Below, piece by piece: positions 1 through 64,000 of a stretch of 64,000 nucleotides of DNA. The stretch is from Escherichia phage vB_EcoS-26175I. Made by a program: the position numbers and the translations under genes. Within the stretch, counting starts at the first letter, position 1; every line of letters starts with the position of its first letter. The stretch lies in the sequence record NC_133255.1. One strand, 5' to 3'. The notes under the pieces are model-generated. The model had not been told where the DNA came from and did not search any database. It saw only the letters and a list, made by a program, of their open reading frames with translations.

Positions 1-292
1 AAGATAGGAAGATTGTGCAGTAAGCAGAAGCACTAGGACCGAGCAGGTGCCCAATAACCGTTCCACGACAGTTAGCTATTAGGTTAGATAGCTGTGCAGC
101 AGTATCAACGTAACCACCAGGCCCATTAATCATCAGATTAATTTCATCATCTTCACTAGCCTGCATCAGTATCATTGATAGATCACGATACTCATCCGGT
201 GAGCCTAACTCTTCGTCAAAGAAAAAGGTATACTCATTAGATTGGCGAACAGTGTGAAACAGGTTAGTCTTTTCTTCTTTCTTATTAGTCAT
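1..292 (-). CDS. ClpP-like serine peptidase (S14-like), 5' part only; gene runs past window start
   Basis: ATG at 292 on minus strand, open frame to position 1; translated motif INLMINGPGGYVDTAAQ...GPSAS resembles ClpP INSPGG / GQAAS. Confidence 0.4.
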   Translation of the reverse strand, partial: MTNKKEEKTNLFHTVRQSNEYTFFFDEELGSPDEYRDLSMILMQASEDDEINLMINGPGGYVDTAAQLSNLIANCRGTVIGHLLGPSASAYCTIFLS

Positions 293-304
293 AGTGATCC
301 TTAA

Positions 305-1057
305 TTATCCAACTAGTGGTTCTAGCTCTAAGTCACAGAAGTGGTACACATCGGTACGAAGTGCATCAAGTCCATTGAAGGTATTCTCAAATTTATGAGA
401 AATGTATTTTTCAGGAATACCGCTTTCAGACGGATGATCTGTCTCGATGCGATACTTATTAGTAATACCAGATTCAACCTTAATAAGTATGGAATCCATA
501 TCTAGAGTATTGGTTTCCATGATTAGCTCTCCCTCATTGGGAAAACGCACATCGGTAACGATTGCGACGTCTGGGTCGTCTTTATCGATGGATTGCTCCA
601 GAATTATGAGCCAAATGCGTTCATGCACCAGCTGCCTTCCTAACTCAGTACCTACAAGCTGTAGCATTTTTCTTGGGGAGATAAATACGCTATACAGCGC
701 ATCATCAGCTTGCCCAATTAACTGCTGAGGATCAAGGTATTTTCCTTCAAAAATCGGCCAAACGTACGAGAAGTCCTCAAACTTATCGATACCATACTTA
801 AACCATACGTCTCTAGCTCGCTCCAATTGAGATTGTGTGACCGTAAACCATTGGTCAATCTCTTTTCCCCTGCGCTCTCCCAGAAACTCTGGAGTTACCC
901 CGAGGATTACGGATGCAAGTTCGTAAACGGGTTTAGCAAAACTGTAACGACGAGATAAACACGTTGGGAACGTGTCATTACACCAATCAATCATTAATTC
1001 TGCAACGGTATCTTTTCCCGCACCAGCCTCACCATGTAAACCGACTAATACTGACAT
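305..1057 (-). CDS. deoxynucleoside monophosphate kinase-like P-loop kinase
   Basis: 250 aa ORF; N-terminal P-loop GLHGEAGAGKDT. Confidence 0.5.
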   Translation of the reverse strand: MSVLVGLHGEAGAGKDTVAELMIDWCNDTFPTCLSRRYSFAKPVYELASVILGVTPEFLGERRGKEIDQWFTVTQSQLERARDVWFKYGIDKFEDFSYVWPIFEGKYLDPQQLIGQADDALYSVFISPRKMLQLVGTELGRQLVHERIWLIILEQSIDKDDPDVAIVTDVRFPNEGELIMETNTLDMDSILIKVESGITNKYRIETDHPSESGIPEKYISHKFENTFNGLDALRTDVYHFCDLELEPLVG

Positions 1058-1410
1058 TAATCTTTCCTATTTGTAATGGGTGGATAATAAACTAAGCAAC
1101 GTTTTTCTTGTAAATCTTGACGATAGAAGCAAACCATACCGGTCAGTCGTGAAATGTAAGAGTAAACTGCTTCCTCGCATTTTGCTTTTGCATTCCAATC
1201 TTTGTAAGGTACAACAACTACTACGCCATCTTCACCATTTGTAGCTAATTTCTTTTCGAATTTGAAATCAAAGCTACACGGCTGAAGTCCTTTAGGCCAA
1301 TCTATATGAGCTTGCTTTAACTCATGGGATGGCTCCGGTTTTATTTCTTCTGCACAGCCTGTGATTGTGATTGCGGCTGCGAGCAGTACTCCAAGTTTCC
1401 AGTTAAACAC
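1057..1410 (-). CDS. lipoprotein (possible outer-membrane spanin component)
   Basis: signal peptide with lipobox ITGC; overlaps upstream membrane/coiled-coil ORF. Confidence 0.45.
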   Translation of the reverse strand: MFNWKLGVLLAAAITITGCAEEIKPEPSHELKQAHIDWPKGLQPCSFDFKFEKKLATNGEDGVVVVVPYKDWNAKAKCEEAVYSYISRLTGMVCFYRQDLQEKRCLVYYPPITNRKD

Positions 1411-1790
1411 GCTAATCTTTCCTCGAACTCTTTATTCTGCTTTTTAGCAATTAATGTTACCAATCCAGGCTTTGCAGCGATAACATCTTGACGACTAAGA
1501 GCTTTATCTAACTGCTTAATCTTTTTGTCTAGATCTGCTTGCGAAATATTATTCATTGTGAAATACTGGTTCATTCGAGTCTCACGAAGTTCACTCTCAG
1601 TTTTCACTTTATTAAGAGAAGTCTCTAGAGTGGAGATCTTTTTAGTCGCAACTGCAAGATCACCTGCTAGAGTCTCAACCTTATTAACTAAGTGATAAGC
1701 ACCGAACCCGATGCCTATCGCTAGACCTGCTCCCAGGATATACCACTTACCTTGCCATATTCCTGAAAGAAGTTTTTGTATCAAATCCAT
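1341..1790 (-). CDS. N-terminal TM plus coiled-coil protein (possible inner-membrane spanin)
   Basis: hydrophobic segment WYILGAGLAIGIGFGAY followed by heptad-like charged region; 3' end overlaps lipoprotein ORF. Confidence 0.4.
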   Translation of the reverse strand: MDLIQKLLSGIWQGKWYILGAGLAIGIGFGAYHLVNKVETLAGDLAVATKKISTLETSLNKVKTESELRETRMNQYFTMNNISQADLDKKIKQLDKALSRQDVIAAKPGLVTLIAKKQNKEFEERLACLTGNLEYCSQPQSQSQAVQKK

Positions 1791-2445
1791 GTGCTGCTAA
1801 CCTGTCTTTATCTGATACGGTAATCATATCAGGCTCACCAGTTCCTAGTACACCGAAGATATACTGTTCGAGAACTTGGTGTAAACGGTATAAGTTACTT
1901 TCAATTTCCTGCCACGGAATACCTGACTGGTGGAAACGAATGTTTGTCTGAATTACGAAGTTACGAACATCATCGTTATCGTTCTTCTTAATACCTTTCA
2001 CATATGCAATTGGTACGCGCAGTTCAGATAAGATACGTTCTGCTTTAGGTTTTGCTTCAACCAACATATCTCGCATGGTTTCACGAACATCACCACGATT
2101 CTTGTCTAGTAAGTAAGAACGGGCATGTAATCCCATTTCTTCCATTTTATCAAATACAGCATCGATGTTGAACGTTTTGAAACTGAATGCCGGATGCCAG
2201 CAGGACAGCTCATGTAACCAGTAAACTTCACCTGCAATAAACAGCGGATTTACTGAGTATTCGAAATCACCACGGAAGGATAAGGAACCTTCACGAAACA
2301 CCTGACGATTATGAACAATATTCTTTTCTACATCGTCGGTTACTTTTACTAGCAGCTCTTCAGTTTTACGCTCCCAGACACGATCTGGATCAAATAAACT
2401 ATTCTGCAAATCGTATACATCATTGAACTTTGAAATGATTCTCAT
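1747..2445 (-). CDS. hypothetical protein
   Basis: 232 aa ORF; SD AAGGA upstream; promoter at 2477-2505. Confidence 0.4.
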   Translation of the reverse strand: MRIISKFNDVYDLQNSLFDPDRVWERKTEELLVKVTDDVEKNIVHNRQVFREGSLSFRGDFEYSVNPLFIAGEVYWLHELSCWHPAFSFKTFNIDAVFDKMEEMGLHARSYLLDKNRGDVRETMRDMLVEAKPKAERILSELRVPIAYVKGIKKNDNDDVRNFVIQTNIRFHQSGIPWQEIESNLYRLHQVLEQYIFGVLGTGEPDMITVSDKDRLAAHGFDTKTSFRNMAR

Positions 2446-2476
2446 AAATTATCCTTTTGCCTCAATCTATAAACAT

Positions 2477-2505
2477 ATTATACAATACTTGTGGCATCTG
2501 AGCAA
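2477..2505 (-). promoter_or_regulatory. sigma70-type early promoter (TTGCTC-17-TATAAT)
   Basis: plus-strand attata 2477-2482 and gagcaa 2500-2505. Confidence 0.55.
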
Positions 2506-2526
2506 CTGAAATTTTATTACAAAAAT

Positions 2527-2556
2527 AGCCCAGTCGCAAAATTGCAGGCTGGGCTT
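2527..2556 (-). terminator. hairpin terminator
   Basis: inverted repeat agcccag...ctgggct with T-rich tract on minus strand. Confidence 0.45.
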
Positions 2557-2590
2557 TGTCATTATTATTCTTGCTAGGAGGTGATTATCA

Positions 2591-2980
2591 TCACTCTTGT
2601 TTACTTAATTCTCTAGCACGACGTAGCGATCCAGCGGTTCTCCATAGTTTAATGTCGTCAACAACTTCTTTGTAGGGAGCAATAGTAAGACCTAGCGGCC
2701 CCGCTACCAACAGTCCAAAGAAACCAATTACACGCATGTAAAGCAAGCATTCTTTGGGAGTCATTGACTGGACAGCCTGTCTTTCCTCAGCACTGTCGAA
2801 CTCGTGTTCTTGATCGTCTAAACGTAGGTACTTAATAAACCATTCAGCAGAATATTCATCCAGATGACGAATAACTGCAATAGCATAGCCTAAACCAATA
2901 ATAAACCATGCTGCTACAATGAATAAAATAAAGCTCATGATATCTCCAGTTAAAGTTGAGGTCAGCGACCAACTCACCAC
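2591..2980 (-). CDS. small membrane protein
   Basis: two predicted TM segments; hairpin terminator downstream at 2527-2556. Confidence 0.4.
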   Translation of the reverse strand: MVSWSLTSTLTGDIMSFILFIVAAWFIIGLGYAIAVIRHLDEYSAEWFIKYLRLDDQEHEFDSAEERQAVQSMTPKECLLYMRVIGFFGLLVAGPLGLTIAPYKEVVDDIKLWRTAGSLRRARELSKQE

Positions 2981-3054
2981 TTACCGCACTAAGGGGCACG
3001 ACTCCCTTATCCGTAACAGTTGCAGGTGACGCAACTCGGTCCTACGCGAGTTCT

Positions 3055-3339
3055 TTACTTGCTCTGCATTTCAGCACGGAACTTTTTCATCTTACGAGTT
3101 TTACGGAAGAAGAAATAAGTAGCTACTGGCCCGAACAAGGTGTCCATAATAAGCATACCTGACATAATGAATTTGAACATCTTTTCATCGTCAAATTCTG
3201 CTAATTCTGGCGGACGATATTTGTTTATAACATAAAGAATAACATCTTTATTTTTAGAGATATACAGATCATCAATCAGACTGTAAATCGCGACAACTGC
3301 ACCAATAACAAACCACAAAGCAAATGGAGAGATAATCAT
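3055..3339 (-). CDS. small membrane protein
   Basis: 94 aa ORF with hydrophobic segments. Confidence 0.35.
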   Translation of the reverse strand: MIISPFALWFVIGAVVAIYSLIDDLYISKNKDVILYVINKYRPPELAEFDDEKMFKFIMSGMLIMDTLFGPVATYFFFRKTRKMKKFRAEMQSK

Positions 3340-3629
3340 TTAAGATCCTTTTCGTCAATTAGAATAGTAACAAACAATGGTATACAACCTGGGCACAAAT
3401 ATTTACCAAACTTTTCCATCACATCCCAAAGTGGTAAAGTAATCAGACCATTCTTAACTCTAGGATCTGTATACTCAGCTATTCGTTTATTTGCAAAATC
3501 AGTAGCTAAATCTGAGTTATGCTCGTAGCTATAATCAGTCCAGAATTTAACATGATCCTTTCTAAGATATTCTAGTACAGCATCAGTTGCTGGAATCTGT
3601 ACTAGACTGTTGAGATTTAGCTCTTTCAC
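3336..3629 (-). CDS. hypothetical protein
   Basis: 97 aa ORF, start/stop overlap with neighbours. Confidence 0.35.
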   Translation of the reverse strand: MKELNLNSLVQIPATDAVLEYLRKDHVKFWTDYSYEHNSDLATDFANKRIAEYTDPRVKNGLITLPLWDVMEKFGKYLCPGCIPLFVTILIDEKDLK

Positions 3630-4080
3630 GTTCTTCTCTCCGACGTTTGCGTTCTTTCATCATGTAAGCTGCTACAACTTCATGGTAGTAGTCGTTAATG
3701 TTACCTTCAGGTAAGAAATGCTTAATCGTTTCTAGCTGGCAGACAACACGGTAAAGATGTTTATTTGGTAAACATAATTTCATGCCCATAACAAATCCAG
3801 AGAAGCCTGGAACACTGAACATGGGTTGGGCTTCTACGTTGCCCTCTGGGTTGATACTAAGTTCAATCGAGATGCCCATTTTCATGCTATAAAGCTGACA
3901 GCCTTCACCATTGCCAAATCTTGACCAAACAGTGAAGTCCTCATCTATCTGATCTTGGATTTCTTCGACTGCATGTTTAATTCTAGGGTCTAAATTACTC
4001 ATCTTCACCTTCAAAGCCGCAGTCATAACGGCAAGTAAAAGAATCAGAACTATTAGTACGTTGAGTAGTGATTTCACCAC
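3583..4080 (-). CDS. hypothetical protein
   Basis: 165 aa ORF. Confidence 0.35.
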   Translation of the reverse strand: MVKSLLNVLIVLILLLAVMTAALKVKMSNLDPRIKHAVEEIQDQIDEDFTVWSRFGNGEGCQLYSMKMGISIELSINPEGNVEAQPMFSVPGFSGFVMGMKLCLPNKHLYRVVCQLETIKHFLPEGNINDYYHEVVAAYMMKERKRRREERERAKSQQSSTDSSN

Positions 4081-4294
4081 GTTTACTAACAGTAATAGCC
4101 GGAGTAGAGAAGTTTTTATTAGTATAGATTTCTACTTTGCCATTACGTTCTTTAACATCACGTACTTTACCATATTCGGTGGTAATGCCGTTCTGCTGAA
4201 CTTTAACATTACCATTTTTCATAGAAACTTTGGTAGATGCCAGAGAACCGAAACTAACTGCTGAGATTACTAGAGCAATAATAAACTTATTCAT
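3995..4294 (-). CDS. secreted protein (signal peptide)
   Basis: internal Met start MNKFIIALVISAVSFGSLAS looks like a signal peptide; longer ORF extends to 4360. Confidence 0.35.
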   Translation of the reverse strand: MNKFIIALVISAVSFGSLASTKVSMKNGNVKVQQNGITTEYGKVRDVKERNGKVEIYTNKNFSTPAITVSKRGEITTQRTNSSDSFTCRYDCGFEGEDE

Positions 4295-4568
4295 CTTCAT
4301 CGTCCTCTTCACAGTCACGGCATACATCATAATCATTGAAAGAATGTTCGTGAGCTTCACACCACCAAGAACAAGAATCGCACAAGAAAATTTCTGTTTT
4401 CTCTATTGCCTGTCCAAGCAGTTCGTCTGCTTCATCTTCGGTGATTTTCAAACTACAAACATCAGCAACACGTTTAACAATCATTTTACCTGCTTCATGA
4501 TAAGACATACAAGTCCCAACAACATCATGCTCAAGTACGTGAACAGCACAGTCTAGGCGAGTTTTCAT
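4287..4568 (-). CDS. Cys-rich acidic small protein
   Basis: 93 aa; SD GAGAGG and early promoter at 4599-4627 immediately upstream. Confidence 0.4.
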   Translation of the reverse strand: MKTRLDCAVHVLEHDVVGTCMSYHEAGKMIVKRVADVCSLKITEDEADELLGQAIEKTEIFLCDSCSWWCEAHEHSFNDYDVCRDCEEDDEDE

Positions 4569-4598
4569 TTCAAAGCCCTCTCATCAATTTATATAAAT

Positions 4599-4627
4599 AT
4601 TATATCAAAAGGAGAGGGTTTTAGCAA
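4599..4627 (-). promoter_or_regulatory. sigma70-type early promoter (TTGCTA-17-TATAAT)
   Basis: plus attata 4599-4604, tagcaa 4622-4627; SD GAGAGG then ATG 4568. Confidence 0.6.
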
Positions 4628-4644
4628 ATGAATTATTTACGAAA

Positions 4645-5040
4645 TTAGTCGTAGCACCACCATAACCCACGCTTACGCAGATCATGATCGCGATTATAGT
4701 CGTAATTTTCTGGATCTTTCATCACACGATGAAGTTCGCGACGGTTTCCCTGACGAACCATTTTGTTAGAATGCCACTTAACATTCCTACTAACAGAATC
4801 CCACCAGTGCCCATCTTTCTTCTCGTTACGGATGATATTTTCCTGAATCTCCTTCTCAATTTCATCCCAAGTTTTAGCCCATGCTTCATTGGATCGAACT
4901 TGATAATACTTCCACTGCTTACCATCCCTATCCGTGTAGATATACGGAATACGGATATTAGTGCTATGAAAATTATAAGTAGAACGATGTGCATCACGCC
5001 AGTGACGATCACCAGATTGTTTACGATATGTACGGCTCAT
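4645..5040 (-). CDS. hypothetical basic protein
   Basis: 131 aa ORF. Confidence 0.35.
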   Translation of the reverse strand: MSRTYRKQSGDRHWRDAHRSTYNFHSTNIRIPYIYTDRDGKQWKYYQVRSNEAWAKTWDEIEKEIQENIIRNEKKDGHWWDSVSRNVKWHSNKMVRQGNRRELHRVMKDPENYDYNRDHDLRKRGLWWCYD

Positions 5041-5098
5041 ATTACCTCCATTAAGTCTTTTAAATTAACTTAATGTGGGCGAACTTCAAAATATAACA

Positions 5099-5284
5099 TC
5101 AGTAATCTCCGTTGTCGTTGTATACTACCCCACTGCTCGGGAGTTCTTCTACTGTCACATCCTCGAATTCTATAGAACTTCTATGGTTTCTAGCCAGTTC
5201 GATTGCTTCTTCTGCAGTTTCTGCAACGACAATAGCTGTACCACCTAACCACAGGCCGCTATAGTTCACTTTAAAAATTTTCAT
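5099..5284 (-). CDS. hypothetical small protein
   Basis: 61 aa ORF. Confidence 0.3.
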   Translation of the reverse strand: MKIFKVNYSGLWLGGTAIVVAETAEEAIELARNHRSSIEFEDVTVEELPSSGVVYNDNGDY

Positions 5285-5348
5285 TTCGAAAATCCTACAT
5301 ACAAGAAAACCCCAGACTACCTATTCAATAGCTGGGGTTTATTATTAA

Positions 5349-5648
5349 TTAGATAATTTCGACAATATCCTGAGTTACAAAACCGTCGAATTCATCAGAG
5401 ATACCACCTGTAAAGGTGATGCCCATAATCATTGCATCCATCTTTTTAATCTCCGAGATTTTCATACCTGCTTTACTATTCTTATAGTATTTGCGAGGAT
5501 TCCCACACATCCAACAAGAACAGATGCAAGGAGTGGTAGTGATAATGCCTAACCGCTTAGGACTTTCTTCATGTGGGAAGACTGTCCAATACTTTTTGCG
5601 ATTGTTTTTCACACGTTGCCGGTGATGGCGTCTTAATGCTCGATCCAC
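5349..5648 (-). CDS. hypothetical Cys-containing small protein
   Basis: 99 aa ORF with CICSCWMC. Confidence 0.3.
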   Translation of the reverse strand: MDRALRRHHRQRVKNNRKKYWTVFPHEESPKRLGIITTTPCICSCWMCGNPRKYYKNSKAGMKISEIKKMDAMIMGITFTGGISDEFDGFVTQDIVEII

Positions 5649-5729
5649 ACATTTCTCCTAAAACTTGGGAGATAAATGGAGTTTGCTCGACTACCTTGCG
5701 TAGCTGGGAGAAATCGTATCCAAATCCCA

Positions 5730-6098
5730 TTATATCGCCTGAGTAAATGTACGACTAATAACGTCGTTCTGTTGTTCACGCGTCAATGCGTTAAATCGAA
5801 CAGCATAGCCAGAGACACGGATGGTCAACTGAGGATATTTTTCAGGATGTTTCTGTGCATCCAAAAGCTGATCACGGCTTAACACATTGACATTTAGGTG
5901 CTGACCACCCTCGACTTGAGGAACCACTTCCACATCTACAATGCGAAAGGCCTCAGGGTCAAAGTGAGGTGTGATACCTTCTAGATCTTCGACTAGAACT
6001 TTCTGTTTAAGTTCACCATCTTTAGAATATAGTTGAATGATCTGATTGTTATGAACAATGTTAATTACGCCAGACTTAAGACTTTGATATGCTTTCAT
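5730..6098 (-). CDS. grcA: autonomous glycyl radical cofactor (GrcA/YfiD-like)
   Basis: C-terminus [12 protein letters not shown]...[27 protein letters not shown] carries the glycyl-radical RVSGY motif and closely matches enterobacterial GrcA. Confidence 0.85.
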
Positions 6099-6462
6099 TA
6101 GATCTCCCTGATGTTAGAATTTGGCTCAGCTTTTTGTTAACCCAGAAGCAAGATAAAAACTGGAAGGCAGGCTTGCTTATTAAGTGAATACCCGATAATC
6201 GCTCGTAGTCCGGCTTGTGGATTGATAGTCCCATTCAGTTTAATAAGCACAGGAGCTTTGATTTTAACGTTGCGATCTCCTGGTCTGTTGCAACTACGTG
6301 ATTGCTCACGCTAAGACAATGGCTATCTAAAGTCCTAGCTTCTACATTTATACTCCTGGATAGCATGGAGTTGCAGTCTACTTCCTGCTGTCACGCCCGG
6401 CCATTTATAGAATGTGGACTCTCTTCTCAGCAGGATCTGGTACAAAGACCTGATCCTCTGTT

Positions 6463-6538
6463 TGGTAGTTAGTAGTGGATTTGAACCACTGTAGTCGCCC
6501 CGTATGAAGGAGGTGCATAACCACTCTGCCAACTAACT
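6463..6538 (-). tRNA. tRNA-Met/Ile2 (anticodon CAT)
   Basis: minus-strand cloverleaf: T-arm agtgg-atttgaa-ccact, 7-bp acceptor, anticodon loop ttCATac; TGG (CCA rc) encoded. Confidence 0.55.
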
Positions 6539-6544
6539 ATAATT

Positions 6545-6620
6545 TGGTACTCCGAGTTGGAATCGAACCAACGTTTGACGATTATCGGTCGCCCGTTCTA
6601 ACCTATTGAACTATCAGAGC
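6545..6620 (-). tRNA. tRNA-Ile (anticodon GAT), loop ccGATaa with C33
   Basis: T-arm gttgg-aatcgaa-ccaac, acceptor pairs with GU, D-arm gttc/gaac; anticodon loop has C at position 33. Confidence 0.55.
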
Positions 6621-6621
6621 A

Positions 6622-6888
6622 TTAATACGGGTACTTGGCTCTTTTCACTGCTCTTTCAAATTCTCTAATATGTTCTCTAGAGAGTGCAGATAAATCAAAG
6701 GCACAAGATACTAAACGTTCTTTCTTGAAGAATCCTAAATAAAAGGAGGCTGTTATACATTGCGTAGGTCTAGCAAAGATCTTGTAAACTCCGGATTTAG
6801 GGATTCCCATACCCTTTTGATAATTACTGCCATTTGTAGGCCCAGCCATTAAGTTTTTGGGTACTAAGTCAAAACGTATTTTAATCAT
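6622..6888 (-). CDS. hypothetical protein
   Basis: 88 aa ORF. Confidence 0.3.
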   Translation of the reverse strand: MIKIRFDLVPKNLMAGPTNGSNYQKGMGIPKSGVYKIFARPTQCITASFYLGFFKKERLVSCAFDLSALSREHIREFERAVKRAKYPY

Positions 6889-7178
6889 CGCATAATATCC
6901 AAATAAGATTCATAACGATAGTCTGTTAGGCCTTCCTCCGTCACCGTAACCTTCACTGGAGGTACCCGACGAACTAAACCATGAATCATCTTGTACTGAA
7001 TAGACTTAGATGGTTCGTGATCTTTTGGAAATACTTGTTTAACCGTTACTACTTTGAAGCCTTCACGAGGTGTTAGCACAACAACTTGATCACCTTCTTT
7101 TATTTTCCAAGACTCAGGAAATTCGTAAGTATAGCGTTGACCACCAGTTTGGAACACGACAGAAAGATAACGTTTCAT
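6885..7178 (-). CDS. hypothetical protein
   Basis: 97 aa ORF; promoter 7208-7236 upstream. Confidence 0.35.
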   Translation of the reverse strand: MKRYLSVVFQTGGQRYTYEFPESWKIKEGDQVVVLTPREGFKVVTVKQVFPKDHEPSKSIQYKMIHGLVRRVPPVKVTVTEEGLTDYRYESYLDIMR

Positions 7179-7207
7179 TTGGTTTCCCTCTCATTAATTT
7201 ATATAAA

Positions 7208-7236
7208 TATTATAACAAGAAATAAGAGAGAAGGCA
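7208..7236 (-). promoter_or_regulatory. sigma70-type early promoter
   Basis: same conserved element (caatttatataaatattata...gcaa). Confidence 0.55.
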
Positions 7237-7255
7237 AATGAATTTTTTAAATTTG

Positions 7256-7327
7256 ATGCTCCCACCAGGAATCGAACCCAGTTCAGATGCTTACAAGGCA
7301 ACTGCATCGCCAGCAATGCTTTAGGAG
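7256..7327 (-). tRNA. tRNA-Thr (anticodon TGT)
   Basis: T-arm with aatcgaa loop, acceptor gctccca/taggagc, anticodon loop ctTGTaa; no encoded CCA. Confidence 0.55.
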
Positions 7328-7494
7328 CATTAACCCGTTATTTCAACGGGATTTCTTTTTCATATACAGGAGACTTATCAGACATTACTGTCCTAGCCAA
7401 CTGCTGTAGAAATTCGAAGGAGAGTTTTAAACGTTCTTCACCCAACTCAACCTCAACGCACTTCATTTGTTTATCAACCTTTAGCTTTAGATTA

Positions 7495-7716
7495 TCAGCC
7501 ATCTTCGGATTCTCTTTGCTCAGCTATTGCTAGCCAGTTTGGTAAAAGAAACTTCGTACGAAATTCTTCATATGTTTCTTCTGGATGAAAGCTATAACCT
7601 TGCTTTTCATCATTTAATAAAACCGAACCGTCTTCCTGTTCATAAGCTCGGTATGTTTCACCAATAATTAAAACTCGTCTATTAGGATTTTTATTACGAA
7701 ACTCAAAAACGTGCAT
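7495..7716 (-). CDS. hypothetical protein
   Basis: 73 aa ORF. Confidence 0.3.
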   Translation of the reverse strand: MHVFEFRNKNPNRRVLIIGETYRAYEQEDGSVLLNDEKQGYSFHPEETYEEFRTKFLLPNWLAIAEQRESEDG

Positions 7717-7741
7717 AACGTTTCCTTAAATTGGTGCGGGA

Positions 7742-7816
7742 TACGAGAGTCGAACTCGTGTCTACTGGTTGGAAGCCAGTTATTCTAGCCACTGAACTAA
7801 TCACGCATGAATTGGC
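7742..7816 (-). tRNA. tRNA-Gly (anticodon TCC)
   Basis: T-arm acgag-agtcgaa-ctcgt, anticodon stem actgg/ccagt, loop ctTCCaa. Confidence 0.7.
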
Positions 7817-7822
7817 TGGAGA

Positions 7823-7898
7823 AGGAGGAATCGAACCTACCATTAACGGAGTCAAAGGCCGTTGTGCTAACCGTTACACTACTCTCCAAGTATTTGGC
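7823..7898 (-). tRNA. tRNA-Gln (anticodon TTG)
   Basis: T-arm with aatcgaa loop; anticodon loop ctTTGac. Confidence 0.6.
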
Positions 7899-7904
7899 TG
7901 GGAT

Positions 7905-7980
7905 GCCACGGATCGAACGTGGAACCTTCGGAGTCAGAGGCCGACGATCTGCCAATTGATCTACATCCCAATAATTTTTT
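7905..7980 (-). tRNA. tRNA-Gln (anticodon CTG)
   Basis: T-arm ccacg-gatcgaa-cgtgg, perfect acceptor tgggatg/catccca, loop ctCTGac. Confidence 0.6.
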
Positions 7981-8179
7981 ATTCTACAGGAACCGTGGCG
8001 ATTGGATCAGGTTCTTCTAGACGTTTACCATTATGATCAACACGAATAATACCACAACCCTCACAGATTACAACAGCACCATAGCCTTCTTTAACTTCGG
8101 CTTCTGTAATCAGCCCAGAAAGATCACCAGTATCTTTTCCCCACATATCAATGGAACATTCTTTGCAGAAATCAGCCAT
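7979..8179 (-). CDS. Cys-rich small protein (zinc-ribbon-like)
   Basis: 66 aa with CxxC...CxxC. Confidence 0.3.
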   Translation of the reverse strand: MADFCKECSIDMWGKDTGDLSGLITEAEVKEGYGAVVICEGCGIIRVDHNGKRLEEPDPIATVPVE

Positions 8180-8203
8180 ATTTTATTTCCCGTTTAAGTT
8201 AGT

Positions 8204-8278
8204 TGGTGCATCCTCAGGGAATCGAACCCCGATCGTAAAGTTCGTAGCTTTACATTCTTTCCATTGAAATAAGGACGC
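8204..8278 (-). tRNA. tRNA-Arg (anticodon ACG)
   Basis: T-arm with aatcgaa loop; anticodon stem taaag/cttta, loop ctACGaa. Confidence 0.7.
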
Positions 8279-8284
8279 AATATT

Positions 8285-8361
8285 TGGGGTGACTAGTGGA
8301 ATTCGAATCCACATAGGCCTGATTCACAATCAGGATCATTAACCAATTATGATATAGCCAC
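8285..8361 (-). tRNA. tRNA-His (anticodon GTG)
   Basis: T-arm gtgga-attcgaa-tccac; anticodon stem cctga/tcagg, loop ttGTGaa; 74-nt body consistent with the extra 5' G-1 of tRNA-His. Confidence 0.75.
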
Positions 8362-8676
8362 AATTGAAATCTCTAGTTATCCCTTTCGTAGGGGCTAAAG
8401 GGCGATACCCATCCTAAAGACTTCAATTGTGGCGGCTCTCCGAAACTCATCACACTAACAACTAGTTGATTACTTCTGGATTCTCGCCCAGAAAATTCTC
8501 TAGAAAGGTGCACCGTTACTCTTTGAGCCATTGAATATCAAGAAGTAGAAGGACTCGAACCTTCACGAGATAGACCATTTATCTCAGCCTCGTTTTCGGG
8601 TATCTTATGAGGAGTGGATGTTCCCCTTACGCCCTTTAGGAAGCCCCGTCTACCGATTCCGGCATACTTCAAGATT

Positions 8677-8766
8677 TGGCAGAAGATAATGGAGTCGAAC
8701 CATCACCGTATCACTACAGCGGGCCGGTTTTCAAGACCGGTTACGTACCACTACGTCCTATCTTCT
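8677..8766 (-). tRNA. tRNA-Ser (anticodon TGA), long variable arm
   Basis: 87-nt body; acceptor agaagat/atcttct; anticodon stem ccggt/accgg, loop ctTGAaa. Confidence 0.7.
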
Positions 8767-9121
8767 ATTGTTCGTATATTACAAAGTTTACAGATTCAGA
8801 GTAATAACCATTACTAGAACCATGCCATTTAACGGTTACACAGCCTTTAGCTGTGGCAAACTTATACCATGTATGGGTTACTGAATCCCAATCTTCTGTA
8901 GCGTGTGTGATTACTTCCTCTGCTTCTATGATTGGATAACCTAAAAGGTCATGTAAATCACCAATAATATCATCTATATGAACATCTTCACAGCAGTCCT
9001 GCTCATGATAAAACTTATAGTTCTTACCATCAGTACAAATGAAGATAAGAGTATCTTGGTCTTGGCATACATTAGTAAAAATTTTGCCAAGCATTTCATT
9101 ATAGATTGTCACTTCTGACAT
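8765..9121 (-). CDS. hypothetical protein
   Basis: 118 aa ORF. Confidence 0.35.
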   Translation of the reverse strand: MSEVTIYNEMLGKIFTNVCQDQDTLIFICTDGKNYKFYHEQDCCEDVHIDDIIGDLHDLLGYPIIEAEEVITHATEDWDSVTHTWYKFATAKGCVTVKWHGSSNGYYSESVNFVIYEQ

Positions 9122-9143
9122 ATTAGTTTCCTAGTAAGTTGTT

Positions 9144-9233
9144 TGGCGGAAGAAGAGAGATTCGAACTCTCAAGCCGTTTTACCAGTCAGCCACTTTCCA
9201 AGCGGTTTTCGTCACCTATCGATTTGCTCTTCC
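9144..9233 (-). tRNA. tRNA-Ser (anticodon GGA), long variable arm
   Basis: 87-nt body, T-arm gagag-attcgaa-ctctc; anticodon loop ttGGAaa. Confidence 0.5.
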
Positions 9234-9407
9234 GTAGATCTCAGGATTAAATCATAAACTTCATTAGCGGATACTGGAAGTATGAGATTATACATCTTTT
9301 GGTCATACCTCTGACCATACTCTATAAACACATACTCTTTAGTTAATGTATTAACAGCTAACCAGATATCAGTTATAGGAGTTTTCATCATGAGTTAATC
9401 CAATGTT

Positions 9408-9488
9408 TGGTAGGGATGGAGGGACTCGAACCCACACCCGAAGACTAGAACCTAAATCTAGCGCGTCTGCCAATTTCGCCACATCCCC
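9408..9488 (-). tRNA. tRNA-Leu (anticodon TAG), short variable region
   Basis: 78-nt body; anticodon stem ctaga/tctag perfect, loop ttTAGgt. Confidence 0.5.
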
Positions 9489-9495
9489 ATTTTAT

Positions 9496-9714
9496 TTAGT
9501 TAGAAATAAATAATAATCCCGCAACAATAGAACCTACGCCACTGAATACCATTATCAGCATAGCTTCTAAGCTGATAAAGCGGACAGTATATGGAGCGCC
9601 CCAAGAATAATCAGTAAAGAAAGTTTTCTTTTCTTTAGCTAAATCTTTAATAGTTCTAAAATAGATAGCTAGTGCTAAAGCTGCAAGAACTACAGAGGCT
9701 GCTAAGAATACCAT
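9496..9714 (-). CDS. small membrane protein
   Basis: 72 aa, two hydrophobic segments. Confidence 0.3.
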   Translation of the reverse strand: MVFLAASVVLAALALAIYFRTIKDLAKEKKTFFTDYSWGAPYTVRFISLEAMLIMVFSGVGSIVAGLLFISN

Positions 9715-9733
9715 ATTATTTCCTTAATTTGTT

Positions 9734-9809
9734 TGGTGGAGTCACTCAGAATTGAACTGAGTTCCACTGCTTGCAAGGCAGTAAGTTTAACCAAATAACC
9801 TATGACCCC
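9734..9809 (-). tRNA. tRNA-Ala (anticodon TGC)
   Basis: T-arm ctcag-aattgaa-ctgag; anticodon stem actgc/gcagt, loop ctTGCaa. Confidence 0.7.
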
Positions 9810-9814
9810 GAATT

Positions 9815-9893
9815 TGGTGGAGAATAAGAGATTCGAACTCTTCTGATATCCTCGGTGCAAGCGAGGTGTCCACTCCAAGCAGACCCATTCCCC
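9815..9893 (-). tRNA. second tRNA with anticodon TGC (Ala-like), 7-nt variable loop
   Basis: T-arm aagag-attcgaa-ctctt; anticodon stem cctcg/cgagg perfect, loop ctTGCac; atypical positions 8-9. Confidence 0.45.
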
Positions 9894-9902
9894 AAAATTT
9901 AT

Positions 9903-10166
9903 TTATTCTCTATACATATCGAGAACAGTTGCTACAATCTGAGCTTCTAGCCTAGCAATATCTTTATTCACTATATCAGATTCTACTACTAAGTGATTAT
10001 ATATTGCTTCAGTTTTAGCAAGATCTATATCAGATAGTTTATTAAGACTATTATAATACTTAGCATTATTGCAACGTTTCTTCATATCGGAAACTCGTTT
10101 ATGGAGGGTTCTTTGTTGATAACGTTGCGACATTAGTTTCTTAGCCATATCTTTAAGATCAAACAT
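9903..10166 (-). CDS. hypothetical protein
   Basis: 87 aa ORF. Confidence 0.3.
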   Translation of the reverse strand: MFDLKDMAKKLMSQRYQQRTLHKRVSDMKKRCNNAKYYNSLNKLSDIDLAKTEAIYNHLVVESDIVNKDIARLEAQIVATVLDMYRE

Positions 10167-10431
10167 AGATATTCCTTCTAGTTTACTAAGGCTATTAGCT
10201 CGGTGTGCGTATTACCCTCAGACATTAGCCAGTAGAGGATAACCGCTCTTCACAAACCCGATACACTATTCAGTTGCCGCTGAATCTAGTGGACTAATCT
10301 AGAACTTATTGCAAAGTATCCCCTGCCATTAGGGGTCTAATTGCAATTGTGCTTTTTGGCAGCCAGTCCTAGGTCGAGCTAATACCTTAGTGAACTTTGA
10401 TGAGGATTTCTCCTCATCAATTTATATAAAT

Positions 10432-10460
10432 ATTATAACAAGAAATTAAGCATCAAGCAA
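10432..10460 (-). promoter_or_regulatory. sigma70-type early promoter (TTGCTT-17-TATAAT)
   Basis: conserved element; followed leftwards by ~260 nt without annotated ORF. Confidence 0.55.
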
Positions 10461-10812
10461 GTACATTTTTAGCGATTTCTTGTAGTTCCTTAACGTCGCT
10501 AACGAAAAGGTAATCAGAGCTTCCAGAGTGCATACTCTGCATAACCACACCATCCTCTGGTGCATCTTCCTTCAAAGTAAGTCCTAACCAGAACTTGGCA
10601 AAACCAGGTGTTACCTCACCTTGACTTGCCTTGAACACATCGCCTTCTGTGATCTCTTGACCAGTAGAGAGTCCCATGTATGGTACGTTCAGATCAATAT
10701 CTTTGTAGAACTCAGCTAGATCTTGCTCGAAATCCCAACCTTTAGAGATAGCGAACTCCATTGTTACATGACCGAAATAGCCTTGAACCTTGCTTGATAA
10801 TTGCATTTGCAA
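10453..10812 (-). CDS. hypothetical protein
   Basis: 119 aa ORF. Confidence 0.35.
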   Translation of the reverse strand: MQMQLSSKVQGYFGHVTMEFAISKGWDFEQDLAEFYKDIDLNVPYMGLSTGQEITEGDVFKASQGEVTPGFAKFWLGLTLKEDAPEDGVVMQSMHSGSSDYLFVSDVKELQEIAKNVLA

Positions 10813-10831
10813 TTCCTTATTTTGAGTTAAT

Positions 10832-10905
10832 TGGTACTCGGTGATAGAATCGAACTATCGCAACCGCCGTGTAAAGACGGGGTTCTCCCATTAAACTAAC
10901 CGAGT
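10832..10905 (-). tRNA. tRNA-Val (anticodon TAC)
   Basis: perfect acceptor actcggt/accgagt, T-arm gatag-aatcgaa-ctatc, loop ttTACac. Confidence 0.7.
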
Positions 10906-10909
10906 AATT

Positions 10910-10987
10910 TGGTGGATTGCCTGGGATTCGAACCCAGAACTGACGGATTAAAGGTCCGCTACTCTTATCCAGTTGAGCTAGCAATCC
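10910..10987 (-). tRNA. tRNA-Lys (anticodon TTT), loop ccTTTaa with C33
   Basis: perfect acceptor and T-arm (ctggg-attcgaa-cccag); anticodon loop has C at position 33. Confidence 0.55.
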
Positions 10988-11451
10988 AATTTTTCTACTA
11001 ATAATTTAAAAGCATCTAGTACAGGTACTTCAAACCATTCTCCAGATACTCTATAATCTTTAAGAAGATTATGTAATTCTTTCTCTGTACGTCTTTTATC
11101 AGACGAAAATCTGAAATGGTATAGCTTGTAGTCTCTATTAGGTGAATAAGTTTGATAACTTGCTAACCTCTCATTCACATCTATAGTCATACCTATTTTA
11201 TACATGCCTGGCCATGCTGGATTACCAATTACATATACAAAACCTTCCGTTATAGGTATTTTATGCTCCCTTTTATACTTTAAGAGATTTAAGGCTGCCA
11301 TTCGATAACAGAATCTAAACTCTGAAGTTTTTAACTTACCTTCTTTACCCGAAATTTCGTTATATTTGCTCATATAAGCTCTTATGAGCTTATCATCTAT
11401 AATGAAGTTATCAGGAAGGTTTAAGGCAGCTAAAACTTTATTAATTAGCAT
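10978..11451 (-). CDS. T5orf172-type (GIY-YIG-like) domain protein
   Basis: motif GFVYVIGNPAWPGMYKIGMT...R...Y typical of the T5orf172/MUG113 GIY-YIG-like fold. Confidence 0.5.
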   Translation of the reverse strand: MLINKVLAALNLPDNFIIDDKLIRAYMSKYNEISGKEGKLKTSEFRFCYRMAALNLLKYKREHKIPITEGFVYVIGNPAWPGMYKIGMTIDVNERLASYQTYSPNRDYKLYHFRFSSDKRRTEKELHNLLKDYRVSGEWFEVPVLDAFKLLVEKLDC

Positions 11452-11626
11452 AGACTTCCTTAATAGAATAAACTTTTAAGTAAGGGTGATTAATACCAAA
11501 TTCCGCCATCACTTCGTTTTCATCTTTACCGTAATGGGCTAGTGGATACTTCTTACGATCTTTGCTAGAACGTAGATCACTTACTTTTAAACGAAATAAT
11601 TTCATTTCGAAATCCTTCTATTAAAT

Positions 11627-11704
11627 TGGAAGCGGGTGCAGGAATCGAACCTACCTCTTTCTAGCTTATGAGACTAGCGATCTCTACCAGAGATCTAACC
11701 CGCA
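11627..11704 (-). tRNA. tRNA-Met (anticodon CAT)
   Basis: T-arm with aatcgaa loop; anticodon loop ctCATaa; 1-72 pair mismatched. Confidence 0.6.
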
Positions 11705-11710
11705 ATTGTT

Positions 11711-11788
11711 TGGTCTCCGTGGGAGGATTTGAACCCCCGACCCTACCGCCCCAAACGGAACGCTCTGGCCAAACTGAGCTACACGGAG
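11711..11788 (-). tRNA. tRNA-Pro (anticodon TGG)
   Basis: perfect acceptor ctccgtg/cacggag; loop ttTGGgg. Confidence 0.6.
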
Positions 11789-12100
11789 AATATTCTTTGT
11801 TAACTCACTTTATAAAATATATTATACAGATATTTAAGCATAATAGCAAATGAGTTTTTAATAAATTTACTTATTGCGTAGGCCACCTCACGCTTCAAAC
11901 GCTCTGCTGACAAAGAAGTTTGCGAGACTTCTCTTAAATGCCAGAATAGACCCGCCGATCTATCGGAACCTACTCAATAAGTAAACTTTCGTTTACCTAC
12001 ACCTACCTGGTCGGGAGGATTTTCAGCGACTAGAACCGGCCGGAAACTCATCGCCTTGTTTATCTAGGAGTCCGTTCTCTAGGAAGCAGAAACCTAAATT

Positions 12101-12174
12101 TGGTGCGGTCGGAGGGAATCGAACCCTCAACTTCTGGTTGGCAACCAAAAATTATACCTTTTAACTACGAACGC
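12101..12174 (-). tRNA. tRNA-Gly (anticodon GCC)
   Basis: T-arm gaggg-aatcgaa-ccctc; loop ttGCCaa. Confidence 0.6.
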
Positions 12175-12312
12175 ATAATAAGTCAATCTAGGCAGGACTT
12201 GAACCTGCTATCACTTGTGCGGATTTACGAGAACCATTCTTTCACTCGAATCGAACGAGCTTCTACCCTCGGCAAGCTGGTGTCCCCTCTCCACCACGCT
12301 AGAATGTTTAAT

Positions 12313-12390
12313 TGGTACACCTGCTGAGATTCAAACTCAGGATCTTCCGATTAAGAGTCGGTTGCTTTAAGTCAACTAAGCTACAGATGC
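12313..12390 (-). tRNA. tRNA-Lys (anticodon CTT)
   Basis: T-arm ctgag-attcaaa-ctcag; D-arm gctt/aagc; loop ctCTTaa. Confidence 0.55.
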
Positions 12391-12930
12391 ATTTATATCT
12401 TTATAGGACTTACCAGCCAGTCTTGTATAGCGTTTTCGCAAACCATTATCTGACATGCCCAATTCTCTAGAAGCTCTAGACCATGAGTAATTTTTAACCC
12501 AGTACTCTATTTGTTCTACAGTAATTTCTTGTGGATTTTGACAGTGCTGTTTGCAGTAACTAGCTCTTTTAGCTATTTCTTTGTTGCAAATAGGACAGAA
12601 ATTTTTATCTGAACTTAATCCACGTTCTTCTATAGTTTTGAGAATATGATCAGCTTTACTTCGTACAATCAGATTTTCAAGAGAGAAATTTAGTTTATTT
12701 GTATCATCATGATCTACTTCTAAGTCAGAACTCAAAGATGGTAGATCTTTGTATACTCTCGCTAATACTCTGTGTAATAGAAGATGTTTTGATTTTCCAT
12801 TATGTTGAACAGTAAAGAAAGGATACCCAGAAGTATTAATCTGTATTGAAAGTATACGATTAACTTTAGTACTAAATACTTCCCCAGTCTCACTTATTAA
12901 GTATTCTGGATATTCGGGTATTTCTTTCAT
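12376..12930 (-). CDS. free-standing HNH homing endonuclease
   Basis: 184 aa; HNH-type motif LLLHRVLA...EVDHDDTNKLNFSLENL; embedded in tRNA array. Confidence 0.6.
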   Translation of the reverse strand: MKEIPEYPEYLISETGEVFSTKVNRILSIQINTSGYPFFTVQHNGKSKHLLLHRVLARVYKDLPSLSSDLEVDHDDTNKLNFSLENLIVRSKADHILKTIEERGLSSDKNFCPICNKEIAKRASYCKQHCQNPQEITVEQIEYWVKNYSWSRASRELGMSDNGLRKRYTRLAGKSYKDINASVA

Positions 12931-12947
12931 TACTGTTCCTTATAATT

Positions 12948-13024
12948 TGGCGCGACCGATGGGATTCGAACCCACATTCTCTCCCGTGACAGGGGAGTAC
13001 CATTACCAAGCCAGCCCCGATCGC
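12948..13024 (-). tRNA. tRNA-Asp (anticodon GTC)
   Basis: T-arm atggg-attcgaa-cccac; anticodon stem ctccc/gggag perfect, loop ctGTCac. Confidence 0.8.
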
Positions 13025-13033
13025 ATAATTTGT

Positions 13034-13219
13034 TTACTCAGCTTTGAGTTTTTCGATAGCTTCCTCAACCTCTTTTAGAGCTTCACGACGCTCTACTTGA
13101 CCTTGAAGTTCTTCAAGAAGTTCAGCTTTCAGAGCCTTAATAATATTACCACGAACCTTAATATTATTAATCAGATTATCACGATCAGCTTCTAGTCGAG
13201 CAATTGCACGAGTTGTCAT
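13034..13219 (-). CDS. hypothetical coiled-coil small protein
   Basis: 61 aa ORF. Confidence 0.3.
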   Translation of the reverse strand: MTTRAIARLEADRDNLINNIKVRGNIIKALKAELLEELQGQVERREALKEVEEAIEKLKAE

Positions 13220-13246
13220 ATCTATTTCCTCAGTTGTTAGTGAAAT

Positions 13247-13332
13247 TGGCGGGCCGTGTAGGAGTTGAACCTACTTTATCCTTGCGGATACGGATTAACA
13301 GTCCGGCGCTTAAACCGTTCAGCCAACGGCCC
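13247..13332 (-). tRNA. tRNA-Asn (anticodon GTT) with unusually long variable arm
   Basis: 83-nt body, perfect acceptor gggccgt/acggccc, T-arm gtagg-agttgaa-cctac; loop ctGTTaa; variable hairpin atcc-ttgc-ggat. Confidence 0.5.
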
Positions 13333-13339
13333 TAAAATT

Positions 13340-13415
13340 TGGACGACCGCATGAGATTCGAACTCACATAAGGAGGTTTTGCAGGCCTCCGCCTAAGCCA
13401 TTCAGCCAACGGTCG
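13340..13415 (-). tRNA. tRNA-Cys (anticodon GCA)
   Basis: T-arm atgag-attcgaa-ctcac; anticodon stem ggagg/cctcc; loop ctGCAaa. Confidence 0.65.
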
Positions 13416-13593
13416 ATTTATCTTGTTTTTCGAGATTAGTAAATTCTAAGTCTTTGGAATGCCCTATAGATCTAGCATAATAACCATCTCCAGCATCGTA
13501 GCCTGATTTACCACACTCACACATCTTAAACTCCCGATAACGAGTGAATATATGCTCAGAACCACAACACTTAAATTTAACTAACATTTTCAT
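13402..13593 (-). CDS. hypothetical Cys-containing small protein
   Basis: 63 aa ORF. Confidence 0.3.
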   Translation of the reverse strand: MKMLVKFKCCGSEHIFTRYREFKMCECGKSGYDAGDGYYARSIGHSKDLEFTNLEKQDKSTVG

Positions 13594-13832
13594 GAAACAC
13601 GCTCCGGTAGATCTTCTAATTTATACTCAGTAGCTACATTAGTAGCGTCTAGTAATAAACCCATATGTTTAAGGATTTTAGTAATAGATTCGCCTTCAGC
13701 TTCTTCTACAAAAGTGCGTAGTTGAATGAAGTCAATACCACCATCCATACCAGAGAAAATGTTTAGTAAGCGAAGCATTACCAGCTTACGTTCTTTTAAT
13801 TCTTGTTCTGTCATGTTGCTTCTCCAGTTCAA
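13590..13832 (-). CDS. hypothetical protein
   Basis: 80 aa ORF; promoter 13844-13872 upstream. Confidence 0.3.
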   Translation of the reverse strand: MNWRSNMTEQELKERKLVMLRLLNIFSGMDGGIDFIQLRTFVEEAEGESITKILKHMGLLLDATNVATEYKLEDLPERVS

Positions 13833-13843
13833 TTTATGTAATA

Positions 13844-13872
13844 ATTATACAGAACTTTAAGGATTTAAGCAA
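13844..13872 (-). promoter_or_regulatory. sigma70-type early promoter
   Basis: attata 13844-13849, aagcaa 13867-13872. Confidence 0.5.
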
Positions 13873-14152
13873 CTACATTTTTCAGAAATTTGATGCCTTT
13901 CTTTTTCTTCTTATATTTCCACGTTAACGGGTTCTGTCGATTATGAACGCTTGAGATCTTTGTCTCGTCAAAGTTCTTCAATACCATGTAATCACATGCC
14001 AACTGCTCTAGTGGAATGGTTTCTCCATCAAAAGCATAAACATAAGGCTGTTGACTAGCACGATAATGATAGACTTTGTTAATTCTACATTTCAGCGACT
14101 TATCCGCGCAGTAAATAAAGAAGTTTTCAGGATGCATCAGCATCTCCTTCAA
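13865..14152 (-). CDS. hypothetical protein
   Basis: 95 aa ORF. Confidence 0.3.
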   Translation of the reverse strand: MKEMLMHPENFFIYCADKSLKCRINKVYHYRASQQPYVYAFDGETIPLEQLACDYMVLKNFDETKISSVHNRQNPLTWKYKKKKKGIKFLKNVVA

Positions 14153-14154
14153 AT

Positions 14155-14229
14155 TGGTGCACCCTGTTCGTATCGAACGAACCTCTCAAGCTCTTCAGGC
14201 AAGCGCTAATCCATCTCAGCTAAAGGTGC
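14155..14229 (-). tRNA. tRNA-Phe (anticodon GAA), weak anticodon stem
   Basis: T-arm gttcg-tatcgaa-cgaac; standard register gives loop ctGAAga; anticodon stem has two U-U mismatches. Confidence 0.5.
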
Positions 14230-14235
14230 AAATAT

Positions 14236-14312
14236 TGGCAAACCTACTAGGACTCGAACCTAGACCGTACGGTTTTGGAGACCGACATGCTGTCCAGTAA
14301 CACTCTAGGAAT
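14236..14312 (-). tRNA. tRNA-Trp (anticodon CCA)
   Basis: T-arm ctagg-actcgaa-cctag; loop ctCCAaa; acceptor has mismatches. Confidence 0.5.
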
Positions 14313-14320
14313 GCAGAAAT

Positions 14321-14397
14321 TGGCGTCCTGTGCGGGGATCGAACCCGCAAATCCTACCTTGAAAGGGTAGTGACTTTACCAGTTTGTCTAACAGGAC
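14321..14397 (-). tRNA. tRNA-Glu (anticodon TTC)
   Basis: perfect acceptor gtcctgt/acaggac, T-arm gcggg-gatcgaa-cccgc, anticodon stem ctacc/ggtag; loop ctTTCaa. Confidence 0.75.
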
Positions 14398-14404
14398 TTA
14401 AATT

Positions 14405-14486
14405 TGGTGGGGGATGGAGGACTCGAACCTCCGCGTGGTATACCCGGTCTACAGCCAGGCGCCGTCGCCACTGAGCCAATCCCCCC
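14405..14486 (-). tRNA. tRNA-Tyr (anticodon GTA)
   Basis: 79-nt body, perfect acceptor gggggat/atccccc, T-arm ggagg-actcgaa-cctcc; loop ctGTAga. Confidence 0.65.
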
Positions 14487-14676
14487 CTATTTGAATGAAA
14501 AGTAAGTCGGTTAAACTCAAGGTGGAATATTTCAGGATTTCCTGACTTTACCCCTAAAAGTCAACTCGCTTAATTACTTCTCATTCAGATATGTTTCCAA
14601 ATTAGATAACTATTATATCAAGTTTTATGGCACTGAGCAAGTCAAATTTTAAAGAACTTGCTCAGTGCTGTATTAG

Positions 14677-14952
14677 TTAGTCGAACTTAGGAGTGACAGT
14701 TAAGGAGAACGGAAGTTCAAAAACTTCTTCACCCTCATCACTAACAGTGATTACACGACCTTTAAGTTCAGACATTGAAATATCAATATCAGCTTTTGCA
14801 TCTGGAGCCATGCCAGCTTCAACACATTTAGCTTTAATTTCCGGCAGAAGTTCTACATCATAGAAATAAAGCCATTCAATCTCACCTTCCCAGCCTTCCC
14901 AGGATTTACAGATTGCACTTTCAATACCAGTTGTTATAACACGATTTTGCAT
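14677..14952 (-). CDS. hypothetical protein
   Basis: 91 aa ORF; promoter 14983-15012 upstream. Confidence 0.35.
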   Translation of the reverse strand: MQNRVITTGIESAICKSWEGWEGEIEWLYFYDVELLPEIKAKCVEAGMAPDAKADIDISMSELKGRVITVSDEGEEVFELPFSLTVTPKFD

Positions 14953-14982
14953 TCGTTAACTCCTTCATCAATTTATATAACT

Positions 14983-15012
14983 ATTATACCAGAAATTTAA
15001 AGCAAAAGGCAA
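14983..15012 (-). promoter_or_regulatory. sigma70-type early promoter
   Basis: conserved element upstream of 14677-14952. Confidence 0.5.
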
Positions 15013-15042
15013 GTACATTTTTAAAAATTCTGTTTGGAGGAG

Positions 15043-15249
15043 CTAAACTCCAGATTCTTCAGCCAGATCAAGCCCAACCAATGTGATTGCCATAATAGCC
15101 GCGCCATGTTCTTTCTCTCCTAGCTCTTTGGCTTGAGTGAGAATATTTAGGAACTGCTTGTGGAAATCTTCCACTTCTTCTGTCATGCCTGCTTCAGAAA
15201 TAATACCTTTCAGCATAAAGCGCTGTGCAGTAATTTCAGGATTAGCCAT
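15043..15249 (-). CDS. hypothetical protein
   Basis: 68 aa ORF. Confidence 0.3.
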   Translation of the reverse strand: MANPEITAQRFMLKGIISEAGMTEEVEDFHKQFLNILTQAKELGEKEHGAAIMAITLVGLDLAEESGV

Positions 15250-15400
15250 TTATTATCTCCAGTTATTTAGAATGTAAGCCAAACTTAGGATCATAGCGAT
15301 CATAAGTCGTACCATTAGTTGAAGTCTTGATGCTATGAAAACGACAGTACATAAATTTACGTAGTGCTTTCTTAATAGCTTTCATTTTATTTCCTTAATT

Positions 15401-15478
15401 TGGTAGGGGTGGTGGGATTCGAACCCACAAAACCTGAATTTTAAGTCCAGTACCTATGCCAATTCGATTACACCCCCA
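15401..15478 (-). tRNA. tRNA-Leu (anticodon TAA), short variable loop
   Basis: T-arm gtggg-attcgaa-cccac; loop ctTAAaa; type-I length is unusual for Leu. Confidence 0.5.
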
Positions 15479-15486
15479 TGTAATCT

Positions 15487-15834
15487 TTAGAGTTCGTAAC
15501 CCTGAATATATCGAGCAAAACCAGTAATCTCGAACTGAATTGCCCATGCTACTTCCATATGCTCAATCTTACTAAAATGAGCGTCAGACTGTTCTAGGAA
15601 ATAACGAGAGATTATAGGGAACTCAATGTCAAAATCTTCCTTATCCATACCATAGAAGAAGTTTCCAGAAATATTACGAACTTCACGAAAGAAATCCTCA
15701 ATCTGAAAATCCATCAGAGGATAAGTATATTCCTCTTTGCTATCATCCGTTTGGAAGAAGCGGAAATGCACAAGGCAAGAGCCAATCAGATTTACTGCTG
15801 GAGTAGTGTAAATATCCATGTTAACCTCGATCAA
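15487..15834 (-). CDS. hypothetical protein
   Basis: 115 aa ORF. Confidence 0.35.
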   Translation of the reverse strand: MIEVNMDIYTTPAVNLIGSCLVHFRFFQTDDSKEEYTYPLMDFQIEDFFREVRNISGNFFYGMDKEDFDIEFPIISRYFLEQSDAHFSKIEHMEVAWAIQFEITGFARYIQGYEL

Positions 15835-16006
15835 TATCTAGAGAAATTCCAAATTCTGGATTAATACCAGAACCATTACATGCTGCGCATTCCCACTCTT
15901 CAAAACGCATATCGCCAGGTTCAGCATCATTAATAGTACCTGTTCCATGGCAGTGAGTACACATGCACTCTTCTAGTTCTTGTTTAAGCTCTTGAAACTT
16001 AGACAT
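15821..16006 (-). CDS. small Cys-rich protein (two CxxC pairs)
   Basis: 61 aa; CTHCHGTG...CAACNGSG. Confidence 0.3.
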   Translation of the reverse strand: MSKFQELKQELEECMCTHCHGTGTINDAEPGDMRFEEWECAACNGSGINPEFGISLDIDRG

Positions 16007-16023
16007 ATAGTCTCCTAGTTAAT

Positions 16024-16102
16024 TGGTGGCTCCCGGAGGATTCGAACCTACCTACCTTTCGCTTATGAGGCGACGGCTCATACCAAATGAGCTTGAGAAC
16101 CA
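16024..16102 (-). tRNA. tRNA-Met (anticodon CAT)
   Basis: T-arm with attcgaa loop; D-arm gctc/gagc; loop ctCATaa. Confidence 0.55.
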
Positions 16103-16106
16103 AATT

Positions 16107-16196
16107 TGGAGGAAGAAGTGGGAATCGAACCCACAAGGCTATGTTTCAAACCGACAGATTAGCAATCTGCTGCAATACCGTTATGCTATTCTTCCT
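16107..16196 (-). tRNA. tRNA-Ser (anticodon GCT), long variable arm
   Basis: 87-nt body, perfect acceptor ggaagaa/ttcttcc, T-arm gtggg-aatcgaa-cccac; loop ttGCTaa. Confidence 0.7.
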
Positions 16197-16705
16197 TAAT
16201 TATTTCGGGCATATTCCCCATGAAGTTTCTCTCTCAGTTGAATTAGAGCTTCATTTGCTGCTTCAGGAGTACTGTGCAGCCCTGCGGAGTATGACTTACC
16301 TTTAAACATTATTCTATCCTGCCACTGACCAGATGCTTTGTGGTAGGATACTCCCTTAAATCCGCTAGTATTCCTAGAAGATTTACTAGCATTATGAGTA
16401 TTAGTGGTACTATCCGCTGCTCTTAAATTTAAAGGATGTATGTTTAACTTATTGCAGTCTTTATGATCAATCATTTCCGGCCTATACCCATAATATAGTA
16501 TAAATACTATGATATGAGCTAAGTAATCTTGGTGATCAACGTTAACTCTGATATACCCAGAGCTTTTGTGCAAAGATCCCGCAGGTTTATTGGCAAACTT
16601 AGTATTAAATATCTTCTCCTCTCTGGAGTTTCCGGAGAGCGGATTCCACACCAGTACACCATCTTCTAAACGGAATCTATAAAGTATAGACTCATAGTCT
16701 AGCAT
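16196..16705 (-). CDS. free-standing HNH homing endonuclease with AP2-like DNA-binding region
   Basis: 169 aa; IDHKDCNKLNIHPLNLRAA (HNH) followed by SGFKGVSYHKASGQWQ. Confidence 0.55.
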   Translation of the reverse strand: MLDYESILYRFRLEDGVLVWNPLSGNSREEKIFNTKFANKPAGSLHKSSGYIRVNVDHQDYLAHIIVFILYYGYRPEMIDHKDCNKLNIHPLNLRAADSTTNTHNASKSSRNTSGFKGVSYHKASGQWQDRIMFKGKSYSAGLHSTPEAANEALIQLREKLHGEYARNN

Positions 16706-16738
16706 AAATAGTTCCTAATCTTACAAATTTATGAATAT

Positions 16739-16767
16739 ATTATACAGAAAATTTCGGCATTAAGCAA
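16739..16767 (-). promoter_or_regulatory. sigma70-type early promoter
   Basis: attata 16739-16744, aagcaa 16762-16767. Confidence 0.55.
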
Positions 16768-16775
16768 GTGAAATT

Positions 16776-17072
16776 TTACTGAACATTGCACTGATATACC
16801 TGTTTGATACGTGTCACTGACTTCTTAGTTGGGTTGATAGAAGAACCCTGCCACCAACGTGATTCTGAGCTGAGAACAGCACCAGGAACAGCTTGTTCTT
16901 TTGGCAGAACAATATCAAAACACTGTTCACCCATATTATCTTTAATGTGCGACCAAATGTCTAGAGTAAATCGTTCTAGCTTATTACAAACTTGAACTTG
17001 ACAAAGTTCCTGTTGTGGAGCAGCAAATACAGAAGTAGATACTAGAGTCAATGCAAGTACAATGCGTTTCAT
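16776..17072 (-). CDS. secreted small protein (signal peptide)
   Basis: MKRIVLALTLVSTSVFAAPQ signal peptide; promoter 17103-17131. Confidence 0.35.
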   Translation of the reverse strand: MKRIVLALTLVSTSVFAAPQQELCQVQVCNKLERFTLDIWSHIKDNMGEQCFDIVLPKEQAVPGAVLSSESRWWQGSSINPTKKSVTRIKQVYQCNVQ

Positions 17073-17102
17073 ATTTGATTCCTCTCTCAAATTTATAAAT
17101 AT

Positions 17103-17131
17103 ATTATACAGAAATTTTCTATATTAAGCAA
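17103..17131 (-). promoter_or_regulatory. sigma70-type early promoter
   Basis: attata 17103-17108, aagcaa 17126-17131. Confidence 0.55.
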
Positions 17132-17139
17132 GTGAAAAT

Positions 17140-17170
17140 TTCTGTATAATAGCCCTCGCTTAGAGGGCTA
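17140..17170 (-). terminator. hairpin downstream of pnuC
   Basis: stem agccctc / gagggct, loop gctta. Confidence 0.4.
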
Positions 17171-17178
17171 TAGCTACT

Positions 17179-17871
17179 TTATTTGTTAACGCGTACAAAG
17201 TATCCTTTATAGGCTCCCATAATAGAGTTACCTAAGAATACTAGCCACATTGCTAGGATTGCATAAGATGCACCTGTAGATTGAGTAGTTACAAGCCAAA
17301 TGTACACAGTACCAATGTTAATAGCAATCCAGATCAGCCACTGCTCGGCATACTGCTTAACCATAAGCCACATAGCGATCACACTACCTACCGCAGTAAA
17401 TGCATCCAACATTGGGAATGGATCAGCCGTAGTAGCTAAGAAACTACCATACCCTAACGTGGCTACTGCTAGAATCCCTAGAGTCAGCAGAGCTTGGACT
17501 TTAGTCAGAATCTTAGTTGGAACATCTGGCAGATTACTTGGCTTATTTTTATGCCATAAGTACATTCCATAAAACTGCATAGGAACGTAGTATAGCAGGT
17601 TTAGTGCAGCGTTACCATAAAGATCTGCGTTTAAAGCTGTAATACCATAGGTAAGAACACCAACTAAGCCCCAAATATAGTTAGAAACACGTCCTTTAGC
17701 AACCAAAATAACACAAACTACGTTGGTTATCGCAGTAGCCCAATCTAGAGCTGTACCATTATAGTTTGCTAAACTAATAAAGGCGACTGCCATAAACAGC
17801 CACAGATATTCCAAAGGTTTCCAGTTTTTAAAGTCATTTACAAGATAGTTAGTCATATTAAAACTCTCCAA
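17179..17871 (-). CDS. pnuC: nicotinamide riboside transporter PnuC-like membrane protein
   Basis: 230 aa polytopic membrane protein, Trp-rich TM helices, immediately downstream of the NadR-like gene. Confidence 0.6.
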   Translation of the reverse strand: MESFNMTNYLVNDFKNWKPLEYLWLFMAVAFISLANYNGTALDWATAITNVVCVILVAKGRVSNYIWGLVGVLTYGITALNADLYGNAALNLLYYVPMQFYGMYLWHKNKPSNLPDVPTKILTKVQALLTLGILAVATLGYGSFLATTADPFPMLDAFTAVGSVIAMWLMVKQYAEQWLIWIAINIGTVYIWLVTTQSTGASYAILAMWLVFLGNSIMGAYKGYFVRVNK

Positions 17872-18913
17872 CGTTAAAGTGATGAATCAGCCAGTCTACT
17901 GCGTTTACTGCTTCGTCCATACGAACTTTGTAGTCCGGGGAGTCGATGTAAACAGTACGTCCTTCAGGGAACTGATTTGGAAATTCTTTCTTCATCTGCT
18001 CGAACAGTTCAGAAGTAATTGAACGATCGGAGTTAATACGTAAACCATCATCTACCCACTTGACAGTAGGCGCTAGAACAATTACTAAATCGTAATGTTC
18101 TTCTTTTGCAATTGCTGTAACCACAGGATTCTTACGATGTTCATAAAGTCTGTGGTAGAACTCAGTAATAAAAGCATTTGTATCCACAAACATGATCTTA
18201 TTTGCAGTACGTTCTGCTTCAAACTCTAGCTCTTTGTGTCTGAACGCAATTTTACTATAATCTTCGCTGGTAAGCAGATTTTCGTTACCAACTAGATCAA
18301 CTTCACAATACGTTCGACCATATTCTTCTACCCACGAAGTGTTGTATAGCTTCGCAAGGTATTTTGTTAAAGTAGTCTTTCCCGAGCTTTCAGTCCCAAT
18401 GAGTACAACCTTACGCACGTAATCTTTACGAACTACGCTAGGAAGAAACTCCCAATACTTCATAAGATCATTACGAATCATTGTAGCTGAGATTGGAACA
18501 CGAGTCCGATCAGAATCTACAATATAATGACCAAACTTCGGCAGATATTTCTTATATTCTGCATCATAGTCTAGTTCGCTAGAGAAAATGGTGATCTCAG
18601 GCAAATGTCCATAATTTTCATTAAGGATTCTAGCATATTCCGGCCAACCATTCGGATATTCAGGAATATCATCTTCAATAATGTACTCTACCGAAACGTG
18701 CTCAATATCCGCGTAAGTTTGTTCTAACCAACGAAGACGATTCTTTAACTGTAATACTTCCTGATCACGTGTGTTCTGCTTATCCAGCCAACGATTATCA
18801 TGACTAACTACAATAATAACTCGTTCACACATAGTTGCTGCTGTGTTTATTAGGTTAATATGACCACGCGTTAATGGTGCGAACTTACCAATTACTAGAC
18901 CAGTCTTAATCAT
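17858..18913 (-). CDS. nadR: NadR-like bifunctional NMN adenylyltransferase / ribosylnicotinamide kinase (no HTH domain)
   Basis: N-terminal nucleotidyltransferase motif GKFAPLTRGH; C-terminal Walker A GTESSGKTT; Met start at 18913 with SD and promoter 18944-18972. Confidence 0.75.
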   Translation of the reverse strand: MIKTGLVIGKFAPLTRGHINLINTAATMCERVIIVVSHDNRWLDKQNTRDQEVLQLKNRLRWLEQTYADIEHVSVEYIIEDDIPEYPNGWPEYARILNENYGHLPEITIFSSELDYDAEYKKYLPKFGHYIVDSDRTRVPISATMIRNDLMKYWEFLPSVVRKDYVRKVVLIGTESSGKTTLTKYLAKLYNTSWVEEYGRTYCEVDLVGNENLLTSEDYSKIAFRHKELEFEAERTANKIMFVDTNAFITEFYHRLYEHRKNPVVTAIAKEEHYDLVIVLAPTVKWVDDGLRINSDRSITSELFEQMKKEFPNQFPEGRTVYIDSPDYKVRMDEAVNAVDWLIHHFNVGEF

Positions 18914-18943
18914 GTTTGATTCCTCTCTCAAATTTATAAATAT

Positions 18944-18972
18944 ATTATACAGAGAATTTAGCATTCAAGCAA
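18944..18972 (-). promoter_or_regulatory. sigma70-type early promoter driving nadR-pnuC
   Basis: attata 18944-18949, aagcaa 18967-18972. Confidence 0.55.
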
Positions 18973-19110
18973 TCGAATTTTTAAACTTTTTAGTGGAAAA
19001 ATCTCAAGGCATTTAGTGGTAGCACGTTGTTGCTGCAATAATAGTATATGATTCTAAAGAATTAAATACTAAAGACCTTAGTTGAATAACTTATGGGATT
19101 TTCTTTTACC

Positions 19111-19152
19111 TTAAATACAGAAAAGCCCGCGCTCTCGGAGGAAACGCGGGCT
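19111..19152 (-). terminator. rho-independent terminator downstream of SPFH gene
   Basis: stem agcccgcg / cgcgggct followed on minus strand by tttctgtattt. Confidence 0.55.
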
Positions 19153-19176
19153 TGTTTCGAAGATTACGTGGAACTA

Positions 19177-20121
19177 TTACTTATTACGCATATCCATAAT
19201 CATTTGACCATCGTAGCCAGTACCGACAACAGTCTGCGGTACACCACCTTGGTATTTTTCAGCACGAAGCATTTCAACTTCCAGCTGCTTCCAACGAATC
19301 ATTTCAGGAGTAATGGTACGTTGCAGAGCGGCGTTAGCTTCAGCTTCTTTCTTAGCTGCGTACAGTTTAGCATCTGCGTCACGTTCGTTAGCTACTGCCA
19401 TGTTTTCACGAGCGGAACGATCTGCCTCAGCTTGCTTAACTTTCTGCTGTGCTTCTTGTTCAACACGAGCCAGTTCAGCTTTTGCAGCGTTAACTTGTTC
19501 TTCACGAACTTTAGTGTTCTGTACCTGTTCCATGATTACCGGTGGCAGAGTAATATCCTGAAGGAATACTTGCTTAACCGTGTAACCATAAGGACGCGCG
19601 TACTCTTCTACCTCTTGCTGAATAGCAGTTTGCAGTTGAGCCTGAATCTTAGCGTCGAACAGATCTTGTGCTTTTGGTACGGACTTACCAAACTCACGAA
19701 TCGTAGACAGCATCTTCTCTTCAACGTATTTGTTCAGAGCCTGATCCTGAGTACCTGCGTTAACACGGTTCATAGGAGCTTTAGCACCATCAAACTGCAA
19801 CATAACGGTAATGTCAACAGTAGACTTAAACTTATCCTGGCTAGGAACCTGAAGTTTATCCAGTTTCATGGAAATATCTTTCGTACTAAAAGTATCAAAA
19901 GAAGCAAATGGGTTAACAATATGGAAGCCTGGCAATACAGGATTAGGGCTAACTTTACCCAGGAAGGTTTGAGTCTTAACAGTACCATCCTGAACAACTG
20001 TATAGGAATTGAGAGCCAGAATAAGAGCACCAAGACCAACAGCAGCACCAACACCCCAACGTTTAATAGTACGAATTACTTTTTGCTCAGAAGTCAGTTC
20101 TTTAGTGTTTTTAGTAAACAT
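19177..20121 (-). CDS. SPFH/band-7 (prohibitin/HflC-like) membrane protein
   Basis: N-terminal TM, SPFH-like core, C-terminal Ala/Glu/Gln-rich coiled coil; terminator hairpin 19111-19152 downstream. Confidence 0.65.
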   Translation of the reverse strand: MFTKNTKELTSEQKVIRTIKRWGVGAAVGLGALILALNSYTVVQDGTVKTQTFLGKVSPNPVLPGFHIVNPFASFDTFSTKDISMKLDKLQVPSQDKFKSTVDITVMLQFDGAKAPMNRVNAGTQDQALNKYVEEKMLSTIREFGKSVPKAQDLFDAKIQAQLQTAIQQEVEEYARPYGYTVKQVFLQDITLPPVIMEQVQNTKVREEQVNAAKAELARVEQEAQQKVKQAEADRSARENMAVANERDADAKLYAAKKEAEANAALQRTITPEMIRWKQLEVEMLRAEKYQGGVPQTVVGTGYDGQMIMDMRNK

Positions 20122-20132
20122 ATATTTCCTTA

Positions 20133-20333
20133 TTATTTAGAAGAGTTATCTACTACAGTTACTTTAGTTGCAGAAATAAATAGGCTAGCATCCACAGCAA
20201 ATTCAGGAGCTTTGATATCTCCATTATGAAATATGACTATACCGGAGACTACTTCAAATGCTAGTGCTGTAACATCGGTGGTCTTTAGTTGTGAATGTTC
20301 ACCTACTACTTTTACTATATATCGTGTTTTCAC
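20133..20333 (-). CDS. hypothetical protein
   Basis: 66 aa ORF. Confidence 0.3.
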   Translation of the reverse strand: MKTRYIVKVVGEHSQLKTTDVTALAFEVVSGIVIFHNGDIKAPEFAVDASLFISATKVTVVDNSSK

Positions 20334-20359
20334 TTTATTTTCCTAGCAGTTAATAAAAT

Positions 20360-20434
20360 TGGCCGAGGTGACAGGATTCGAACCTGCATAAAGGAATTTA
20401 GAAGACTCCTGCCTATCCCTTAGACTACACCCCG
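20360..20434 (-). tRNA. tRNA-Arg (anticodon TCT)
   Basis: T-arm acagg-attcgaa-cctgc; anticodon stem ggaat/actcc (one GU); loop ctTCTaa. Confidence 0.65.
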
Positions 20435-20442
20435 AGAATAAA

Positions 20443-20952
20443 TTACTTAATGATTTCGTTCAGTTTGGTTTGGCTTTCTAGCGCTGCTTTAGCTGATTTC
20501 TCAGCATCCCTAGCAGCACGTCGTGCTTTAGAGTCAATCAATAGCTTGTCATACTTGATATTAACGAACTCTTTAATATCATGGTAGAAACGTTGATGTG
20601 CCATGTATTCTTGTGCATCTGCATCGTAACAGCGCATATAGAAGTAATCACTAGGCTCTCCACGAAGTGTACGCTCTAGAATCTGAGGTCGATAACGACG
20701 TAATGTATCTTTCGCCATTTTTATTTCATCAGTTTCTTCACCAAGCTGAACTAGGTGATAAAGACGAGTATTGTCGATGTAATCCAAAGCTACGCTAAAG
20801 TATTCACCTTCTCGAAGATTGTATCCTGTAATCTCACTCATTTTCTCACGAGCTTGATCAAGTGTCAGGCGTTCTGGAAAATGTGCTATATGCAGAATAC
20901 GAGGGCAACACATTTCTTGATGATCAAAGATACAAGTTGTTCCTAGATTCAT
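20443..20952 (-). CDS. hypothetical protein
   Basis: 169 aa ORF downstream of the 1-kb ORF-poor region. Confidence 0.4.
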   Translation of the reverse strand: MNLGTTCIFDHQEMCCPRILHIAHFPERLTLDQAREKMSEITGYNLREGEYFSVALDYIDNTRLYHLVQLGEETDEIKMAKDTLRRYRPQILERTLRGEPSDYFYMRCYDADAQEYMAHQRFYHDIKEFVNIKYDKLLIDSKARRAARDAEKSAKAALESQTKLNEIIK

Positions 20953-21921
20953 ATTGATTCCTTTTGTTAGGTATTTTTAAGAACTCTCGTAAAAGTCCTT
21001 AAAGATACCCGGCGGTAGGTAGGGTCAGCCCCCTCAGATTAAGCTCTGCAGCCCTTCCGTCAGACAATATCTTCCAGTTTAAGTCAGGGTGACTTTGTGG
21101 TTATTCAGCTAAGGCTGATCGGCAGCTCTTAGGTCATGACTCCTCGTCGCTCTTTACTCACCGGCTAGGAAGTTATCTCGAGTTCTTCCTAGCTCTTTAG
21201 TCGTGCCATTAAGGTGCCTTCTAAGAGACTTACCTTTTCCCACTTTCGATTTGGGCATGTATCAGGTAAGGGTAGCCAAATCAGCATCCTAGTCCTACGG
21301 GGTCTCATCAAATTACATACCACCGCTTTTCGATATGTAATGCCCATGTCTATACGGGAGAAGAAAATGGGCATCTTTCTCTTCGTCTGATAGCTTGAAA
21401 AACGACTCCTCATGGAGGAAAAACTTCACTATCTAGGCTAAAGCCTAAAGTTCTTCTTTAATCCGGCAAAGCAAAACCGTAGTATATACTTTTCAGGAAT
21501 GGTTGGTTAGTCTGGAACCAACTACCGCGTGGTTTTGGCAGTGCACAGCTGCCTGCGATTGCTTCGCCATTAGAAGCACCAGTTATCCAACTCTTTCCGA
21601 CCGTGGGACTCGAACCCACATCTTCAGGCGGTGAAGCCCTAATAATACCTATTATACTAGGACGGCAGTGTTGTTACATAAGTGGTTTCGGCACCCCACT
21701 AACATAAACTAGAGAAGAGTTTACGAGATTTCGGGACAGCTCCCGAGTTTTCCGCAGATTTTCAGTTCCCTATCAATAGCAATAAGCGTTAGCTCGTAGC
21801 CTCTCTCAGAGTACTTACTAGTCTCCAACTCACCGACTCTATTCAGTGGAATAGCTATCCTAGTAGGAGTCACTAAACTCACTCAGCGTAATCGGCTCGC
21901 TGTTCTCTAATTTATGAATCT

Positions 21922-21950
21922 ATTATACAGAATTTTGAAGCGTTTAGCAA
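21922..21950 (-). promoter_or_regulatory. sigma70-type early promoter reading into the 1-kb ORF-poor region
   Basis: attata 21922-21927, tagcaa 21945-21950. Confidence 0.5.
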
Positions 21951-21958
21951 ATCAATTT

Positions 21959-22393
21959 TTAATTAAATTCGCCAGCAACCTGAGCAGCAACTTTACCCTC
22001 GTAACGACCAGGAAACTCTTCCTTAATCGCTTTCATTAGCTGGCCTTTAGTGATTCCAGAATTTAATTTAACCAGTTCGGCAAAGTAATTACGAATCTGT
22101 ACTTCTGATAACTGCTCTAACGCGTATTCGTATTCTAGACCCGCTAACAGATCGAGATATTCAGCATCCGGAGTATATTCAATGTTTGCCTTTTCAGCAG
22201 CCGCCTGAGTATTTTCGATTGCTTTGAACTGCGATTTAATCCAGTTAGTAAATTCTAACTTAGTTACGCAGTCCTTATCAATACGCTGCAAGTCACCTAA
22301 AATCGTACTTAGGTGCTTAACCGACACAGTGTCACCACGTTTGCGAGCAGCTTCAATCAACTCTCGCAGTACACGAATCATATTCGTACCCAT
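21959..22393 (-). CDS. hypothetical protein
   Basis: 144 aa ORF. Confidence 0.4.
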   Translation of the reverse strand: MGTNMIRVLRELIEAARKRGDTVSVKHLSTILGDLQRIDKDCVTKLEFTNWIKSQFKAIENTQAAAEKANIEYTPDAEYLDLLAGLEYEYALEQLSEVQIRNYFAELVKLNSGITKGQLMKAIKEEFPGRYEGKVAAQVAGEFN

Positions 22394-22584
22394 TATTTTA
22401 TTCCTAATGCTTGGTTAAAAGATTGTTCTGTCATAACTGCTGAGACTTTGGCGAAATCAAACTTCTTAGGATTTGTAGTAATTTCAGCAACGTTAGTAGT
22501 TTTAACTGTTTTCGTAGTACGAATACCGTGAGTGTTAACACCAATAATTACAACTGATTTCATATTTCGCTTTCCTCTCATCAA
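22393..22584 (-). CDS. hypothetical protein
   Basis: 63 aa ORF; promoter 22596-22624. Confidence 0.3.
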   Translation of the reverse strand: MMRGKRNMKSVVIIGVNTHGIRTTKTVKTTNVAEITTNPKKFDFAKVSAVMTEQSFNQALGIK

Positions 22585-22595
22585 TTTATACAGTT

Positions 22596-22624
22596 ATTAT
22601 ACAGAAATTTAAGGCTTTAAGCAA
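22596..22624 (-). promoter_or_regulatory. sigma70-type early promoter
   Basis: attata 22596-22601, aagcaa 22619-22624. Confidence 0.5.
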
Positions 22625-22632
22625 TCGAATTT

Positions 22633-23100
22633 TTAAGTTTTCTTAACCACAGGCTTGTAGAACGTATGGCCTTGAATCTTCGTTGTTTTCTTAAACTTCT
22701 TTGTCCAGTACGGTTTATCTTTACCACTATGGAAGTATAACGCTCCATGTGTTGGATCTTGTGGTAAATCAACGTAGTATATCACTCTAGCTAAATTCTT
22801 AGCAACTTGCCAAGCCTCATCGGTTTTATCAACTTTTGGTCTCTTGGCCACCCAAGAGAACTGGTTAGACTGATATACTACTTTACAGTAAGAATCAGGA
22901 AAAGTACCAGAGTTAACACGGTTTTTAGTAACCTGTGCAACTGCGATCATTCCTTTAGTGCCCTCACCTCGTGCTTCGAAGTAGATATTTTTTGCAATGC
23001 AATCAATCTGCTTTGAGTCGTAGGTCGCATGACTATTGAAGCTATAGGTTAGGGCAGCTATTAAAAGCAAAGCTGCCTTCATTTTATTTACTCCGGCCAA
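22633..23100 (-). CDS. SleB-like cell wall hydrolase
   Basis: signal peptide; NIYFEARGEG...AVAQVTKNRV...QFSWV matches SleB/Hydrolase_2 signature. Confidence 0.7.
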   Translation of the reverse strand: MAGVNKMKAALLLIAALTYSFNSHATYDSKQIDCIAKNIYFEARGEGTKGMIAVAQVTKNRVNSGTFPDSYCKVVYQSNQFSWVAKRPKVDKTDEAWQVAKNLARVIYYVDLPQDPTHGALYFHSGKDKPYWTKKFKKTTKIQGHTFYKPVVKKT

Positions 23101-23405
23101 TCGTACTCAATACGATTAGGGCTTTCTTGATACCCTTCGTCAAGCAAATCATTGCGCATGTTCTGCTTAGCTACAGGGTTCGAGGTTACTAGTACCACTT
23201 TCTTGGGTCTCTGACCAAATTCTAGGAGTAAACGAAGAATTTGATAACCTTCCATACCATCTACAGCCAGATCGTTATCCATATAAACGAAATGACCCGT
23301 GGTATCGGTTGTATTCAGAAACTCAATAGCGGCTTCGGGGGTTCGAATGATAATGTCCATTCCATGGAGGTTACGCACATCATCAATCAGAATATGAAAA
23401 ATCAT
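23088..23405 (-). CDS. hypothetical protein
   Basis: 105 aa ORF; promoter 23435-23464. Confidence 0.35.
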   Translation of the reverse strand: MIFHILIDDVRNLHGMDIIIRTPEAAIEFLNTTDTTGHFVYMDNDLAVDGMEGYQILRLLLEFGQRPKKVVLVTSNPVAKQNMRNDLLDEGYQESPNRIEYDWPE

Positions 23406-23434
23406 AATAGCCTCGTCTCATCAATTTAAAAATA

Positions 23435-23464
23435 TATTATACAGATAATTAAACTGTTTTGCAA
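23435..23464 (-). promoter_or_regulatory. sigma70-type early promoter
   Basis: attata 23435-23440, ttgcaa 23459-23464. Confidence 0.5.
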
Positions 23465-23845
23465 ATACATTTTTAGATTGAGAGAACTAGTAAACCGATA
23501 AACAGCCTAGAGGCGCCACAGGCCATATCTTATGAGCCATGTACCTTTGATCTAGGGTTTGAATCATCAACGAATACTTTGCATCTTTTAGCTTTAGAAG
23601 GTTAGAAGTTTGAGTGCTTTTAACTTTTCAGCTTTCATACTTGAGCGTTGATCTTTGAAGTTGTGTTGGTACTACCAACGACCGTTTTTACAGTTCAGCT
23701 TAAGAGGCTGGTGTAATAAACATAATCTCCAATAGATTATACTTTATAGTATGGTCAGCGGTCTTATTTAACCTCGTATTTCAACCGCTGCTGCGAGGTA
23801 AGATGCTTGGGCTTTCGTCTACCGATTTACTAGTCTTTTAAATTA

Positions 23846-24484
23846 TTACTCTACTTCGATAAAAGTAGAGGCGTTGGACTCAGACAGAACAAAGTCAACG
23901 TTGGTTGCAAAGTCCTGGTATTCTTCGTCGTGTTGCTTGATCAGCTTTTCCAGCTCCAGTGGATCGATCAGGAACGGAGTGTTCTTGAGTTCCAGCAGGT
24001 TAAGCTGCATCTTAACTTCATCCTCGGAAGTCTTCTTGTCGCGGGTAGCCATGGTATCCTGCAAACGCTCATACTTAGCATCAAACTGAGCTTTCTGAGT
24101 GTTAAACTTAACAGTAGCAGCATGGAACTGCTTACGCATGTTAGCCAGCAACTGAGCTTTGAGTTCCATAGAACGCTTAGCTTCGATTGCTTCCGCAACA
24201 GTCATAGAGCGCGAACCGATCTCTACAACAGTTTCAGCATTGCTCTTGATCAGCGCAGCTTTCAGACGATCACGCTGGGACATCATATCCAGCAGAGACT
24301 GGAAATCAGTCTTAATACGGGTAGACAGAGCATCTACTTCGATTGCAGCGCCAACGACAACTTGGTTCTTGTCCTTACCTTCACCAACAGCGATCAAAAG
24401 CTGTTGTTCAGTAGCTTTACGGATTTTAGCTTCCAGAGACTTGATAGTTGCCAGAGCACGAGTTTTAGAGATACGAGTAGTCAT
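23846..24484 (-). CDS. hypothetical coiled-coil protein
   Basis: 212 aa ORF. Confidence 0.4.
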   Translation of the reverse strand: MTTRISKTRALATIKSLEAKIRKATEQQLLIAVGEGKDKNQVVVGAAIEVDALSTRIKTDFQSLLDMMSQRDRLKAALIKSNAETVVEIGSRSMTVAEAIEAKRSMELKAQLLANMRKQFHAATVKFNTQKAQFDAKYERLQDTMATRDKKTSEDEVKMQLNLLELKNTPFLIDPLELEKLIKQHDEEYQDFATNVDFVLSESNASTFIEVE

Positions 24485-24538
24485 TATTTGCTTCCTTATA
24501 TGAAGTTTGAGATTTGAATTTGTTTTAAAAACGGTCTA

Positions 24539-24721
24539 TTACAGACCGATTGCCAGCATAGTGCGCAGAACAGTATCAGAACTGTTATCAATATTCGGAT
24601 TGGCGCGATTCAGTACGTTAAAGATTTTCTGGATGCCGGACTGACGTTCAGCCATACGACGCAGACCCAGGTTACGTTTTGCTACTTTACCATTTTTACG
24701 GACGTTTTTAGATACTGGCAT
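24539..24721 (-). CDS. small basic protein
   Basis: 60 aa Lys/Arg-rich; promoter 24762-24790. Confidence 0.3.
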   Translation of the reverse strand: MPVSKNVRKNGKVAKRNLGLRRMAERQSGIQKIFNVLNRANPNIDNSSDTVLRTMLAIGL

Positions 24722-24761
24722 AATTATTTTCCTTTTGTTGTTCTCTCAAATTTATGAATAT

Positions 24762-24790
24762 ATTATACAGAATTTTGGAGCTGAAAGCAA
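24762..24790 (-). promoter_or_regulatory. sigma70-type early promoter
   Basis: attata 24762-24767, aagcaa 24785-24790. Confidence 0.5.
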
Positions 24791-24791
24791 A

Positions 24792-25493
24792 TCAAATTTT
24801 GATTTTTTCGATCATGACGGCTACACAATAACTTTCAACTAAAGCATCGAATGCTGGATCATGCTTCACAGGATAGATTCCATAACGAATGGTGTCCATC
24901 TTTTCCATTTTAGCTTTTGCCCAGCTAGCACCTTCGGCTTCTAGATCTTTATAGCTATAACCAGCTTGCATCCACTGATTACGGAAAGATCGAACGTTAC
25001 CTAAGTTCCAGAATTTCCACGGAACTATTTCTTCATGAGTTCCGGCATGGAACGTATTTGCAGAGTAGATTGTCATATCAAACTCTGGGCCATTGCCGTA
25101 ATACAGAGCATTATCTCCTAGAGACAATTCCATAATGTTCTGAGCCATAGAGAAGGCAGCATAATTAGAGCCTACGTCATTAGTGCAGTGATGCTTACCA
25201 TCACGGAAGGCAATCAGTTTAGGATTACGATCATTTAGAGCCTCCATAATATGGAGCGCAGATGGACTGTTTTTAGCTTGATCCATCCAGAATGCAATAG
25301 TAGAGGCAGTTACCTTAGCACCCGCATTAAGCTGATCTTGAACGTCTAGAGTAACGAATACCAGATCAGGATCTTTATCAATTCCGTGCATCGCTACAAA
25401 AGCGAAAGAAGGCATTGCAATATGAGTAGTACCGCAATTTCCTGGAGTACCTAGAGATTCAATGTCCAGCATACCAAAGGGCTTGAATTTCAT
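24792..25493 (-). CDS. DEDDh-type 3'-5' exonuclease (DexA-like)
   Basis: Exo I motif MLDIESLG and Exo III-like HDPAFDAL. Confidence 0.5.
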   Translation of the reverse strand: MKFKPFGMLDIESLGTPGNCGTTHIAMPSFAFVAMHGIDKDPDLVFVTLDVQDQLNAGAKVTASTIAFWMDQAKNSPSALHIMEALNDRNPKLIAFRDGKHHCTNDVGSNYAAFSMAQNIMELSLGDNALYYGNGPEFDMTIYSANTFHAGTHEEIVPWKFWNLGNVRSFRNQWMQAGYSYKDLEAEGASWAKAKMEKMDTIRYGIYPVKHDPAFDALVESYCVAVMIEKIKI

Positions 25494-25523
25494 AATTATG
25501 TCCTTTATTGTTGTAGAAAACTA

Positions 25524-25736
25524 TTAAAGAGCTGTCTCTTTAATAGACTCCCACTGTTTGGGGTCTTTCAGAGGAAGTTCCTCTTCTTCAAACAGGTCTA
25601 TTCCACTTTCGTTAACATCCCAATTTTCTTCCATGATCTCTTCTAGAAGCTCATGTTTAGAAAGACGAGTGTAGTCTCTAGCAGATTTATGAGTGCTAGC
25701 ACGGTTAAAATCATTCTTTGCAACGAAGTTACGCAT
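25524..25736 (-). CDS. hypothetical acidic small protein
   Basis: internal Met start avoids intergenic hairpin 25752-25767. Confidence 0.3.
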   Translation of the reverse strand: MRNFVAKNDFNRASTHKSARDYTRLSKHELLEEIMEENWDVNESGIDLFEEEELPLKDPKQWESIKETAL

Positions 25737-25774
25737 AGTTTCTCCAAATAAGAGGGGCTTTCGCCCCCTGCATA

Positions 25775-26092
25775 TCAAAGATAAGTTCTACAGTAGTGCT
25801 CTAAAGCACTCTGAGCTTCTCCAGGCGTAACGAAGTATCCCTCGCTAAACTGTTCACACTCATCAGAGTATTCATACCAAGTAAATGTTTGGTTGTACAA
25901 AGAATCTGGATCATCTGATATCCGAAACTCTAGTTTCCAGATATTTGGAAATTCAGTTTTGTACGCTTTTACTGCACCATCGTAGAACAGGCGTTGCAGC
26001 ATACCTGACATAATACGAGCGTTATTTTCTCTCATATTACTTGCCCAGCAGTTTAAGGATGTTTTCCTTAATAGTTTGAGCAGATTTTTCAC
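25775..26092 (-). CDS. hypothetical protein
   Basis: 105 aa ORF. Confidence 0.35.
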   Translation of the reverse strand: MKNLLKLLRKTSLNCWASNMRENNARIMSGMLQRLFYDGAVKAYKTEFPNIWKLEFRISDDPDSLYNQTFTWYEYSDECEQFSEGYFVTPGEAQSALEHYCRTYL

Positions 26093-26252
26093 TCTTATTG
26101 GTTTCAGCCAGTTTCAGAGCGAGTTCTTCCTGCTGTTTCTGAATATCAGCAGCAGTTTTCTGGTCCGCTTCAATACGAGCTTGAAGTTCATCAGTAATAA
26201 TGGTAAAGGAAGCAACGATTTCAGTAACGGAACGTGGTTTCTTAGAGAACAT
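26037..26252 (-). CDS. hypothetical protein
   Basis: 71 aa ORF. Confidence 0.3.
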   Translation of the reverse strand: MFSKKPRSVTEIVASFTIITDELQARIEADQKTAADIQKQQEELALKLAETNKSEKSAQTIKENILKLLGK

Positions 26253-26313
26253 AAAGATATCCTTAATTAGTCAGAGAAAGAGTTAGTATATGGGGCTTTC
26301 GCCCCATCAATCA

Positions 26314-26829
26314 TTACTTCGCTTTACGCTTACGAGTAGGTTTAGCGGATTTACGATCGGAAGCACCAGTAAACTTAATACCGATACCGTAGCACAGAGC
26401 GCGAACGTTGTCACGGCTATACTCTACACCGAAAATATTCGGTTTAACGGAGCCAAACTGTCCACGGGATTCACGCATTACGTCAGCCATTGGCTTACGC
26501 TTCTGATTGACTGCTTTTTCGTAGTCTTTCAGAGCCATACCGTTGCGGGCGAACATCTCAGCACCGCCGTTAAAGCTCAGAGTTACCGGTACAGACTTAT
26601 GACCTTCACCCTTGATGAACACAACCTGCTTAGCAGTTGCGCGAGTAGAGTTCTTGGCCTTCGGCTTCTGGCGAACCGGAGCCGGAGACTTCAGGGCAGT
26701 CTGAGCCTGAGCATCAGTAGGATGCTTACGCAGATGACGTTCCAGACGAGCCTTACGATTGGCTTCGGTCTGGGCGAAAGTTTTAACTGCCGGAGCTGCC
26801 TGAGTTTTTGCGTTTTTCTGCTTAGCCAT
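26314..26829 (-). CDS. basic protein (possible nucleic-acid binding)
   Basis: 171 aa, Lys/Arg/Ala-rich termini; promoter 26868-26896. Confidence 0.4.
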   Translation of the reverse strand: MAKQKNAKTQAAPAVKTFAQTEANRKARLERHLRKHPTDAQAQTALKSPAPVRQKPKAKNSTRATAKQVVFIKGEGHKSVPVTLSFNGGAEMFARNGMALKDYEKAVNQKRKPMADVMRESRGQFGSVKPNIFGVEYSRDNVRALCYGIGIKFTGASDRKSAKPTRKRKAK

Positions 26830-26867
26830 TATTTGTTTTCCTTTTTGTTGATCAATTTATGAGATAT

Positions 26868-26896
26868 ATTATACGAAATTTTGAAGCGTTTAGCAA
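26868..26896 (-). promoter_or_regulatory. sigma70-type early promoter
   Basis: attata 26868-26873, tagcaa 26891-26896. Confidence 0.5.
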
Positions 26897-26912
26897 ATGA
26901 ATTTTTTAAAAA

Positions 26913-27191
26913 TTATCTGCCGATCATCTTAGCTTGTTCCTCACTGGAAACGTACTGATAACCACCCTTGTTATATGCAGGAGCAGTACACAGTTTCTTG
27001 CGCTCAATTTCTTCTTGAGCTTTGCGTTCCCTTTCGGCTAATTCTTCATCTAGATAAACTAGACGCTGCTCCGGAGGTGGTGGAAGCCTAGTTTCTGGCT
27101 CACCAATATTTGCCTTTCTGATCTGACGCGGAGATTGTGCGCGTTTTCTCAACGGTTTAAATCCTAATGAATTTGAGTTGTAAATTCGCAT
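26913..27191 (-). CDS. hypothetical protein
   Basis: 92 aa; promoter 27219-27247. Confidence 0.3.
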   Translation of the reverse strand: MRIYNSNSLGFKPLRKRAQSPRQIRKANIGEPETRLPPPPEQRLVYLDEELAERERKAQEEIERKKLCTAPAYNKGGYQYVSSEEQAKMIGR

Positions 27192-27218
27192 AAAGCCCTC
27201 CTCACTTTCAATACGAAT

Positions 27219-27247
27219 ATTATACTAAATTCTAGGGCTTTAAGCAA
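27219..27247 (-). promoter_or_regulatory. sigma70-type early promoter
   Basis: attata 27219-27224, aagcaa 27242-27247. Confidence 0.5.
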
Positions 27248-27267
27248 GTGAATTTTTAAATTATTTA

Positions 27268-27744
27268 TTACATCTCAGCAAGTTCTTGCTCAGTAATTAC
27301 AGTATTGCATAGAGCATCAACTTCTTCATTACCACGAATACCTGAGTGACCTTTAACCTTAACAAAGGTTGGATTGGTATCATGGAAGTTAATATACTGT
27401 TGAGTTAGTTTAAATGCTTCTTGCCAGAGTTCTAGATTGAGAGGAGTTTCACCATCTCCCTTCTTCCAGCCTTTCTTCTGCCAAGACCACATCCAGCTTT
27501 CCATACCATTTTTACAGTAAGCAGAATCAGTGTAGATAATTACTGGACGATTATCTTTCTTAGTAGACCAACGAAGAACTTCAACAATTGCAGTAAGTTC
27601 CATTTCGTTATTAGTAGTTTTAGGGCTGAAGCCAGATTTAGAGCCAATACGATCATCATTATCATTATAGACAACGAATCCCCACGCACCTAAACCAGGA
27701 TTGCCTTTACATGCACCATCTGTATATATGTGGAAAACCGACAT
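27268..27744 (-). CDS. rnhA: ribonuclease H
   Basis: IYTDGACKGNPG...IYTDSAYCKNG...HSGIRGNEEVDAL carries the RNase HI catalytic signature. Confidence 0.8.
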   Translation of the reverse strand: MSVFHIYTDGACKGNPGLGAWGFVVYNDNDDRIGSKSGFSPKTTNNEMELTAIVEVLRWSTKKDNRPVIIYTDSAYCKNGMESWMWSWQKKGWKKGDGETPLNLELWQEAFKLTQQYINFHDTNPTFVKVKGHSGIRGNEEVDALCNTVITEQELAEM

Positions 27745-28013
27745 TATTTGCTCCAATCAATTTCAAGCCAAAAACCTTCACGCTGTTCATACTTAGCTTC
27801 TACAACATAACCTAGTTTGCTAAGTTTTTGCATGACGCTATTTCTAGCGTTTTCTGAGTATTCAGTTAATCCCTGGATGTGACAGTTAAATTCTTTATCT
27901 TTAATAGCTTTGTCAATCTCTACGGCAATAAGTGATTCTAGGTCAATTACTTCCTTTTTAATGCTAGCAATAGTATTTTGTTTTGCTTCTAAAGCAGATA
28001 AAAGAATAGACAT
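27744..28013 (-). CDS. hypothetical protein
   Basis: 89 aa ORF. Confidence 0.3.
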   Translation of the reverse strand: MSILLSALEAKQNTIASIKKEVIDLESLIAVEIDKAIKDKEFNCHIQGLTEYSENARNSVMQKLSKLGYVVEAKYEQREGFWLEIDWSK

Positions 28014-28015
28014 AT

Positions 28016-28594
28016 TTATTCTCCAATTACTAAAACATCATGTTGAGAAGATACACCACACATATAATCTGCACAATGCGTAAAAGCCAGATCAATGATT
28101 TCAAATATATCATCTACATCTAAATCTGTGGCTCGACAATCCGCAATAGCTAAACCTGTACGAATACTGGAAAGTACATCTTCTCCTCCACAGCCTACAC
28201 CGGCATATTCAACTTCTAGAATAGAAGCATTAGATTGGAAAATAAAGATTCTTCCTTTGTAGAGCATAATAAATTGTCCCAGATTAGGTTCAGCATATTT
28301 TTCATTTTTCTTTTCGCCAAAATCTTTCTGGTTAAACATATCACGTAATTTAGGTACTATTTCCGTATATAAATATTTATCATCGGAAATATCCGCTAAA
28401 CGTGGTGGTACAGTAAAGCTATGCTCTAGTAATTGTCCCATGTAGAAGGAACTAGTGTATCCGAAGTACAAATCATCAGAGATTTTGAATACTTTCGGAT
28501 TTTTAACCAGCAGTTTCGTATAGCCATTAGAACCCATACGATCACCAGCTAAGTATACTTTATCTTTATATTTAAATGCTACTATGGCTGTCAT
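28016..28594 (-). CDS. Ntn-hydrolase (HslV/proteasome-like) peptidase candidate
   Basis: MTAIVAFKYKDKVYLAGDRMGS: Thr at position 2 and HslV-like N-terminal pattern; promoter 28625-28653. Confidence 0.4.
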   Translation of the reverse strand: MTAIVAFKYKDKVYLAGDRMGSNGYTKLLVKNPKVFKISDDLYFGYTSSFYMGQLLEHSFTVPPRLADISDDKYLYTEIVPKLRDMFNQKDFGEKKNEKYAEPNLGQFIMLYKGRIFIFQSNASILEVEYAGVGCGGEDVLSSIRTGLAIADCRATDLDVDDIFEIIDLAFTHCADYMCGVSSQHDVLVIGE

Positions 28595-28624
28595 TATTAA
28601 ATCCTTCTGTCAAATTAGAAGTAT

Positions 28625-28653
28625 ATTATATTTGAATTTCACTCAGTAAGCAA
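28625..28653 (-). promoter_or_regulatory. sigma70-type early promoter
   Basis: attata 28625-28630, aagcaa 28648-28653. Confidence 0.5.
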
Positions 28654-28659
28654 ATGAAA

Positions 28660-28687
28660 TTTAAGTATAATAGCCCCGAAGGGCTAT
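28660..28687 (-). terminator. hairpin downstream of membrane-protein gene
   Basis: stem agccc-cgaa-gggct; element shares gtataatagccc with 17142-17160. Confidence 0.4.
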
Positions 28688-28692
28688 TTGAA

Positions 28693-29046
28693 TTAGATTA
28701 TAATCAAGATTATTAGGGCGTATGTCAGATAATGCAGTAACTGATCAAATCCTAAAGCTATCCAAAACTTAGCGTCGCTTATAGCGTATTTACAGCGTTG
28801 TGCTTTCCAATAATCTATAATAAAGTGTAGAATTAATTCCATAATAGCTAAAGCTATAGACATTCCTAGTGATGTGAATAGGATTAGAATTGCAAATGTT
28901 AATCCAGCATGTACTAGCGAATGGGTTAATAATGGAAGTTTCCACCCTATTTTATGCGTCTTTCTTAGCATATATGGTGTTTGGAGGGGATAATCGGCCA
29001 TAAAATGTTTTAGAAAGAATATGACAAATAATAGTATAATTAACAT
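28693..29046 (-). CDS. membrane protein
   Basis: 117 aa, multiple hydrophobic helices. Confidence 0.35.
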   Translation of the reverse strand: MLIILLFVIFFLKHFMADYPLQTPYMLRKTHKIGWKLPLLTHSLVHAGLTFAILILFTSLGMSIALAIMELILHFIIDYWKAQRCKYAISDAKFWIALGFDQLLHYLTYALIILIII

Positions 29047-29049
29047 ATG

Positions 29050-29904
29050 TTACACCGTAAATGGATATGCAATAGCAGGATGGTGTTCATAGCCACGAAC
29101 AGTAAAATCATCCTTACTTACCCACGTTAATACATCATCCAAAGTTCTAATATTTGGATTGATTTCTAAAGTAGGGGGTGCAAAAGGTTCACGATCGAAT
29201 TGCTTGTGCTCCATCAGAACATTATACTGATCTTCATAGATATGAAGATTAATAATCTTTTGACGAGCAATACCTGGCTTAAGACCTGTAATCTGTGCCA
29301 TAATAGCTAGAAGTGCATAGCATTGCACCATATTAAATACTTGGCCCAGCAAGAAATCATTAGACCTCTGGAAAGAGTTTAGGTATAGTGTATCACCTAA
29401 AATAGAGAATTGATGGGTATGCATACACGGACGTAGGCATCCTTTACGAAATTCCCCAGGGTTCCAAAAAGTTAAAATTTCTCCACGATCGTCAATCCCT
29501 CTTTTCAAATTATGATAGACTTTGGCTAACTGATCAAATACCATACCATCAGAATTAGTCCAATGACGTCCTTGAACACCATAGACTCGTCCCATATCAT
29601 CCTCGCCTTTACGGAATGGATTACCTAGCCAGGCAATATTTTCATTTGCATTAGCATTCCATGTATTAACACCAATAGCGCGGAATTGTGCTGCTGAGTC
29701 GTACCCACGGAGATATCCGATCATTTCCATTATTGCTTGTTTAGCAAATGCTTTACGAGTAGTTACTAGCGGCAGTTCTCCTGCTCCTACGTTAAAGGTA
29801 AAGTCTGCATCAATAATAGTTAGGCAACGAATCCCTGTTCTAGGATTCGTTACCCATACACCCTCTTCAAGAATACGTTTTCCAGTTTCAATATATTGGC
29901 GCAT
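29050..29904 (-). CDS. thyA: thymidylate synthase
   Basis: [21 protein letters not shown] matches the ThyA WNP...PPCH active-site region; adjacent to DHFR. Confidence 0.8.
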
Positions 29905-30431
29905 TAATAAGTCACCAGTTCTTGTACAAAAGATAAACTTTTGTCTGCATTATGCCCTACTGCATAGTCCATCCTAGTTGCTGTTGAATTAGTCATAGTA
30001 ATATGATGGTGAAGATGTACATCAGCAGATAATGGTGTGGCTGAATTAATAGTAGATACATACGCCATATCTAGATGATTATTGACGTACATTTCAAGAA
30101 GCAGAGTTGCTCCTCCTAATACTACAGTTACTTCTTCCTTGAGGAAATCAGGCAGACTGTATCCAATATTACTTATGCGTGTGGCTGATCCTACAGAGTT
30201 AGGTAGTGGTCTATTTGCATAAATAAATAGGTCAGAATCTCCTAGTATTCTTTTTTGCAGAGTCTCAGGGAAGGCTAACCAAGTCCCTGCTCCTACAATA
30301 ATATTATCAGGTGCTAGAGAATCCAAAGTAGCGTAGAAGATATCTAGTTCTTCTTTGAAAGAACCCCAAGGGAGTTTACCGTTGAGGCCGAACTCCCCAT
30401 TCGGCCCAGTTGCATAGATTGCTGCTATCAT
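29904..30431 (-). CDS. dihydrofolate reductase
   Basis: [23 protein letters not shown]-terminus typical of DHFR; 175 aa. Confidence 0.75.
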
Positions 30432-31576
30432 TAGAACATACCCTCAAATTCGTTGCCAAGATCTTTCAGAGTATCAGCAGAGGTTTCTGTGACTTGACCT
30501 ACGCGGTAGGCTGCACCAATCTGAATCTCTTGCGGAGCAGGTTGTAGAGAAGTAGTATCCAACCAGTTCATGATCCACGGAATCGGATTCTTAGTAATTA
30601 CAGGTAAGTGGCTTGGCCATTCTACACCAATGTGCATAAATGCGTTACGTCCTACAAAGTAAAGGTATTCTTCAAGCAGTTCTGCGTTCAAACCAATCAG
30701 ACTACGGCCTTTAAAGATAAAGTGACCCCATTCAATCTCAGTTTTCAGAGTTTTTAGGAGTTGTGCTGGTGCTTTAGCTAATGCTTCATCTACCAGATCT
30801 TTATCAAACTGCTGGAACATAATCTGGATGATAGCTTTAGACATTTGAGTATGTAGAGCTTCATCTTTAGCGATTAATTGCAGGTTCTTAGCAATACCTT
30901 GCAGAATATCGTTCTCTGCTAGAGCAAAGGTACATGCAAAGGATGCGTAGAACTGCATTGCTTCCAGACCGTAGATTGCAAAGTAAGCATCTAACAGCTT
31001 AGCCTGAGTTTCACGTTTAACTTCAGGGAACTCAGTTTCTGGATAAGTATTATCACCACGATGATCACGTACTGCAAGGAAATACTGACCTAACAGATAC
31101 AATTCATCAAACAGTTCAACAGAATCTGCGATACGTGCAAATGCTTCTTGGTTTTTAGTTACAGAATCAATAAATTCTGCTGGATCAGTCAGAACGTTAC
31201 GAATAATGTTACTATATGCACGGCTATGCAGATCTTCGAAGTAGCTCCACTGCTTGAGCATACCCTCCAATTCAGGACGGCTTACAAGCGGCATAATAGC
31301 TGCTTCAGGAGCACGGCTAATGAAAGAATCTGTTTGAGTCTGCCATGCTAAGTTCAGGAGAGTAATTTCCTGAATATCACGCGGGAGGTTTGGCCATTGT
31401 TTCTTATCGGCTTCCAGACTGATTTCAGTTTCAGTCCAGAATTGAGAGCGAGCTAATAACGCCAGCCTTTCTAGCTCTGGATGAGCTACTCGTACATAAT
31501 CTGCAATACCAAGAGAATCACCGAGAAATAGATCTTTATTGGTATGATCCCAGTTTAAGTTAAGTAAAGTTGTCAT
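30431..31576 (-). CDS. nrdB: ribonucleotide reductase class Ia beta subunit
   Basis: 381 aa; size and helical di-iron R2 pattern; adjacent to nrdA. Confidence 0.85.
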   Translation of the reverse strand: MTTLLNLNWDHTNKDLFLGDSLGIADYVRVAHPELERLALLARSQFWTETEISLEADKKQWPNLPRDIQEITLLNLAWQTQTDSFISRAPEAAIMPLVSRPELEGMLKQWSYFEDLHSRAYSNIIRNVLTDPAEFIDSVTKNQEAFARIADSVELFDELYLLGQYFLAVRDHRGDNTYPETEFPEVKRETQAKLLDAYFAIYGLEAMQFYASFACTFALAENDILQGIAKNLQLIAKDEALHTQMSKAIIQIMFQQFDKDLVDEALAKAPAQLLKTLKTEIEWGHFIFKGRSLIGLNAELLEEYLYFVGRNAFMHIGVEWPSHLPVITKNPIPWIMNWLDTTSLQPAPQEIQIGAAYRVGQVTETSADTLKDLGNEFEGMF

Positions 31577-31584
31577 TAGTTCTC

Positions 31585-32100
31585 CTATTTATCTGTGTTT
31601 CTAAGTAGTGTTGGGTCTTTGGTTATAGAGAGGATTAAAGAATCTCGATACTCTATCGCCTCTTCGAGAGTTGGAAGAGTTTTCACGTATTCTTTTCCGT
31701 TAATGGATTTTCTAACTTGAAATCCAGACCCTTTCTTCCGAATATTCTTAGTACCCAATATATTATTTTTACTGGTTTTTCTGTTTTGACTATTTAACTG
31801 CCAGTCTGCTTCTCTTAGATTAGTCCACTTATAGTTTAGTGAATCTCCATCTATATGATCAACCATAACTTTAGGTAAGTTTCCTGTCATGTACAGGAAA
31901 GCAATATTTTGTGCAGGATATTTCTTACCATTGATTTGTATTACTAAGTCTTTTCGGTTAGGATCTACTGAGTGGGGTTTTAAACAACCAGCAGGTAGTC
32001 CTCTTACTTTATTGTGTACTTCTTGGTTATTTAACCAAGTAAATGTTCCTTCATCTGGATTATACTCCAGAATCCTTTTTAATTCATCTTGTGTTATCAA
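31585..32100 (-). CDS. free-standing HNH homing endonuclease (between nrdA and nrdB)
   Basis: 171 aa; VDHIDGDSLNYKWTNLREA HNH motif plus AP2-like GFQVRKSINGKEY. Confidence 0.55.
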   Translation of the reverse strand: MITQDELKRILEYNPDEGTFTWLNNQEVHNKVRGLPAGCLKPHSVDPNRKDLVIQINGKKYPAQNIAFLYMTGNLPKVMVDHIDGDSLNYKWTNLREADWQLNSQNRKTSKNNILGTKNIRKKGSGFQVRKSINGKEYVKTLPTLEEAIEYRDSLILSITKDPTLLRNTDK

Positions 32101-32201
32101 AACTAATCTCCTTAACTAATGGAGATATTATAGCAAATCTGGTAGCAATTAGCAAGTAAAATTTCAAAGAAAAAGGAGACCCGAAGATCTCCTTGTTTTT
32201 A

Positions 32202-34592
32202 TTACAGGTTACAACCGCCTGATGCACAACCTGCTGCTTCTTCACCAGCTCCACCACCATTTTCAGTGTTGAAGTTAGCGTAGTACCAAGTTTTCCAACC
32301 GTACTTAACAGCAGTCATAAAGTCACGAACTACTACTGGGCCAGGAATTACCTCATTCTCAAACTTAGTATAGTCATAGTACATATTCGTACTGATAGAC
32401 TGGCTAAAGAATTTCTGCATAGTTGCTACCCATTTGATCCACTCGATACGATCTACATCATAAGCCAGTTTATAGCTCATTAATGTATCCCAATCGGTTG
32501 CACCTGGAGCAATTGCAATTACTTTATTCACTGCACTACCCTTGATAGATACAATCTTACGAGGTGGTTCAATAGAGTTAGTAACACCTAGCAGTACAGA
32601 GGAACTTTCACCCGGCATCTGAGCAGTCAGAACAGAGTTGCGCATACCATATTTCAGAATATCTGCACGCAGAGATTCCCAATCCATTTCTAGACCTACA
32701 GTTACCAGTTCATCAACAGTTTTCTTGTACGTGTCGATTACCAGAGTTCCTTGCGAAGGCTTAGTACGATTAAACCAGTCACATGCACCTTGTTCTTTAG
32801 CCAGACGTACAGAGGCTTTATGCAGGAAGTAGGACAGCTTTTCAGCTTCACGGTGAATCCAGTTACGAGCTTCAACACCTTCGTAAGCCAAACCTTCTGC
32901 TGCCATTGCGCCTGCTGCGTTCATCAGACCAATACCAACGTTACGACGTTTCTTAGCCGTGTACTCCATAGTTGGGAATGGGTAATCCTGAATCTCGATG
33001 ATTGTATCAACGAATTTCAGAAGAATGTAGCAAGTTTTCTCCCATTCAGCCAGAGATTCCATGCGACCTAGCACAACACCACCTAAGTTACACAGAGATA
33101 CTTCACCAATATCTTCTGGACGCATATCATCTAACTGATCTTGGGTCTTATACAGTTCCGTAATATGGTGGAATGGGCGAGTTGGCTGAGTAATTTCAAC
33201 ACAAAGGTTGGTCATACGAATCGGGTCAAGGAAGTTACCATGACGGTTAGATTCACCAATGTGATGAGCATACATACGCCCTGTTTCCATACGGATACGT
33301 AACCAAGTATCTAGGATTTCTTTTGCAGAGATTCTAGGAGCTGCTGGAATTGTTTTTCCTTCATGGTCGATCTTTGTAAGAGATGCCACACGTTTCTCCG
33401 CTGCCACGTAGATTTCTTCAAACTTAGCCTCATCTTCGCCATAAAACGCTTCATGAACTTCTGGTGCGTAGAAGTAGGACATTAGCGTAATATCTTCGTT
33501 TTTCAGGTAACGTTTTAACAGAAGGTTGTTAAAGCTCAGAGAGTAATCCATCTTATCGATTTTATTCTCGTCTGTAGCACGTTGTTGTTTAACCTGCATC
33601 AACTGAATGATTTCAGGATCGAAGTATGGATAAGACACAGTAGCAGAACCGCCACGGGTTTGCTGAGTGTTAGCTTTTACTGATCGGTCAATGTGTCGAT
33701 AATATGGCAGTTTTCCGGAATGCGGGAATGCCCCATTTCGCACCGGATCAGCAATTGATCGGCTTTCAAGATGATACCCGATTCCCGCTCTGGCTGCGAC
33801 CATTTTGAAGACGATGTGCTCGGCTGTGTCGATTGAATCGAGCGTGTCAGTGGAATCCACGAGGCAGCAACTAGCAAATCCACGGTCACTAGAGCGCAGG
33901 CCAACCAGTGGCGGCGTAGGAACGTTGATTTTGTGGAGTGACATTGCATTGTAGAGGTCGATTGCATCTAGAATTGTCCAGTTAGGTTGAGATAACATCG
34001 CCATTGCCATACCCATGTAGGCAAACTGCGGGGTTTCATAAATTTCACCAGTTGCAATATTACGACGAGAATACTTGTCGAAGAACTGTTTCAGTCCACC
34101 ACTAGTGAATAAACGATCGCGATCATGATCAATAACTTGGTTCAGAGCGTCAAACTGATCATCGCTAATCCATGCACTCATATTTTCCCAAGCGCCAACA
34201 CGAACCATATGATCGTGGAAGAAACGCAGAGAAGGTGGTTCGAAGGAATCATATAGGCGTTTACGCATCTGCGCAAGACGTAATTCCTTCGCTACAGTAT
34301 CATATGCTGGATTGTCTTTGATAAGACCTTCAGCAGCTTTAATTAACACATCTTGGAGTGTATCGGAGTCTACAACACCTTTGGGTAGATTTTTCAGGGC
34401 AGCCATAACTACGGCAGACCAACTTACGTCAGTATCTTTACATGCCCATGCAGCCCAATCATTGAGTTTTTCAGGAGCAAAGTCCTGAACAGTACCGTCA
34501 CGTTTAATTACTTTTTCTATGCGATGGCTCATTTGGCTTTCCTTTTTGTAGTTATCAGGATTTAAATAGTATTCTACTTTATTCTCAGTCAT
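32202..34592 (-). CDS. nrdA: ribonucleotide reductase class Ia alpha subunit
   Basis: 796 aa; ATP-cone N-terminus, C-terminal Cys pair ...GCASGGCNL. Confidence 0.9.
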   Translation of the reverse strand: MTENKVEYYLNPDNYKKESQMSHRIEKVIKRDGTVQDFAPEKLNDWAAWACKDTDVSWSAVVMAALKNLPKGVVDSDTLQDVLIKAAEGLIKDNPAYDTVAKELRLAQMRKRLYDSFEPPSLRFFHDHMVRVGAWENMSAWISDDQFDALNQVIDHDRDRLFTSGGLKQFFDKYSRRNIATGEIYETPQFAYMGMAMAMLSQPNWTILDAIDLYNAMSLHKINVPTPPLVGLRSSDRGFASCCLVDSTDTLDSIDTAEHIVFKMVAARAGIGYHLESRSIADPVRNGAFPHSGKLPYYRHIDRSVKANTQQTRGGSATVSYPYFDPEIIQLMQVKQQRATDENKIDKMDYSLSFNNLLLKRYLKNEDITLMSYFYAPEVHEAFYGEDEAKFEEIYVAAEKRVASLTKIDHEGKTIPAAPRISAKEILDTWLRIRMETGRMYAHHIGESNRHGNFLDPIRMTNLCVEITQPTRPFHHITELYKTQDQLDDMRPEDIGEVSLCNLGGVVLGRMESLAEWEKTCYILLKFVDTIIEIQDYPFPTMEYTAKKRRNVGIGLMNAAGAMAAEGLAYEGVEARNWIHREAEKLSYFLHKASVRLAKEQGACDWFNRTKPSQGTLVIDTYKKTVDELVTVGLEMDWESLRADILKYGMRNSVLTAQMPGESSSVLLGVTNSIEPPRKIVSIKGSAVNKVIAIAPGATDWDTLMSYKLAYDVDRIEWIKWVATMQKFFSQSISTNMYYDYTKFENEVIPGPVVVRDFMTAVKYGWKTWYYANFNTENGGGAGEEAAGCASGGCNL

Positions 34593-34654
34593 TTAGCAAG
34601 TACAATTTTTCTGATAGAAAAGGCCCGAGTATTTTCATACCCAGGCCTTCTATA

Positions 34655-34897
34655 TTACCAGTCTAGTTTTTCGGCTTGATTAATTACTTTTGCTTTCGCA
34701 TTCGCCCTCAGAAGAATATCTACTGATGTTGAAAGTTCATTATAATTAAAAGGCCGATTTGGATTAGAGGCTACAATTTTCCATGCTAGGGTAGTCTTAG
34801 GACTTTCTTCCCCTTCCTTACGTGTAATCATATTAGCAGCACTCAATGAAGTACGGTGGATCTTAGTTTTGCGGTGCAGATGTACGACGTTTCCCAT
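34655..34897 (-). CDS. hypothetical protein
   Basis: 80 aa ORF. Confidence 0.3.
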   Translation of the reverse strand: MGNVVHLHRKTKIHRTSLSAANMITRKEGEESPKTTLAWKIVASNPNRPFNYNELSTSVDILLRANAKAKVINQAEKLDW

Positions 34898-34898
34898 A

Positions 34899-35660
34899 CT
34901 ACACCTTCCCCATATCCTTAAAGATATCGTAGAATGCTTTAGACTCTGGTGAGCGAACGTTGTCGATCAGTTCGATCATAGAGAAAGGAGAGTTTTCGTA
35001 CTTCTCATAGACTTCCATAAGAAGTGCTAGACCTGAATCACCCTTGATGTCTTTCTGAGCTATATCCCCACAGATAATTAAACGACAATCTTGTCCTACA
35101 CGAGTCAGGAGACAGATCATTGCTTCAACGGAGATATTCTGAGCTTCATCGACAATTACATAGGAGTTGTTGAAAGTTCGGCCACGGGCATGTTCGATAG
35201 CCAGGAATTTGATTTTCTGACGTTCGACATATCCTTTGTAGGCGTGATCACCGATTGCCCATTTCATGCCATCGGCTATTGGTTCCAACCAAGGTTCTAG
35301 CTTTTCTGCTAGATCACCTGGGAGCATACCAAGAGATTTACCTAGAGGTTCGTTCGGACGCACGAGGATCACTTGCTCAATATCTGAGTGAATGTCTACG
35401 AGTTCCTGAGCTGCAAGAACGGACGGAATAAAGGTTTTACCAGTACCTGGTTCACCGATACCCACAGTCACTGTGTTGTTCTTGATCATATTGATATATG
35501 ATTTTTGCTCACGGTTTTTACCAACTAGGGATTTAGCAACTGGATTGGCGTAATCACCAGAGAAATCTGCTTGAATTACGTTACTCTCGTACTTGTTGCC
35601 ACGCTTTCTTGAACCATTGCGGTTCTCTCTTTTTTGACGTGCTTTTCCCATAAATAACAC
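34899..35660 (-). CDS. phoH: PhoH-like ATPase
   Basis: Walker A GIGEPGTGKTF and Walker B VIVDEAQN. Confidence 0.7.
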   Translation of the reverse strand: MLFMGKARQKRENRNGSRKRGNKYESNVIQADFSGDYANPVAKSLVGKNREQKSYINMIKNNTVTVGIGEPGTGKTFIPSVLAAQELVDIHSDIEQVILVRPNEPLGKSLGMLPGDLAEKLEPWLEPIADGMKWAIGDHAYKGYVERQKIKFLAIEHARGRTFNNSYVIVDEAQNISVEAMICLLTRVGQDCRLIICGDIAQKDIKGDSGLALLMEVYEKYENSPFSMIELIDNVRSPESKAFYDIFKDMGKV

Positions 35661-35724
35661 TCCTATAGTGTACTTCGCTAACAGAGGATCAACAAAAAGA
35701 TCTTGTTTATCAACTTACAAATAT

Positions 35725-35753
35725 ATTATACCAATATATACGGGAGAAAGCAA
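35725..35753 (-). promoter_or_regulatory. sigma70-type promoter for the phoH-nrdA-nrdB leftward unit
   Basis: attata 35725-35730, aagcaa 35748-35753. Confidence 0.5.
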
Positions 35754-35945
35754 CTACAATTTTAAATAAGCCTATGATATTGCATTTAAATAAAAAATTT
35801 GCTTGCTTTTATTGGGAAATGTATGGTACTAGATAATCATTTTATATCGCGTACACGGGTGCGTGATTATACTATTTTTAGTAGAGGTTGGCAAATAAAA
35901 TTTTTTGACTCAGATCAATTTACAGAATGTTATAGTAAAATATTG

Positions 35946-35974
35946 TTGACATCCGCCTTCGAATGAGTTATAAT
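35946..35974 (+). promoter_or_regulatory. consensus sigma70 promoter (TTGACA-17-TATAAT) for nrdD
   Basis: ttgaca 35946-35951, tataat 35969-35974, RBS gaaggagag, ATG 36004. Confidence 0.7.
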
Positions 35975-36003
35975 AGTAGTCTTAGTTAGAGAAGGAGAGT
36001 ATA

Positions 36004-37878
36004 ATGAATCGCAATGAAGAACTAAAGTATAAAGGAATGCAGTCCTTGATTCGAAACTGCAAAGAAATTATCGAAGGTTCAGCAGATGAAGAGCTGCTGT
36101 TTAATAATGCCAATAAGCCCTCAGAACGTTTCCCTACACAAAGGGATATGCTTGCAGGGGAATTGAGTAAATATCTGATTCTGGAAGAAATGCCAATCCA
36201 GATTCGAAATGCTCACATGATTGGTGATATTCACTTCCATGATGCTGATTACGCTGCGTTAGGTATGACTAACTGTTGCCTGGTTGCTTTGGAAGATATG
36301 TTGAAGAATGGTATGAAGGTTGGTAATGCTGAAATCAGTACACCAAACTCTATTACTACTGCGGCTGCTATCACAGCTCAGATTATCACTCAGGTTAGTT
36401 CACATCAATATGGTGGTACTTCTGTAGACCGATTAGATGAAGTACTGGCTCCTTATGTTCGTAAGTCTTATGATAAGAATCATGCGTTTGCAAAACGTTG
36501 GACTAAGGATGAAGCCAAAGCATCTGTAATGGCTACGGAAATGACTGAGAAAGAAGTTTACGATGCCTGTCAGGGCCTGGAGTATGAAATCAATACGATG
36601 TTCAACTCTAATGGTCAGAGTCCATTTATTACCTTTGGTTTTGGTCTAGGAACTTCCTGGGAAGCACGTCTTGTACAGAAAGCAATCTTAGAAGTGCGTA
36701 TGGATGGTTTGGGTATCAATAAACGTACAGCTATCTTCCCTAAACTGGTATTTGTTTTGCGTGATGGCGTAAACATGAAACCTGGTGATGTTAACTATGA
36801 TATCAAGAAGTTAGCTATGAAATGTACTGCCGAACGTATGTACCCCGACTATATCAGTTATGATAAGGTTGTAGAAGTTACTGGTGACTATAAAGTCTCT
36901 ATGGGTTGTCGTTCATTCCTGGCTGCTGCGGAAGATGGTGAAACTTCTGGTCGTAACAACTTAGGCGTTGTTTCCGTAAACCTTCCTCGAATCGCTATCG
37001 AAGCAGAAGGAAATATTGATCTATTCTTCGATCTGCTTGAGCTGCGTGTGGATACCGCGTTAAAAGCATTGGAGTGGAGGGTTGATCGCTTAAAATACAT
37101 TCAAGCTAAAGCTGCGCCCATCCTCTATATGTCAGGAGCCTTTGGATTACGTCTGGGACCCGATGAATATGTATTTGATCATTTCTACAAGCGTGCTTCT
37201 GTATCTCTAGGATATATTGGTTGCCACGAAATGTTGCAGCTCATGTTTGGTAAAGATGTAGATACAATGTCTGAGTCTTGTATCAAGTTCGTTCAACGTG
37301 TGCTACAATATATGCGTGATCGTGCTGATCAGAAGAAGGAAGAGACTCAGTTAGGTTATAGTCTGTATGCTACACCATCTGAATCTCTGTGTGATCGCTT
37401 CTGTCGTCTAGACCGTGAGTACTTCCCAGAGCATGAGGATATTCTGGCTAAAGGATACTACACTAACTCCCATCACCTTGATGTAGAACGTAAGGTTGCT
37501 CCAAATGTGAAATTTGATTATGAGTCTAACTTTACTCCTATTGCTTCTGGTGGGTGCATTTCCTACGTGGAATTACCTGACATGAAGAAATTCCCAGATG
37601 CCCTAGAATGGGTAATTAACTATGCTGCAAGTAAAGTTCACTACTTTGGTATTAATACTCCAGTTGATTCTTGTGGTGAGTGTGGATTCTTAGGCGAAAC
37701 AATTGCTTCTGAAGATGGATTTAAATGCCCAATTTGTGGCAACCATGATCCTGAGACTCTTGAGGTAACACGTCGTGTTTGTGGGTACCTTGGTAATCCA
37801 GGTGCACGCCCATTTAACCCAGGTAAACAGCATGAGGTTATGGGACGAATCAAGCATGCAGATGTAAGAGCTAAATAA
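36004..37878 (+). CDS. nrdD: anaerobic ribonucleoside-triphosphate reductase (class III)
   Basis: 624 aa; C-terminal Zn ribbon CGECG...CPICG and glycyl radical motif RRVCGYLG; consensus promoter and RBS upstream. Confidence 0.9.
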   Translation: MNRNEELKYKGMQSLIRNCKEIIEGSADEELLFNNANKPSERFPTQRDMLAGELSKYLILEEMPIQIRNAHMIGDIHFHDADYAALGMTNCCLVALEDMLKNGMKVGNAEISTPNSITTAAAITAQIITQVSSHQYGGTSVDRLDEVLAPYVRKSYDKNHAFAKRWTKDEAKASVMATEMTEKEVYDACQGLEYEINTMFNSNGQSPFITFGFGLGTSWEARLVQKAILEVRMDGLGINKRTAIFPKLVFVLRDGVNMKPGDVNYDIKKLAMKCTAERMYPDYISYDKVVEVTGDYKVSMGCRSFLAAAEDGETSGRNNLGVVSVNLPRIAIEAEGNIDLFFDLLELRVDTALKALEWRVDRLKYIQAKAAPILYMSGAFGLRLGPDEYVFDHFYKRASVSLGYIGCHEMLQLMFGKDVDTMSESCIKFVQRVLQYMRDRADQKKEETQLGYSLYATPSESLCDRFCRLDREYFPEHEDILAKGYYTNSHHLDVERKVAPNVKFDYESNFTPIASGGCISYVELPDMKKFPDALEWVINYAASKVHYFGINTPVDSCGECGFLGETIASEDGFKCPICGNHDPETLEVTRRVCGYLGNPGARPFNPGKQHEVMGRIKHADVRAK

Positions 37879-37910
37879 TGAATCAGCCAGGTCGCTAGTC
37901 GATCTGGCTT
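37874..37910 (+). terminator. rho-independent terminator after nrdD
   Basis: inverted repeat gccag...ctggc followed by ttttatttt. Confidence 0.5.
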
Positions 37911-37919
37911 TTATTTTAC

Positions 37920-37948
37920 TTGCTTTCTAGCTAAAACTTATGTATAAT
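37920..37948 (+). promoter_or_regulatory. sigma70 promoter with extended -10 (TGTATAAT)
   Basis: ttgctt 37920-37925, tataat 37943-37948. Confidence 0.55.
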
Positions 37949-37977
37949 TGATTTATAAATTTGAGAGGAGAAAACGA

Positions 37978-38196
37978 ATGGCAAAAGTACCACAAGAATT
38001 TACGGATGGAATTAAGGCAGATCTAGATGTAATGCTAATGGCCCAATGGGAGTCTGGCTTCCGAGATGGAATTGATTGTTGTGTGGCCGTGCTCGATACT
38101 ATTAGTTGGCAGCTTATTCAATCTGGAAATGATGCAGAAGGCAACCTTCTAGCTAACCTTTCTAAACAAATTAGGGAAATGAAATGCGCAGATTAA
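37978..38196 (+). CDS. hypothetical small protein
   Basis: SD GAGAGGAG before ATG 37978; promoter 37920-37948. Confidence 0.3.
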   Translation: MAKVPQEFTDGIKADLDVMLMAQWESGFRDGIDCCVAVLDTISWQLIQSGNDAEGNLLANLSKQIREMKCAD

Positions 38197-39035
38197 TTAT
38201 TGTTAGTGGTGCAGGTTTGAGTGTAGACAGTGGTGTTCGTGCTTTCCGTACTGATACTTCTAGTGGAAAATCTTTGTGGGATGAGTACGATCTAGAGGAA
38301 GTATGTAGCTTGCCTAACTTTGAAGCTGGCTTCCGTCGCTTCTGTGGTGAAGATGATCCTAACTACTTCAGTGCTCGTTTCCCTGGCATTGATGAAGATG
38401 GTAACGATCTGTATCTCAAGACTCATGAGTTCTACAACATGCGTCGTCAGGAATTACAGACTGTTGAGCCTAACATTGCCCATCTGCGAATTGCAGAATG
38501 GTTCCAGCGTTATGGTGCGGATAGCGTGAAGAACTTCACTACTAACGTTGATGACCTTCTGGAACGTGCTGGTATCCCTCGTGATGAAATCATCCATGCT
38601 CACGGATACTTGAAAGAGGTGATCTATCGTCGGGGTCGCAATCAAATCATCGAAGATGTTGGATACACTGCAATTGTTCCTGAAGATTACGAATGGGTAA
38701 AACCAAACGTGGTGTTCTTTGGTGAGACAGCTCCGTGGTACATGGGTCAAATCAACCTGTTTGATACTCTTACTAGCAATGACATGGTTATTGTGGTGGG
38801 TTGTAGTAACCAAGTTATCAACTTCAACTGGGAATTATTTCCTGCTGTATGTCGTGGAACTAAGATGATGGTTGTTAACCCACAAGTTCGTTATGACGAG
38901 CAGCTTGAGTATGAGAAACGTGGTGTTACTGTATGGCGTGCTGGAGCTGCCGAAGTTTTTGGTAACAAGCATTTCATTGATCAAGTTGAAGCCTTTATGG
39001 AAGGAACTATTTATGCACCAGAAAAACATAGGTGA
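38184..39035 (+). CDS. Sir2-family (sirtuin-like) NAD-dependent protein, no zinc-ribbon module
   Basis: GAGLSVDSGVRAFR (cf. GAGISxxSGIPxFR), TTNVDDL, HAHG, KPNVVFFGE, VIVVGCS; the four Zn-binding Cys are absent. Confidence 0.6.
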   Translation: MRRLIIVSGAGLSVDSGVRAFRTDTSSGKSLWDEYDLEEVCSLPNFEAGFRRFCGEDDPNYFSARFPGIDEDGNDLYLKTHEFYNMRRQELQTVEPNIAHLRIAEWFQRYGADSVKNFTTNVDDLLERAGIPRDEIIHAHGYLKEVIYRRGRNQIIEDVGYTAIVPEDYEWVKPNVVFFGETAPWYMGQINLFDTLTSNDMVIVVGCSNQVINFNWELFPAVCRGTKMMVVNPQVRYDEQLEYEKRGVTVWRAGAAEVFGNKHFIDQVEAFMEGTIYAPEKHR

Positions 39036-39175
39036 TCTTTTAGTATGGCCGGATGGTAGTTGGTGCTACCGTTTCGAATTTGCTACCGATGACTTCTCAT
39101 GGAAGAGTGATGATTTCTGCGTTATCTACGAAGATACAGCGGAATGGAAAGAATTCCTGATTAAGGAGGGAGAAT

Positions 39176-39361
39176 ATGGTGAAGAAGATTTTTAAGGGTA
39201 TCTGGAAAGGTCTAGTATGGTTTGTCAACCTAATTGGTATGATTACCATTTATTCTCTGTTCCTATCTGTTATGTGGGGTAAAGGTGAACTGAAGGTTCC
39301 GGTTCCTTTTACTAATGAAGTTAAAGTCTGGACGTGGGATGCTACTGGTGGAAATAAGTAA
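39176..39361 (+). CDS. small membrane protein
   Basis: 61 aa with one TM helix. Confidence 0.3.
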   Translation: MVKKIFKGIWKGLVWFVNLIGMITIYSLFLSVMWGKGELKVPVPFTNEVKVWTWDATGGNK

Positions 39362-39854
39362 TACTCCTGTGATTTTCCTGGATATTGATGGGGTGCTCAA
39401 TTCGAGCATCTCTCACCATCATGCTCCAGATAATGAAAAGCTGTTCTTTGGCAGTGATTGGGTTTATAAACCGTTACTCCAGGCTTTTCAGAACTTCCTT
39501 AAACCTTCTCCAATAATGATTGTTGGGGTATCTTCATGGTTTTCTGTACGAAACGAGATGGAGAACGTTCAGATTATGACCGGGCTCGGTTTGATCGATC
39601 GTTTTCTTGGTACAACAGATTTTACTGGTGGCGGTTTATCTCGTGGTAATTCTGTCTTACGTTTCGTAGAAAAACATAAGCTCAAGCATTGGTGCGTCCT
39701 AGATGATGCTGGTGCTATGATGTATCAATTTCCTACTGTTATTGTAAATGGCAGGACTGGAATAAACTTTCAAGATTTAAATGCTATCAGCTATACGCTG
39801 GAATTTAGTCCAGATCTTGAAATGTGTAAGGCTCTTCAGAAACTCAAGGTGTAG
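39339..39854 (+). CDS. HAD-superfamily phosphatase (possible nucleotidase)
   Basis: HAD motif I FLDIDGVLN near N-terminus. Confidence 0.5.
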   Translation: MLLVEISNTPVIFLDIDGVLNSSISHHHAPDNEKLFFGSDWVYKPLLQAFQNFLKPSPIMIVGVSSWFSVRNEMENVQIMTGLGLIDRFLGTTDFTGGGLSRGNSVLRFVEKHKLKHWCVLDDAGAMMYQFPTVIVNGRTGINFQDLNAISYTLEFSPDLEMCKALQKLKV

Positions 39855-39856
39855 AT

Positions 39857-40285
39857 ATGTTCGATAATCTTTTCATGAAAGAGGTAAACCCTATGCTTCT
39901 CAACTTCTGGCGTTCTCTCCCTAATGGTATGTACAATGAAACCATCAATCTGCTTAAGATTTGGTGTGAGAATAACGATATCTTCTTATCCTTTAAAGGC
40001 CCACTAGAGGAAGCTCCGTGTATTGGAGTTAGTGTGGATTTAGGGGAGGGAGTAGAAGAAATTGTGGACTGGAAAGAACTCGATGAAATGGGTCTGGTTT
40101 TTGCCTTGAACCATAAGCTGTTTATGCCTGCAAATCACCGTCTTATTGTAAATTATCGCACTGGTGAAGCTCCTGCTTTCCAGGTAAATGAACGTGAGGG
40201 CTGGTCATATTCGCCCGAGGAAGTAAATGAGGGGATTCAGAAACTTCGTCGTTTCGGGTATATGATCCCAGGTTTAACTGCTTAA
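39857..40285 (+). CDS. acidic protein, tandem paralog A
   Basis: shares W-EL--MGL--ALN...TGE-P...PGL pattern with next ORF. Confidence 0.4.
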   Translation: MFDNLFMKEVNPMLLNFWRSLPNGMYNETINLLKIWCENNDIFLSFKGPLEEAPCIGVSVDLGEGVEEIVDWKELDEMGLVFALNHKLFMPANHRLIVNYRTGEAPAFQVNEREGWSYSPEEVNEGIQKLRRFGYMIPGLTA

Positions 40286-40294
40286 GGAGGCAGA

Positions 40295-40690
40295 ATGGAA
40301 CAAGTATTTTGGCGTCAGATAGATCCTAGTTTGGTAGAGCGTGCTGAAGGGCTCCTTGCACGTTGGTTGGGGGTTGACAAGGTTAGTGTAACATTTCCGT
40401 TTACTTCTGTAACAGACCCTAGTGTAGGTGTCTTTGTGGACGAAGATGAAGATGATGGTTGGGAAGCTGACTGGAATGAATTGTCCAGCATGGGCTTGAT
40501 TGTTGCCCTCAACTTCTCTATATTCCATCCACGTGGCTTAGCCATTACACGTGACCCCGAGACTGGTGAATCCCCTTATCTTTTGCAAGTAGAAGATGAT
40601 ATTTGGGAGTACACCGAAGATATTCTCGAAGAAGCTAAAGGTCAATTAAATCTCATTGGAATCTATGTCCCAGGCCTAAATGTTGATTGA
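40295..40690 (+). CDS. acidic protein, tandem paralog B
   Basis: paralogous to 39857-40285; terminator-like hairpin downstream. Confidence 0.4.
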   Translation: MEQVFWRQIDPSLVERAEGLLARWLGVDKVSVTFPFTSVTDPSVGVFVDEDEDDGWEADWNELSSMGLIVALNFSIFHPRGLAITRDPETGESPYLLQVEDDIWEYTEDILEEAKGQLNLIGIYVPGLNVD

Positions 40691-40781
40691 TTTTCATTAG
40701 TTCAATCCTGATTACCGAGTCATTTTGGCTCGGTTTTCTCCGTGCTCAAAGACACTGATAGCACCTTCGGAAAAATTTTAC

Positions 40782-40810
40782 TTGCAGGATGCTCAAAATC
40801 TTGGTATAAT
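40782..40810 (+). promoter_or_regulatory. sigma70 promoter with extended -10 (TGgTATAAT)
   Basis: ttgcag 40782-40787, tataat 40805-40810; followed by ~590-nt leader. Confidence 0.55.
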
Positions 40811-41402
40811 ATTTATATTGAATTGAGAGACATTAGTAAAAATTGATTTTGCTAATTTTTCTTAATGAAGCTGACAATGGATTTACGGCGAGAGCGATCG
40901 ATGACCCGTAAATAGCTGCATAAGGTACGTTGCTAGAGCTTTATGAAAAAGTTTTTCTTGTTTACAATCCGCAATACGGAACAGTTAGGCTGCCCCATTA
41001 AAGGTTGTTTTAACTATTACTAGTGTTTATACTGCATTAGTTAATTATCAATTAAGTGATCTGCGTACCCTGAATTCGGAAAGGTAAATCCAAACCGTGC
41101 ATATTTAGCTCGTTATATAGGCAGAGCTTTATATGGGGGTGCGAACGAAAAGAGCAGCGAATGGTGACACGTCCAGTAGCCACCTACCAATAGGATAGTG
41201 AGGGCAATCAGAATCGGCTTAGCGGCCAATGACCTAGGTTCTGATCTGGATAAGAGTTAAGAGAGCGCAGCACTGAGGTATGATAACTTATTCATACTGC
41301 TTGATGATGATTAATGTTTGTGTAAATGGTAGTAATAGTTGTTCTATTCTTTTGAATAGTCCTAAAGAAAGATATCCGAATAACCAACATAGGAGTATTG
41401 TT

Positions 41403-44192
41403 GTGTTCTCAATCCTACAAGGTCACGCAGGATTTTCCAGAGATAAAGCCACTGGCATCTGGAAAGAGATCAAAGTGGAAGATTACACCTTTGCAAAGCG
41501 ATTCTCTAAAGAGCATCCAGAAGGTAAACCAGCTTCCATGCCCTTCAAATTTGACGTACTTGAAGAACTTGACCCGCAAAACCTTGCTGAAATGTTACCT
41601 ATCATGCGTCGTCTTACCAAAGATCCGCATATTGTAGCTATTCGTGGTAAATGTCTAGCTCCAAAAGATAATGTGCGTCGTACCAGAGGAAACTTTAACG
41701 TATCCAATCCTAGTCATATTATTGCTATGGACGTGGATGGTATTGTAGATACTGGTGGCTATGACAAGTTTAATCTTGTTGGCATGGCACGTCATATTAT
41801 TAAGATGTTGAATAGTATTAGTGAGGATATGTTTCCTCTTGATGCAGGGTTTATTGCCCATGCATCGTCTTCGGCTGGATTAAAACCAGGTATCCGAATG
41901 CACTTAATGCTAGAATCTAATGTCAAGGTAACGCAGGGACAGTTAAAGTTCTTATTTACATCTATCAATGATAGTAGTAAGCAAAAGTACGGCTTTGATA
42001 TTGCTGACTTAGCTTATTATTCTTCTGTTCAGCTTCACTATTTCGCAGATCCCTTATTTGATGATGGTATAGTCGATCCGTTTAAAGCGGAGAATAAACC
42101 ACGTCTTGTGTATGTTAAGGGTTCGAAGGTGAATCTACCTAATAACCTAGTTGACTTTGAGACAACTAGAGGTGAGTTTAAAGAAGAATTCTATTCCTTA
42201 CTTGACCAAATTAAAGGCAAGAAGGCTGCATCTGATAAAGTGGAAGAAACCATCAGCGAACTAGAAGAAGCTGAGGATGGAGTGTACCTGCGTATTATCC
42301 CAAAGCTGTATCACAGAGCATTGGAAGATGGTGTGGACTTCGCATGGTTAGAAAAGGAGATTAAACCAGCCTTATCTGAGTATATTGCAACTAAGGATAA
42401 TAGTCGTAACATTCAAGATTACTTTAATAACGGTCGTAAGCAGGCTCTCAAAGCCTTTGTAAATAACTCCAAACGTGAGATTCCACCAAACTTAAAAGGT
42501 GTACCATTAAAACGTCTAGATACAGATTCACCACCAGAAGTTCCATACCTGAAAATTAACATTGTACCACCAAAAGGACATTTAACATTTGTTAAGGCAA
42601 GTCTTGGTACGGGTAAAACTACAGCAGTAACTAAGTGGCTAGATGCAGGTGTTCTTCCAGGAAACTTTATTGCAATCACGAATACTAGGGCACTTGTATC
42701 TTCAAACGCGAAGAAATTCAGTGCTGGCCAGTATGATAAGTCAGTTGATATGCTAAACTTCAAACGTGGTGCTATTGATCGTATGTCTTCAACTATTCAC
42801 TCTATCCATAAGTTCAAGAGCTTTGTGGGTCAGATTGATACGATCTTTATTGATGAATGTGATGCAGTAATGAATGATCTGTTATTCGCTCCGGTTGTTA
42901 AAAACCGTCGTGAATGTATTCAGGTTCTTCGTGATATCCTTATTACTGCTAAAACTGTTATCTTATCTGATGGTGATATCAGTGCAGAAACGATTGAAGC
43001 CTATGGTTCTTTGATTGATTTTGATAAACCAGTTGCATTCTATAATCATCACCGTAAAATGCTGGCGAAAGCTCACGCTTATGAATTCCCTGACGAATCC
43101 AGTATTTGGGTTGCACTTCAAACATCTCTAGAGATGGGGGAGAAGTCAATCCTAGTATCTGACTGTGGACCGGATGAACTGAATGAAAAGGGAATGGCGT
43201 TACGTCGTAATACTGGTGCGTTAGTTAAAGAAATTCACTCAAACTCTACATCTGATGTAGATATCCGACGTATTCTGGATTATACAACTAATGAGCTAAT
43301 TGATCAACAGATTGATTGTTTGTTATGTAGTCCATCTGTAACGAGTGGTGTTGACTTTAACTATTTTGATAACGTATTCGTAATCACTAGAACCTCAAAC
43401 CAAGCGCCAAACATGCGTTTCCAAGCAATCAGGCGCGACCGTGGTGCTCAGAATATCTATTACTTCATTGATAAGTCTACAAGTGGATTTTCTGCGGGTT
43501 CCGAGCAGTATAATATTGATGAAGGTTGGATTGAGTTAGCCCAACAACTGTACGCACGTCGTCGTGAGCTGGAATCTAAAAACTATACTAGTACTTTGCG
43601 TTATTATCTACTTGATCAGGGTGCAACTATTGATATTTTCAGTGAAAGCTGGGGAACTATCGAAGGTGCAGGCAAAGAGTATACAGAAGAGCGAATCAAA
43701 GCTATTTTGTACTCAACTCCTGAATATTGCGCACCACGTCATGCAGATGCCTATGAAGCCAAGATACTTCTGGTTCGCTATTATCATCTGGATTCTATTA
43801 AAGATGTAACAGTGGAACACGTTGAACAGTATATCAAGGATAAACCGAATGATCGAGCTGCATTTTTCCATAAGATGCACGAGATGTTCTGGGAAGATAT
43901 TAAAAAGTGTTCAAACGTAACAATCAAACCGTTTATCGAAGCTCTTAAGAATAAGAAGAAGGATTTCTTCCTTAAGACAGGTCAGAGCGCTAACCCAAAA
44001 TATGCTCGTATGTATCTTGGCATGATGGGTATCGGTAAAGATCTGGATACGGAAAAGATTGTGGACTGGTACAGAACTTACTGTAAGATCGAATGTATGC
44101 CGATTCCAGTTAAGTTTATGACAGATGAAGAACGTCAGATGCATGAGGAAGCTCTTGCTGAATTGGGAGCTAGAAATGACAGTGAAGAATAA
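41403..44192 (+). CDS. large P-loop NTPase/helicase-like replication protein
   Basis: Walker A ASLGTGKTTAV and Walker B IFIDECD; probable GTG start at 41403 after SD AGGAG (longest ORF begins 41280). Confidence 0.55.
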   Translation: MFSILQGHAGFSRDKATGIWKEIKVEDYTFAKRFSKEHPEGKPASMPFKFDVLEELDPQNLAEMLPIMRRLTKDPHIVAIRGKCLAPKDNVRRTRGNFNVSNPSHIIAMDVDGIVDTGGYDKFNLVGMARHIIKMLNSISEDMFPLDAGFIAHASSSAGLKPGIRMHLMLESNVKVTQGQLKFLFTSINDSSKQKYGFDIADLAYYSSVQLHYFADPLFDDGIVDPFKAENKPRLVYVKGSKVNLPNNLVDFETTRGEFKEEFYSLLDQIKGKKAASDKVEETISELEEAEDGVYLRIIPKLYHRALEDGVDFAWLEKEIKPALSEYIATKDNSRNIQDYFNNGRKQALKAFVNNSKREIPPNLKGVPLKRLDTDSPPEVPYLKINIVPPKGHLTFVKASLGTGKTTAVTKWLDAGVLPGNFIAITNTRALVSSNAKKFSAGQYDKSVDMLNFKRGAIDRMSSTIHSIHKFKSFVGQIDTIFIDECDAVMNDLLFAPVVKNRRECIQVLRDILITAKTVILSDGDISAETIEAYGSLIDFDKPVAFYNHHRKMLAKAHAYEFPDESSIWVALQTSLEMGEKSILVSDCGPDELNEKGMALRRNTGALVKEIHSNSTSDVDIRRILDYTTNELIDQQIDCLLCSPSVTSGVDFNYFDNVFVITRTSNQAPNMRFQAIRRDRGAQNIYYFIDKSTSGFSAGSEQYNIDEGWIELAQQLYARRRELESKNYTSTLRYYLLDQGATIDIFSESWGTIEGAGKEYTEERIKAILYSTPEYCAPRHADAYEAKILLVRYYHLDSIKDVTVEHVEQYIKDKPNDRAAFFHKMHEMFWEDIKKCSNVTIKPFIEALKNKKKDFFLKTGQSANPKYARMYLGMMGIGKDLDTEKIVDWYRTYCKIECMPIPVKFMTDEERQMHEEALAELGARNDSEE

Positions 44193-44409
44193 AAAGTGGG
44201 AAACAAGGAAGTTTCCAGTAAAAGAACGTAAAACTTCTGTTTACGATACCGCGGAGAAACTATGTAGGGTTGTACCACCTCGTCTCGCTGGCATCCCTAA
44301 CGTCTCCATATGGTTACTTAAACAACGGAAGACTCGTGTGTCTCTTCGCATTGGCTTTGAGTTAGATAAAGTCTATGCTGAACTTGCTTCTTTGCTCAAA
44401 GAATCATAA
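44176..44409 (+). CDS. hypothetical small protein
   Basis: overlaps stop of upstream gene. Confidence 0.3.
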   Translation: MTVKNKKWETRKFPVKERKTSVYDTAEKLCRVVPPRLAGIPNVSIWLLKQRKTRVSLRIGFELDKVYAELASLLKES

Positions 44410-44416
44410 AAATTTA

Positions 44417-44445
44417 TTTGCTTTCAGGAAAAATTTTCTGTATAA
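44417..44445 (+). promoter_or_regulatory. sigma70 promoter
   Basis: ttgctt about 44418-44423, tgtataat ending 44445; SD GAGAGAGGAG. Confidence 0.5.
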
Positions 44446-44477
44446 TAGATTCATAAATTTGAGAGAGGAGTTTAAAT

Positions 44478-45182
44478 ATGGCTGGTTCTCGTAGAAAGAA
44501 ACTTATCCATGAAATCCCTGATGAAACCTTTAAAAAGGTTATTGAACATCTGGAGAATGGTGGTACTAAGAAAGCAGCATGTGAAATGCTCGGTGTTTCT
44601 TCTAACCCAACTATGGAACGAATGATCGAAGAATGGAGAGATCGTCAGGTTCAGGTTGCGGAAATGAAAAAGAAGAAGCGCGGAACACTGATTGAAGGTG
44701 TTGAGCTTGCAAACGTAATTGAACAGTATCTTTCTGGTGATTCTTTTGAAGAAATTGCTGATCGTAACTATCGTTCTGTAGCGATGATTAAATCTGTTCT
44801 GGAACGTTATGGTGCTCTGCTTCGTTTAAACGATATTGTTGATCCATTGAATCCTCCATTGATTCCTGATGATGCGATGGCAGAAGAATTTGAAGTTGGT
44901 GAACTTGTTTGGGTTCCTGGATATCAGTGTATTGGTGAAATCAAGAAAGCAATGACTAATCCAGTTGGTTGCTATCGTGTTTGGTTGTTATCAGAAGGTA
45001 AACAACAGAACGTTCACTATATGCACTACGAATTAGCTTCTGTTAAACATCTGGAAAAGCTGGGTGTTGATGTTAAGGCTCTGGGCTTTAAGTGGAGTCG
45101 TGAAGAAGTTATCACGTTGGTTAATGAAGCTGTTAAAGCTGCCTTGAAACTCGATAAAGAGAAAGGAAAACGCCGTGAGTAA
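44478..45182 (+). CDS. HTH-domain DNA-binding protein
   Basis: N-terminal HTH-like TKKAACEMLGVS; promoter 44417-44445. Confidence 0.4.
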   Translation: MAGSRRKKLIHEIPDETFKKVIEHLENGGTKKAACEMLGVSSNPTMERMIEEWRDRQVQVAEMKKKKRGTLIEGVELANVIEQYLSGDSFEEIADRNYRSVAMIKSVLERYGALLRLNDIVDPLNPPLIPDDAMAEEFEVGELVWVPGYQCIGEIKKAMTNPVGCYRVWLLSEGKQQNVHYMHYELASVKHLEKLGVDVKALGFKWSREEVITLVNEAVKAALKLDKEKGKRRE

Positions 45183-45438
45183 ACTAACTGATCTGTTAAA
45201 AGCTGGAGACGTAAAATATCTCCAGCGAGATAGTTGGGTTAACTGGGATGTTCGTAGCTGCTACTCTACCATTATAAAGGTAGATGTTGATAATAATGAT
45301 ATTATCGAATTTACTTGGTGGCCTGATGTAGATGGATATACTAATCTCTCTTTTGAGAAAGCATCGTGGAAAACCACTGAGCTGACTCTAGACGAAGCTC
45401 TGGCCGACGATTGGGAGATCATTGAACTAGATGTGTAG
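45175..45438 (+). CDS. hypothetical protein
   Basis: 87 aa ORF, translationally coupled. Confidence 0.3.
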   Translation: MSKLTDLLKAGDVKYLQRDSWVNWDVRSCYSTIIKVDVDNNDIIEFTWWPDVDGYTNLSFEKASWKTTELTLDEALADDWEIIELDV

Positions 45439-45458
45439 CAGTTACTGAAAAATTTCAG

Positions 45459-45487
45459 TTGCTTAATCCTGTAATTCTTGATATAAT
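45459..45487 (+). promoter_or_regulatory. sigma70 promoter
   Basis: ttgctt 45459-45464, tataat 45482-45487. Confidence 0.55.
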
Positions 45488-45545
45488 ATTCTCATAGTTT
45501 GAAAGAACTATTCTGTTTAATTCTTAATTAAGGAAATCGAAAAAT

Positions 45546-45956
45546 ATGACTACTCCAACTCAGTGGACTGATGAACTGTTCGAAAAAATGTCTTCCGACT
45601 ACGTTGCTCGTATGGAGCAATTCCCAGAAGATGAGCGTCCGGGCGTTAGCATGGAAATTGTTAGCGAAATTGCTCAGGAAAATGGTGTAACTCCGAATGG
45701 TTTCCGTATGAAGCTGACCAAAGCAGGTCTGTATATCAAGAAAGCTGCTGGCTCTACTTCTAAATCAAGCGCATCTACTGGAGAAAAAGCTTCTGGGGGT
45801 TCTCGTACTTCCAAAGCTCAGGCTCACTCCGATCTACGCTCTGCATTCTCTGATGCTGGCTTAGCACCGGACTTCCTGGACGACGCAATCATCGACAAGC
45901 TGACCGGTAAAGCAGCTGCTCATCTGGCAGAAGCTATCCGAGCTATCACTAAGTAA
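45546..45956 (+). CDS. hypothetical protein
   Basis: 136 aa; promoter 45459-45487. Confidence 0.35.
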   Translation: MTTPTQWTDELFEKMSSDYVARMEQFPEDERPGVSMEIVSEIAQENGVTPNGFRMKLTKAGLYIKKAAGSTSKSSASTGEKASGGSRTSKAQAHSDLRSAFSDAGLAPDFLDDAIIDKLTGKAAAHLAEAIRAITK

Positions 45957-45992
45957 TTCTTAGATAAATCCACCAATACAAGGAATACAGTT

Positions 45993-46289
45993 ATGAATAA
46001 AGCTGAAATTATTGCTCAATGCGAAAAATTTGGTGAGTTTTATCTTCATTACGAAAAACTTCGTCAGAAAGGAACCACGTACCTTCAGGGTACGATGGAA
46101 TTTGATCCAGCTCAGGATAAATACCTGGCTGAGCGTATTAAACGTGAGCGCATCCGTAAGCCGAAAGAAGATGAAATCCTCGTTTTCTCTCGTACTAACG
46201 ATAGCTTCCGTTTCATTCCTGTTGCGAAAGTTCGCCGTGTGACGAGCCTCCAGTCAGAGTTAGATCGTGCTTCTCCAGTAGGCCGATAA
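45993..46289 (+). CDS. hypothetical protein
   Basis: 98 aa; terminator 46300-46322. Confidence 0.35.
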   Translation: MNKAEIIAQCEKFGEFYLHYEKLRQKGTTYLQGTMEFDPAQDKYLAERIKRERIRKPKEDEILVFSRTNDSFRFIPVAKVRRVTSLQSELDRASPVGR

Positions 46290-46299
46290 GAAACCAATT

Positions 46300-46322
46300 A
46301 GCCCCTATATGGGGCTTTTTGT
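46300..46322 (+). terminator. rho-independent terminator
   Basis: gcccc-tatat-ggggc followed by ttttt. Confidence 0.65.
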
Positions 46323-46339
46323 GTATTTGGGATATGTAA

Positions 46340-46648
46340 ATGAGCGATCAAGTAAATCAAAACTATGAAGGACACGTTGACGACCAGTCCATCATGCTTT
46401 GGGAGAAGGAGGGGGAACAAGTAAGATTAACCGTATCTGAATTTCGTGGGAATCTATACATGGGAATTCGTTACTGGCTCCAAGATATTACTGGAGAGTG
46501 GTTTCCAACGAAATCCGGCTTCTCTTTTCCTTATACCCTAGAAACTACATCACAGCTATTCTACGCTTTTACGCAAATCCTCAGTGAATCAGAGGTCTTG
46601 CATGAAGTACAGAAACGAGCTGAAGAACTCAAAGCCAAGAATGCCTAG
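46340..46648 (+). CDS. hypothetical protein
   Basis: 102 aa; hairpin plus T-run 46633-46665. Confidence 0.35.
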   Translation: MSDQVNQNYEGHVDDQSIMLWEKEGEQVRLTVSEFRGNLYMGIRYWLQDITGEWFPTKSGFSFPYTLETTSQLFYAFTQILSESEVLHEVQKRAEELKAKNA

Positions 46649-46675
46649 TTCTTGGCTTTTTCTTTATAAATGTAC

Positions 46676-46704
46676 TTGCTTTCTTCCCTATTTTCTTATA
46701 TAAT
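46676..46704 (+). promoter_or_regulatory. sigma70 promoter
   Basis: ttgctt 46676-46681, tataat 46699-46704. Confidence 0.55.
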
Positions 46705-46726
46705 AGTTATATAAATTAATGAGAGG

Positions 46727-47005
46727 GTGAATATGAAAAAGATAAAAATAAGTCCACTCAAACCTTTACCGTACATAGGACAGTCTTTAGTTCTTTCCTG
46801 GGAAGAAAAGCTCAATGGAGAGAAGGTACGTATGGTTCGACAGGGATATAAACTTATATCTCTCGCTTACGAAGCAAACACATTAGTTGCTGATATTTAC
46901 TCTCCAATAACTCAAAGAGTGGGAAGGACTACCTATCTTTGCTTATGTAAGAACTTTACATGGCAGGGAGATACTATTCATCCTAAAGCATATGAGGTAC
47001 AGTAA
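46727..47005 (+). CDS. hypothetical protein
   Basis: 92 aa; promoter 46676-46704, SD GAGAGGG. Confidence 0.3.
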   Translation: MNMKKIKISPLKPLPYIGQSLVLSWEEKLNGEKVRMVRQGYKLISLAYEANTLVADIYSPITQRVGRTTYLCLCKNFTWQGDTIHPKAYEVQ

Positions 47006-47200
47006 ATGACAATAACACTTCCAAAGATTCAAGCAAAACTTAATTTGCTCTCCATGGCAAGAAGCAACTATCAGGATAGTATCGGCACCCCAAACCAGAA
47101 AGCATACAAAGATGCATGGTTGAAAGAAGCTGCTGATTTAGCTGGTATGGCTGCTCAGTATAATAAAGAACTCAAAATGGAAATCGCAGACGATGAATAA
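47006..47200 (+). CDS. hypothetical protein
   Basis: 64 aa ORF. Confidence 0.3.
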   Translation: MTITLPKIQAKLNLLSMARSNYQDSIGTPNQKAYKDAWLKEAADLAGMAAQYNKELKMEIADDE

Positions 47201-48164
47201 TGTAAAAGACTTTATCAAACGTTGTCAAGAAGCGTACTACCAGGGAATGAGTCTTATTTCCGATGAAGAATATGATCGTCTAATTAAAAGATTCCCTCTA
47301 GAGGAAGAAATCGGACCGAAAGGTGATATCCCTCATTTGTATCGTATGTATTCTTTGCAGAAAGTCTATTATGGTCGTGGTGATAAATCTCCGTTCAATC
47401 CATTAGGTCAGGTTGAAACTGATAAGTTAGATGGTTGTGCGATTTCCCTATTATATATTAATGGTGAGTTTGTTCAAGCGTTAACTCGTGGTAACGGTAT
47501 TCTAGGGAATGATGTAACGCATAATGTTAAAATGCTGAACATCCCCAAAACTATTTCCCAAAAAGTACCAACTCAAATCACTGGTGAAGTTCTCATTACT
47601 AAAGAAGTAGAGAACAAACGTAACTATGCTTCTGGTGCTATTAACCTGAAAGATAGTGATGATTTCATGCAACGTATTGGTGAAGGTGGTTTAATCTTCG
47701 TTGCATATGGTATCCAGTGTTCAGCGGAAACAGTCGGTATTACAGAAGCCTATTTAAAAGATATGCTTTGGCTAGAGAATGAGAACTTCTTGACAGTTGT
47801 TAATGTTCGTTCCTTCTTTAAATGGATTCCGACAGATGGTAAAGTTGTTCGCATTAACGACAATAATAAATTCTTCCGTGAAGGTTGGACTAATAAATTT
47901 CCTCGTGGTGCATTTGCTATTAAAGAGGATGAAGAAGGCGAAATTACCACACTTGTTAAAGTTGAATGGCAAGTAGGGGCTTCTGGTAAGGTAACTCCAG
48001 TTGGTTATTTCGAACCGGTGATTATTGATGATGCCACAATCGTTAAAGCAACTCTTAATAACGTTGATTATATTAACGCTCTCGATTTAGAGATCGGTTG
48101 CCAGATTCGAGTGATTCGTGCTGGTGGTGTAATCCCTTGTATAGTAGAGCGAGTATACGACTAA
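47193..48164 (+). CDS. NAD-dependent DNA ligase, N-terminal (adenylation/OB) part
   Basis: N-terminus EEYDRLIKRF like LigA Ia domain; adenylation lysine motif KLDG. Confidence 0.75.
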   Translation: MNNVKDFIKRCQEAYYQGMSLISDEEYDRLIKRFPLEEEIGPKGDIPHLYRMYSLQKVYYGRGDKSPFNPLGQVETDKLDGCAISLLYINGEFVQALTRGNGILGNDVTHNVKMLNIPKTISQKVPTQITGEVLITKEVENKRNYASGAINLKDSDDFMQRIGEGGLIFVAYGIQCSAETVGITEAYLKDMLWLENENFLTVVNVRSFFKWIPTDGKVVRINDNNKFFREGWTNKFPRGAFAIKEDEEGEITTLVKVEWQVGASGKVTPVGYFEPVIIDDATIVKATLNNVDYINALDLEIGCQIRVIRAGGVIPCIVERVYD

Positions 48165-48307
48165 TTCGTAACCCTTTGCTACCCGTTTACCATGTCGGAA
48201 TTATAAAGTGGTTATTGACATTTTCGCCGCTTAGGTATATACTATTATCATTCAGTTGAGGGATAGAAAGTTATGGCGAGGGTAAGCAAAGTTAGTTAAA
48301 ATTGTAG

Positions 48308-48336
48308 TTGCTAAATGCTTAAATACTTGCTATAAT
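48308..48336 (+). promoter_or_regulatory. sigma70 promoter between the two ligase ORFs
   Basis: ttgcta 48308-48313, tataat 48331-48336. Confidence 0.55.
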
Positions 48337-48363
48337 ATTTATATAAATTGATAAGGAAGAAAT

Positions 48364-49146
48364 TTGATGAAAATCGAAATTCCAACACAATGTCCCTCTT
48401 GTGGTTCTAAGCTAGATCTTGTCAACGGGCAATTATTCTGTAGGAATAAGTCCAACTGTCCAGCGCAATCAAGTAAGTTAATCGAGAACTTCTGCACAAA
48501 AATGAAGTTAAAGGGCTTTGGCCCGAAAACTATTGAGAAGCTGGAGCTGACTAAGATCTCAGAACTGTTTTACCTGACCGAAGAAGATTTGGTCGGAGCT
48601 GTGGGTAGCAAGGTTGCCACTAAGTTGATTAGCGAGTTAAATACTAAGGTTCGCGGAGACATTGACTTTGGTTCAGTTCTCGGTTCTTTAGGAATTCCTC
48701 TTATTGGAGAGGTTGCAGCAAAGAAACTGTCCCAAAATTGCACTAGCTTCCACGATGTGAAGGCTGACGGCAAGGCTGGAGAAAATTACAAAACCTGGCT
48801 AAATTCCCCACAAGGCAAGGATGTTATTGAATTACCGTGGAAATTCTCAACTGGTATTCGAGGCATTAAAGCTGATATCATCATTACGGATGATTTAGTT
48901 GCCCAACCAAATGGAATCACGGTCTGTATTACCGGATCTTTGCAAGATTTTGCAAATCGAACGGATGCAACAAACTATTTAGAAAGTCTAGGATATACGG
49001 TTAAGAAGTCCGTTACCAAAGATGTCAAATACCTAATCTGTGAGGATGAATCAAAACGTTCTTCCTCATCTTATAAGAAAGCCGAAACGAATGGGATAGA
49101 AATCCTGTCGATTAAAGAACTATTGGAGAAAAATAATAATGTCTAA
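48364..49146 (+). CDS. NAD-dependent DNA ligase, C-terminal (Zn-finger/HhH/BRCT) part
   Basis: CPSCGSKL...CRNKSNCPAQ zinc finger then HhH-like and BRCT-like regions; own promoter 48308-48336. Confidence 0.75.
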   Translation: MMKIEIPTQCPSCGSKLDLVNGQLFCRNKSNCPAQSSKLIENFCTKMKLKGFGPKTIEKLELTKISELFYLTEEDLVGAVGSKVATKLISELNTKVRGDIDFGSVLGSLGIPLIGEVAAKKLSQNCTSFHDVKADGKAGENYKTWLNSPQGKDVIELPWKFSTGIRGIKADIIITDDLVAQPNGITVCITGSLQDFANRTDATNYLESLGYTVKKSVTKDVKYLICEDESKRSSSSYKKAETNGIEILSIKELLEKNNNV

Positions 49147-49906
49147 ACTGAACTGGAACGTAGAAGGTGTAACCGAGTCTCTGAAAGCAAAAGCCACTGC
49201 TCTGGGTGTTGCTGTAATCTCTCAAGAACAAGTAGCTGCTATCGCTGCTGAACTGGCTACCGAGACTGGTAAAGACGTTACCGCCCGCTCTGTTGGCTCT
49301 AAGCTGCGTAAAGAAGGTTTTGAAGTACAGAAAGCTAACGAAGTACAGAAATCCCCGTGGACTCCTGAGCAGGAAGCTGAACTGGTTGATTTCCTGAACG
49401 CTCATGCTGGTCAGTATACTTACGCTGAAATCGCTGCTGCTGTAGCTGGTGGTCAGTTTGGTGCTAAGCAGGTACAGGGAAAGATCCTGAGTCTGGAAAT
49501 GACCGCTTCTGTTAAGCCAACTGAAAAAGCTGCTGCTGTTCGTTCCTTCACTCCGGACGAAGAAACTGATTTCGTTAATCAGGTTGTTGCTGGTGCTACT
49601 ATTGAAGCTATCGCTGCTCACTTCGGTCGCAATATTAAGCAGATCCGTGGTAAAGCTCTGAGCCTGCTTCGTGAAGGTCGTATCGCTGCTATGCCGGTAC
49701 AGGAAACTTCAAGTGCTAAAACTCGTGAAGATCTGTTAGAAGGTCTGGATCTGGCTAACATGACTGTTGCTGAGATCGCTGAAAAAACTGGTAAGTCTGA
49801 GCGCGGTGTTAAATCTATGCTGTCTCGTCGTGGTCTGGTTGCTAAGGACTATGATGGTGCCGCTAAGCGTGCTAAACTGGATGCAAAAGCTGCGGCTGCT
49901 GAATAA
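49139..49906 (+). CDS. Ala-rich protein with three HTH-like repeats
   Basis: repeats TYAEIAAAVAG / TIEAIAAHFGRNIKQIRGKALSL / TVAEIAEKTGKSERGVKSMLSRRGL; GCT/CTG-rich codon usage unlike neighbours. Confidence 0.45.
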   Translation: MSKLNWNVEGVTESLKAKATALGVAVISQEQVAAIAAELATETGKDVTARSVGSKLRKEGFEVQKANEVQKSPWTPEQEAELVDFLNAHAGQYTYAEIAAAVAGGQFGAKQVQGKILSLEMTASVKPTEKAAAVRSFTPDEETDFVNQVVAGATIEAIAAHFGRNIKQIRGKALSLLREGRIAAMPVQETSSAKTREDLLEGLDLANMTVAEIAEKTGKSERGVKSMLSRRGLVAKDYDGAAKRAKLDAKAAAAE

Positions 49907-49915
49907 TCTGGTAAA

Positions 49916-49948
49916 TTAAACCTAAGGGGAGGGGGCTATGCTCCTTCC
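49916..49948 (+). terminator. rho-independent terminator
   Basis: aaggggagg...ccttcccct followed by ttttt. Confidence 0.6.
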
Positions 49949-49988
49949 CCTTTTTGCATTTAGAAGGCACGAAAGCGTGCAAAGGAGA

Positions 49989-51461
49989 ATGACCTTGTTT
50001 AACGTGCAAGCTGTAGTGTTGAAGATGCTTCTCGCTTCTGAACAGAAGCAAATAGCATTGGAAACATTCTCAAAACTGCATAAAGATCATTTTAATGACG
50101 CTTTCTCCTCAATTTACCAAGCCGTCCAGAATTATTATAAGAAATATAACGCAATGCCGTCCATTGACGCACTGATGCTTGAGGCCAATAGGAACGCCCG
50201 CCTTTCTCAAGCTCTTGTCGTCTTAGCTAACACTCAAATTCCAGAAGTGAGCATGGAACAGGCACTTGAAGTCCTAGAAGCCGAATATACACAGGATCTA
50301 TTCCTGAAACTTCTAGAAACAGACGTGCTTCAAGATTTAACAATGCTGGATCAGGGAGAAATTCTCAACCGAGTTGCCTCCCTTCACTTAAAATTAGAAG
50401 AGAAAGTAACGAATACTGGAAAGGTATTCAACGCAGACACAATGCGTATTTTCCAGAGAGAAGAAGATACCAAACTGAACTTGATCGCTCTTGGTATTTG
50501 TAATGAGTTCGACGCTCAAATTGGTTTAGCTCGCACAGAAACGTTACTGCTTGGTGGTTGGCGTGGTACTGGTAAATCCATTATCTGTTCAAACATACAG
50601 GTTCAGCAATATTTGAATGGAGACATTGCTCCATATTTCTCAATTGAGATGAAAGAGCACGAAGTGTTTAGACGTAATCTGGCTATGTTAGCTGGAGTAT
50701 CTGCATTAGCAATGCGTAATAACACTCTTGAAGGTGCTGCTCTGTTGAGATTAGCCAGAACTAGGGCTAGAATGTTTAATGGTGGTGAAGAGCTTTTCGA
50801 TAACTTCGTTAAGCAGTACACTATGGCTAAAATGAGTGACTTCTATGATATGGAAAGTAAACTCATTGAAGGCTATGAGCTTCACACTCCTATGATCATC
50901 GTTTACGACCCTGAACTGTCTATTACGACGGTTGACGTAGAATTAAATAAACTAGTTGCTAAGTATGGTGATAAGGTTACTGTAGCTCTTCTAGACTACA
51001 TTAACCAAACAAGACTTCCAGATTCAAAGACCATTGACATGTATGACTGGAAAGAACAGATGGTTGTTAGTTCATCTTTCAAATCTATCTGCCAGAAACA
51101 TAACGTGGCTGGTGTTGCCCCTTACCAGATTGACCAAGATGGTAGAACGCGTATGTCTAAAGGGATTCTTGATTCCGCAGATATGGCTGCTAATCTTAAT
51201 GCTGCAAAAGCTGATAACGGTCAAGGTGCTATTATGTTTGACTTCGTTAAGACTCGTTCCTCTGATAGTGTGAAGTTTATGCCTAAGATGAACTGGGAAA
51301 CTCTGCGAATGGATAATACTACCAACCTAGCAATGGAAGATATTGCGCAAATGGAAGCTGAGTTCGTTATTCCTATTGAAAAGGATAAACCAGCTCAACC
51401 TAAACGTGCTAAGAAAGACAAAGCTGAAAATTCAACAGGTGAACAGGCCAGCGATATATGA
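49989..51461 (+). CDS. DnaB-like replicative helicase
   Basis: Walker A GGWRGTGKS; start at ATG 49989 after SD AAAGGAGA. Confidence 0.6.
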   Translation: MTLFNVQAVVLKMLLASEQKQIALETFSKLHKDHFNDAFSSIYQAVQNYYKKYNAMPSIDALMLEANRNARLSQALVVLANTQIPEVSMEQALEVLEAEYTQDLFLKLLETDVLQDLTMLDQGEILNRVASLHLKLEEKVTNTGKVFNADTMRIFQREEDTKLNLIALGICNEFDAQIGLARTETLLLGGWRGTGKSIICSNIQVQQYLNGDIAPYFSIEMKEHEVFRRNLAMLAGVSALAMRNNTLEGAALLRLARTRARMFNGGEELFDNFVKQYTMAKMSDFYDMESKLIEGYELHTPMIIVYDPELSITTVDVELNKLVAKYGDKVTVALLDYINQTRLPDSKTIDMYDWKEQMVVSSSFKSICQKHNVAGVAPYQIDQDGRTRMSKGILDSADMAANLNAAKADNGQGAIMFDFVKTRSSDSVKFMPKMNWETLRMDNTTNLAMEDIAQMEAEFVIPIEKDKPAQPKRAKKDKAENSTGEQASDI

Positions 51462-52348
51462 GTAGAATAACAGAACTACTTGATCTGAAAGGCATTGAAT
51501 ACAAAGACACAGGTGGGGACATCCTCATCTGTTGTCTCAATCCAGATCATGATGATAGACACCCAAGCTTGCGTATTGATCCTGCATCAGGTATTATGCA
51601 TTGCTTGAGCTGTGGCTTCGGTAGAGGAATACCGAGCATTTACCATTATTTTAATGAGACTCAGTACAGACAGTCCCCAAGATTGTCACAAGTACGTAAA
51701 AAGATTTCAGAGATTAGGAATGGATCTACGAATCTTGCAATTCCTGAATCTGCTTACCTTTTCGAAGGTGATTTCCGAGGTATCAGTTCTAAGACCTTGA
51801 AGAAATATTTTGCTTTCCAACATCAAGCAGACTGGGAAGGCAGAATTGTATTCCCAATAACAGATGCTGTTGGACGCAATATCCTATTCCTGGGACGTTC
51901 TATAAACAGTTCTGCCCCTCCTAAATACTTAGTAAAACCAAAACAAGTTTCACCACCGATTTTCCCTGTACGATATAATACACCAGTTCTTGTTCTAGTT
52001 GAAGGTATCTTTGATATGTTAAATCTAGAAGATAACGGTGTGGATTATGCTTCTTGCTGCTTTGGTACACATCAGTTTACATCTGATAACATTGCTGATA
52101 AGTTCAGTTCTTACATTATTGCTGGAGTAAGAGTAGTTGTTATCTTGCTAGATAACGATGCCTCTGGTAATAAAGCTGCCCAAGCACTAGCGAAGCTAAT
52201 TCGTACAAAAACACGTTTAACACCTGTAGTTGGTAACTTCCTTCTTCCAGAAGGCAAAGACCCAGGTGATTTAAATAAAGAAGAGATCGATATGTTGGCT
52301 CAACGTATTGAAATTTTAGTTGCCGAATCGCTCAAAGATTTGGTATAA
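51458..52348 (+). CDS. DnaG-like DNA primase
   Basis: N-terminal zinc-binding CCLNPDHDDRHPS...HCLSCG, TOPRIM-like VLVEGIFDMLNL. Confidence 0.65.
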   Translation: MSRITELLDLKGIEYKDTGGDILICCLNPDHDDRHPSLRIDPASGIMHCLSCGFGRGIPSIYHYFNETQYRQSPRLSQVRKKISEIRNGSTNLAIPESAYLFEGDFRGISSKTLKKYFAFQHQADWEGRIVFPITDAVGRNILFLGRSINSSAPPKYLVKPKQVSPPIFPVRYNTPVLVLVEGIFDMLNLEDNGVDYASCCFGTHQFTSDNIADKFSSYIIAGVRVVVILLDNDASGNKAAQALAKLIRTKTRLTPVVGNFLLPEGKDPGDLNKEEIDMLAQRIEILVAESLKDLV

Positions 52349-52349
52349 T
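52321..52349 (+). promoter_or_regulatory. putative promoter with extended -10 upstream of DNA polymerase
   Basis: tggtataat 52341-52349; weak -35. Confidence 0.35.
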
Positions 52350-52410
52350 ATATTGGTAAGTTAGAGAAGAAACACTGAAGTTATACTTACTTACCAAAAG
52401 GAGACTAAAT

Positions 52411-54978
52411 TTGAAAATTGCAGTAGTTGATAAAGCTCTAAATAACACTCGTTATGATAAACACTTCCAGCTTTATGGTGAGGAAGTTGATGTATTCCAT
52501 ATGTGTAACGAGAAGTTATCTGGCCGTTTGCTGAAAAAACATATTACAATCGGAACTCCAGATAACCCGTTCGATCCGAACGATTACGATTTTGTTGTAC
52601 TAGTTGGTGCTGAACCTTTCCTGTATTTCGCAGGTAAGAAAGGTATCGGTGATTATACTGGTAAACGTGTAGAGCATGGCGGCTATGCCAATTGGATTGC
52701 AAGCATTAGTCCAGCTCAGTTACACTTTAAACCTGAAATGAAACCAGTTTTCGATGCAACTGTAGAAAGTATTCACGATATTATTAATGGTCGTGAGAAG
52801 ATTGCAAAAGCTGGTGATTATCGTCCTATTACTGATCCAGATGAAGCTGAAGAATATATCAAGATGGTGTATAACATGGTTATCGGACCTATCGCATTCG
52901 ACTCCGAAACCTCAGCTTTGTACGCTCGTGATGGTTATCTGCTTGGTGTTTCTATGTCTCACCAAGAGTATCAGGGTGTTTATATTGACTCTGATAGCAT
53001 CACCGAAGTAGCTGTACATTATCTCCAGAAAATTCTGGATAGCAAGAATCATCAGATCGTTTTTCATAACTTGAAGTTCGATATGCACTTTTATTCCTAT
53101 CATCTAGGACTTTCCTTCGAGAAAGCACATAAAGAGCGTAGACTTCATGATACCATGTTGCAACACTATGTTCTCGATGAACGTCGTGGTACTCACGGCT
53201 TGAAATCTCTGGCTATGAAGTATACGGACATGGGCGATTATGACTTTGAACTGGATAAGTTCAAGGATGATTATTGCAAGGCACATAAGATCAAAAAAGA
53301 GGATTTCAGCTATGATCTGATTCCTTTTGATATTATGTGGCCATATGCTGCAAAAGATACCGATGCTACTCTGCGTCTGCATAACTTCTTCTTACCAAAA
53401 ATTGAGAAGAACGAAAAGCTTTGCAGTCTATACTACGAAGTTCTGATGCCTGGTTGTGTATTCCTGCAACGTGTTGAAGATCGTGGTGTACCAATTTCTG
53501 TTGATCGCTTAAAAGAAGCTCAGTATCAATTAACTCACAATCTGAATAAGGCTCGTGAGAAGCTGTATACTTATCCAGAAGTCGTTCAGCTAGAGAAAGA
53601 TCAGAACGAAGCGTTTAATCCGAACTCTGTTAAGCAACTCCGTGTTCTTCTGTTTGATTATGTTGGTTTAACTCCAACTGGTAAATTGACGGATACAGGT
53701 GCAGATTCTACAAACGCAGAAGCTCTGAACGAACTGGCTACTCAGCACCCGATTGCTAAAACTCTGCTAGAGATTCGTAAGCTGACTAAGCTGATCTCTA
53801 CTTATGTTGAAAAGATTCTTCTGAGCATCGATGCAGATGGTTGTATTCGTACCGGTTTCCACGAACATATGACTACTTCTGGTCGTCTGAGTTCTTCTGG
53901 TAAGCTGAACCTACAACAGTTACCACGTGATGAATCTATTATCAAGGGTTGTGTAGTAGCTCCTCCTGGATATCGTGTAATTGCATGGGACTTAACAACT
54001 GCGGAAGTTTACTATGCTGCTGTTCTGTCTGGTGACAGAAATATGCAACAAGTATTTATCAACATGAAGAATGAGCCTGATAAATACCCTGACTTCCACT
54101 CAAACATCGCCCACATGGTATTTAAACTGACTTGTGAACCACGTGATGTTAAGAAGCTGTTCCCAGCTCTGCGTCAGGCTGCTAAGGCAATTACCTTCGG
54201 TATTCTGTATGGTTCTGGCCCAGCGAAAGTAGCTCATTCTGTTAACGAAGCTCTTCTGGAACAGGCTGCTAAGACAGGCGAACCGTTTGTTGAATGTACC
54301 GTTGCAGATGCGAAGGACTATATCGAAACTTACTTCGGTCAGTTCCCTCAGCTTAAGCGTTGGATTGATAAGTGCCACGATCAGATCAAGAACTTTGGGT
54401 TCATCTATAGTCACTTTGGTCGTAAGCGTCGTCTGCACAACATCCATTCCGAAGATCGTGGTGTTCAGGGTGAAGAAATCCGTTCTGGATTTAACGCAAT
54501 CATTCAGTCTGCATCTTCTGATAGCCTGTTGTTAGGTGCTATTGATGCTGATGAAGAAATCCTGTCCCTGGGTCTAGGAAAAGAGATGAAGATCGTCATG
54601 TTGGTTCACGACTCCGTGGTTGCTATTGTACGTGAAGATCTGATTGATCAGTATAACGAGATTCTGATTCGTAACATCCAGAAGGATCGTGGTATTAGTA
54701 TCCCTGGCTGCCCAATCGGTATTGATTCTGATTCTGAGAAAGGTGGTTCTCGTGACTACTCTTGTGGTAAGATGAAGAAACAGCACCCATCAATCGCTTG
54801 TATTGATGATGATGAATATACTCGTTATGTTAAGGGTGTATTACTCGATGCAGATTTCGAGTATAAGAAGTTAGCTGCAATGGATAAAGAGCATCCAGAC
54901 CACAGCAAGTACAAGGATGATAAGTTTATTGCTGTATGTAAAGATCTGGATAATGTGAAAAGGATTTTAGGTGCTTGA
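52411..54978 (+). CDS. DNA polymerase, family A, with 3'-5' exonuclease domain
   Basis: 855 aa; exo motif FDSETSALY; Pol I-type palm motifs; apparent TTG start at 52411 after SD AAGGAGA. Confidence 0.9.
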   Translation: MKIAVVDKALNNTRYDKHFQLYGEEVDVFHMCNEKLSGRLLKKHITIGTPDNPFDPNDYDFVVLVGAEPFLYFAGKKGIGDYTGKRVEHGGYANWIASISPAQLHFKPEMKPVFDATVESIHDIINGREKIAKAGDYRPITDPDEAEEYIKMVYNMVIGPIAFDSETSALYARDGYLLGVSMSHQEYQGVYIDSDSITEVAVHYLQKILDSKNHQIVFHNLKFDMHFYSYHLGLSFEKAHKERRLHDTMLQHYVLDERRGTHGLKSLAMKYTDMGDYDFELDKFKDDYCKAHKIKKEDFSYDLIPFDIMWPYAAKDTDATLRLHNFFLPKIEKNEKLCSLYYEVLMPGCVFLQRVEDRGVPISVDRLKEAQYQLTHNLNKAREKLYTYPEVVQLEKDQNEAFNPNSVKQLRVLLFDYVGLTPTGKLTDTGADSTNAEALNELATQHPIAKTLLEIRKLTKLISTYVEKILLSIDADGCIRTGFHEHMTTSGRLSSSGKLNLQQLPRDESIIKGCVVAPPGYRVIAWDLTTAEVYYAAVLSGDRNMQQVFINMKNEPDKYPDFHSNIAHMVFKLTCEPRDVKKLFPALRQAAKAITFGILYGSGPAKVAHSVNEALLEQAAKTGEPFVECTVADAKDYIETYFGQFPQLKRWIDKCHDQIKNFGFIYSHFGRKRRLHNIHSEDRGVQGEEIRSGFNAIIQSASSDSLLLGAIDADEEILSLGLGKEMKIVMLVHDSVVAIVREDLIDQYNEILIRNIQKDRGISIPGCPIGIDSDSEKGGSRDYSCGKMKKQHPSIACIDDDEYTRYVKGVLLDADFEYKKLAAMDKEHPDHSKYKDDKFIAVCKDLDNVKRILGA

Positions 54979-55468
54979 TTTCAAATTGCCCGTATATGCT
55001 TTACGGGCATTTGTATCAATTGAGCAGGAAGGTGATTATTCCGTAATTACAACAAGATATAATAAATATGTGCTAGATAACAGGGAGTTGCCTGGCACAT
55101 TCTCTCAACGTAGGTTAGCCTTATTTGAGAAGCGGAAAGAATTACCTTATAAGCTCTACCCTATTCGTGGTAGAATATCAATGTTGTCCCAATTAGTTGG
55201 GTCAAAGCGTAGCCAGTTCATAGATTCTGATGGAAATCTAATTAACTGGAAGAAAACTACGTTCTATGATGTTATCACGTCTAAAGTTCTGCATTCTGCA
55301 AGAATTTATAATGGAAAGTATCAATGCTATGTGGCTAAAGTCCCGTATCCATTCGTGCTATCCTATGTTCCAGCTTATATAAGCTATATTCTGGTAAATA
55401 ATAGCCCTGTTATTTATCAAGTCCATCAAGAGGAGCCTGAAATTCCTAGACTTAGAATAAAATTATGA
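54971..55468 (+). CDS. hypothetical protein
   Basis: 165 aa ORF. Confidence 0.35.
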   Translation: MLDFKLPVYALRAFVSIEQEGDYSVITTRYNKYVLDNRELPGTFSQRRLALFEKRKELPYKLYPIRGRISMLSQLVGSKRSQFIDSDGNLINWKKTTFYDVITSKVLHSARIYNGKYQCYVAKVPYPFVLSYVPAYISYILVNNSPVIYQVHQEEPEIPRLRIKL

Positions 55469-56817
55469 AGGTTGTTATATCTAATAAAGCCTATTTCAAG
55501 CCCGATGATGAACTCTGGGATTACTGTAGTAAGCAAACCACTTATCACATCGAGACAATGACTAGTAAATACCCTATTATGTATAAGAATAGTGGTGTTG
55601 TTGCTAAAGAGATTAAGTGGATTCCCATTACGCGTCTGGATTTGCTAGATGCTAAGGGAGTAAAATACGAATTAGTTGATAAACGCACGTTAGCTCCGGT
55701 AAAAATACCAGAACCTCAGTTCAAGCTGCGTGAAGAAGATCAACTCCCTATATATGAAGAGTGTGATGATACTTGTATTATCAATGGTAAGCCCGGATTT
55801 GGTAAAACTATCCTAGCTTTAGCTCTTGCATATAAGTTTGGCCAGAAAACTCTGGTAATCTGCACCAACACATCCATACGGGAAATGTGGGCTGCAGAAG
55901 TTCGTAAATGGTTTGGATTCGAGCCTGGTATTATAGGTTCTGGAAAGTATAATATTGATCCACCAATCGTGGTCAGTAATATACAAACAGTGAACAAACA
56001 TGCGAATAATCTTTCTAAGGTGTTCGGTACTGTTATAGTTGATGAAGTTCACCACTGTGTGGCTACAACTTTCACTAATTTCTTAGAGATCTCGTGTGCT
56101 CGCTACAAGATTGGTTTATCGGGTACGTTAAAACGTAAAGATGGCCTACAAGTTATGTTCAAAGATTTCTTTGGATATAAGATCTTTAGTCCGCCTGTCA
56201 ATAACACTGTTCCACCCACAATCCATAGGTACTCCGTACCTGTCGAGTTATCAGGAAACCAGAACGTACCGTGGGCACTACGTGCTAATGATGTATATAA
56301 TCATCCTGAATATCGGGAAACTATTATAAACCTAGCACATTTATATGTGTCTATGGGGCATAAGGTTCTCTTTGTAAGTGATAGGACGGAACTAATCCAA
56401 ACAATATTAGAAGCTCTCGCACAACGTGGTGTTACAACCTATGAGATTATAGGTGCAACTCCTTTGGATGATCGATTGAGAATCCAGAAAGATGTAGCAG
56501 AGGGCGGTCCATGTGTACTTGCAGCAGCTCAGAGTATCTTCTCAGAAGGTATTTCTCTTAACGAGCTGTCTTGTTTAATAATGGGAAGTCTCATTAATAA
56601 TGAATCTCTCATAGAACAGCTAGCAGGTCGCGTTCAACGTATTGTTGACGGAAAACTAGATCCGATTGTTGTAGATTTAATTATGAAAGGAGGTACTGGT
56701 TTAAGACAGGCTTCTGGACGTATGGCTGTATATCGCAATAATGCATGGAAAACTATTACTATGACTCCGGAGAAAGCAGTACAATTAGCTAAAATTGCAT
56801 TTGGCAACTGCTCATAA
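55465..56817 (+). CDS. SF2 DNA helicase
   Basis: Walker A GKPGFGKT, Walker B/DEAH-like VDEVHH. Confidence 0.7.
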   Translation: MKVVISNKAYFKPDDELWDYCSKQTTYHIETMTSKYPIMYKNSGVVAKEIKWIPITRLDLLDAKGVKYELVDKRTLAPVKIPEPQFKLREEDQLPIYEECDDTCIINGKPGFGKTILALALAYKFGQKTLVICTNTSIREMWAAEVRKWFGFEPGIIGSGKYNIDPPIVVSNIQTVNKHANNLSKVFGTVIVDEVHHCVATTFTNFLEISCARYKIGLSGTLKRKDGLQVMFKDFFGYKIFSPPVNNTVPPTIHRYSVPVELSGNQNVPWALRANDVYNHPEYRETIINLAHLYVSMGHKVLFVSDRTELIQTILEALAQRGVTTYEIIGATPLDDRLRIQKDVAEGGPCVLAAAQSIFSEGISLNELSCLIMGSLINNESLIEQLAGRVQRIVDGKLDPIVVDLIMKGGTGLRQASGRMAVYRNNAWKTITMTPEKAVQLAKIAFGNCS

Positions 56818-56829
56818 TTATTGTATAAT
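56801..56829 (+). promoter_or_regulatory. sigma70 promoter (first of a tandem pair)
   Basis: ttggca 56801-56806, tgtataat ending 56829. Confidence 0.5.
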
Positions 56830-56900
56830 ATACACATAAATTTGAGAGAGAAAGTTTCGGATTGATAAGAAAGTCCGAAGCAGAAAAATAAAAATTGTAC

Positions 56901-56930
56901 TTGTCAAATCCTCCCGATTTAATGTATAAT
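56901..56930 (+). promoter_or_regulatory. sigma70 promoter (second of a tandem pair)
   Basis: ttgtca 56901-56906, tataat 56925-56930. Confidence 0.5.
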
Positions 56931-56957
56931 ATATACATAAATTGATGAGAGACAAAA

Positions 56958-57320
56958 ATGAAATTCTTTGATTACGAGAGAATTTACCTCTTAGCTAGAG
57001 GAAACTCCGACCTGATTGTCAAGCTATTTAATAGAATGCTTGCAGAGCCTGATGCTCACCAACTACTGGTCGGTTCTTCATTCATCTTGAATGAATCAAC
57101 TATTGTTGATAACCCTTACAAATTGTCTAATAGACAACTGGCAGAATATCTAGGAATTCTAAGTCTACGAAATTATGCCGAATATAAGTTTACAAACGAT
57201 CCGAGTTTGGACATGCAATATGTTCCCGTATGGATACCACGTTCTGTAATCGACACTAACCCACTAATTGCAATCAATAAATCGAAGATAATCTTTAAAG
57301 AGGAAATAAAATATGTCTAA
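56958..57320 (+). CDS. hypothetical protein
   Basis: 120 aa; tandem promoters 56801-56829 and 56901-56930 upstream. Confidence 0.35.
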   Translation: MKFFDYERIYLLARGNSDLIVKLFNRMLAEPDAHQLLVGSSFILNESTIVDNPYKLSNRQLAEYLGILSLRNYAEYKFTNDPSLDMQYVPVWIPRSVIDTNPLIAINKSKIIFKEEIKYV

Positions 57321-58086
57321 GTCTTGGGGCGAAACTACTGGCGGTTCTAACGATAAAATCGACTTCCTGAAATTCAACAACGGTGTAACTCGTGTTCGTA
57401 TCGTTTCTGGTGTTCTTCCACGTTATGTATACTGGCTGACTAACAAAGATGGTAATGCAGCTCCGTTTGAGTGCCTGCGTTTCAACCGTACTAAAGAGAG
57501 CTTCGTTCGCGGTAAAGCTGACCCGATTCACGAAATGGGCTTCTTTGAAAAAGAGCTGGATAAAGATGGTAATCGTGTTCCGCTGAAACCGAAGAAAAAT
57601 TACATAGCTTTCGTTATCGACCGTTCCGATAACAAACTGAAAGTTATGGAAGTTAAAGCTACTATCCTGAAAGGCATCCAGTCTATCATGAAGCAGCTTG
57701 AACTGGCAGATCCATTCGATATCGATATTTCTATCGAGAAGAAAGGTAAAGGCTTCGATACTGAGTACGATGTACAGCAGATCGCAGCAATGCAGTTCCA
57801 GATGAAACTGAAAGATCCTACCAGTGCTGAGTCTAAACTGCACGCCGCAGATGCCGATATTCTCGGTGAAGCTATGTGTGATGATACTGGTGAGTTCATC
57901 AAGTTTGAAAAAGTTCCTTCTCTGGAAGAAACCTACCCGGTTCCGTCCTACGAAGAGCAGAAAGAAGCTATTCTCGCCTTCATGGAAGGTCGTGAGAAGC
58001 AAGACGGCGGTGATGCTAAGTCTGGTGGAGATGCTGGTTCTCAGAAAGGCATCGACGCTGAAGCTGCTAGCGATCTGGACGACTAA
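57313..58086 (+). CDS. single-stranded DNA-binding protein-like (acidic C-terminal tail)
   Basis: 257 aa, acidic tail ...DAEAASDLDD; terminator 58094-58120. Confidence 0.45.
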   Translation: MSKSWGETTGGSNDKIDFLKFNNGVTRVRIVSGVLPRYVYWLTNKDGNAAPFECLRFNRTKESFVRGKADPIHEMGFFEKELDKDGNRVPLKPKKNYIAFVIDRSDNKLKVMEVKATILKGIQSIMKQLELADPFDIDISIEKKGKGFDTEYDVQQIAAMQFQMKLKDPTSAESKLHAADADILGEAMCDDTGEFIKFEKVPSLEETYPVPSYEEQKEAILAFMEGREKQDGGDAKSGGDAGSQKGIDAEAASDLDD

Positions 58087-58093
58087 TAAACCA

Positions 58094-58120
58094 AGGGGAG
58101 CTACGGCTCCCTTTCTTTTT
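58094..58120 (+). terminator. rho-independent terminator
   Basis: gggagc-tacg-gctccc followed by tttcttttt. Confidence 0.6.
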
Positions 58121-58125
58121 AACTT

Positions 58126-59103
58126 ATGAGAATACTATTTAGTGCTGATCATCATATCAAATTAGGACAAGATAAAGTTCCAAAGGAATGGCAAAAGCGT
58201 CGCTTCCTGATGCTAGGAGAACGGTTAAATGACATATTCCATAATCATAACTGTGATCTGCATATTGCTGGTGGTGATATTCTTGATGTTGCCGACCCAT
58301 CGTCGGAAGAAATAGAACTTCTTGAACAGTTCATGTCAAGACTTGACCATCCAGGCAAGATCTTCACTGGTAACCATGAAATGTTAACTAAAACTATTTC
58401 ATGTCTATATCATTATGCAGGAGTTATTAATAAAGTAACAAACGGAAATTGGGAAGTCATTACTAAACCATATCGTTCTCCTGAATTTGATATTATCCCT
58501 TATGATGAAATCCACAAACCAAAGTGGAAACCATCTGAATCAAAATTATGTTTCACGCATGTTCGTGGTGAAATCCCCCCACATGTAAAACCAGAGATTG
58601 ATCTAACTAGGTATAACTGTTATGACACTGTAGTTGCTGGCGATTTACATTCTTATACTAATAGTCAAACTGTTGGTTCTACTAGACTTCTTTATCCAGG
58701 ATCTCCATTAACTACATCGTTCCACAGAGAACGCACAAAAGGTACAAATGGTTGTTTTATCATTGATACCGACACATTAAAAGTAGAGTGGATTGAACTT
58801 GGTGACTTACCACAACTGATTCGTAAAACAATCGGAGTTGGTGAGGAAATGGAGCCTAGTGACTATGACCGTGTAATTTATGAAGTCACTGGTGACGTCG
58901 TTCAGTTAAAGTCTATTAAAGATTCCGATCTCTTAGATAAAAAGATTAACCATCGAGTTACTAAAGATGCTAAGCTAAATCTTGTTGATCTTGATATGTT
59001 AGGCGAGCTTGAGCTTTACTTCCGTGAAGTTGAAAAGCTGTCTCAAGGCGACATTGATAGAATCTTGGCTAGAGCTGCTAAATATGTCAAAGATTATAAT
59101 TAA
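58126..59103 (+). CDS. sbcD: SbcD/Mre11-like nuclease
   Basis: phosphoesterase motif MRILFSADHH...GGDILD...GNHE. Confidence 0.75.
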   Translation: MRILFSADHHIKLGQDKVPKEWQKRRFLMLGERLNDIFHNHNCDLHIAGGDILDVADPSSEEIELLEQFMSRLDHPGKIFTGNHEMLTKTISCLYHYAGVINKVTNGNWEVITKPYRSPEFDIIPYDEIHKPKWKPSESKLCFTHVRGEIPPHVKPEIDLTRYNCYDTVVAGDLHSYTNSQTVGSTRLLYPGSPLTTSFHRERTKGTNGCFIIDTDTLKVEWIELGDLPQLIRKTIGVGEEMEPSDYDRVIYEVTGDVVQLKSIKDSDLLDKKINHRVTKDAKLNLVDLDMLGELELYFREVEKLSQGDIDRILARAAKYVKDYN

Positions 59104-60922
59104 GACACTAAAATTCAGCAACGTTATGTCTTACGGTAAGGATATCGTAATTCATTTCGATAAGAATCCAGTTACTCAGTTAATCGGAGGAAACGGTCTA
59201 GGGAAGTCCACTATTGCTACTGTTATTGAGGAATTGTTTTATAACAAGAACTCACGTGGTATCAAGAAAGACGCCTTATTCTCTTGGGGTTCTCCGAAGA
59301 AAGAGTACGATATGCACGCTTACTTCTCGAAAGATGAAGATGAGTATGAGTTGCATAAAGTAGTTAAATCAACTGCTAAGGTTACACTGATTAAGAATGG
59401 AGAAGATATCAGTGGACACACAGCAACCCAAACATATAAGATGATTGAAGAGATTATGGGTGGTGACTTCCAAACATTCACTAAACTGATCTATCAATCT
59501 GTAGGTTCCAATCTAGACTTCCTCAAAGCAACTGATGCGACACGTAAAGCTTTTCTTGTTAATCTGTTTAATCAGGAACAGTATAAAGAGATGTCAGAAA
59601 CTATTAAGGCCGATCGTAAAGAAGTGGCAAGTACATTAAGTAACTTGCAAGGCCAGATGGCCGTAATTACGAAAATTCTTAATGGAAAGAATAACTTGGG
59701 AACCTTACAAGAACCAGTCGAAGTTCCAGAGTTTAATGAAGAACCGTTATCACAAGAACTTACTGAATCGAAAATTAAGGCGGCATTAGCCAAGTCACAA
59801 GAGGCTAATATTACTAAACTCCGTAATTTGGACAAAGCTGTACAAGTTGCCGAACAATCTTTCGAGCCTTTCAAAAATTTCCCTGCGCCCACTGACCAAT
59901 CTGAAGAGATCTCAAGTGTTACGCGTGACCTAACGATTGTTACCTCACGTGCGGGAGAAGTCAAGAAACGTTATCAGAAGTTCAAGCAAGAGGCTTCAAA
60001 TACTGAATGTCCTACTTGTGGTACTCACCTTGATACAACTGCTGCTCAAAAAGCAATGGATATGGCTAGAACAGAGTATGATCCTCTGTTTAAAGAGAAA
60101 CAATCTCTTGAAGATACACTAGAGCAGTTGAAGAAAGAACAAGTCGAGTACACTGCGTATACTAGAGCTAAAGATGCTTTAGATAAGGCAGTAGCAGCTA
60201 GAGACGAGTTCAAAAATTCAATGAGTGATGCTTCTTTCGAAGAACTCAATGTGCAAATCCTACAGGTGCAAATCCGACAATTAGAACAGGAAATCGCTGA
60301 TGGACGTTCTAAAGTTGCAATTGCCAAAGAGCATAATGCAAATGTCGAGTTAGCCAATGCAAAATATAAAGCGAAACTAGAACAGATTGAGAAAGCTGAG
60401 GCAGAAATGTCTGAGATAACATCCAAACTGGATGGAGTATCAGAAGCTGTTGCTGATCTTGATATTCTGATCGCTGCATTGAAAAATCTGGTAGGATATA
60501 AACTAGAGCATAGTGTGAAAGTATTTGAGGAATTGATTAATAAATATCTTTCTATTATGACTGGTGGTAAGTTCGCACTTGGATTTGAGCTTGATGAAAC
60601 TAAATTACAAGTAGTAATCTTCAATGATGGAAACCGTACCAGTATGGAGAACTGCTCTACTGGTCAGCAAAGTAGAATTAACCTAGCAACTCTGTTAGCA
60701 ATTCGAATGCTGTTAACATCTATTAGTAAAGTTAATATTAATCTTCTGTTCCTTGACGAAGTTATTAGCTTTATTGATACGAAAGGACTTGATACTCTCG
60801 TTGAATTATTAAATGAAGAGGATAGTCTGAATTCTATCATTGTTTCTCATGGGCACTCTCACCCGCTGGCCCATAAGATTACAGTTAAAAAAGATGCAGA
60901 AGGATTCTCTTATTTAGAATGA
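59084..60922 (+). CDS. sbcC: SbcC/Rad50-like ATPase
   Basis: Walker A GGNGLGKST, long coiled-coil middle, C-terminal signature/Walker B LLFLDEVISFID. Confidence 0.75.
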   Translation: MSKIIIKTLKFSNVMSYGKDIVIHFDKNPVTQLIGGNGLGKSTIATVIEELFYNKNSRGIKKDALFSWGSPKKEYDMHAYFSKDEDEYELHKVVKSTAKVTLIKNGEDISGHTATQTYKMIEEIMGGDFQTFTKLIYQSVGSNLDFLKATDATRKAFLVNLFNQEQYKEMSETIKADRKEVASTLSNLQGQMAVITKILNGKNNLGTLQEPVEVPEFNEEPLSQELTESKIKAALAKSQEANITKLRNLDKAVQVAEQSFEPFKNFPAPTDQSEEISSVTRDLTIVTSRAGEVKKRYQKFKQEASNTECPTCGTHLDTTAAQKAMDMARTEYDPLFKEKQSLEDTLEQLKKEQVEYTAYTRAKDALDKAVAARDEFKNSMSDASFEELNVQILQVQIRQLEQEIADGRSKVAIAKEHNANVELANAKYKAKLEQIEKAEAEMSEITSKLDGVSEAVADLDILIAALKNLVGYKLEHSVKVFEELINKYLSIMTGGKFALGFELDETKLQVVIFNDGNRTSMENCSTGQQSRINLATLLAIRMLLTSISKVNINLLFLDEVISFIDTKGLDTLVELLNEEDSLNSIIVSHGHSHPLAHKITVKKDAEGFSYLE

Positions 60923-61428
60923 AAAAGCAAGATATAACTGTAGAGTTCCTACAGGATAGGTATGAAATTAGAGACGGTACTCTATTTCATAGAAAATCAG
61001 TAGGATCAGCTAAGAAAGGATCTAGAGTCGGATCCCTGTCTAAAGATGGGTATTATAGAACAAGTATTAAAGGGACAGAATACAGAGTATACGATTTAAT
61101 TTACTTTATGGCCAACGGTACCTGGGCAGACTCAGTGGATCATAAAGATAGAAATAGGCAAAATGATATTCCAGATAACTTACGTAATGCTTCTAAGTCT
61201 CAGCAAGCTCAAAATAGATCTTCTAGGTCTAAGGCTACTAAGTATAAAGGTTTAGATTTCCCTAACGGTAGAGATGGTAAACCCAGGGCTAGAATTAAGA
61301 ACCCTAATACTGGTATTAGAGAAAACTTAGGATCTTTTAATACTCTAGAGGAGGCTGCCAAAGCATATGATATTAAAGCAAAAGAATACTTCGGAGATTT
61401 CGCAGTATTAAATTTCCCAGAGGAATAA
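60919..61428 (+). CDS. free-standing HNH homing endonuclease
   Basis: VDHKDRNRQNDIPDNLR HNH motif plus AP2-like GLDFPNGRDGKPRARI. Confidence 0.55.
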   Translation: MKKQDITVEFLQDRYEIRDGTLFHRKSVGSAKKGSRVGSLSKDGYYRTSIKGTEYRVYDLIYFMANGTWADSVDHKDRNRQNDIPDNLRNASKSQQAQNRSSRSKATKYKGLDFPNGRDGKPRARIKNPNTGIRENLGSFNTLEEAAKAYDIKAKEYFGDFAVLNFPEE

Positions 61429-61910
61429 TGGCCGTAGATAGTAGAGAGAAAGGTAAACGTGGTGAATATCAGGTAAGAGATATACTGCGTGAACGTACAG
61501 GTCTTGAGTGGGAACGTGTTCCAGGCTCTGGTGCTTTTGGCCAGAGCCATGGACTGAAGGGCGACATCTACCTTCCACCACAAAGCGGACGCATTAGTAA
61601 ATACTGCTTCGAAGTTAAGTGGTATAAAGATGATAATATATCAAGTAATTTATTTAACGTTGGTGAATCCACTCTAGAGAAGTGGTGGCAGCAGTGTTCC
61701 CGTGAAGGTGAACAGATGAACTCCAAACCAGCCTTAATATTCAAGAAAGACAGAGGACAGTGGTTAATTGCTTTGGATAGCTCAGACCCGATGGTTGACA
61801 ACTTAATGAGTCGTACCCATATGGTATTAAATAAGAAAGACATAGAAATCGTAATCGGGTTATTCGAACCGTGGTTACATCACGCATCTGTTGAGGACTT
61901 AATTAAATAA
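61428..61910 (+). CDS. PD-(D/E)xK nuclease, Hjc-like Holliday junction resolvase candidate
   Basis: GKRGEYQVRDIL...GSGAFG...GDIY...FEVKW pattern. Confidence 0.45.
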   Translation: MAVDSREKGKRGEYQVRDILRERTGLEWERVPGSGAFGQSHGLKGDIYLPPQSGRISKYCFEVKWYKDDNISSNLFNVGESTLEKWWQQCSREGEQMNSKPALIFKKDRGQWLIALDSSDPMVDNLMSRTHMVLNKKDIEIVIGLFEPWLHHASVEDLIK

Positions 61911-62785
61911 TGAGTAAATCCTGGGGAAAATTTATTGAAGAGGAAGAAGCTGAGCTGGCTTCTCGTCGCAACCTAATGATTGTTGATGGAACTAACTTGG
62001 GCTTCCGCTTCAAACATAATAATAGTAAGAAACCATTCGCTTCAAGTTATGTTTCCACTATTCAGTCTCTAGCAAAATCTTATTCTGCTAGAACTACAAT
62101 AGTTTTAGGAGATAAAGGGAAGTCTGCATTCCGTTTGGAGCATCTTCCTGACTATAAGGGCAACCGTGACGAAAAATATGCTCAACGCACAGAAGAAGAG
62201 AAAGCACTAGACGAACAGTTCTTTGAGTATCTTCGTGATGCTTTCGAGTTGTGTGAAACCACATTCCCAACCTTCACTATTCGTGGTGTAGAAGCAGATG
62301 ATATGGCAGCTTATATTGTTAAGCTCATTGGTCACTTATATGATCACGTTTGGCTAATCTCTACTGATGGTGACTGGGATACTCTATTAACTGATCGAGT
62401 TTCTCGGTTCTCCTTTACCACACGTCGTGAATATCACCTCCGTGATATGTATGAGCATCACAACGTTGATGATGTGGACCAGTTTATCTCTCTGAAAGCA
62501 ATTATGGGAGATCTAGGCGATAACATCCGTGGTGTTGAAGGAATTGGTGCGAAACGTGGTTATAATATTATCCGTGAATTTGGTAATGTTCTGGATATTA
62601 TTGATCAACTCCCTCTGCCTGGGAAACAGAAATATATACAGAATCTGAACGCATCGGAGGAGTTGCTTTTTCGAAATCTGATTCTGGTTGATTTACCGAC
62701 CTATTGTATAGATGCTATTGCTGCTGTGGGTCAAGACGTACTAGATAAGTTTACGAAAGATATTTTGGAGATCGCAGGACAATGA
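61910..62785 (+). CDS. flap endonuclease / 5'-3' exonuclease
   Basis: 291 aa; N-terminal MIVDGTNLGFRF and acidic metal-binding clusters of the FEN/5' nuclease family. Confidence 0.85.
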   Translation: MSKSWGKFIEEEEAELASRRNLMIVDGTNLGFRFKHNNSKKPFASSYVSTIQSLAKSYSARTTIVLGDKGKSAFRLEHLPDYKGNRDEKYAQRTEEEKALDEQFFEYLRDAFELCETTFPTFTIRGVEADDMAAYIVKLIGHLYDHVWLISTDGDWDTLLTDRVSRFSFTTRREYHLRDMYEHHNVDDVDQFISLKAIMGDLGDNIRGVEGIGAKRGYNIIREFGNVLDIIDQLPLPGKQKYIQNLNASEELLFRNLILVDLPTYCIDAIAAVGQDVLDKFTKDILEIAGQ

Positions 62786-63228
62786 TTAAAATTAAACTAA
62801 CTCATCCAGATTGCATGCCAAAGATTGGTTCTAATGATGCCGCAGGTATGGATCTGCGTGCATTCTTTGGTACTAACCTTGCAGCAGATTTACGTGCTAT
62901 TGCACCAGGCAAATCCCTTATGATTGACACCGGTGTCGCGGTGGAAATTCCGCGAGGTTGGTTTGGTTTGGTAGTTCCTCGCAGCTCTTTAGGTAAGCGT
63001 AAACTGATGATCGCAAATACCGTAGGAGTGATCGACTCAGACTACCGTGGTACTATTAAGATGAACCTGTTTAACTACGGTTCTGAGATGCAAACTCTGG
63101 AGAATTTCGAGAGACTTTGTCAGCTAGTGGTACTACCACACTACTCAACCCATCATTTTGAAATCGTTGACGAACTAGAGGAGACTGATCGTGGAGAAGG
63201 CGGCTTTGGAAGCTCAGGAAGTAAGTAA
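62782..63228 (+). CDS. dut: dUTP pyrophosphatase
   Basis: 148 aa; dUTPase motifs AAGMDLRA, GLVVPRSSLG, GVIDSDYRG. Confidence 0.85.
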   Translation: MIKIKLTHPDCMPKIGSNDAAGMDLRAFFGTNLAADLRAIAPGKSLMIDTGVAVEIPRGWFGLVVPRSSLGKRKLMIANTVGVIDSDYRGTIKMNLFNYGSEMQTLENFERLCQLVVLPHYSTHHFEIVDELEETDRGEGGFGSSGSK

Positions 63229-63457
63229 TTTTGCTGACCCTAATATGGTAGGAGTAGACGTAGATCAATCTAACTTTTACAAGATTGATGTTAAATACGT
63301 AGAACCTGAGAAAATAGTACTGAGAGTTGATGTATCTGGTGTAGTAGAACAGTGGGATGAGGAAGGATTTATAGCACTTTGTAGTGAATCCCAAGATCCC
63401 ATGCTTAAAGCTATGTTAGCAGTATATAACTTAGGTATTATTGCAGGTAGTAGATAA
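63191..63457 (+). CDS. hypothetical protein
   Basis: 88 aa ORF overlapping dut end. Confidence 0.3.
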   Translation: MEKAALEAQEVSNFADPNMVGVDVDQSNFYKIDVKYVEPEKIVLRVDVSGVVEQWDEEGFIALCSESQDPMLKAMLAVYNLGIIAGSR

Positions 63458-63461
63458 TAAT

Positions 63462-63496
63462 AAACCCCAGTGGATTATCCACTGGGGTTTTCTTTT
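63462..63496. terminator. bidirectional terminator between converging plus-strand early and minus-strand tail-fibre transcripts
   Basis: ccccagtgg-attat-ccactgggg flanked by A-run upstream and ttttctttt downstream. Confidence 0.6.
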
Positions 63497-64000
63497 ACTT
63501 AGAACTTCTTAGTGCATTAAGTTCTCTCTGCATATATTCTAACTGTTCCTTATAGTCCACTATTTGTTTTTGTAGTTCCTGTACAACTGTGATAATATCA
63601 GCCATAACAGCCTTATCATTTACGTTTAGAATCTCAAATTCTTTTCCATTATCATCTACAGACTGACCTCCACTAAAAACATAAATAGGGTCAATAGCTT
63701 CCATCTGCTGTGCTAAATACCCACGCTGGGGAACTACATTTCCTTTATATGTGAATTCTACGATCCCTATTTGTTCAATTCGTTCCCACGCACCCGATTT
63801 CGGCAATTTAAAATTGTCTTTGATACGAACATCAGAACCTTGAATAGCAACTTGCCCTAAAGGAGTATGCATTGTGCTGTCCGCTCGCATAGAATACCAG
63901 AGATTTATATTATCAGATCTTGTTAATTGCCATGTATATTGTGCAACTCCATCTACGGTATAAATGTAGTTGGCTACCGTACAGTCAGAGTTTTCAAGAT
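63495..64000 (-). CDS. tail fibre protein, C-terminal intramolecular chaperone-like domain; gene continues past window end
   Basis: minus-strand frame open to window end; C-terminus has coiled-coil tail (QELQKQIVDYKEQLEYMQRELNAL) typical of self-cleaving fibre chaperone domains. Confidence 0.45.
   Translation of the reverse strand, partial: LENSDCTVANYIYTVDGVAQYTWQLTRSDNINLWYSMRADSTMHTPLGQVAIQGSDVRIKDNFKLPKSGAWERIEQIGIVEFTYKGNVVPQRGYLAQQMEAIDPIYVFSGGQSVDDNGKEFEILNVNDKAVMADIITVVQELQKQIVDYKEQLEYMQRELNALRSSK

What the first reader, a model, noticed from the sequence alone, without database searches (positions are those of the whole stretch)
8537..8671. Atypical ~130-nt tRNA-like element inside the tRNA array
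A canonical T-arm (gaagg-actcgaa-ccttc, 8548-8564) is flanked by a 7-bp acceptor-like helix whose partner lies ~125 nt away (agaagta at 8541-8547 with tacttca at 8665-8671). The interior (hairpin gagat...atctc 8567-8585 and more) does not fold into a standard cloverleaf. It could be a small stable RNA, a tRNA with a large insertion, or a degenerate tRNA.
Basis: seen in the sequence. Interest (0 to 1): 0.6.

Follow-up and report, generated by a model that had tools for sequence, protein, structure and literature searches.

The report
Phage T5-type tRNA-like stable RNA1
This is the counterpart, in a T5-like phage, of phage T5's already annotated "RNA1": a tRNA-shaped non-coding RNA whose anticodon loop is replaced by a conserved extra hairpin. 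It is real and under selection, but it is not new and its job is still unknown.

Summary
It lies on the minus strand (window 8671 to 8540), like all 31 tRNA genes of the array. The window is a T5-like phage, 100% identical to Escherichia phage vB_EcoS-26175.

The element is 80% identical to the stretch that GenBank record AY543070 (phage T5) annotates as rna1, "tRNA-like stable RNA with unknown functions". It sits in the same place, between tRNA-Ser(UGA) and RNAI/RNAIII/tRNA-His.

It has a full cloverleaf body:
- a 6-bp acceptor stem plus a U.U mismatch;
- a leucine-type D arm;
- an anticodon stem;
- a long variable arm;
- a canonical T arm.

Between the anticodon-stem strands lie 48 nt instead of 7. 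They form two further helices capped by an invariant loop, ACAUCCAC.

Across 30 distinct homologues, 93% of cells pair and 15 of 39 pairs show compensatory changes, against 1-3 in shifted controls.

It is not a decoding tRNA. It has no conserved anticodon loop and no encoded CCA (29 of 31 neighbouring tRNAs have one). It gets no Rfam tRNA hit, and its "intron" boundaries are inconsistent.

Best reading: a stable tRNA-scaffolded RNA, cut out by the tRNA-processing enzymes, that displays two invariant loops to an unknown partner.

Novelty: already known. Interest: low to moderate.

The parts
8540..8671 (-). Whole tRNA-like RNA: 132 nt from acceptor position 1 to the discriminator. It is the orthologue of T5 rna1. 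The terminal helix can extend to 8537-8674.
   Evidence: Model R1 scores 8537-8674 at 156 bits. It is 80% identical to T5 rna1 over 145 aligned positions, which AY543070 annotates.
8665..8671 (-). Acceptor stem, 5' strand (UGAAGUA).
   Evidence: It pairs with 8541-8547 as 6 bp plus a U1.U72 mismatch. Pairs 6-132, 8-130, 5-133 and 10-128 of the alignment show double changes.
8541..8547 (-). Acceptor stem, 3' strand (UACUUCU). It is followed by discriminator U at 8540 and by GAU..., with no encoded CCA.
8646..8662 (-). D arm: a 3-bp stem (CCG/CGG) with a leucine-type loop, GAAUCGGUAGA (G18G19 present).
   Evidence: The stem is 100% paired and the loop nearly invariant. R1's best non-self hits are tRNA-Leu genes in every phage, including T4.
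8640..8644 (-). Anticodon stem, 5' strand (GCUUC).
   Evidence: It pairs with 8587-8591. Three of the 5 pairs show compensatory changes (GC/AU, GC/UA, CG/GC) and 99.3% of cells pair.
8587..8591 (-). Anticodon stem, 3' strand (GAGGC).
8592..8639 (-). The 48 nt that take the place of a 7-nt anticodon loop:
- junction strands that are not conserved (8635-8639 and 8592-8597);
- helix Pa (8631-8634 with 8598-8601);
- an internal loop;
- helix Pb (8622-8627 with 8608-8613).
   Evidence: In Pa, 2 of 4 pairs are compensated. In Pb, 3 of 6 pairs are compensated and up to four pair types occur at one position. The junction sequences differ between lineages: CUAAA/GAAAAC, CGAAU/UAAAA and CUAA/ACGG.
8614..8621 (-). 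Invariant 8-nt apical loop ACAUCCAC of helix Pb.
   Evidence: It is identical in 29 of 30 distinct homologues; T5 has ACAUCCGC.
8566..8586 (-). Long variable arm: a 6-bp stem with an invariant 9-nt loop, AAAUGGUCU (8572-8580).
   Evidence: 99.4% of cells pair and 2 pairs are compensated (AU/UA/CG, GC/AU). The loop is invariant.
8548..8564 (-). T arm: GAAGG-UUCGAGU-CCUUC, with a canonical GUUCRA T loop.
   Evidence: 100% of cells pair and the loop is conserved.
8677..8766 (-). Context: tRNA-Ser(UGA) lies immediately upstream with a 5-nt spacer, the usual spacing of the array.
8430..8529 (-). Context: the homologue of T5 stable RNA I starts 10 nt after the element's discriminator.
   Evidence: Alignment A1 and the T5 feature sequences.

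Best explanation
The element is the orthologue of bacteriophage T5 gene rna1, a non-decoding tRNA-like stable RNA.

It is transcribed on the minus strand as one unit of the polycistronic tRNA precursor: tRNA-Ser(UGA), RNA1, RNAI, RNAIII, tRNA-His.

Shown here: its body keeps everything that makes an L-shaped tRNA.
- an acceptor/T-arm stack;
- U8, A14 and G18G19;
- a canonical T loop;
- a leucine-type D arm;
- a long variable arm.

Shown here: the anticodon loop has been replaced by a two-helix extension of the anticodon arm. The extension ends in the invariant loop ACAUCCAC. The variable arm carries a second invariant loop, AAAUGGUCU.

Inferred:
- The tRNA body recruits the host tRNA-processing enzymes. 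RNase P would act at the 5' end, and RNase E plus exonucleases in the A/U-rich 3' trailer.
- The tRNA body protects the RNA from decay, exactly as the engineered 'tRNA scaffold' does.
- The two invariant loops are presented to a sequence-specific partner, protein or RNA, that is still unidentified.
- It is neither aminoacylated nor used in decoding.
- The most attractive, though untested, role for the partner is in the contest between phage and host over tRNA metabolism or defence.
For: Identity:
- The window is a T5-like phage, 100% identical to vB_EcoS-26175II-V.
- T5 record AY543070 annotates the syntenic stretch as misc_RNA rna1, 'tRNA-like stable RNA with unknown functions', followed by rnaI, rnaIII and tRNA-His.
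- The two stretches are 80% identical over 145 aligned positions.

Structure, on 30 distinct homologues from Tequintavirus, Epseptimavirus and Sugarlandvirus:
- 93.4% of cells form standard pairs.
- 15 of 39 pairs have changes on both sides, against 1-3 for slid partners.
- 0 of 500 shuffles reach the observed values.
- Compensation occurs in the acceptor stem, the anticodon stem, both insert helices and the variable arm.
- Both loops are invariant while the stems vary.

Not a decoder:
- The junction that replaces the anticodon loop is not conserved.
- ARAGORN's forced reading flips between Phe(AAA) and Leu(UAA) among homologues.
- 29 of 31 tRNAs in the array encode CCA; this element does not.
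- There is no Rfam match, even at E<=10.

Not coding: the 44-codon frame that is open in the window is broken by stop codons in most homologues.

Leucine-type body: R1's best non-self hits are tRNA-Leu genes in T5-like phages and in T4.

Array-like spacing: a 5-nt spacer follows the CCA of tRNA-Ser. No convincing promoter or terminator lies in between.

Scaffold principle: E. coli processes and stabilises RNAs inserted in place of a tRNA anticodon loop (PMC3753655).
Against: - No transcript data were available here. The length, the ends and any post-transcriptional CCA addition are unknown. The T5 annotation simply runs rna1 up to the first base of rnaI.
- No partner was found. The complements of the two loops occur in the 64-kb window no more often than chance. 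No host sequence matched.
- The terminal helix can be extended by three more pairs beyond the 7-bp acceptor in both lineages (pairs 1-137 and 2-136). That could hinder canonical RNase P cleavage.
- The tRNA region of T5 tolerates deletions. This rests on the title of Glukhov et al. 2018, seen, and on my own knowledge. Any function is therefore dispensable in laboratory hosts.
Confidence: 0.6

Rival explanations
1. It is purely a cis-acting processing module. The tRNA-like fold exists only as 'punctuation', so that RNase P and the 3' enzymes release the neighbouring RNAs (tRNA-Ser, RNAI, RNAIII, tRNA-His). The excised RNA would have no function of its own.
For: It is embedded head-to-tail among other stable RNAs with very short spacers. 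RNAI follows it in both the Escherichia/Salmonella and the Klebsiella lineages.
Against: Punctuation needs only the acceptor/T-arm minihelix. It does not explain a 48-nt covarying extension or two loops that stay invariant across three genera. The neighbouring tRNAs and RNAI carry their own tRNA-type ends.
Confidence: 0.15
2. It is a decaying pseudo-tRNA: a former tRNA-Leu gene disrupted by an insertion and now drifting.
For: The body is leucine-like. There is a U1.U72 mismatch and no CCA. T5-like phages vary in tRNA content, and homing endonuclease genes are scattered through the region.
Against: About 490 phage records carry it. Compensatory changes maintain every helix, including the two inside the insertion. 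The loops are invariant while the stems change. Drift would destroy pairing rather than compensate for it.
Confidence: 0.07
3. It is an intron-containing tRNA gene. The 41-nt insert would be spliced out to give a decoding tRNA, Leu(UAA) or Phe(AAA), as ARAGORN prints.
For: ARAGORN in intron mode calls it. In T5 the 3' side of the insert happens to read CUUAAAA, a perfect Leu(UAA) anticodon loop.
Against: - The predicted anticodon and intron position change between close homologues, and the junction sequences are not conserved.
- There is no Rfam group I or group II intron hit.
- From my own knowledge, 41 nt is far too short for a self-splicing core, and enterobacteria have no bulge-helix-bulge splicing endonuclease.
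- The discriminator is U, not the A73 that E. coli LeuRS needs (my own knowledge).
- There is no encoded CCA.
- T5 annotates the unspliced length as the stable RNA.
Confidence: 0.03
4. It is a small protein-coding gene, as several GenBank records annotate ('hypothetical protein' over this stretch).
For: A 44-codon frame with a TTG start is open in the window at 8538-8672 on the minus strand. Several records annotate a hypothetical protein here.
Against: The frame contains stop codons or is frame-shifted in most homologues. The substitutions are paired as RNA helices.
Confidence: 0.01

Closest known systems
Bacteriophage T5 rna1 ('RNA1, tRNA-like stable RNA with unknown functions', AY543070 30501-30644)
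   Same: They are homologous in sequence (80% identity) and share the same neighbours and order: tRNA-Ser(UGA), RNA1, RNAI, RNAIII, tRNA-His. They also share the same fold, with compensatory differences in the acceptor stem, the anticodon stem and the insert helices.
   Different: In T5 a small ORF (T5.063) separates tRNA-Ser from RNA1; the window has only a 5-nt spacer. Helix Pa is GGG/CCC in the window and AGGU/ACCU in T5. The loop is ACAUCCAC in the window and ACAUCCGC in T5. The element is unannotated, or mis-annotated as a hypothetical protein, in most other records.
Bacteriophage T4 RNAC and RNAD (species 1 and 2 stable RNAs of the T4 tRNA cluster)
   Same: They are small stable RNAs cotranscribed with phage tRNAs, with roles still unknown (PMC3014915; PMC9697503). 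RNAC also has a canonical T arm, an acceptor-like helix and a long variable-arm-like hairpin.
   Different: There is no detectable homology. Model R1 gives RNAC only 9.9 bits, against 36.6 bits for T4 tRNA-Leu. RNAC's extra sequence lies at the 5' side, not inside the anticodon loop.
Engineered 'tRNA scaffold' RNAs (Ponchon and Dardel)
   Same: The architecture is the same: acceptor stem, T arm and D arm are kept, and the anticodon stem-loop is turned into an insertion site holding a hairpin. In E. coli such chimeras are processed precisely, modified and protected from decay (PMC3753655).
   Different: Those are man-made. Here the design is natural and conserved, it also uses the variable arm as a second display site, and its cargo has no known ligand.
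Class-II tRNA-Leu
   Same: It shares the D-arm sequence and geometry (3-bp stem, GGAAUYGGUAGA loop), a long variable arm and the T loop. tRNA-Leu genes are the best non-self hits of the model.
   Different: It has no 7-nt anticodon loop, no encoded CCA, a U.U mismatch at 1-72 and discriminator U. It gets no Rfam tRNA score.

Membership tests
T5 rna1 family (tRNA-like stable RNA1 of T5-like phages) | Sequence homology to T5 rna1 | tested here: met
   80% identity over 145 aligned positions, E=4e-31. See also alignment A1.
T5 rna1 family (tRNA-like stable RNA1 of T5-like phages) | Same genomic position: downstream of tRNA-Ser(UGA), upstream of RNAI, RNAIII and tRNA-His | tested here: met
T5 rna1 family (tRNA-like stable RNA1 of T5-like phages) | Shared secondary structure maintained by compensatory change | tested here: met
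   15 of 39 pairs are compensated, 93.4% of cells pair, and the controls are far lower.
T5 rna1 family (tRNA-like stable RNA1 of T5-like phages) | Accumulates as a discrete stable RNA in infected cells | not testable with these tools
   Only the GenBank note 'stable RNA' is available. The primary papers are not in the library.
Canonical decoding tRNA (Rfam RF00005) | Score at or above the Rfam gathering threshold (29 bits) | tested here: not met
   No tRNA hit over 8537-8674, even at E<=10. The 29 Rfam tRNA hits of the window do not include it.
Canonical decoding tRNA (Rfam RF00005) | 7-nt anticodon loop with a conserved anticodon | tested here: not met
   48 nt lie between the stem strands. 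The junction sequences are not conserved, and ARAGORN's anticodon differs between homologues.
Canonical decoding tRNA (Rfam RF00005) | 3' CCA encoded, as in the other tRNAs of this array | tested here: not met
   29 of 31 tRNAs end in CCA. The element continues U-GAUAUU instead.
Canonical decoding tRNA (Rfam RF00005) | Acceptor, D and T arms with conserved tertiary-core nucleotides | tested here: met
Intron-containing tRNA (group I or II, or bulge-helix-bulge) | Recognisable intron core, or conserved splice boundaries that give one anticodon | tested here: not met
   No Rfam intron family matches. The predicted boundaries and anticodon vary among homologues.
tmRNA | tRNA-like domain plus a tag reading frame | tested here: not met
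   The ARAGORN tmRNA search finds nothing, and there is no Rfam hit.
T4 RNAC (species 1 RNA) | Sequence and structure homology | tested here: not met
   Model R1 gives 9.9 bits, E=0.03, and only over RNAC's tRNA-like 3' part.

The most novel reading that the evidence does not exclude
RNA1 is a natural tRNA-scaffolded aptamer or decoy. The L-shaped body would get it processed and stabilised like a tRNA. The elongated anticodon arm and the invariant loops would then trap or block a host factor that handles tRNAs, for example a tRNA-cleaving anti-phage nuclease. This would add an RNA inhibitor to the replacement tRNAs by which T5 already defeats PARIS and retron Eco7 (titles and abstracts listed).
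Probability: 0.15. Interest if true: 0.7.

Novelty: already known. Interest (0 to 1): 0.3.

Why it matters
The gene itself has been on the T5 map for decades. The practical value is for annotation:
- It is unannotated, or mis-annotated as a hypothetical protein, in most of the roughly 490 T5-like genomes that carry it.
- Rfam has no family for it.
- tRNA finders in intron mode will mislabel it as tRNA-Phe(AAA) or tRNA-Leu(UAA).

The biological value is as a well-defined target:
- It is a small RNA under clear structural selection, with two invariant display loops.
- It sits in the tRNA island of a phage group whose tRNAs are now known to counter host immunity.
- The covariation-backed fold given here says exactly which nucleotides to mutate.

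Tried and rejected
- Rfam gave nothing at the gathering threshold or at E<=10.
- The ARAGORN tmRNA and mitochondrial modes gave nothing relevant.
- A single-sequence fold was not informative. The z-score was -0.9, which is usual for tRNAs.
- A search for antisense targets of the two invariant loops in the window found only the loops themselves, at chance level.
- blastn against 5,426 E. coli genomes found no match.
- Looser pattern scans of IMG/VR gave chance hits only, and none scored with the model. One further contig, L040, matched the variable-arm pattern but not the model.
- A metagenome scan found only ordinary T5-like contigs. No distant relative or intron-less ancestral tRNA was found.
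- Literature searches for T5 RNA1 found no paper in the library. Glukhov et al. 2018 is not held.
- I considered a resemblance of the window's insert (CGUAAGGGGAAC...AUCCACUCCU) to the 3' end of 16S rRNA, recalled from memory. I dropped it because those letters are not conserved in T5, SSP1 or the Klebsiella phages.
- I considered a loop-loop pairing between ACAUCCAC and AAAUGGUCU. At most 3 bp are possible, and there is no variation to test it.

Full report
**What the window is.** The 315 bases between two flanking tRNA genes, and the whole tRNA region, are 100% identical to Escherichia phage vB_EcoS-26175II-V (Demerecviridae, Epseptimavirus). They are 80-98% identical to hundreds of T5-like phages of Escherichia, Salmonella and Klebsiella. 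ARAGORN finds 31 tRNA genes, all on the minus strand. Rfam confirms 29 of them.

**Checking the observation.**
- Read on the minus strand, they are a canonical T arm, GAAGG-UUCGAGU-CCUUC (8564-8548).
- An acceptor helix, UGAAGUA (8671-8665) with UACUUCU (8547-8541), has six Watson-Crick pairs and a terminal U.U mismatch.
- ARAGORN with introns allowed adds exactly one call to the window, c[8540,8671]. It draws a class-II cloverleaf with a 41-nt 'intron' in the anticodon loop.
- Rfam has nothing for it, even at E<=10, and there is no tmRNA call.

**It is already annotated in T5.** GenBank record AY543070 (phage T5) lists this order between tRNA-Ser1(UGA) and tRNA-His:
- misc_RNA rna1, 'tRNA-like stable RNA with unknown functions';
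- rnaI and rnaIII, 'stable RNA with unknown functions'.

The window element is 80% identical to T5 rna1 over 145 aligned positions and sits in the same order. In most other records the stretch carries no annotation or a 'hypothetical protein'.

**Structure.**
- I aligned eleven diverse homologues and wrote the fold by hand from the compensatory differences.
- I built covariance model R1 from it and collected 35 full-length homologues, 30 of them distinct. They come from Tequintavirus, Epseptimavirus and Klebsiella Sugarlandvirus.
- The alignment has essentially no indels, so it does not depend on the model.
- 93.4% of cells form standard pairs.
- 15 of the 39 pairs have changes on both sides, against 1-3 when the 3' partners are slid by 1-3 columns.
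- No shuffle out of 500 reaches the observed values.
- Compensation is seen in the acceptor stem, which has an entirely different sequence in the Klebsiella phages.
- It is also seen in the anticodon stem (3 of 5 pairs), in both helices inside the insertion (Pa 2 of 4, Pb 3 of 6) and in the variable arm.

By contrast, several parts are invariant or nearly so:
- the D loop (GGAAUYGGUAGA);
- the T loop;
- the apical loop of the insertion (ACAUCCAC, 8621-8614);
- the variable-arm loop (AAAUGGUCU, 8580-8572).

**Why it is not a decoding tRNA or an intron-bearing tRNA.**
- The strands that replace the anticodon loop are not conserved: CUAAA/GAAAAC, CGAAU/UAAAA and CUAA/ACGG.
- ARAGORN's forced reading flips between Phe(AAA) and Leu(UAA) among close relatives.
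- 29 of the 31 tRNAs of the array encode CCA; this element does not.
- No intron family matches.
- The 44-codon frame that is open in the window is interrupted in most homologues.

**Origin of the body.** Model R1's best non-self hits are the tRNA-Leu genes of each T5-like phage (29-37 bits). In T4 the best hit is also tRNA-Leu, at 36.6 bits. This fits the leucine-type D arm. No host sequence matches.

**Range.** About 490 phage records carry it. Pattern scans of IMG/VR and of metagenomes, checked with the model, returned only T5-like contigs.

**How it probably works.**

*Shown here:*
- A conserved L-shaped tRNA body.
- An anticodon arm lengthened by two helices.
- Two invariant loops.
- Array-type spacing: 5 nt after the CCA of tRNA-Ser, with RNAI starting 10 nt after the discriminator.
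- No convincing promoter or terminator in between.

*Inferred:*
- The RNA is cut out by the tRNA-processing enzymes.
- It is stabilised by its tRNA fold. The engineered tRNA scaffold of Ponchon and Dardel exploits this principle in E. coli (PMC3753655).
- It presents its invariant loops to an unidentified partner.

I found no antisense target in the window.

**Closest analogue outside the family.** This is T4 RNAC/RNAD, whose roles are also unknown. RNAC is tRNA-like in its 3' part but is not homologous.

**Verdict.** This is a real, structured, selected RNA gene, correctly spotted. It is the known T5 RNA1 and not a new kind of element. Its function remains open.

Noticed in passing
window 8430-8529 (minus strand): This is the homologue of T5 stable RNA I. 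Its ends pair (GGCUC...GAGCC) and it finishes in G-CCA, like a tRNA acceptor end. Both ends are conserved with T5 and with the Klebsiella phages, while the middle has diverged. It follows RNA1 in every lineage I looked at.
   Followed up: partly
window 8362-8425 (minus strand): This is the counterpart of T5 RNAIII. It is a hairpin-type RNA whose ends form a perfect 12-bp stem (CAAUUGAAGUCU/AGAUUUCAAUUG) that runs into the first bases of tRNA-His. It is about 40 nt shorter than in T5, and its interior is unrelated in sequence.
   Followed up: partly
window 12182-12306 (minus strand): This is the homologue (89.6% identity) of T5 rna2, the second 'tRNA-like stable RNA'. It has an acceptor-like helix and a canonical T arm (GCAGG-UUCAAGU-CCUGC) around an expanded centre. 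It lies between tRNA-Gly(GCC) and tRNA-Lys(CUU). The array therefore holds at least two tRNA-scaffolded RNAs.
   Followed up: partly
window 11875-11973 and 10250-10384 (minus strand): These are homologues of T5 stable RNAs rnaIV (89% identity) and rna2H (79% identity). Both are unannotated in the identical GenBank record.
   Followed up: no
window 21388-21721, including 21594-21667 (minus strand): This is the homologue of the 5' part of T5 'RNAX'. Inside it, ARAGORN calls a 74-nt tRNA with anticodon UCA (printed as tRNA-SeC), and Rfam scores it as tRNA at 33 bits. It has no encoded CCA. It could be an opal-reading or a degenerate tRNA.
   Followed up: no
window 13247-13332, 15401-15477 and 9408-9488 (minus strand): tRNA-Asn(GUU) is 86 nt with a long variable-arm hairpin, which is unusual for Asn. 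tRNA-Leu(UAA) and tRNA-Leu(UAG), at 77 nt and 81 nt, have much shorter variable regions than bacterial class-II tRNA-Leu.
   Followed up: no
window 7255-7329 (minus strand): tRNA-Thr(UGU) is the only ordinary tRNA of the array without an encoded CCA.
   Followed up: no
window 8373-8531 (minus strand): A 52-codon ORF with an ATG start overlaps the RNAI/RNAIII homologues, and its ATG is conserved in T5. It is probably spurious, given that T5 annotates stable RNAs there. I did not test it.
   Followed up: no
L007 606-742 (Salmonella phage GEC_vB_N5): The 5' strand of the acceptor stem is of the window type (GAAGUA) and the 3' strand is of the T5 type (UAUUCC). This gives an A.C mismatch. It looks like a recombinant between two compensated stem variants.
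   Followed up: no

What the first reader, a model, noticed from the sequence alone, without database searches (positions are those of the whole stretch)
9815..9893. Second TGC-anticodon tRNA with unusual architecture next to tRNA-Ala
Adjacent to a canonical tRNA-Ala(TGC) is a second gene with a perfect anticodon stem and the same anticodon, but a 7-nt variable loop and non-standard positions 8-9. It may be a divergent isodecoder, a tRNA with altered identity, or a pseudo-tRNA.
Basis: seen in the sequence. Interest (0 to 1): 0.4.

Follow-up and report, generated by a model that had tools for sequence, protein, structure and literature searches.

The report
Phage alanine tRNA with remodelled core
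The odd second alanine tRNA is a real, conserved gene from a lineage found almost only in phages, in which the normally universal core nucleotides of tRNA are replaced by a different fixed set, so it is an ordinary gene with an unusual and apparently undescribed architecture.

Summary
Window 9815-9893 (- strand) encodes a 79-nt tRNA-Ala(UGC) with an encoded CCA, a perfect anticodon stem, G8-G9, G14, C15, U21 and a 7-nt variable loop (ATATCAG). It lies 5 nt upstream of a canonical tRNA-Ala(UGC) in the 31-tRNA cluster of a T5-like phage (Epseptimavirus, identical to MK907269).

It is neither a pseudogene nor an identity switch. Across 110 distinct homologues, 99.4% of stem positions pair and 16 of 22 pairs show changes on both sides. 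The tertiary pairs 19:56 and 54:58 covary, and G3:U70 is invariant.

This "odd" gene is the widespread one (421 phage records in several families, at least 120 IMG/VR loci). The canonical neighbour is essentially confined to Epseptimavirus.

The odd features form a coupled, invariant package. Outside viral collections I found it only in 7 metagenome-bin contigs, all phage-like tRNA arrays, and in none of 5,426 E. coli genomes. The same core is also used by many phage tRNA-Asp(GUC), but by none of about 2,300 phage tRNAs of the other isotypes.

Most likely it is a functional, AlaRS-charged decoder of GCA/GCU/GCG. Why the core is remodelled is unknown. Many GenBank records leave the gene unannotated.

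The parts
9815..9893 (-). Complete gene for the alternative-core tRNA-Ala(UGC), 76 nt plus encoded CCA
   Evidence: ARAGORN; Rfam RF00005 at 38.1 bits against a gathering score of 29; annotated tRNA-Ala(tgc) in the identical GenBank record MK907269
9887..9893 (-). Acceptor stem 5' strand GGGGAAU (G3 at 9891)
   Evidence: Pairs with 9819-9825. G1-G4 are invariant and pairs 5-7 covary in 110 homologues
9885..9886 (-). G8 and G9, in place of the near-universal U8 and the usual purine 9
   Evidence: Sequence. Invariant in the 15 homologues found by BLAST without any pattern constraint
9868..9884 (-). D arm GUCU-GCUUGGAGU-GGAC with U13.G22, G14, C15, G18, G19, G20a and U21
   Evidence: Pairs 11:24 and 12:23 covary. 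U13-G14-C15 and G20a-U21-G22 are invariant. The minimum-energy fold extends the stem through 13.22, 14.21 and 15-20a
9850..9866 (-). Anticodon arm CCUCG-CUUGCAC-CGAGG; anticodon UGC at 9857-9859
   Evidence: All 5 stem pairs show double-sided changes and 100% pairing in 110 homologues
9843..9849 (-). 7-nt variable loop AUAUCAG
   Evidence: ARAGORN and cmscan alignments. Among 158 family members the loop is 6-8 nt and always ends in CAG
9826..9842 (-). T arm AAGAG-UUCGAAU-CUCUU
   Evidence: All 5 pairs covary. C56 covaries with position 19 and T54 with A58
9815..9825 (-). Acceptor 3' strand AUUCUCC (U70 at 9821), discriminator A73 (9818), encoded CCA (9815-9817)
   Evidence: This half was not part of any search pattern, yet G3:U70 is 110/110 and A73 is 109/110
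9734..9809 (-). Neighbouring canonical tRNA-Ala(UGC) (U8, A9, A14, short variable loop), 5 nt downstream
   Evidence: ARAGORN and Rfam at 59.6 bits. At 95% identity or more it is found only in Epseptimavirus-type records
9408..9488 (-). tRNA-Leu(UAG), the next tRNA downstream. It lies immediately or closely downstream of the alternative-core Ala gene in five other fetched phage loci

Best explanation
Window 9815-9893 (-) is a functional elongator tRNA-Ala(UGC) of a T5-like phage. Shown: it keeps a full cloverleaf and the D-loop/T-loop elbow under purifying selection, and it carries the bacterial alanine identity set and an encoded CCA. Shown: it belongs to a large lineage found almost only in phage DNA. 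In that lineage the usual core (U8, A14, A21, purine 15/pyrimidine 48, 4-5-nt variable loop) is replaced by an invariant, co-occurring set: G8-G9-G10, U13-G14-C15, G20a-U21-G22 and a 6-8-nt variable loop ending in CAG. Inferred: it is transcribed with the early tRNA cluster, cut out by host RNase P and 3' processing, and charged by host AlaRS. AlaRS reads the acceptor stem, so it should tolerate the remodelled body. Inferred: the tRNA decodes GCA, GCU and GCG, which make up 89% of alanine codons in the window's long ORFs. It would thereby supplement or back up the host tRNA-Ala pool alongside the neighbouring canonical copy. Inferred only: the invariant UGC and GUG triplets may pair (U13.G22, G14.U21, C15-G20a) to give a 6-bp D stem that replaces the 8-14 and 15-48 contacts.
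For: The gene is called by ARAGORN and by Rfam above threshold. In 110 distinct homologues 99.4% of helix cells pair, against 74.8% in shuffles. The covariation score is 0.628 against 0.159 in shuffles and at most 0.105 for slid structures, and 16 of 22 pairs change on both sides. Tertiary pair 19:56 is GC 100, AU 8, UA 2. Pair 54:58 is TA 164, AT 22, and 16:59 also covaries. G3:U70 is 110/110, G1:C72 110/110, G2:C71 109/110 and A73 109/110. This matches the bacterial alanine identity set listed in PMC9976931. CCA is encoded in 119 of 158 members. The gene occurs in 421 phage records from Demerecviridae, Vequintavirinae, Lahexavirus and others and in at least 120 IMG/VR loci. The features are coupled. 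Freeing positions 8, 9, 13-15 and 20a-22 added only one, degenerate, locus. Every member carrying the D-arm signature has a 6-8-nt variable loop ending in CAG. Restriction to phage: 7 hits in 185,579 species genomes, all in dense tRNA arrays on metagenome-bin contigs, 4 of them next to phage genes. There was no hit in 5,426 E. coli genomes. Alanine codons are GCT 47.8%, GCA 32.6%, GCG 8.2% and GCC 11.5%.
Against: No expression, processing, charging or decoding data exist for this lineage. The 'effective amber suppressor' note in the T5 record refers to a different, canonical tRNA-Ala allele. The Rfam score is low (38.1 bits). Several records annotate the neighbouring tRNAs but not this gene, and My1 calls it 'tRNA-OTHER'. 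Most family members were collected with sequence patterns that fixed the 5' half, so invariance of those positions in that set is partly circular. Only the 15 BLAST-derived sequences and the unconstrained 3' half are independent. The minor alanine determinant G20 is A at position 20 in the window gene. The 6-bp D stem rests on invariant bases, with no covariation, and on an energy model whose z-score is only -0.69.
Confidence: 0.85

Rival explanations
1. Defence-escape backup. This concerns why the gene exists and is compatible with the best explanation. The remodelled body or anticodon arm would make this tRNA-Ala a poor substrate for a host tRNA-directed nuclease or modification enzyme. Alanine decoding would then continue when host tRNA-Ala is depleted, as shown for T5 tRNA-Lys against PARIS and T5 tRNA-Tyr against Retron-Eco7.
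For: Phage tRNAs that resist host nucleases are established for T5 (PMC11464382; PMC10264068). The lineage is found almost only in phage DNA, and its core is strictly conserved. The gene is 100% identical in unrelated phage families that infect the same hosts, while the flanks are unrelated, which suggests it spreads as a useful cassette. Epseptimavirus keeps both a canonical and an alternative-core copy. The gene differs from E. coli alaT at position 32 and in the anticodon stem.
Against: The papers I read name no tRNA-Ala(UGC)-specific nuclease in enterobacteria. Known escapes map to the anticodon stem-loop, not the core. Strict conservation is expected for any tRNA core, so it does not by itself indicate a special function. 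The codon match explains retention without invoking defence.
Confidence: 0.25
2. Pseudo-tRNA: a decaying duplicate of the neighbouring tRNA-Ala with no function.
For: Low Rfam score. Loss of U8, A14 and A21. Omitted from many annotations.
Against: It is not a recent duplicate, because the two genes align poorly. It is more widespread than the neighbour. Compensatory changes occur in all four stems and in tertiary pairs. A genuinely degenerate copy (L084) looks different, with stem mismatches and a changed discriminator.
Confidence: 0.02
3. Identity switch: the anticodon reads alanine codons but the tRNA is charged with another amino acid, or it acts as a recoding tRNA.
For: The body is unusual, and the same body also occurs with an aspartate anticodon in other phages.
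Against: G3:U70, A73, G1:C72 and G2:C71 are essentially invariant in the Ala members. The Asp members instead have Watson-Crick 3:70, G73 and GUC. Acceptor-stem identity marks therefore track the anticodon.
Confidence: 0.03
4. Non-translational tRNA-like RNA, for example a decoy, a regulator or a processing signal in the polycistronic tRNA transcript.
For: The T5 record lists several stable tRNA-like RNAs of unknown function in the same region.
Against: The anticodon UGC, U33, purine 37, the T loop, the alanine identity set and an encoded CCA are all retained. That full set is needed only for a translating tRNA.
Confidence: 0.05

Closest known systems
E. coli tRNA-Ala(UGC), alaT (NC_000913 4037260-4037335)
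   Same: Anticodon UGC. G1-G4 paired with C72, C71, U70 and C69. A73 and CCA. 5-bp anticodon and T stems. T loop UUCGAxx. C38.
   Different: The host tRNA has U8, A9, A14, G15, A21 and a 5-nt variable loop. The window gene has G8, G9, G14, C15, U21 and a 7-nt loop ending in CAG, with C32 instead of U32. BLAST finds no similarity in 5,426 E. coli genomes.
Neighbouring canonical phage tRNA-Ala(UGC), window 9734-9809
   Same: Same anticodon, G3:U70, A73, encoded CCA, same transcription direction, 5 nt apart.
   Different: Canonical core, 59.6 against 38.1 Rfam bits. Restricted to Epseptimavirus, with about 81%-identical relatives in Felixounavirus. Not a recent duplicate of the target.
Phage T5 tRNA-Ala (T5t11, NC_005859 31714-31788)
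   Same: Occupies the same slot, immediately upstream of tRNA-Leu(UAG), in a related genome. Anticodon UGC and G3:U70.
   Different: A third, canonical allele (GGGCGAAUAGUG..., with U8 and A9). The record's note that it becomes an effective amber suppressor therefore says nothing about the alternative-core lineage.
Phage tRNA-Asp(GUC) with the same core (at least 120 IMG/VR loci)
   Same: Identical D-arm signature G8-G9-G10 / U13-G14-C15 / G20a-U21-G22, and an extended variable region ending in CAG in 103 of the 108 well-folding members.
   Different: Anticodon GUC, discriminator G73, Watson-Crick 3:70. The variable region is more often 8 nt and sometimes 15-24 nt. It rarely shares a locus with the alternative-core Ala.
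tRNA-Sec D arm (6-bp stem, 4-nt loop, no 8-14 or 15-48 contacts). This is recalled from the literature and was not tested here.
   Same: The invariant UGC and GUG triplets could extend the D stem to 6 bp and remove positions 14, 15 and 21 from their usual tertiary roles.
   Different: The acceptor and T stems are the normal 7 and 5 bp, there is no long variable arm, and the anticodon is UGC. The extended stem has no covariation support.

Membership tests
tRNA (Rfam RF00005), L-shaped elongator | Score above the family gathering threshold | tested here: met
   38.1 bits against 29, full-length match to model positions 1-71
tRNA (Rfam RF00005), L-shaped elongator | Four cloverleaf helices maintained by compensatory change | tested here: met
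   99.4% of cells paired; 16 of 22 pairs with double-sided changes; covariation 0.628 against 0.159 in shuffles
tRNA (Rfam RF00005), L-shaped elongator | Elbow contacts G19:C56 and T54:A58 | tested here: met
   19:56 is GC 100, AU 8, UA 2; 54:58 is TA 164, AT 22
tRNA (Rfam RF00005), L-shaped elongator | Canonical core nucleotides U8, A14, A21 and purine 15/pyrimidine 48 | tested here: not met
   G8, G14, U21 and C15/G48 in the window gene and in all homologues
Class I tRNA | Variable loop of 4-5 nt | tested here: not met
   7 nt here; 6-8 nt in 158 of 158 family members
Bacterial tRNA-Ala (AlaRS substrate) | G3:U70 wobble pair | tested here: met
   G at 9891 and U at 9821; 110/110 homologues. 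Identity set as listed in PMC9976931
Bacterial tRNA-Ala (AlaRS substrate) | A73, G2:C71 and G4:C69 | tested here: met
   A73 109/110; G2:C71 109/110; G4:C69 96/110, with G4:U69 in the remaining 14
Bacterial tRNA-Ala (AlaRS substrate) | G20 (minor determinant) | tested here: inconclusive
   The D loop reads G18 G19 A20 G20a. Most homologues have G at position 20, and the numbering in a 9-nt loop is ambiguous
Bacterial tRNA-Ala (AlaRS substrate) | Actual alanylation by AlaRS | not testable with these tools
   Needs an aminoacylation assay
Pseudo-tRNA | Stem mismatches, loss of identity elements, no selective constraint | tested here: not met
   A genuinely degenerate copy (L084) is shown for contrast
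tRNA-Sec-like fold | 6-bp D stem | tested here: inconclusive
   Predicted by the minimum-energy fold, but the bases involved never vary, so there is no covariation
tRNA-Sec-like fold | 8/5 or 9/4 acceptor/T helices, long variable arm, anticodon UCA | tested here: not met
   7/5 helices, 7-nt loop, anticodon UGC
Nuclease-resistant phage tRNAs (T5 tRNA-Lys against PARIS, T5 tRNA-Tyr against Retron-Eco7) | Differs from the host isoacceptor at the nuclease's recognition site and survives cleavage | not testable with these tools
   Sequence differences from alaT exist, but the papers I read name no alanine-specific nuclease

The most novel reading that the evidence does not exclude
The gene belongs to an undescribed structural class of elongator tRNAs found almost only in phage DNA and used only for Ala(UGC) and Asp(GUC). 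In this class the near-universal U8-A14-A21 and 15-48 core is replaced by a co-adapted network: G8-G9, a Sec-like 6-bp D stem built from U13.G22, G14.U21 and C15-G20a, and a longer variable loop ending in CAG. On this reading phages maintain and exchange the class because it hides these tRNAs from a host tRNA-directed nuclease or modification enzyme, while leaving charging by AlaRS and AspRS intact.
Probability: 0.15. Interest if true: 0.75.

Novelty: new variant of a known kind. Interest (0 to 1): 0.5.

Why it matters
U8, A14 and A21 are among the most conserved nucleotides in biology outside mitochondria. A large, strictly conserved family of apparently working tRNAs that replaces all of them at once would be a natural experiment in how else an L-shaped tRNA core can be built. 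Its confinement to phage DNA, and to only two isotypes, also bears on the open question of why phages carry tRNAs at all. Practically, many phage records leave this gene unannotated or overlap it with a 'hypothetical protein'. Phage tRNA inventories and codon-compensation analyses are therefore likely to undercount alanine tRNAs, and possibly aspartate tRNAs too.

Tried and rejected
1. I hoped to use the T5 reference annotation ('replacement of the anticodon converts this tRNA into effective amber suppressor') as functional evidence. I rejected it because T5's tRNA-Ala is a different, canonical allele.

2. Seven completed literature searches, plus reading of three papers, found no description of this architecture (papers). 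Three further searches failed on term syntax. Much of the older T5 tRNA literature is not in the library, so absence of a hit is weak evidence.

3. The promoter and terminator scan around the gene found no more sites than in shuffles and was uninformative.

4. Single-sequence folding gives the cloverleaf, but the z-score of -0.69 is not significant, so it is uninformative on its own.

5. Mutual-information analysis found no covariation involving positions 8, 9 or the variable loop, because they never vary. The tertiary model of the new core is therefore unresolved.

6. I considered a recent tandem duplication as the origin. I rejected it because the two Ala genes align poorly and have different distributions.

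7. The only proxy is that some records annotate the flanking tRNAs but not this one, and one labels it 'tRNA-OTHER'.

Full report
**Context.** The window is identical over the queried 1.6 kb to Escherichia phage vB_EcoS-26175III (MK907269), an Epseptimavirus in the T5-like family Demerecviridae. ARAGORN finds 31 tRNA genes, all on the minus strand, between 6.4 and 21.7 kb. The GenBank record already annotates both alanine genes as tRNA-Ala(tgc). As a gene call, the finding is therefore not new.

**Observation.**
- The gene at 9815-9893 (-) reads GGGGAAUGGGUCUGCUUGGAGUGGACACCUCGCUUGCACCGAGGAUAUCAGAAGAGUUCGAAUCUCUUAUUCUCCACCA.
- ARAGORN and the Rfam tRNA model agree on the fold:
  - a 7-bp acceptor stem containing G3:U70;
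  - G8 and G9;
  - a D stem GUCU/GGAC closed by U13.G22;
  - a 9-nt D loop beginning G14-C15 and ending G20a-U21;
  - a perfect anticodon stem, anticodon UGC, and a 7-nt variable loop AUAUCAG;
  - a normal T arm, A73 and an encoded CCA.
- The Rfam score is 38.1 bits, above the threshold of 29. The canonical neighbour at 9734-9809, 5 nt downstream, scores 59.6 bits.

**Is it alive?**
- BLAST finds the gene in 421 phage records.
- Fifteen diverse copies were aligned, from Demerecviridae subfamilies, Vequintavirinae, Aeromonas phage LAh_8 and Pseudomonas phage ventosus. They show compensatory substitutions in all four stems, while G8, G9, G10, U13, G14, C15, G20a-U21-G22 and the variable-loop CAG are invariant.
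- Pattern scans of IMG/VR enlarged the set to 110 distinct sequences.
- On these, 99.4% of helix cells pair, against 74.8% in shuffles. The covariation score is 0.628, against 0.159 in shuffles and at most 0.105 when the partners are slid. Sixteen of 22 pairs change on both sides.
- The tertiary pair 19:56 switches from G:C to A:U or U:A without ever breaking.
- In a combined Ala plus Asp set, T54:A58 switches to A54:U58 in 22 sequences.
- The 3' half of the molecule was not part of any search pattern, so its perfect complementarity is independent evidence.
- This is a folded, L-shaped tRNA under purifying selection, not a pseudogene. A genuinely decayed copy (L084) shows stem mismatches and a changed discriminator.

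**Identity.**
- G1:C72 and G3:U70 are present in 110/110 sequences, G2:C71 in 109/110, G4:C69 or G4:U69 in 110/110, and A73 in 109/110.
- This is the bacterial alanine identity set listed in PMC9976931.
- AlaRS recognises the acceptor helix and charges minihelices (Francklyn and Schimmel 1989, cited in the same review). This offers a simple reason why an alanine tRNA can tolerate a rebuilt body. That step is inference.
- I see no support for an identity change.

**The framing is reversed.**
- In several Tequintavirus genomes (slur09, pork29, mar004NP2) and in Klebsiella phage Roth49, the alternative-core gene stands alone in this slot, immediately upstream of tRNA-Leu (UAG where the record states the anticodon).
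- T5 itself has a third, canonical allele in that slot.
- The canonical neighbour in the window occurs at 95% identity or more only in Epseptimavirus-type records. Its next relatives, at about 81% identity, are in Felixounavirus.
- The two alanine genes align poorly with each other.
- The "odd" gene is therefore the old, widespread one, and the "normal" gene is the local addition.

**The odd features are a package.**
- I kept the 7-nt NNANCAG loop but freed positions 8, 9, 13-15 and 20a-22. This added just one locus to the previous 60, and it is the degenerate one.
- Conversely, I kept the D-arm signature and left the variable loop free. This gave 158 hits whose loops are 7 nt (130), 8 nt (26) or 6 nt (2). 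All end in CAG, and none has the canonical 4-5 nt.
- The minimum-energy fold pairs U13.G22, G14.U21 and C15-G20a. That suggests a 6-bp D stem that would take 14, 15 and 21 out of their normal tertiary roles, as I recall for tRNA-Sec. Because these bases never vary, this is a hypothesis, not a result.

**Where it lives.**
- The strict pattern hit only 7 stretches in one genome from each of 185,579 bacterial and archaeal species. All 7 are on metagenome-bin contigs.
- All 7 hits lie beside other tRNA genes. Five sit in dense arrays of 16-28 tRNAs; L082 holds 5 tRNAs and L081 only 2, where the match is cut at the end of the stored stretch.
- Four of the 7 lie next to phage genes: a homing endonuclease, a phage DNA polymerase, a terminase and a dNMP kinase.
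- None of 5,426 complete E. coli genomes contains anything similar.
- The gene is 100% identical in Epseptimavirus (siphoviruses) and in Cronobacter, Salmonella and Enterobacter phages of 145-160 kb (two of the fetched ones are Vequintavirinae). Homology ends within a few bases of the tRNA, and the adjacent tRNA-Leu is only about 74% identical. This indicates horizontal transfer of the single gene between phage families.

**An unexpected extension.**
- The same D-arm signature, again with an extended variable region ending in CAG, is common in phage tRNA-Asp(GUC): at least 120 IMG/VR loci, with 107 of 116 forming perfect cloverleaves. These carry G73 and a Watson-Crick 3:70 pair, so their identity marks follow the anticodon.
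- I surveyed 2,697 distinct ARAGORN-predicted tRNAs from the 278 sequences held (277 fetched loci plus the window). The signature occurs in 103 (+7 near-matches) Ala(UGC) and 89 (+2) Asp(GUC). It occurs in none of the roughly 2,300 tRNAs of the other isotypes.
- The loci were chosen through Ala or Asp patterns. The other isotypes in the same arrays are nonetheless an unbiased control.

**How it most likely works.**
- Shown: the RNA folds as a tRNA, carries alanine identity, a UGC anticodon and an encoded CCA, and sits in the co-oriented tRNA cluster.
- Inferred: it is co-transcribed with the cluster, processed by host enzymes and charged by host AlaRS. It then reads GCA, GCU and GCG.
- Those three codons make up 32.6%, 47.8% and 8.2% of alanine codons in the window's 39 long ORFs.
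- Whether the remodelled core gives a specific advantage is open. One candidate is escape from a host tRNA-directed enzyme, by analogy with T5 tRNA-Lys against PARIS and T5 tRNA-Tyr against Retron-Eco7 (PMC11464382; PMC10264068). I put that at about 0.25.

**Novelty and verdict.**
- The gene is real, functional-looking and already annotated in some records.
- In a spread sample of 58 full-length BLAST matches, 19 were annotated tRNA-Ala, 1 was annotated tRNA-OTHER and 38 carried no tRNA annotation.
- In three records (phages RP7, ventosus and KpS8) neighbouring tRNAs are annotated but this one is not.
- I could not find any description of the coupled, phage-restricted alternative core or of its sharing by exactly two isotypes.
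- I rate it a new variant of a known kind, with interest 0.5.

Noticed in passing
window 12948-13024 (-): tRNA-Asp(gtc) also has G8-G9-G10 and a D loop starting GCUUGG, but G13 instead of U13, no GUG triplet and a 5-nt variable loop. It is a partial or derived version of the alternative core seen in other phage tRNA-Asp genes. The same variant recurs in the related loci.
   Followed up: partly
IMG/VR loci L161-L239 and others: A large family of phage tRNA-Asp(GUC) shares the exact D-arm signature and a variable region ending in CAG. Some have 15-24-nt variable arms. Alternative-core Ala and alternative-core Asp rarely occur in the same locus: 3 of 72 distinct Asp genes in the loci held before the Asp scan, nearly all of them Ala-selected, had the core.
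   Followed up: partly
window 15401-15477 (-), 9408-9488 (-), 14405-14485 (-): tRNA-Leu(taa) is 77 nt with only a 5-nt variable loop, tRNA-Leu(tag) is 81 nt with 8 nt, and tRNA-Tyr(gta) is 81 nt with 9 nt. Bacterial Leu and Tyr tRNAs normally have long variable arms, so these are class-I-like versions.
   Followed up: no
window 13247-13332 (-): tRNA-Asn(gtt) is 86 nt, with a stem-loop in the variable region. That is a class-II-like extra arm on an isotype that normally lacks one.
   Followed up: no
window 21594-21667 (-): ARAGORN calls a 74-nt 'tRNA-SeC(tca)' with mismatched stems and no CCA (Rfam tRNA 33 bits). It could be a UGA-reading suppressor-like tRNA or one of the tRNA-like stable RNAs annotated in T5.
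   Followed up: no
L015 399-487 and L014 399-483 compared with window 9807-9895: The alternative-core Ala gene is 97.5-100% identical in two Vequintavirinae phages (L014, L015) and in three other 147-161-kb enterobacterial phages, although the flanks are unrelated. A single tRNA gene appears to have moved between phage families.
   Followed up: yes
L083 5715-5789 (T5) compared with window 9815-9893: The slot upstream of tRNA-Leu(UAG) holds different tRNA-Ala alleles in different T5-like phages: canonical in T5, alternative-core in slur09, pork29 and mar004NP2, and both in Epseptimavirus. The T5 tRNA region is rich in HNH homing endonuclease genes, which may drive such swaps.
   Followed up: partly
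Family members with T loop AUCGUUA: A subset of the phage Ala and Asp tRNAs has A54 and U58 instead of T54 and A58, a swapped reverse-Hoogsteen pair in the T loop.
   Followed up: partly
L080 7259-7952: ARAGORN predicts a tmRNA (tag ANDAIYDQAVAA) inside a phage-like tRNA array on a Flavobacteriales metagenome-bin contig.
   Followed up: no
window about 9903-10166 (-) and records: In the records one of the small ORFs under the 9300-10900 query (I did not pin down which) carries the implausible product name 'Rho-associated, coiled-coil containing protein kinase 2'. This looks like an annotation artefact copied between records.
   Followed up: no

What the first reader, a model, noticed from the sequence alone, without database searches (positions are those of the whole stretch)
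10978..11451. T5orf172-type GIY-YIG-like domain protein adjacent to tRNA genes
The ORF carries the GIY-YIG-like signature (VYVIGN...YKIGMT) of the T5orf172/MUG113 family. Its function in phages is poorly defined; it could be a nuclease or homing-type element, and its 3' end overlaps tRNA-Lys(TTT).
Basis: partly seen in the sequence, partly recalled or inferred. Interest (0 to 1): 0.45.

Follow-up and report, generated by a model that had tools for sequence, protein, structure and literature searches.

The report
Homing-type nuclease gene fused to tRNA-Lys
This is a real but unannotated gene in a T5-like coliphage for a small T5orf172 (GIY-YIG-type) nuclease that behaves like a selfish "homing" gene; the kind is known, but it always travels with its own private version of the neighbouring tRNA-Lys gene.

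Summary
Window 10978..11451 (-) is an intact 157-aa ORF that matches Pfam MUG113 (1.3e-18) and T5orf172 (6.7e-15). Its predicted C-terminal domain is closest to SLX1 GIY-YIG nuclease domains. Its stop codon lies 10 nt inside tRNA-Lys(UUU).

The window is Escherichia phage vB_EcoS-26175II (Epseptimavirus). That record does not annotate the ORF, but orthologues elsewhere are labelled "putative homing endonuclease".

- **Distribution:** the gene is present in 85 of 383 related phage records at exactly this slot. The slot is empty in T5, S131 and S113.
- **Selection:** it is under strong purifying selection (pN 0.09, pS 0.72).
- **Linkage:** it is linked in 85 of 86 records to one tRNA-Lys allele with an unusual C33 anticodon loop.
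- **Paralogues:** two-domain relatives, including T5.069, end at or inside a tRNA 5' end in 10 of 14 slots. Relatives matching only the nuclease domain do not (0 of 78).

Best reading: a free-standing homing endonuclease gene of the T5orf172 family that targets the tRNA gene region, functionally like T4 SegB. Nuclease activity and homing are inferred, not shown. The kind is known. The tRNA-cassette linkage is the modestly new part.

The parts
10978..11451 (-). T5orf172/MUG113-domain protein gene, 157 aa. It is not annotated in the source record.
   Evidence: ORF. Pfam and PHROG matches. AF2 model has pLDDT 87.4. No CDS at this position in MK907268.1.
11254..11451 (-). N-terminal domain (aa 1-66): a three-helix bundle specific to the tRNA-associated subfamily. 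It is the presumed DNA-recognition module.
10981..11253 (-). C-terminal T5orf172 (GIY-YIG-like) catalytic domain, aa 67-157.
10910..10987 (-). tRNA-Lys(UUU), the allele linked to the nuclease gene. Its anticodon loop is C32-C33-UUU-A-A. It supplies the ORF's TAG stop codon (tRNA positions 8-10).
   Evidence: ARAGORN. Rfam 59.9 bits. 85 of 86 records with this allele also carry the gene. Linkage is 9/9 against 0/15 in fetched loci.
11441..11605 (-). Upstream 54-aa ORF, the homologue of T5.065 (phrog_6221). Its last 11 nt overlap the nuclease gene start, and its conserved 3' end carries the Shine-Dalgarno AAGGA (11457-11461).
   Evidence: T5 synteny. In T5, S131 and S113 this ORF abuts tRNA-Lys directly.
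11821..11849 (-). Promoter-like site (TTGCTA-17-TATAAT) upstream of tRNA-Pro. It is the probable start of the transcript tRNA-Pro, tRNA-fMet, 54-aa ORF, nuclease ORF, tRNA-Lys, tRNA-Val.
   Evidence: Consensus scan, which is a pattern match only. The position corresponds to the annotated T5/BF23 promoter P13a. No terminator-like site was found between it and tRNA-Val.
10832..10905 (-). tRNA-Val(UAC). This is the conserved downstream flank where homology with nuclease-less phages resumes.

Best explanation
The ORF encodes a small two-domain site-specific DNA endonuclease. It has an N-terminal three-helix recognition domain and a C-terminal T5orf172 domain of the GIY-YIG superfamily. It acts as a free-standing homing endonuclease gene embedded in the tRNA operon of a T5-like phage.

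Proposed mechanism:
1. During mixed infection with a relative that lacks the gene, the enzyme cuts that genome in or beside its tRNA-Lys(UUU) gene.
2. Repair from the gene-carrying genome copies the nuclease gene together with its own tRNA-Lys allele.
3. That allele differs from all other alleles and is presumably not cut.

The mobile unit is therefore nuclease gene plus tRNA-Lys, about 10910-11447, inserted between the T5.065 homologue and tRNA-Val.

The gene has no stop codon of its own and ends on the TAG at tRNA positions 8-10. RNase P processing of the co-transcript would therefore remove the stop codon and probably keeps expression low.

Shown here: the gene, its domains and fold, the conserved motif residues, the presence/absence pattern, the linkage, purifying selection, and the subfamily-wide abutment to tRNA genes. 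Inferred: nuclease activity, the target site, homing, and regulation through processing.

For: **Sporadic distribution at a fixed slot.**
- 85 of 383 phage records with the flanks carry the gene.
- The slot is empty, with the 54-aa ORF abutting tRNA-Lys, in T5, S131 and S113.
- Both states occur in Epseptimavirus and in Tequintavirus.
- The BF23 curators numbered the gene 'ORF trn 2.12.1', that is, as an extra ORF next to trn 2.12.

**Linkage to the flanking tRNA.**
- The identical 78-nt tRNA-Lys allele is found in 9/9 gene-positive and 0/15 gene-negative fetched loci.
- 85 of 86 GenBank records with the allele also have the gene.
- The tRNA is 100% identical across genera, whereas the nuclease gene is only 78% identical at the nucleotide level.

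**Conversion-like recombinant.** Phage Elw has an empty slot. Its tRNA-Lys has the acceptor stem of the nuclease-less type, but positions 8-65 are identical to the linked allele.

**Decay stage.** KKP 3953 has a scrambled gene and tRNA.

**Still functional.** pN 0.092 against pS 0.721.

**Subfamily behaviour.**
- Two-domain homologues end at or inside a tRNA 5' end in 10 of 14 independent slots, spanning Demerecviridae, Straboviridae and metagenomic contigs. All 14 lie in tRNA clusters.
- None of the 78 homologues matching only the C-terminal domain does so.
- T5.069 (47% identical) is linked 8/8 to a private tRNA-Asn allele.

**Precedents.** T4 SegB is a GIY-YIG homing endonuclease in a tRNA cluster that cuts tRNA genes, and cleavage of its mRNA during tRNA maturation was proposed to limit its expression (PMC2330249).
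Against: - No cleavage activity, target site or homing has been measured for this protein or any close homologue.
- The second motif Tyr (Y84) is not invariant.
- The two orthologue lineages are as diverged as their genomes: pS 0.72 for the gene against 0.58 for the neighbouring ORF. The polymorphism is therefore old, and could be explained by vertical descent with repeated loss plus ordinary recombination.
- tRNA-Lys is hypervariable among nuclease-less phages too. Selection on the tRNA itself, for example by PARIS or PrrC, could create allele classes independently of any nuclease.
- Other small ORFs in this compact region also overlap tRNA 5' ends, such as 13402..13593 with tRNA-Cys. The overlap on its own is therefore weak evidence.
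Confidence: 0.62

Rival explanations
1. It is a domesticated nuclease kept for the phage's benefit rather than a selfish homing gene. For example, it could exclude or degrade competing T5-like phages or satellites, as ICP1 Odn does. Alternatively it could promote recombination or amplification of the tRNA anti-defence locus, as SegB does in T6.
For: Purifying selection is strong, and the haplotype is deeply conserved in two genera. Precedents are Odn (PMC8263062) and SegB-driven amplification of tRNA loci (PMC13096335). The linked tRNA isoacceptors Lys(UUU) and Asn(GUU) are targets of the PARIS defence, and phage copies of them counter PARIS (PMC12409363).
Against: This largely overlaps with the homing model, because the enzymology is the same. 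No satellite-type recognition domain was found. No tandem amplification of the locus was seen in the window or in any fetched locus. Only 22% of relatives carry the gene, which is unexpected for a strongly beneficial gene.
Confidence: 0.15
2. It is a passive accessory gene in an old, stable polymorphism. The gene and tRNA-Lys haplotype is simply one of several ancient allelic cassettes shuffled by general recombination, and the protein plays no part in the movement.
For: Divergence of the gene between genera is similar to that of the neighbouring ORF. Many tRNA genes in this region exist as deep allele classes even without a nuclease gene.
Against: This does not explain why 10 of 14 two-domain paralogue slots abut a tRNA 5' end in unrelated phage families, while homologues matching only the C-terminal domain never do. 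It does not explain the retained catalytic-motif residues. It also does not explain the Elw conversion-like chimera.
Confidence: 0.12
3. It is a non-cutting DNA-binding regulator, a domesticated endonuclease like the PLE protein CapR, which controls transcription of the tRNA operon.
For: InterPro/UniProt name the domain 'T5 Orf172 DNA-binding'. CapR is a domesticated relative of T5orf172 homing endonucleases (PMC10448857). The gene sits inside a tRNA operon.
Against: The Tyr, Arg and Glu residues at GIY-YIG motif positions are invariant. The catalytic domain is the more constrained half: pN 0.048 against 0.154 for the N-terminal domain. The operon runs without this gene in most relatives.
Confidence: 0.06
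4. It acts on RNA, meaning the adjacent pre-tRNA or host tRNA, rather than on DNA. This would explain the strict tRNA association.
For: The only support is the association with tRNA genes.
Against: The structural neighbours found here that are GIY-YIG-type enzymes (SLX1/HIGLE, I-TevI, PD-T4-3) are DNA nucleases, as is the characterised T5orf172 relative Odn. The downstream tRNA differs from slot to slot (Lys, Asn, Leu, Pro, Glu, Tyr, Asp, Ser), which fits genomic insertion-site behaviour better than a single RNA substrate.
Confidence: 0.05

Closest known systems
T5.069 of phage T5 (YP_006897.1, 172 aa). By its length, this is presumably the ORF that gave the T5orf172 domain its name.
   Same: It is 47% identical over both domains and has the same two-domain architecture. 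It lies in the same tRNA region. Its stop codon lies inside the downstream tRNA (24 nt into tRNA-Asn). It is linked 8/8 to a private tRNA allele.
   Different: It is a paralogue in a different slot, between tRNA-Cys and tRNA-Asn, which is empty in this window. It is linked to tRNA-Asn(GUU), not to tRNA-Lys(UUU). It is equally uncharacterised experimentally.
T5orf172-family homing endonuclease genes of ICP1 and other phages, and the Odn nuclease (Barth et al. 2021 and 2023; PMC8263062, PMC10448857)
   Same: It has the same catalytic domain family, a free-standing intergenic gene, and sporadic distribution. The nuclease activity of the domain has been shown for Odn. T5-like phages were listed there as rich in such genes.
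   Different: About 87% of those genes pair the domain with CapR, DUF723 or DUF4397 zinc-finger modules. This protein instead has a 66-aa three-helix domain with one Cys and no such Pfam match. Those genes cluster near terminase, ribonucleotide reductase and capsid genes, and no tRNA association was reported.
T4 SegB, a GIY-YIG homing endonuclease in the T4 tRNA cluster (PMC2330249, PMC13096335)
   Same: It is a free-standing GIY-YIG-superfamily gene inside a phage tRNA cluster. Its target lies in tRNA genes, and flanking tRNA genes are co-inherited. Its ORF ends right at a downstream tRNA, so tRNA maturation cuts the mRNA at the stop codon.
   Different: SegB has a canonical GIY-YIG domain at the N-terminus with the DNA-binding region C-terminal. 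Here the order is reversed and the domain belongs to the T5orf172 branch. There is no detectable sequence relationship beyond the superfamily. SegB activity has been demonstrated, whereas activity here has not.
[quoted passage not shown]
   Same: They lie in the same genomic neighbourhood and have the same selfish-element lifestyle. Reduced expression through primary-transcript processing has been proposed for them. The window has an HNH ORF (12376..12930) that overlaps tRNA-Lys(CUU) in the same way.
   Different: They have an unrelated catalytic fold (His-Me finger).

Membership tests
Pfam T5orf172 (PF10544) / MUG113 (PF13455) | Score above the curated gathering threshold of the family HMM | tested here: met
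   T5orf172 scores 55.9 bits against a cutoff of 20. MUG113 scores 67.8 bits against a cutoff of 22.3.
GIY-YIG nuclease superfamily | A small alpha/beta fold: a three-stranded sheet flanked by helices | tested here: met
GIY-YIG nuclease superfamily | Catalytic motif residues: Tyr in strand 1, Tyr in strand 2, Arg in helix 1, a metal-binding Glu, and Asn | tested here: inconclusive
   Y73, K85, G87, R95, Y99, E123 and E138 are invariant in 16 homologues, but Y84 is not. Their equivalence to I-TevI Y6, Y17, R27, E75 and N90 is inferred from motif order and secondary structure, not from a residue-level superposition.
GIY-YIG nuclease superfamily | Match to the canonical GIY-YIG catalytic domain model (PF01541) | tested here: not met
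   No PF01541 hit even at E<=1. No PDB sequence hit with the family profile at E<=10. The relationship is visible only at the fold/clan level.
GIY-YIG nuclease superfamily | Metal-dependent DNA cleavage | not testable with these tools
   This has been shown only for the distant T5orf172 relative Odn (PMC8263062).
Free-standing homing endonuclease gene | Presence or absence at one fixed intergenic site among otherwise syntenic close relatives | tested here: met
   85 of 383 records are filled. The slot is empty in T5, S131, S113 and Elw. Both states occur in both genera.
Free-standing homing endonuclease gene | Co-inheritance (co-conversion) of flanking markers with the gene | tested here: met
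   The private tRNA-Lys allele is found in 85 of 86 records and in 9/9 against 0/15 loci. SNPs cluster in the last ~40 bp of the upstream ORF when compared with Stitch. Elw has a chimeric tRNA. This shows linkage. The process of conversion is inferred.
Free-standing homing endonuclease gene | Site-specific cleavage of the gene-less allele and resistance of the gene-carrying allele | not testable with these tools
   The alleles differ at many positions, but the recognition site is unknown.
Free-standing homing endonuclease gene | Nuclease-dependent biased inheritance in mixed infection | not testable with these tools
   This needs phage crosses.
Seg-type GIY-YIG endonucleases (SegA-G) | An N-terminal canonical GIY-YIG domain followed by a C-terminal DNA-binding region | tested here: not met
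   The catalytic domain is C-terminal (aa 67-157) and belongs to the T5orf172 branch. The protein works like SegB but is not a Seg family member.
ICP1-type T5orf172 homing endonucleases | Zinc-finger DNA-binding modules (CapR, DUF723 or DUF4397) beside the T5orf172 domain | tested here: not met
   There is no such Pfam hit at E<=1. The N-terminal domain is an all-helical bundle with a single Cys.
Anti-phage defence systems with a T5orf172 domain (PDC-S57, PD-Lambda-1) | Full-length match to, and the genomic context of, a bacterial defence gene | tested here: not met
   PADLOC hits cover only the shared domain (aa 68-151 against models of 212-496 positions), and the gene lies in a lytic phage tRNA operon.

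The most novel reading that the evidence does not exclude
The N-terminal-domain-bearing T5orf172 proteins may be a dedicated class of homing endonucleases specific for tRNA genes. In this reading their mobile unit is 'nuclease gene plus a private tRNA allele'. By cutting rival tRNA alleles they would drive allelic replacement of phage tRNA genes.

They would thereby spread variant tRNAs that escape host tRNA-cleaving defences. Examples would be this tRNA-Lys(UUU) with C33 and C41, and the T5 tRNA-Asn(GUU) used in the PARIS rescue experiments. A selfish nuclease would then be the vehicle for horizontal spread of anti-defence tRNAs.
Probability: 0.25. Interest if true: 0.65.

Novelty: new member of a known kind. 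Interest (0 to 1): 0.38.

Why it matters
On its own the gene is an ordinary, already recognisable selfish nuclease gene, and the main practical point is that the source record failed to annotate it.

The wider pattern is more useful. A specific two-domain T5orf172 subfamily is tied to the 5' ends of tRNA genes across several phage families, and each copy is locked to a private tRNA allele. Phage tRNA-Lys(UUU) and tRNA-Asn(GUU) are now known to neutralise the PARIS defence, and tRNA-Lys is the PrrC target.

If these nucleases move tRNA alleles between phages, they would help explain the striking allelic diversity of T5-like tRNA genes. They would also offer a tractable system (T5, BF23 and the BASEL phages) for testing how selfish elements spread counter-defence determinants.

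Tried and rejected
- **NCBIfam:** no hit.
- **PDB sequence search with the family profile:** no hit at E<=10. Only fold comparison links the protein to solved GIY-YIG structures.
- **PADLOC:** domain-level hits only (PDC-S57, PD-Lambda-1). I rejected the defence-system reading.
- **Other T5orf172 paralogues in the window:** I scanned all six-frame ORFs with a family HMM and found none.
- **T5 'RNA3' as a relic tRNA-Asn:** I tested whether the tRNA-like RNA downstream of the T5.069-linked tRNA-Asn is a relic of the long tRNA-Asn found in nuclease-less phages. There is no meaningful similarity, so I rejected this.
- **IMG/VR relatives:** these gave almost only homologues matching the C-terminal domain. 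They served as a negative control rather than as orthologues.
- **Recent cross-genus transfer:** a signature of recent transfer would be the gene being much more similar than its flanks. I did not see this. The gene is as diverged as its neighbour, or slightly more.
- **Target site:** it could not be deduced from allele differences, because the linked allele differs from the others throughout the tRNA body.

Full report
**Source and observation**

The 5-kb region around the finding is 100% identical to Escherichia phage vB_EcoS-26175II (MK907268.1; Demerecviridae, Markadamsvirinae, Epseptimavirus), a T5-like phage. The finding lies in the phage's tRNA region, where ARAGORN finds 31 tRNA genes, all on the minus strand.

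The ORF is exactly as described: 10978..11451, minus strand, 157 aa. It matches three profiles well above threshold:
- Pfam MUG113: E 1.3e-18, 67.8 bits, cutoff 22.3.
- Pfam T5orf172: E 6.7e-15, 55.9 bits, cutoff 20.
- phrog_5032: E 2.8e-52.

The overlap with tRNA-Lys(UUU) is confirmed by two methods. ARAGORN gives 10910..10987. The Rfam tRNA model gives 10913..10987 at 59.9 bits. The ORF's TAG stop (10978-10980) is tRNA positions 8-10.

At the other end, the ATG is embedded in the last codons of a 54-aa ORF (11441..11605, phrog_6221, the T5.065 homologue). That ORF's conserved 3' end supplies an AAGGA Shine-Dalgarno five nt upstream of the ATG. BF23's curated record annotates a ribosome-binding site at the same place.

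The source record has no CDS here. The same is true of an HNH ORF at 12376..12930 that overlaps tRNA-Lys(CUU).

**Protein anatomy**

An AlphaFold2 model built on 16 homologues is confident (pLDDT 87.4, pTM 0.75) and shows two domains.

The canonical GIY-YIG Pfam model does not match. No PDB sequence matches the family profile. The link is therefore at superfamily and fold level only.

Residues at the motif positions are invariant among the 16 homologues: Y73 (strand 1), K85 and G87 (strand 2), R95 and Y99 (helix 1), E123 (helix 2), and E138-W139. Y84 varies. Which Glu is the metal ligand is inferred, not shown.

The domain has no Cys-rich motif. The CapR, DUF723 and DUF4397 zinc-finger modules that accompany about 87% of T5orf172 homing endonucleases are absent.

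**What is known about the family**

The T5orf172 domain of ICP1 Odn (Gp88) cuts DNA in vitro and in vivo, and is inactivated by E180A at the conserved Glu (PMC8263062). Barth et al. 2023 treat T5orf172 genes as homing endonuclease genes and note that they are abundant in T5-like phages. That paper does not mention tRNA association (PMC10448857).

Orthologues of this very gene are annotated 'putative homing endonuclease' in BASEL phages TrudiRoth and IrmaTschudi, and 'putative GIY-YIG nuclease family protein' in JLBYU43.

**Distribution**

A query of the gene plus both flanks (tRNA-Val to tRNA-fMet, 873 bp) matches 383 phage records. Only 85 of them cover at least 80% of it, meaning they contain the gene at this slot.

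Fetched loci fall into four clear states:
- Filled, about 881-883 bp.
- Empty, about 432 bp, with the 54-aa ORF stop directly abutting tRNA-Lys, as in T5, S131 and S113.
- A Stitch-type state, in which a different 105-aa Cys-rich ORF (phrog_6053) sits between tRNA-Val and tRNA-Lys.
- One locus (L017, 576 bp) with a smaller, unexamined insert of about 150 nt between tRNA-Lys and tRNA-Val.

Filled and empty states both occur in Epseptimavirus and in Tequintavirus. BF23's curators numbered the gene 'ORF trn 2.12.1', that is, as an extra ORF next to trn 2.12.

**Linkage to a private tRNA-Lys allele**

All nine filled loci carry one identical 78-nt tRNA-Lys(UUU). None of the 15 unfilled loci does. 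Those loci carry at least ten other sequences in three deep allele classes with compensatory stem changes. By contrast, the neighbouring tRNA-fMet and tRNA-Val differ among loci at only one to a few positions.

In GenBank phages, 86 records contain the allele. With a 201-nt query spanning the tRNA and the gene's 3' end, 85 of those 86 contain both.

The single exception is informative. Phage vB_EcoD-Elw has an empty slot and a chimeric tRNA. Both acceptor strands are of the gene-less type, while positions 8-65 are identical to the linked allele. This is what a short gene-conversion tract that did not reach the nuclease gene would look like. It is one case, and selection on the tRNA itself is an alternative explanation.

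Two further records show damaged copies:
- KKP 3953 carries a scrambled, decayed copy of both the gene and the tRNA.
- Eps7 has a one-base frameshift in the gene.

**Selection and age**

Between this phage and the Tequintavirus VAH1, the gene is 78% identical at the nucleotide level, with pS 0.72 and pN 0.092. The catalytic half is the more constrained: pN 0.048 against 0.154 for the N-terminal domain.

The neighbouring 54-aa ORF has pS 0.58. The gene is therefore maintained by selection. The two lineages are about as old as the genera, and there is no sign of recent cross-genus transfer. The linked tRNA is nevertheless 100% identical across the genera.

**A subfamily-wide rule**

T5.069 of T5 (172 aa, presumably the eponymous ORF172) is 47% identical over both domains. 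It sits between tRNA-Cys and tRNA-Asn, a slot that is empty in this window, and its stop lies 24 nt inside tRNA-Asn. It is linked 8/8 to a private 78-nt tRNA-Asn. The 7 loci lacking it have quite different 83-86-nt tRNA-Asn genes.

Across fetched loci, homologues that include the N-terminal domain end at or inside the 5' end of a same-strand tRNA in 10 of 14 independent slots:

| Downstream tRNA | Offset of ORF end (nt) | Phage or locus |
|---|---|---|
| Lys-UUU | -10 | this window's type |
| Asn-GUU | -24 | T5.069 |
| Leu-UAG | -15 | L010 |
| Pro-UGG | 0 | L019 |
| Pro-UGG | 0 | Sugarland |
| Glu-UUC | -22 | Pontus |
| Glu-UUC | -15 | S124 |
| Tyr-GUA | -15 | Stenotrophomonas phage IME13 (T4-like) |
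| Asp-GUC | 0 | metagenomic contig L030 |
| Ser-GGA | -43 | My1 |

The other four (L092, Quinn, PS2, AV110) still lie inside tRNA clusters.

As a control, I examined 78 IMG/VR T5orf172 proteins that match only the C-terminal domain. None abuts a tRNA, and only one has any tRNA within about 1.4 kb. These counts are not phylogenetically independent, but the contrast is stark. It ties the tRNA association to the N-terminal domain.

**Mechanism proposed**

The enzyme most likely recognises DNA in or next to the cognate tRNA gene of genomes that lack it and cuts there. It is then copied in, with its own presumably resistant tRNA allele, by recombinational repair. The cassette here is about 10910-11447.

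This is how T4 SegB works in the T4 tRNA cluster. SegB recognises the T-loop motif of tRNA genes and drives preferential inheritance of the region (PMC2330249). SegB homologues are statistically associated with tRNAs, and SegB can amplify tRNA anti-defence loci (PMC13096335).

The gene lies in a tRNA operon. A promoter-like site at 11849..11821 corresponds to T5 P13a, and no terminator-like site was found before tRNA-Val. RNase P cleavage at the tRNA 5' end would therefore remove the stop codon. The same argument was made for SegB and for the T5 HNH endonucleases.

All of these steps are inferred. None was measured here.

**Rivals**

- **Domesticated, beneficial nuclease.** Possible roles are competitor exclusion or locus amplification. 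This is compatible with the strong purifying selection and differs mainly in who benefits.
- **Passive old polymorphism.** This fits the age of the lineages. It does not explain the subfamily's tRNA rule, the conserved catalytic residues, or the Elw chimera.
- **Non-cutting regulator or RNA-directed enzyme.** These are less likely for the reasons given in the rival entries.

**Side observation on the tRNA**

The linked tRNA-Lys has anticodon loop C32-C33-U-U-U-A-A, with C33 instead of the near-universal U33 (the near-universality is my own knowledge), and stem bases U39-C40-C41.

BF23's identical tRNA carries the record note that it becomes an effective amber suppressor when given a CUA anticodon. 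The allele is therefore functional according to that record.

PARIS AriB cuts E. coli tRNA-Lys(UUU) between positions 40 and 41, and also cuts tRNA-Asn(GUU). T5's own tRNA-Lys escapes through U39A and A41C (PMC12409363). The allele here has C41 but keeps U39. PrrC cleaves tRNA-Lys in the anticodon loop.

Whether the nuclease-linked alleles differ in resistance to these defences is untested. This is the basis of the more novel reading.

**Verdict**

The gene is a member of a known kind, a T5orf172-family free-standing homing-type endonuclease. It is unannotated in this record but recognised in orthologues.

Interest is modest. The linkage to private tRNA alleles and the tRNA-specific two-domain subfamily are, as far as the searched literature shows, not described, and they are worth a short follow-up.

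Noticed in passing
window 10910-10987 (-): The tRNA-Lys(UUU) linked to the nuclease gene has anticodon loop CCUUUAA (C33 instead of U33) and U39-C40-C41. It is 100% identical across two genera. tRNA-Lys in phages lacking the gene is hypervariable. This may be relevant to escape from PARIS or PrrC.
   Followed up: partly
window 12376-12930 (-): A 184-aa HNH/NUMOD4 homing-endonuclease-like ORF (phrog_59, E 9e-27) is also unannotated in the source record. Its last 15 nt overlap the 5' end of tRNA-Lys(CUU) at 12313-12390. This is the same arrangement as the T5orf172 gene.
   Followed up: partly
window 13247-13332 (-): tRNA-Asn(GUU) is 86 nt long with a long, class-II-like variable arm. Phages carrying the T5.069 paralogue instead have a quite different 78-nt tRNA-Asn with mismatches in the anticodon stem.
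   Followed up: partly
L116 (Escherichia phage vB_EcoD-Elw, OR621298.1) 1201-1278: This phage has an empty slot but a chimeric tRNA-Lys. The acceptor stem is of the gene-less type, and positions 8-65 are identical to the nuclease-linked allele. It looks like a short gene-conversion tract.
   Followed up: yes
L110 (Salmonella phage KKP 3953, OR067837.1) 375-795: This locus is scrambled. Fragments of the T5orf172 gene are interleaved with pieces of two different tRNA-Lys alleles, and no intact gene or tRNA-Lys remains. It is either a decayed cassette or an assembly of a mixed population.
   Followed up: partly
L005 (Salmonella phage Stitch) 808-1125: In many Epseptimavirus genomes the adjacent slot between tRNA-Val and tRNA-Lys holds a 105-aa Cys-rich ORF (phrog_6053, unknown function) plus a 47-aa ORF. 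The Val-Lys-fMet segment is therefore an insertion hot spot.
   Followed up: partly
window 21594-21667 (-): ARAGORN calls a 74-nt tRNA with anticodon UCA ('tRNA-SeC'). This would be a possible UGA-reading, suppressor-like tRNA, lying apart from the main cluster.
   Followed up: no
window 13402-13593 (-): A 63-aa Cys-rich ORF (phrog_7042) overlaps the 5' end of tRNA-Cys (13340-13415) by 14 nt. ORF/tRNA overlaps are thus not unique to nuclease genes in this compact region.
   Followed up: no
L003 (phage Eps7, NC_010583.1) 2323-2718: The Eps7 orthologue has a one-base length difference that truncates the annotated ORF to 131 aa. This is either a frameshift or a sequencing error.
   Followed up: partly
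window 9734-9893 (-): There are two adjacent tRNA-Ala(UGC) genes (76 and 79 nt), 5 nt apart.
   Followed up: no
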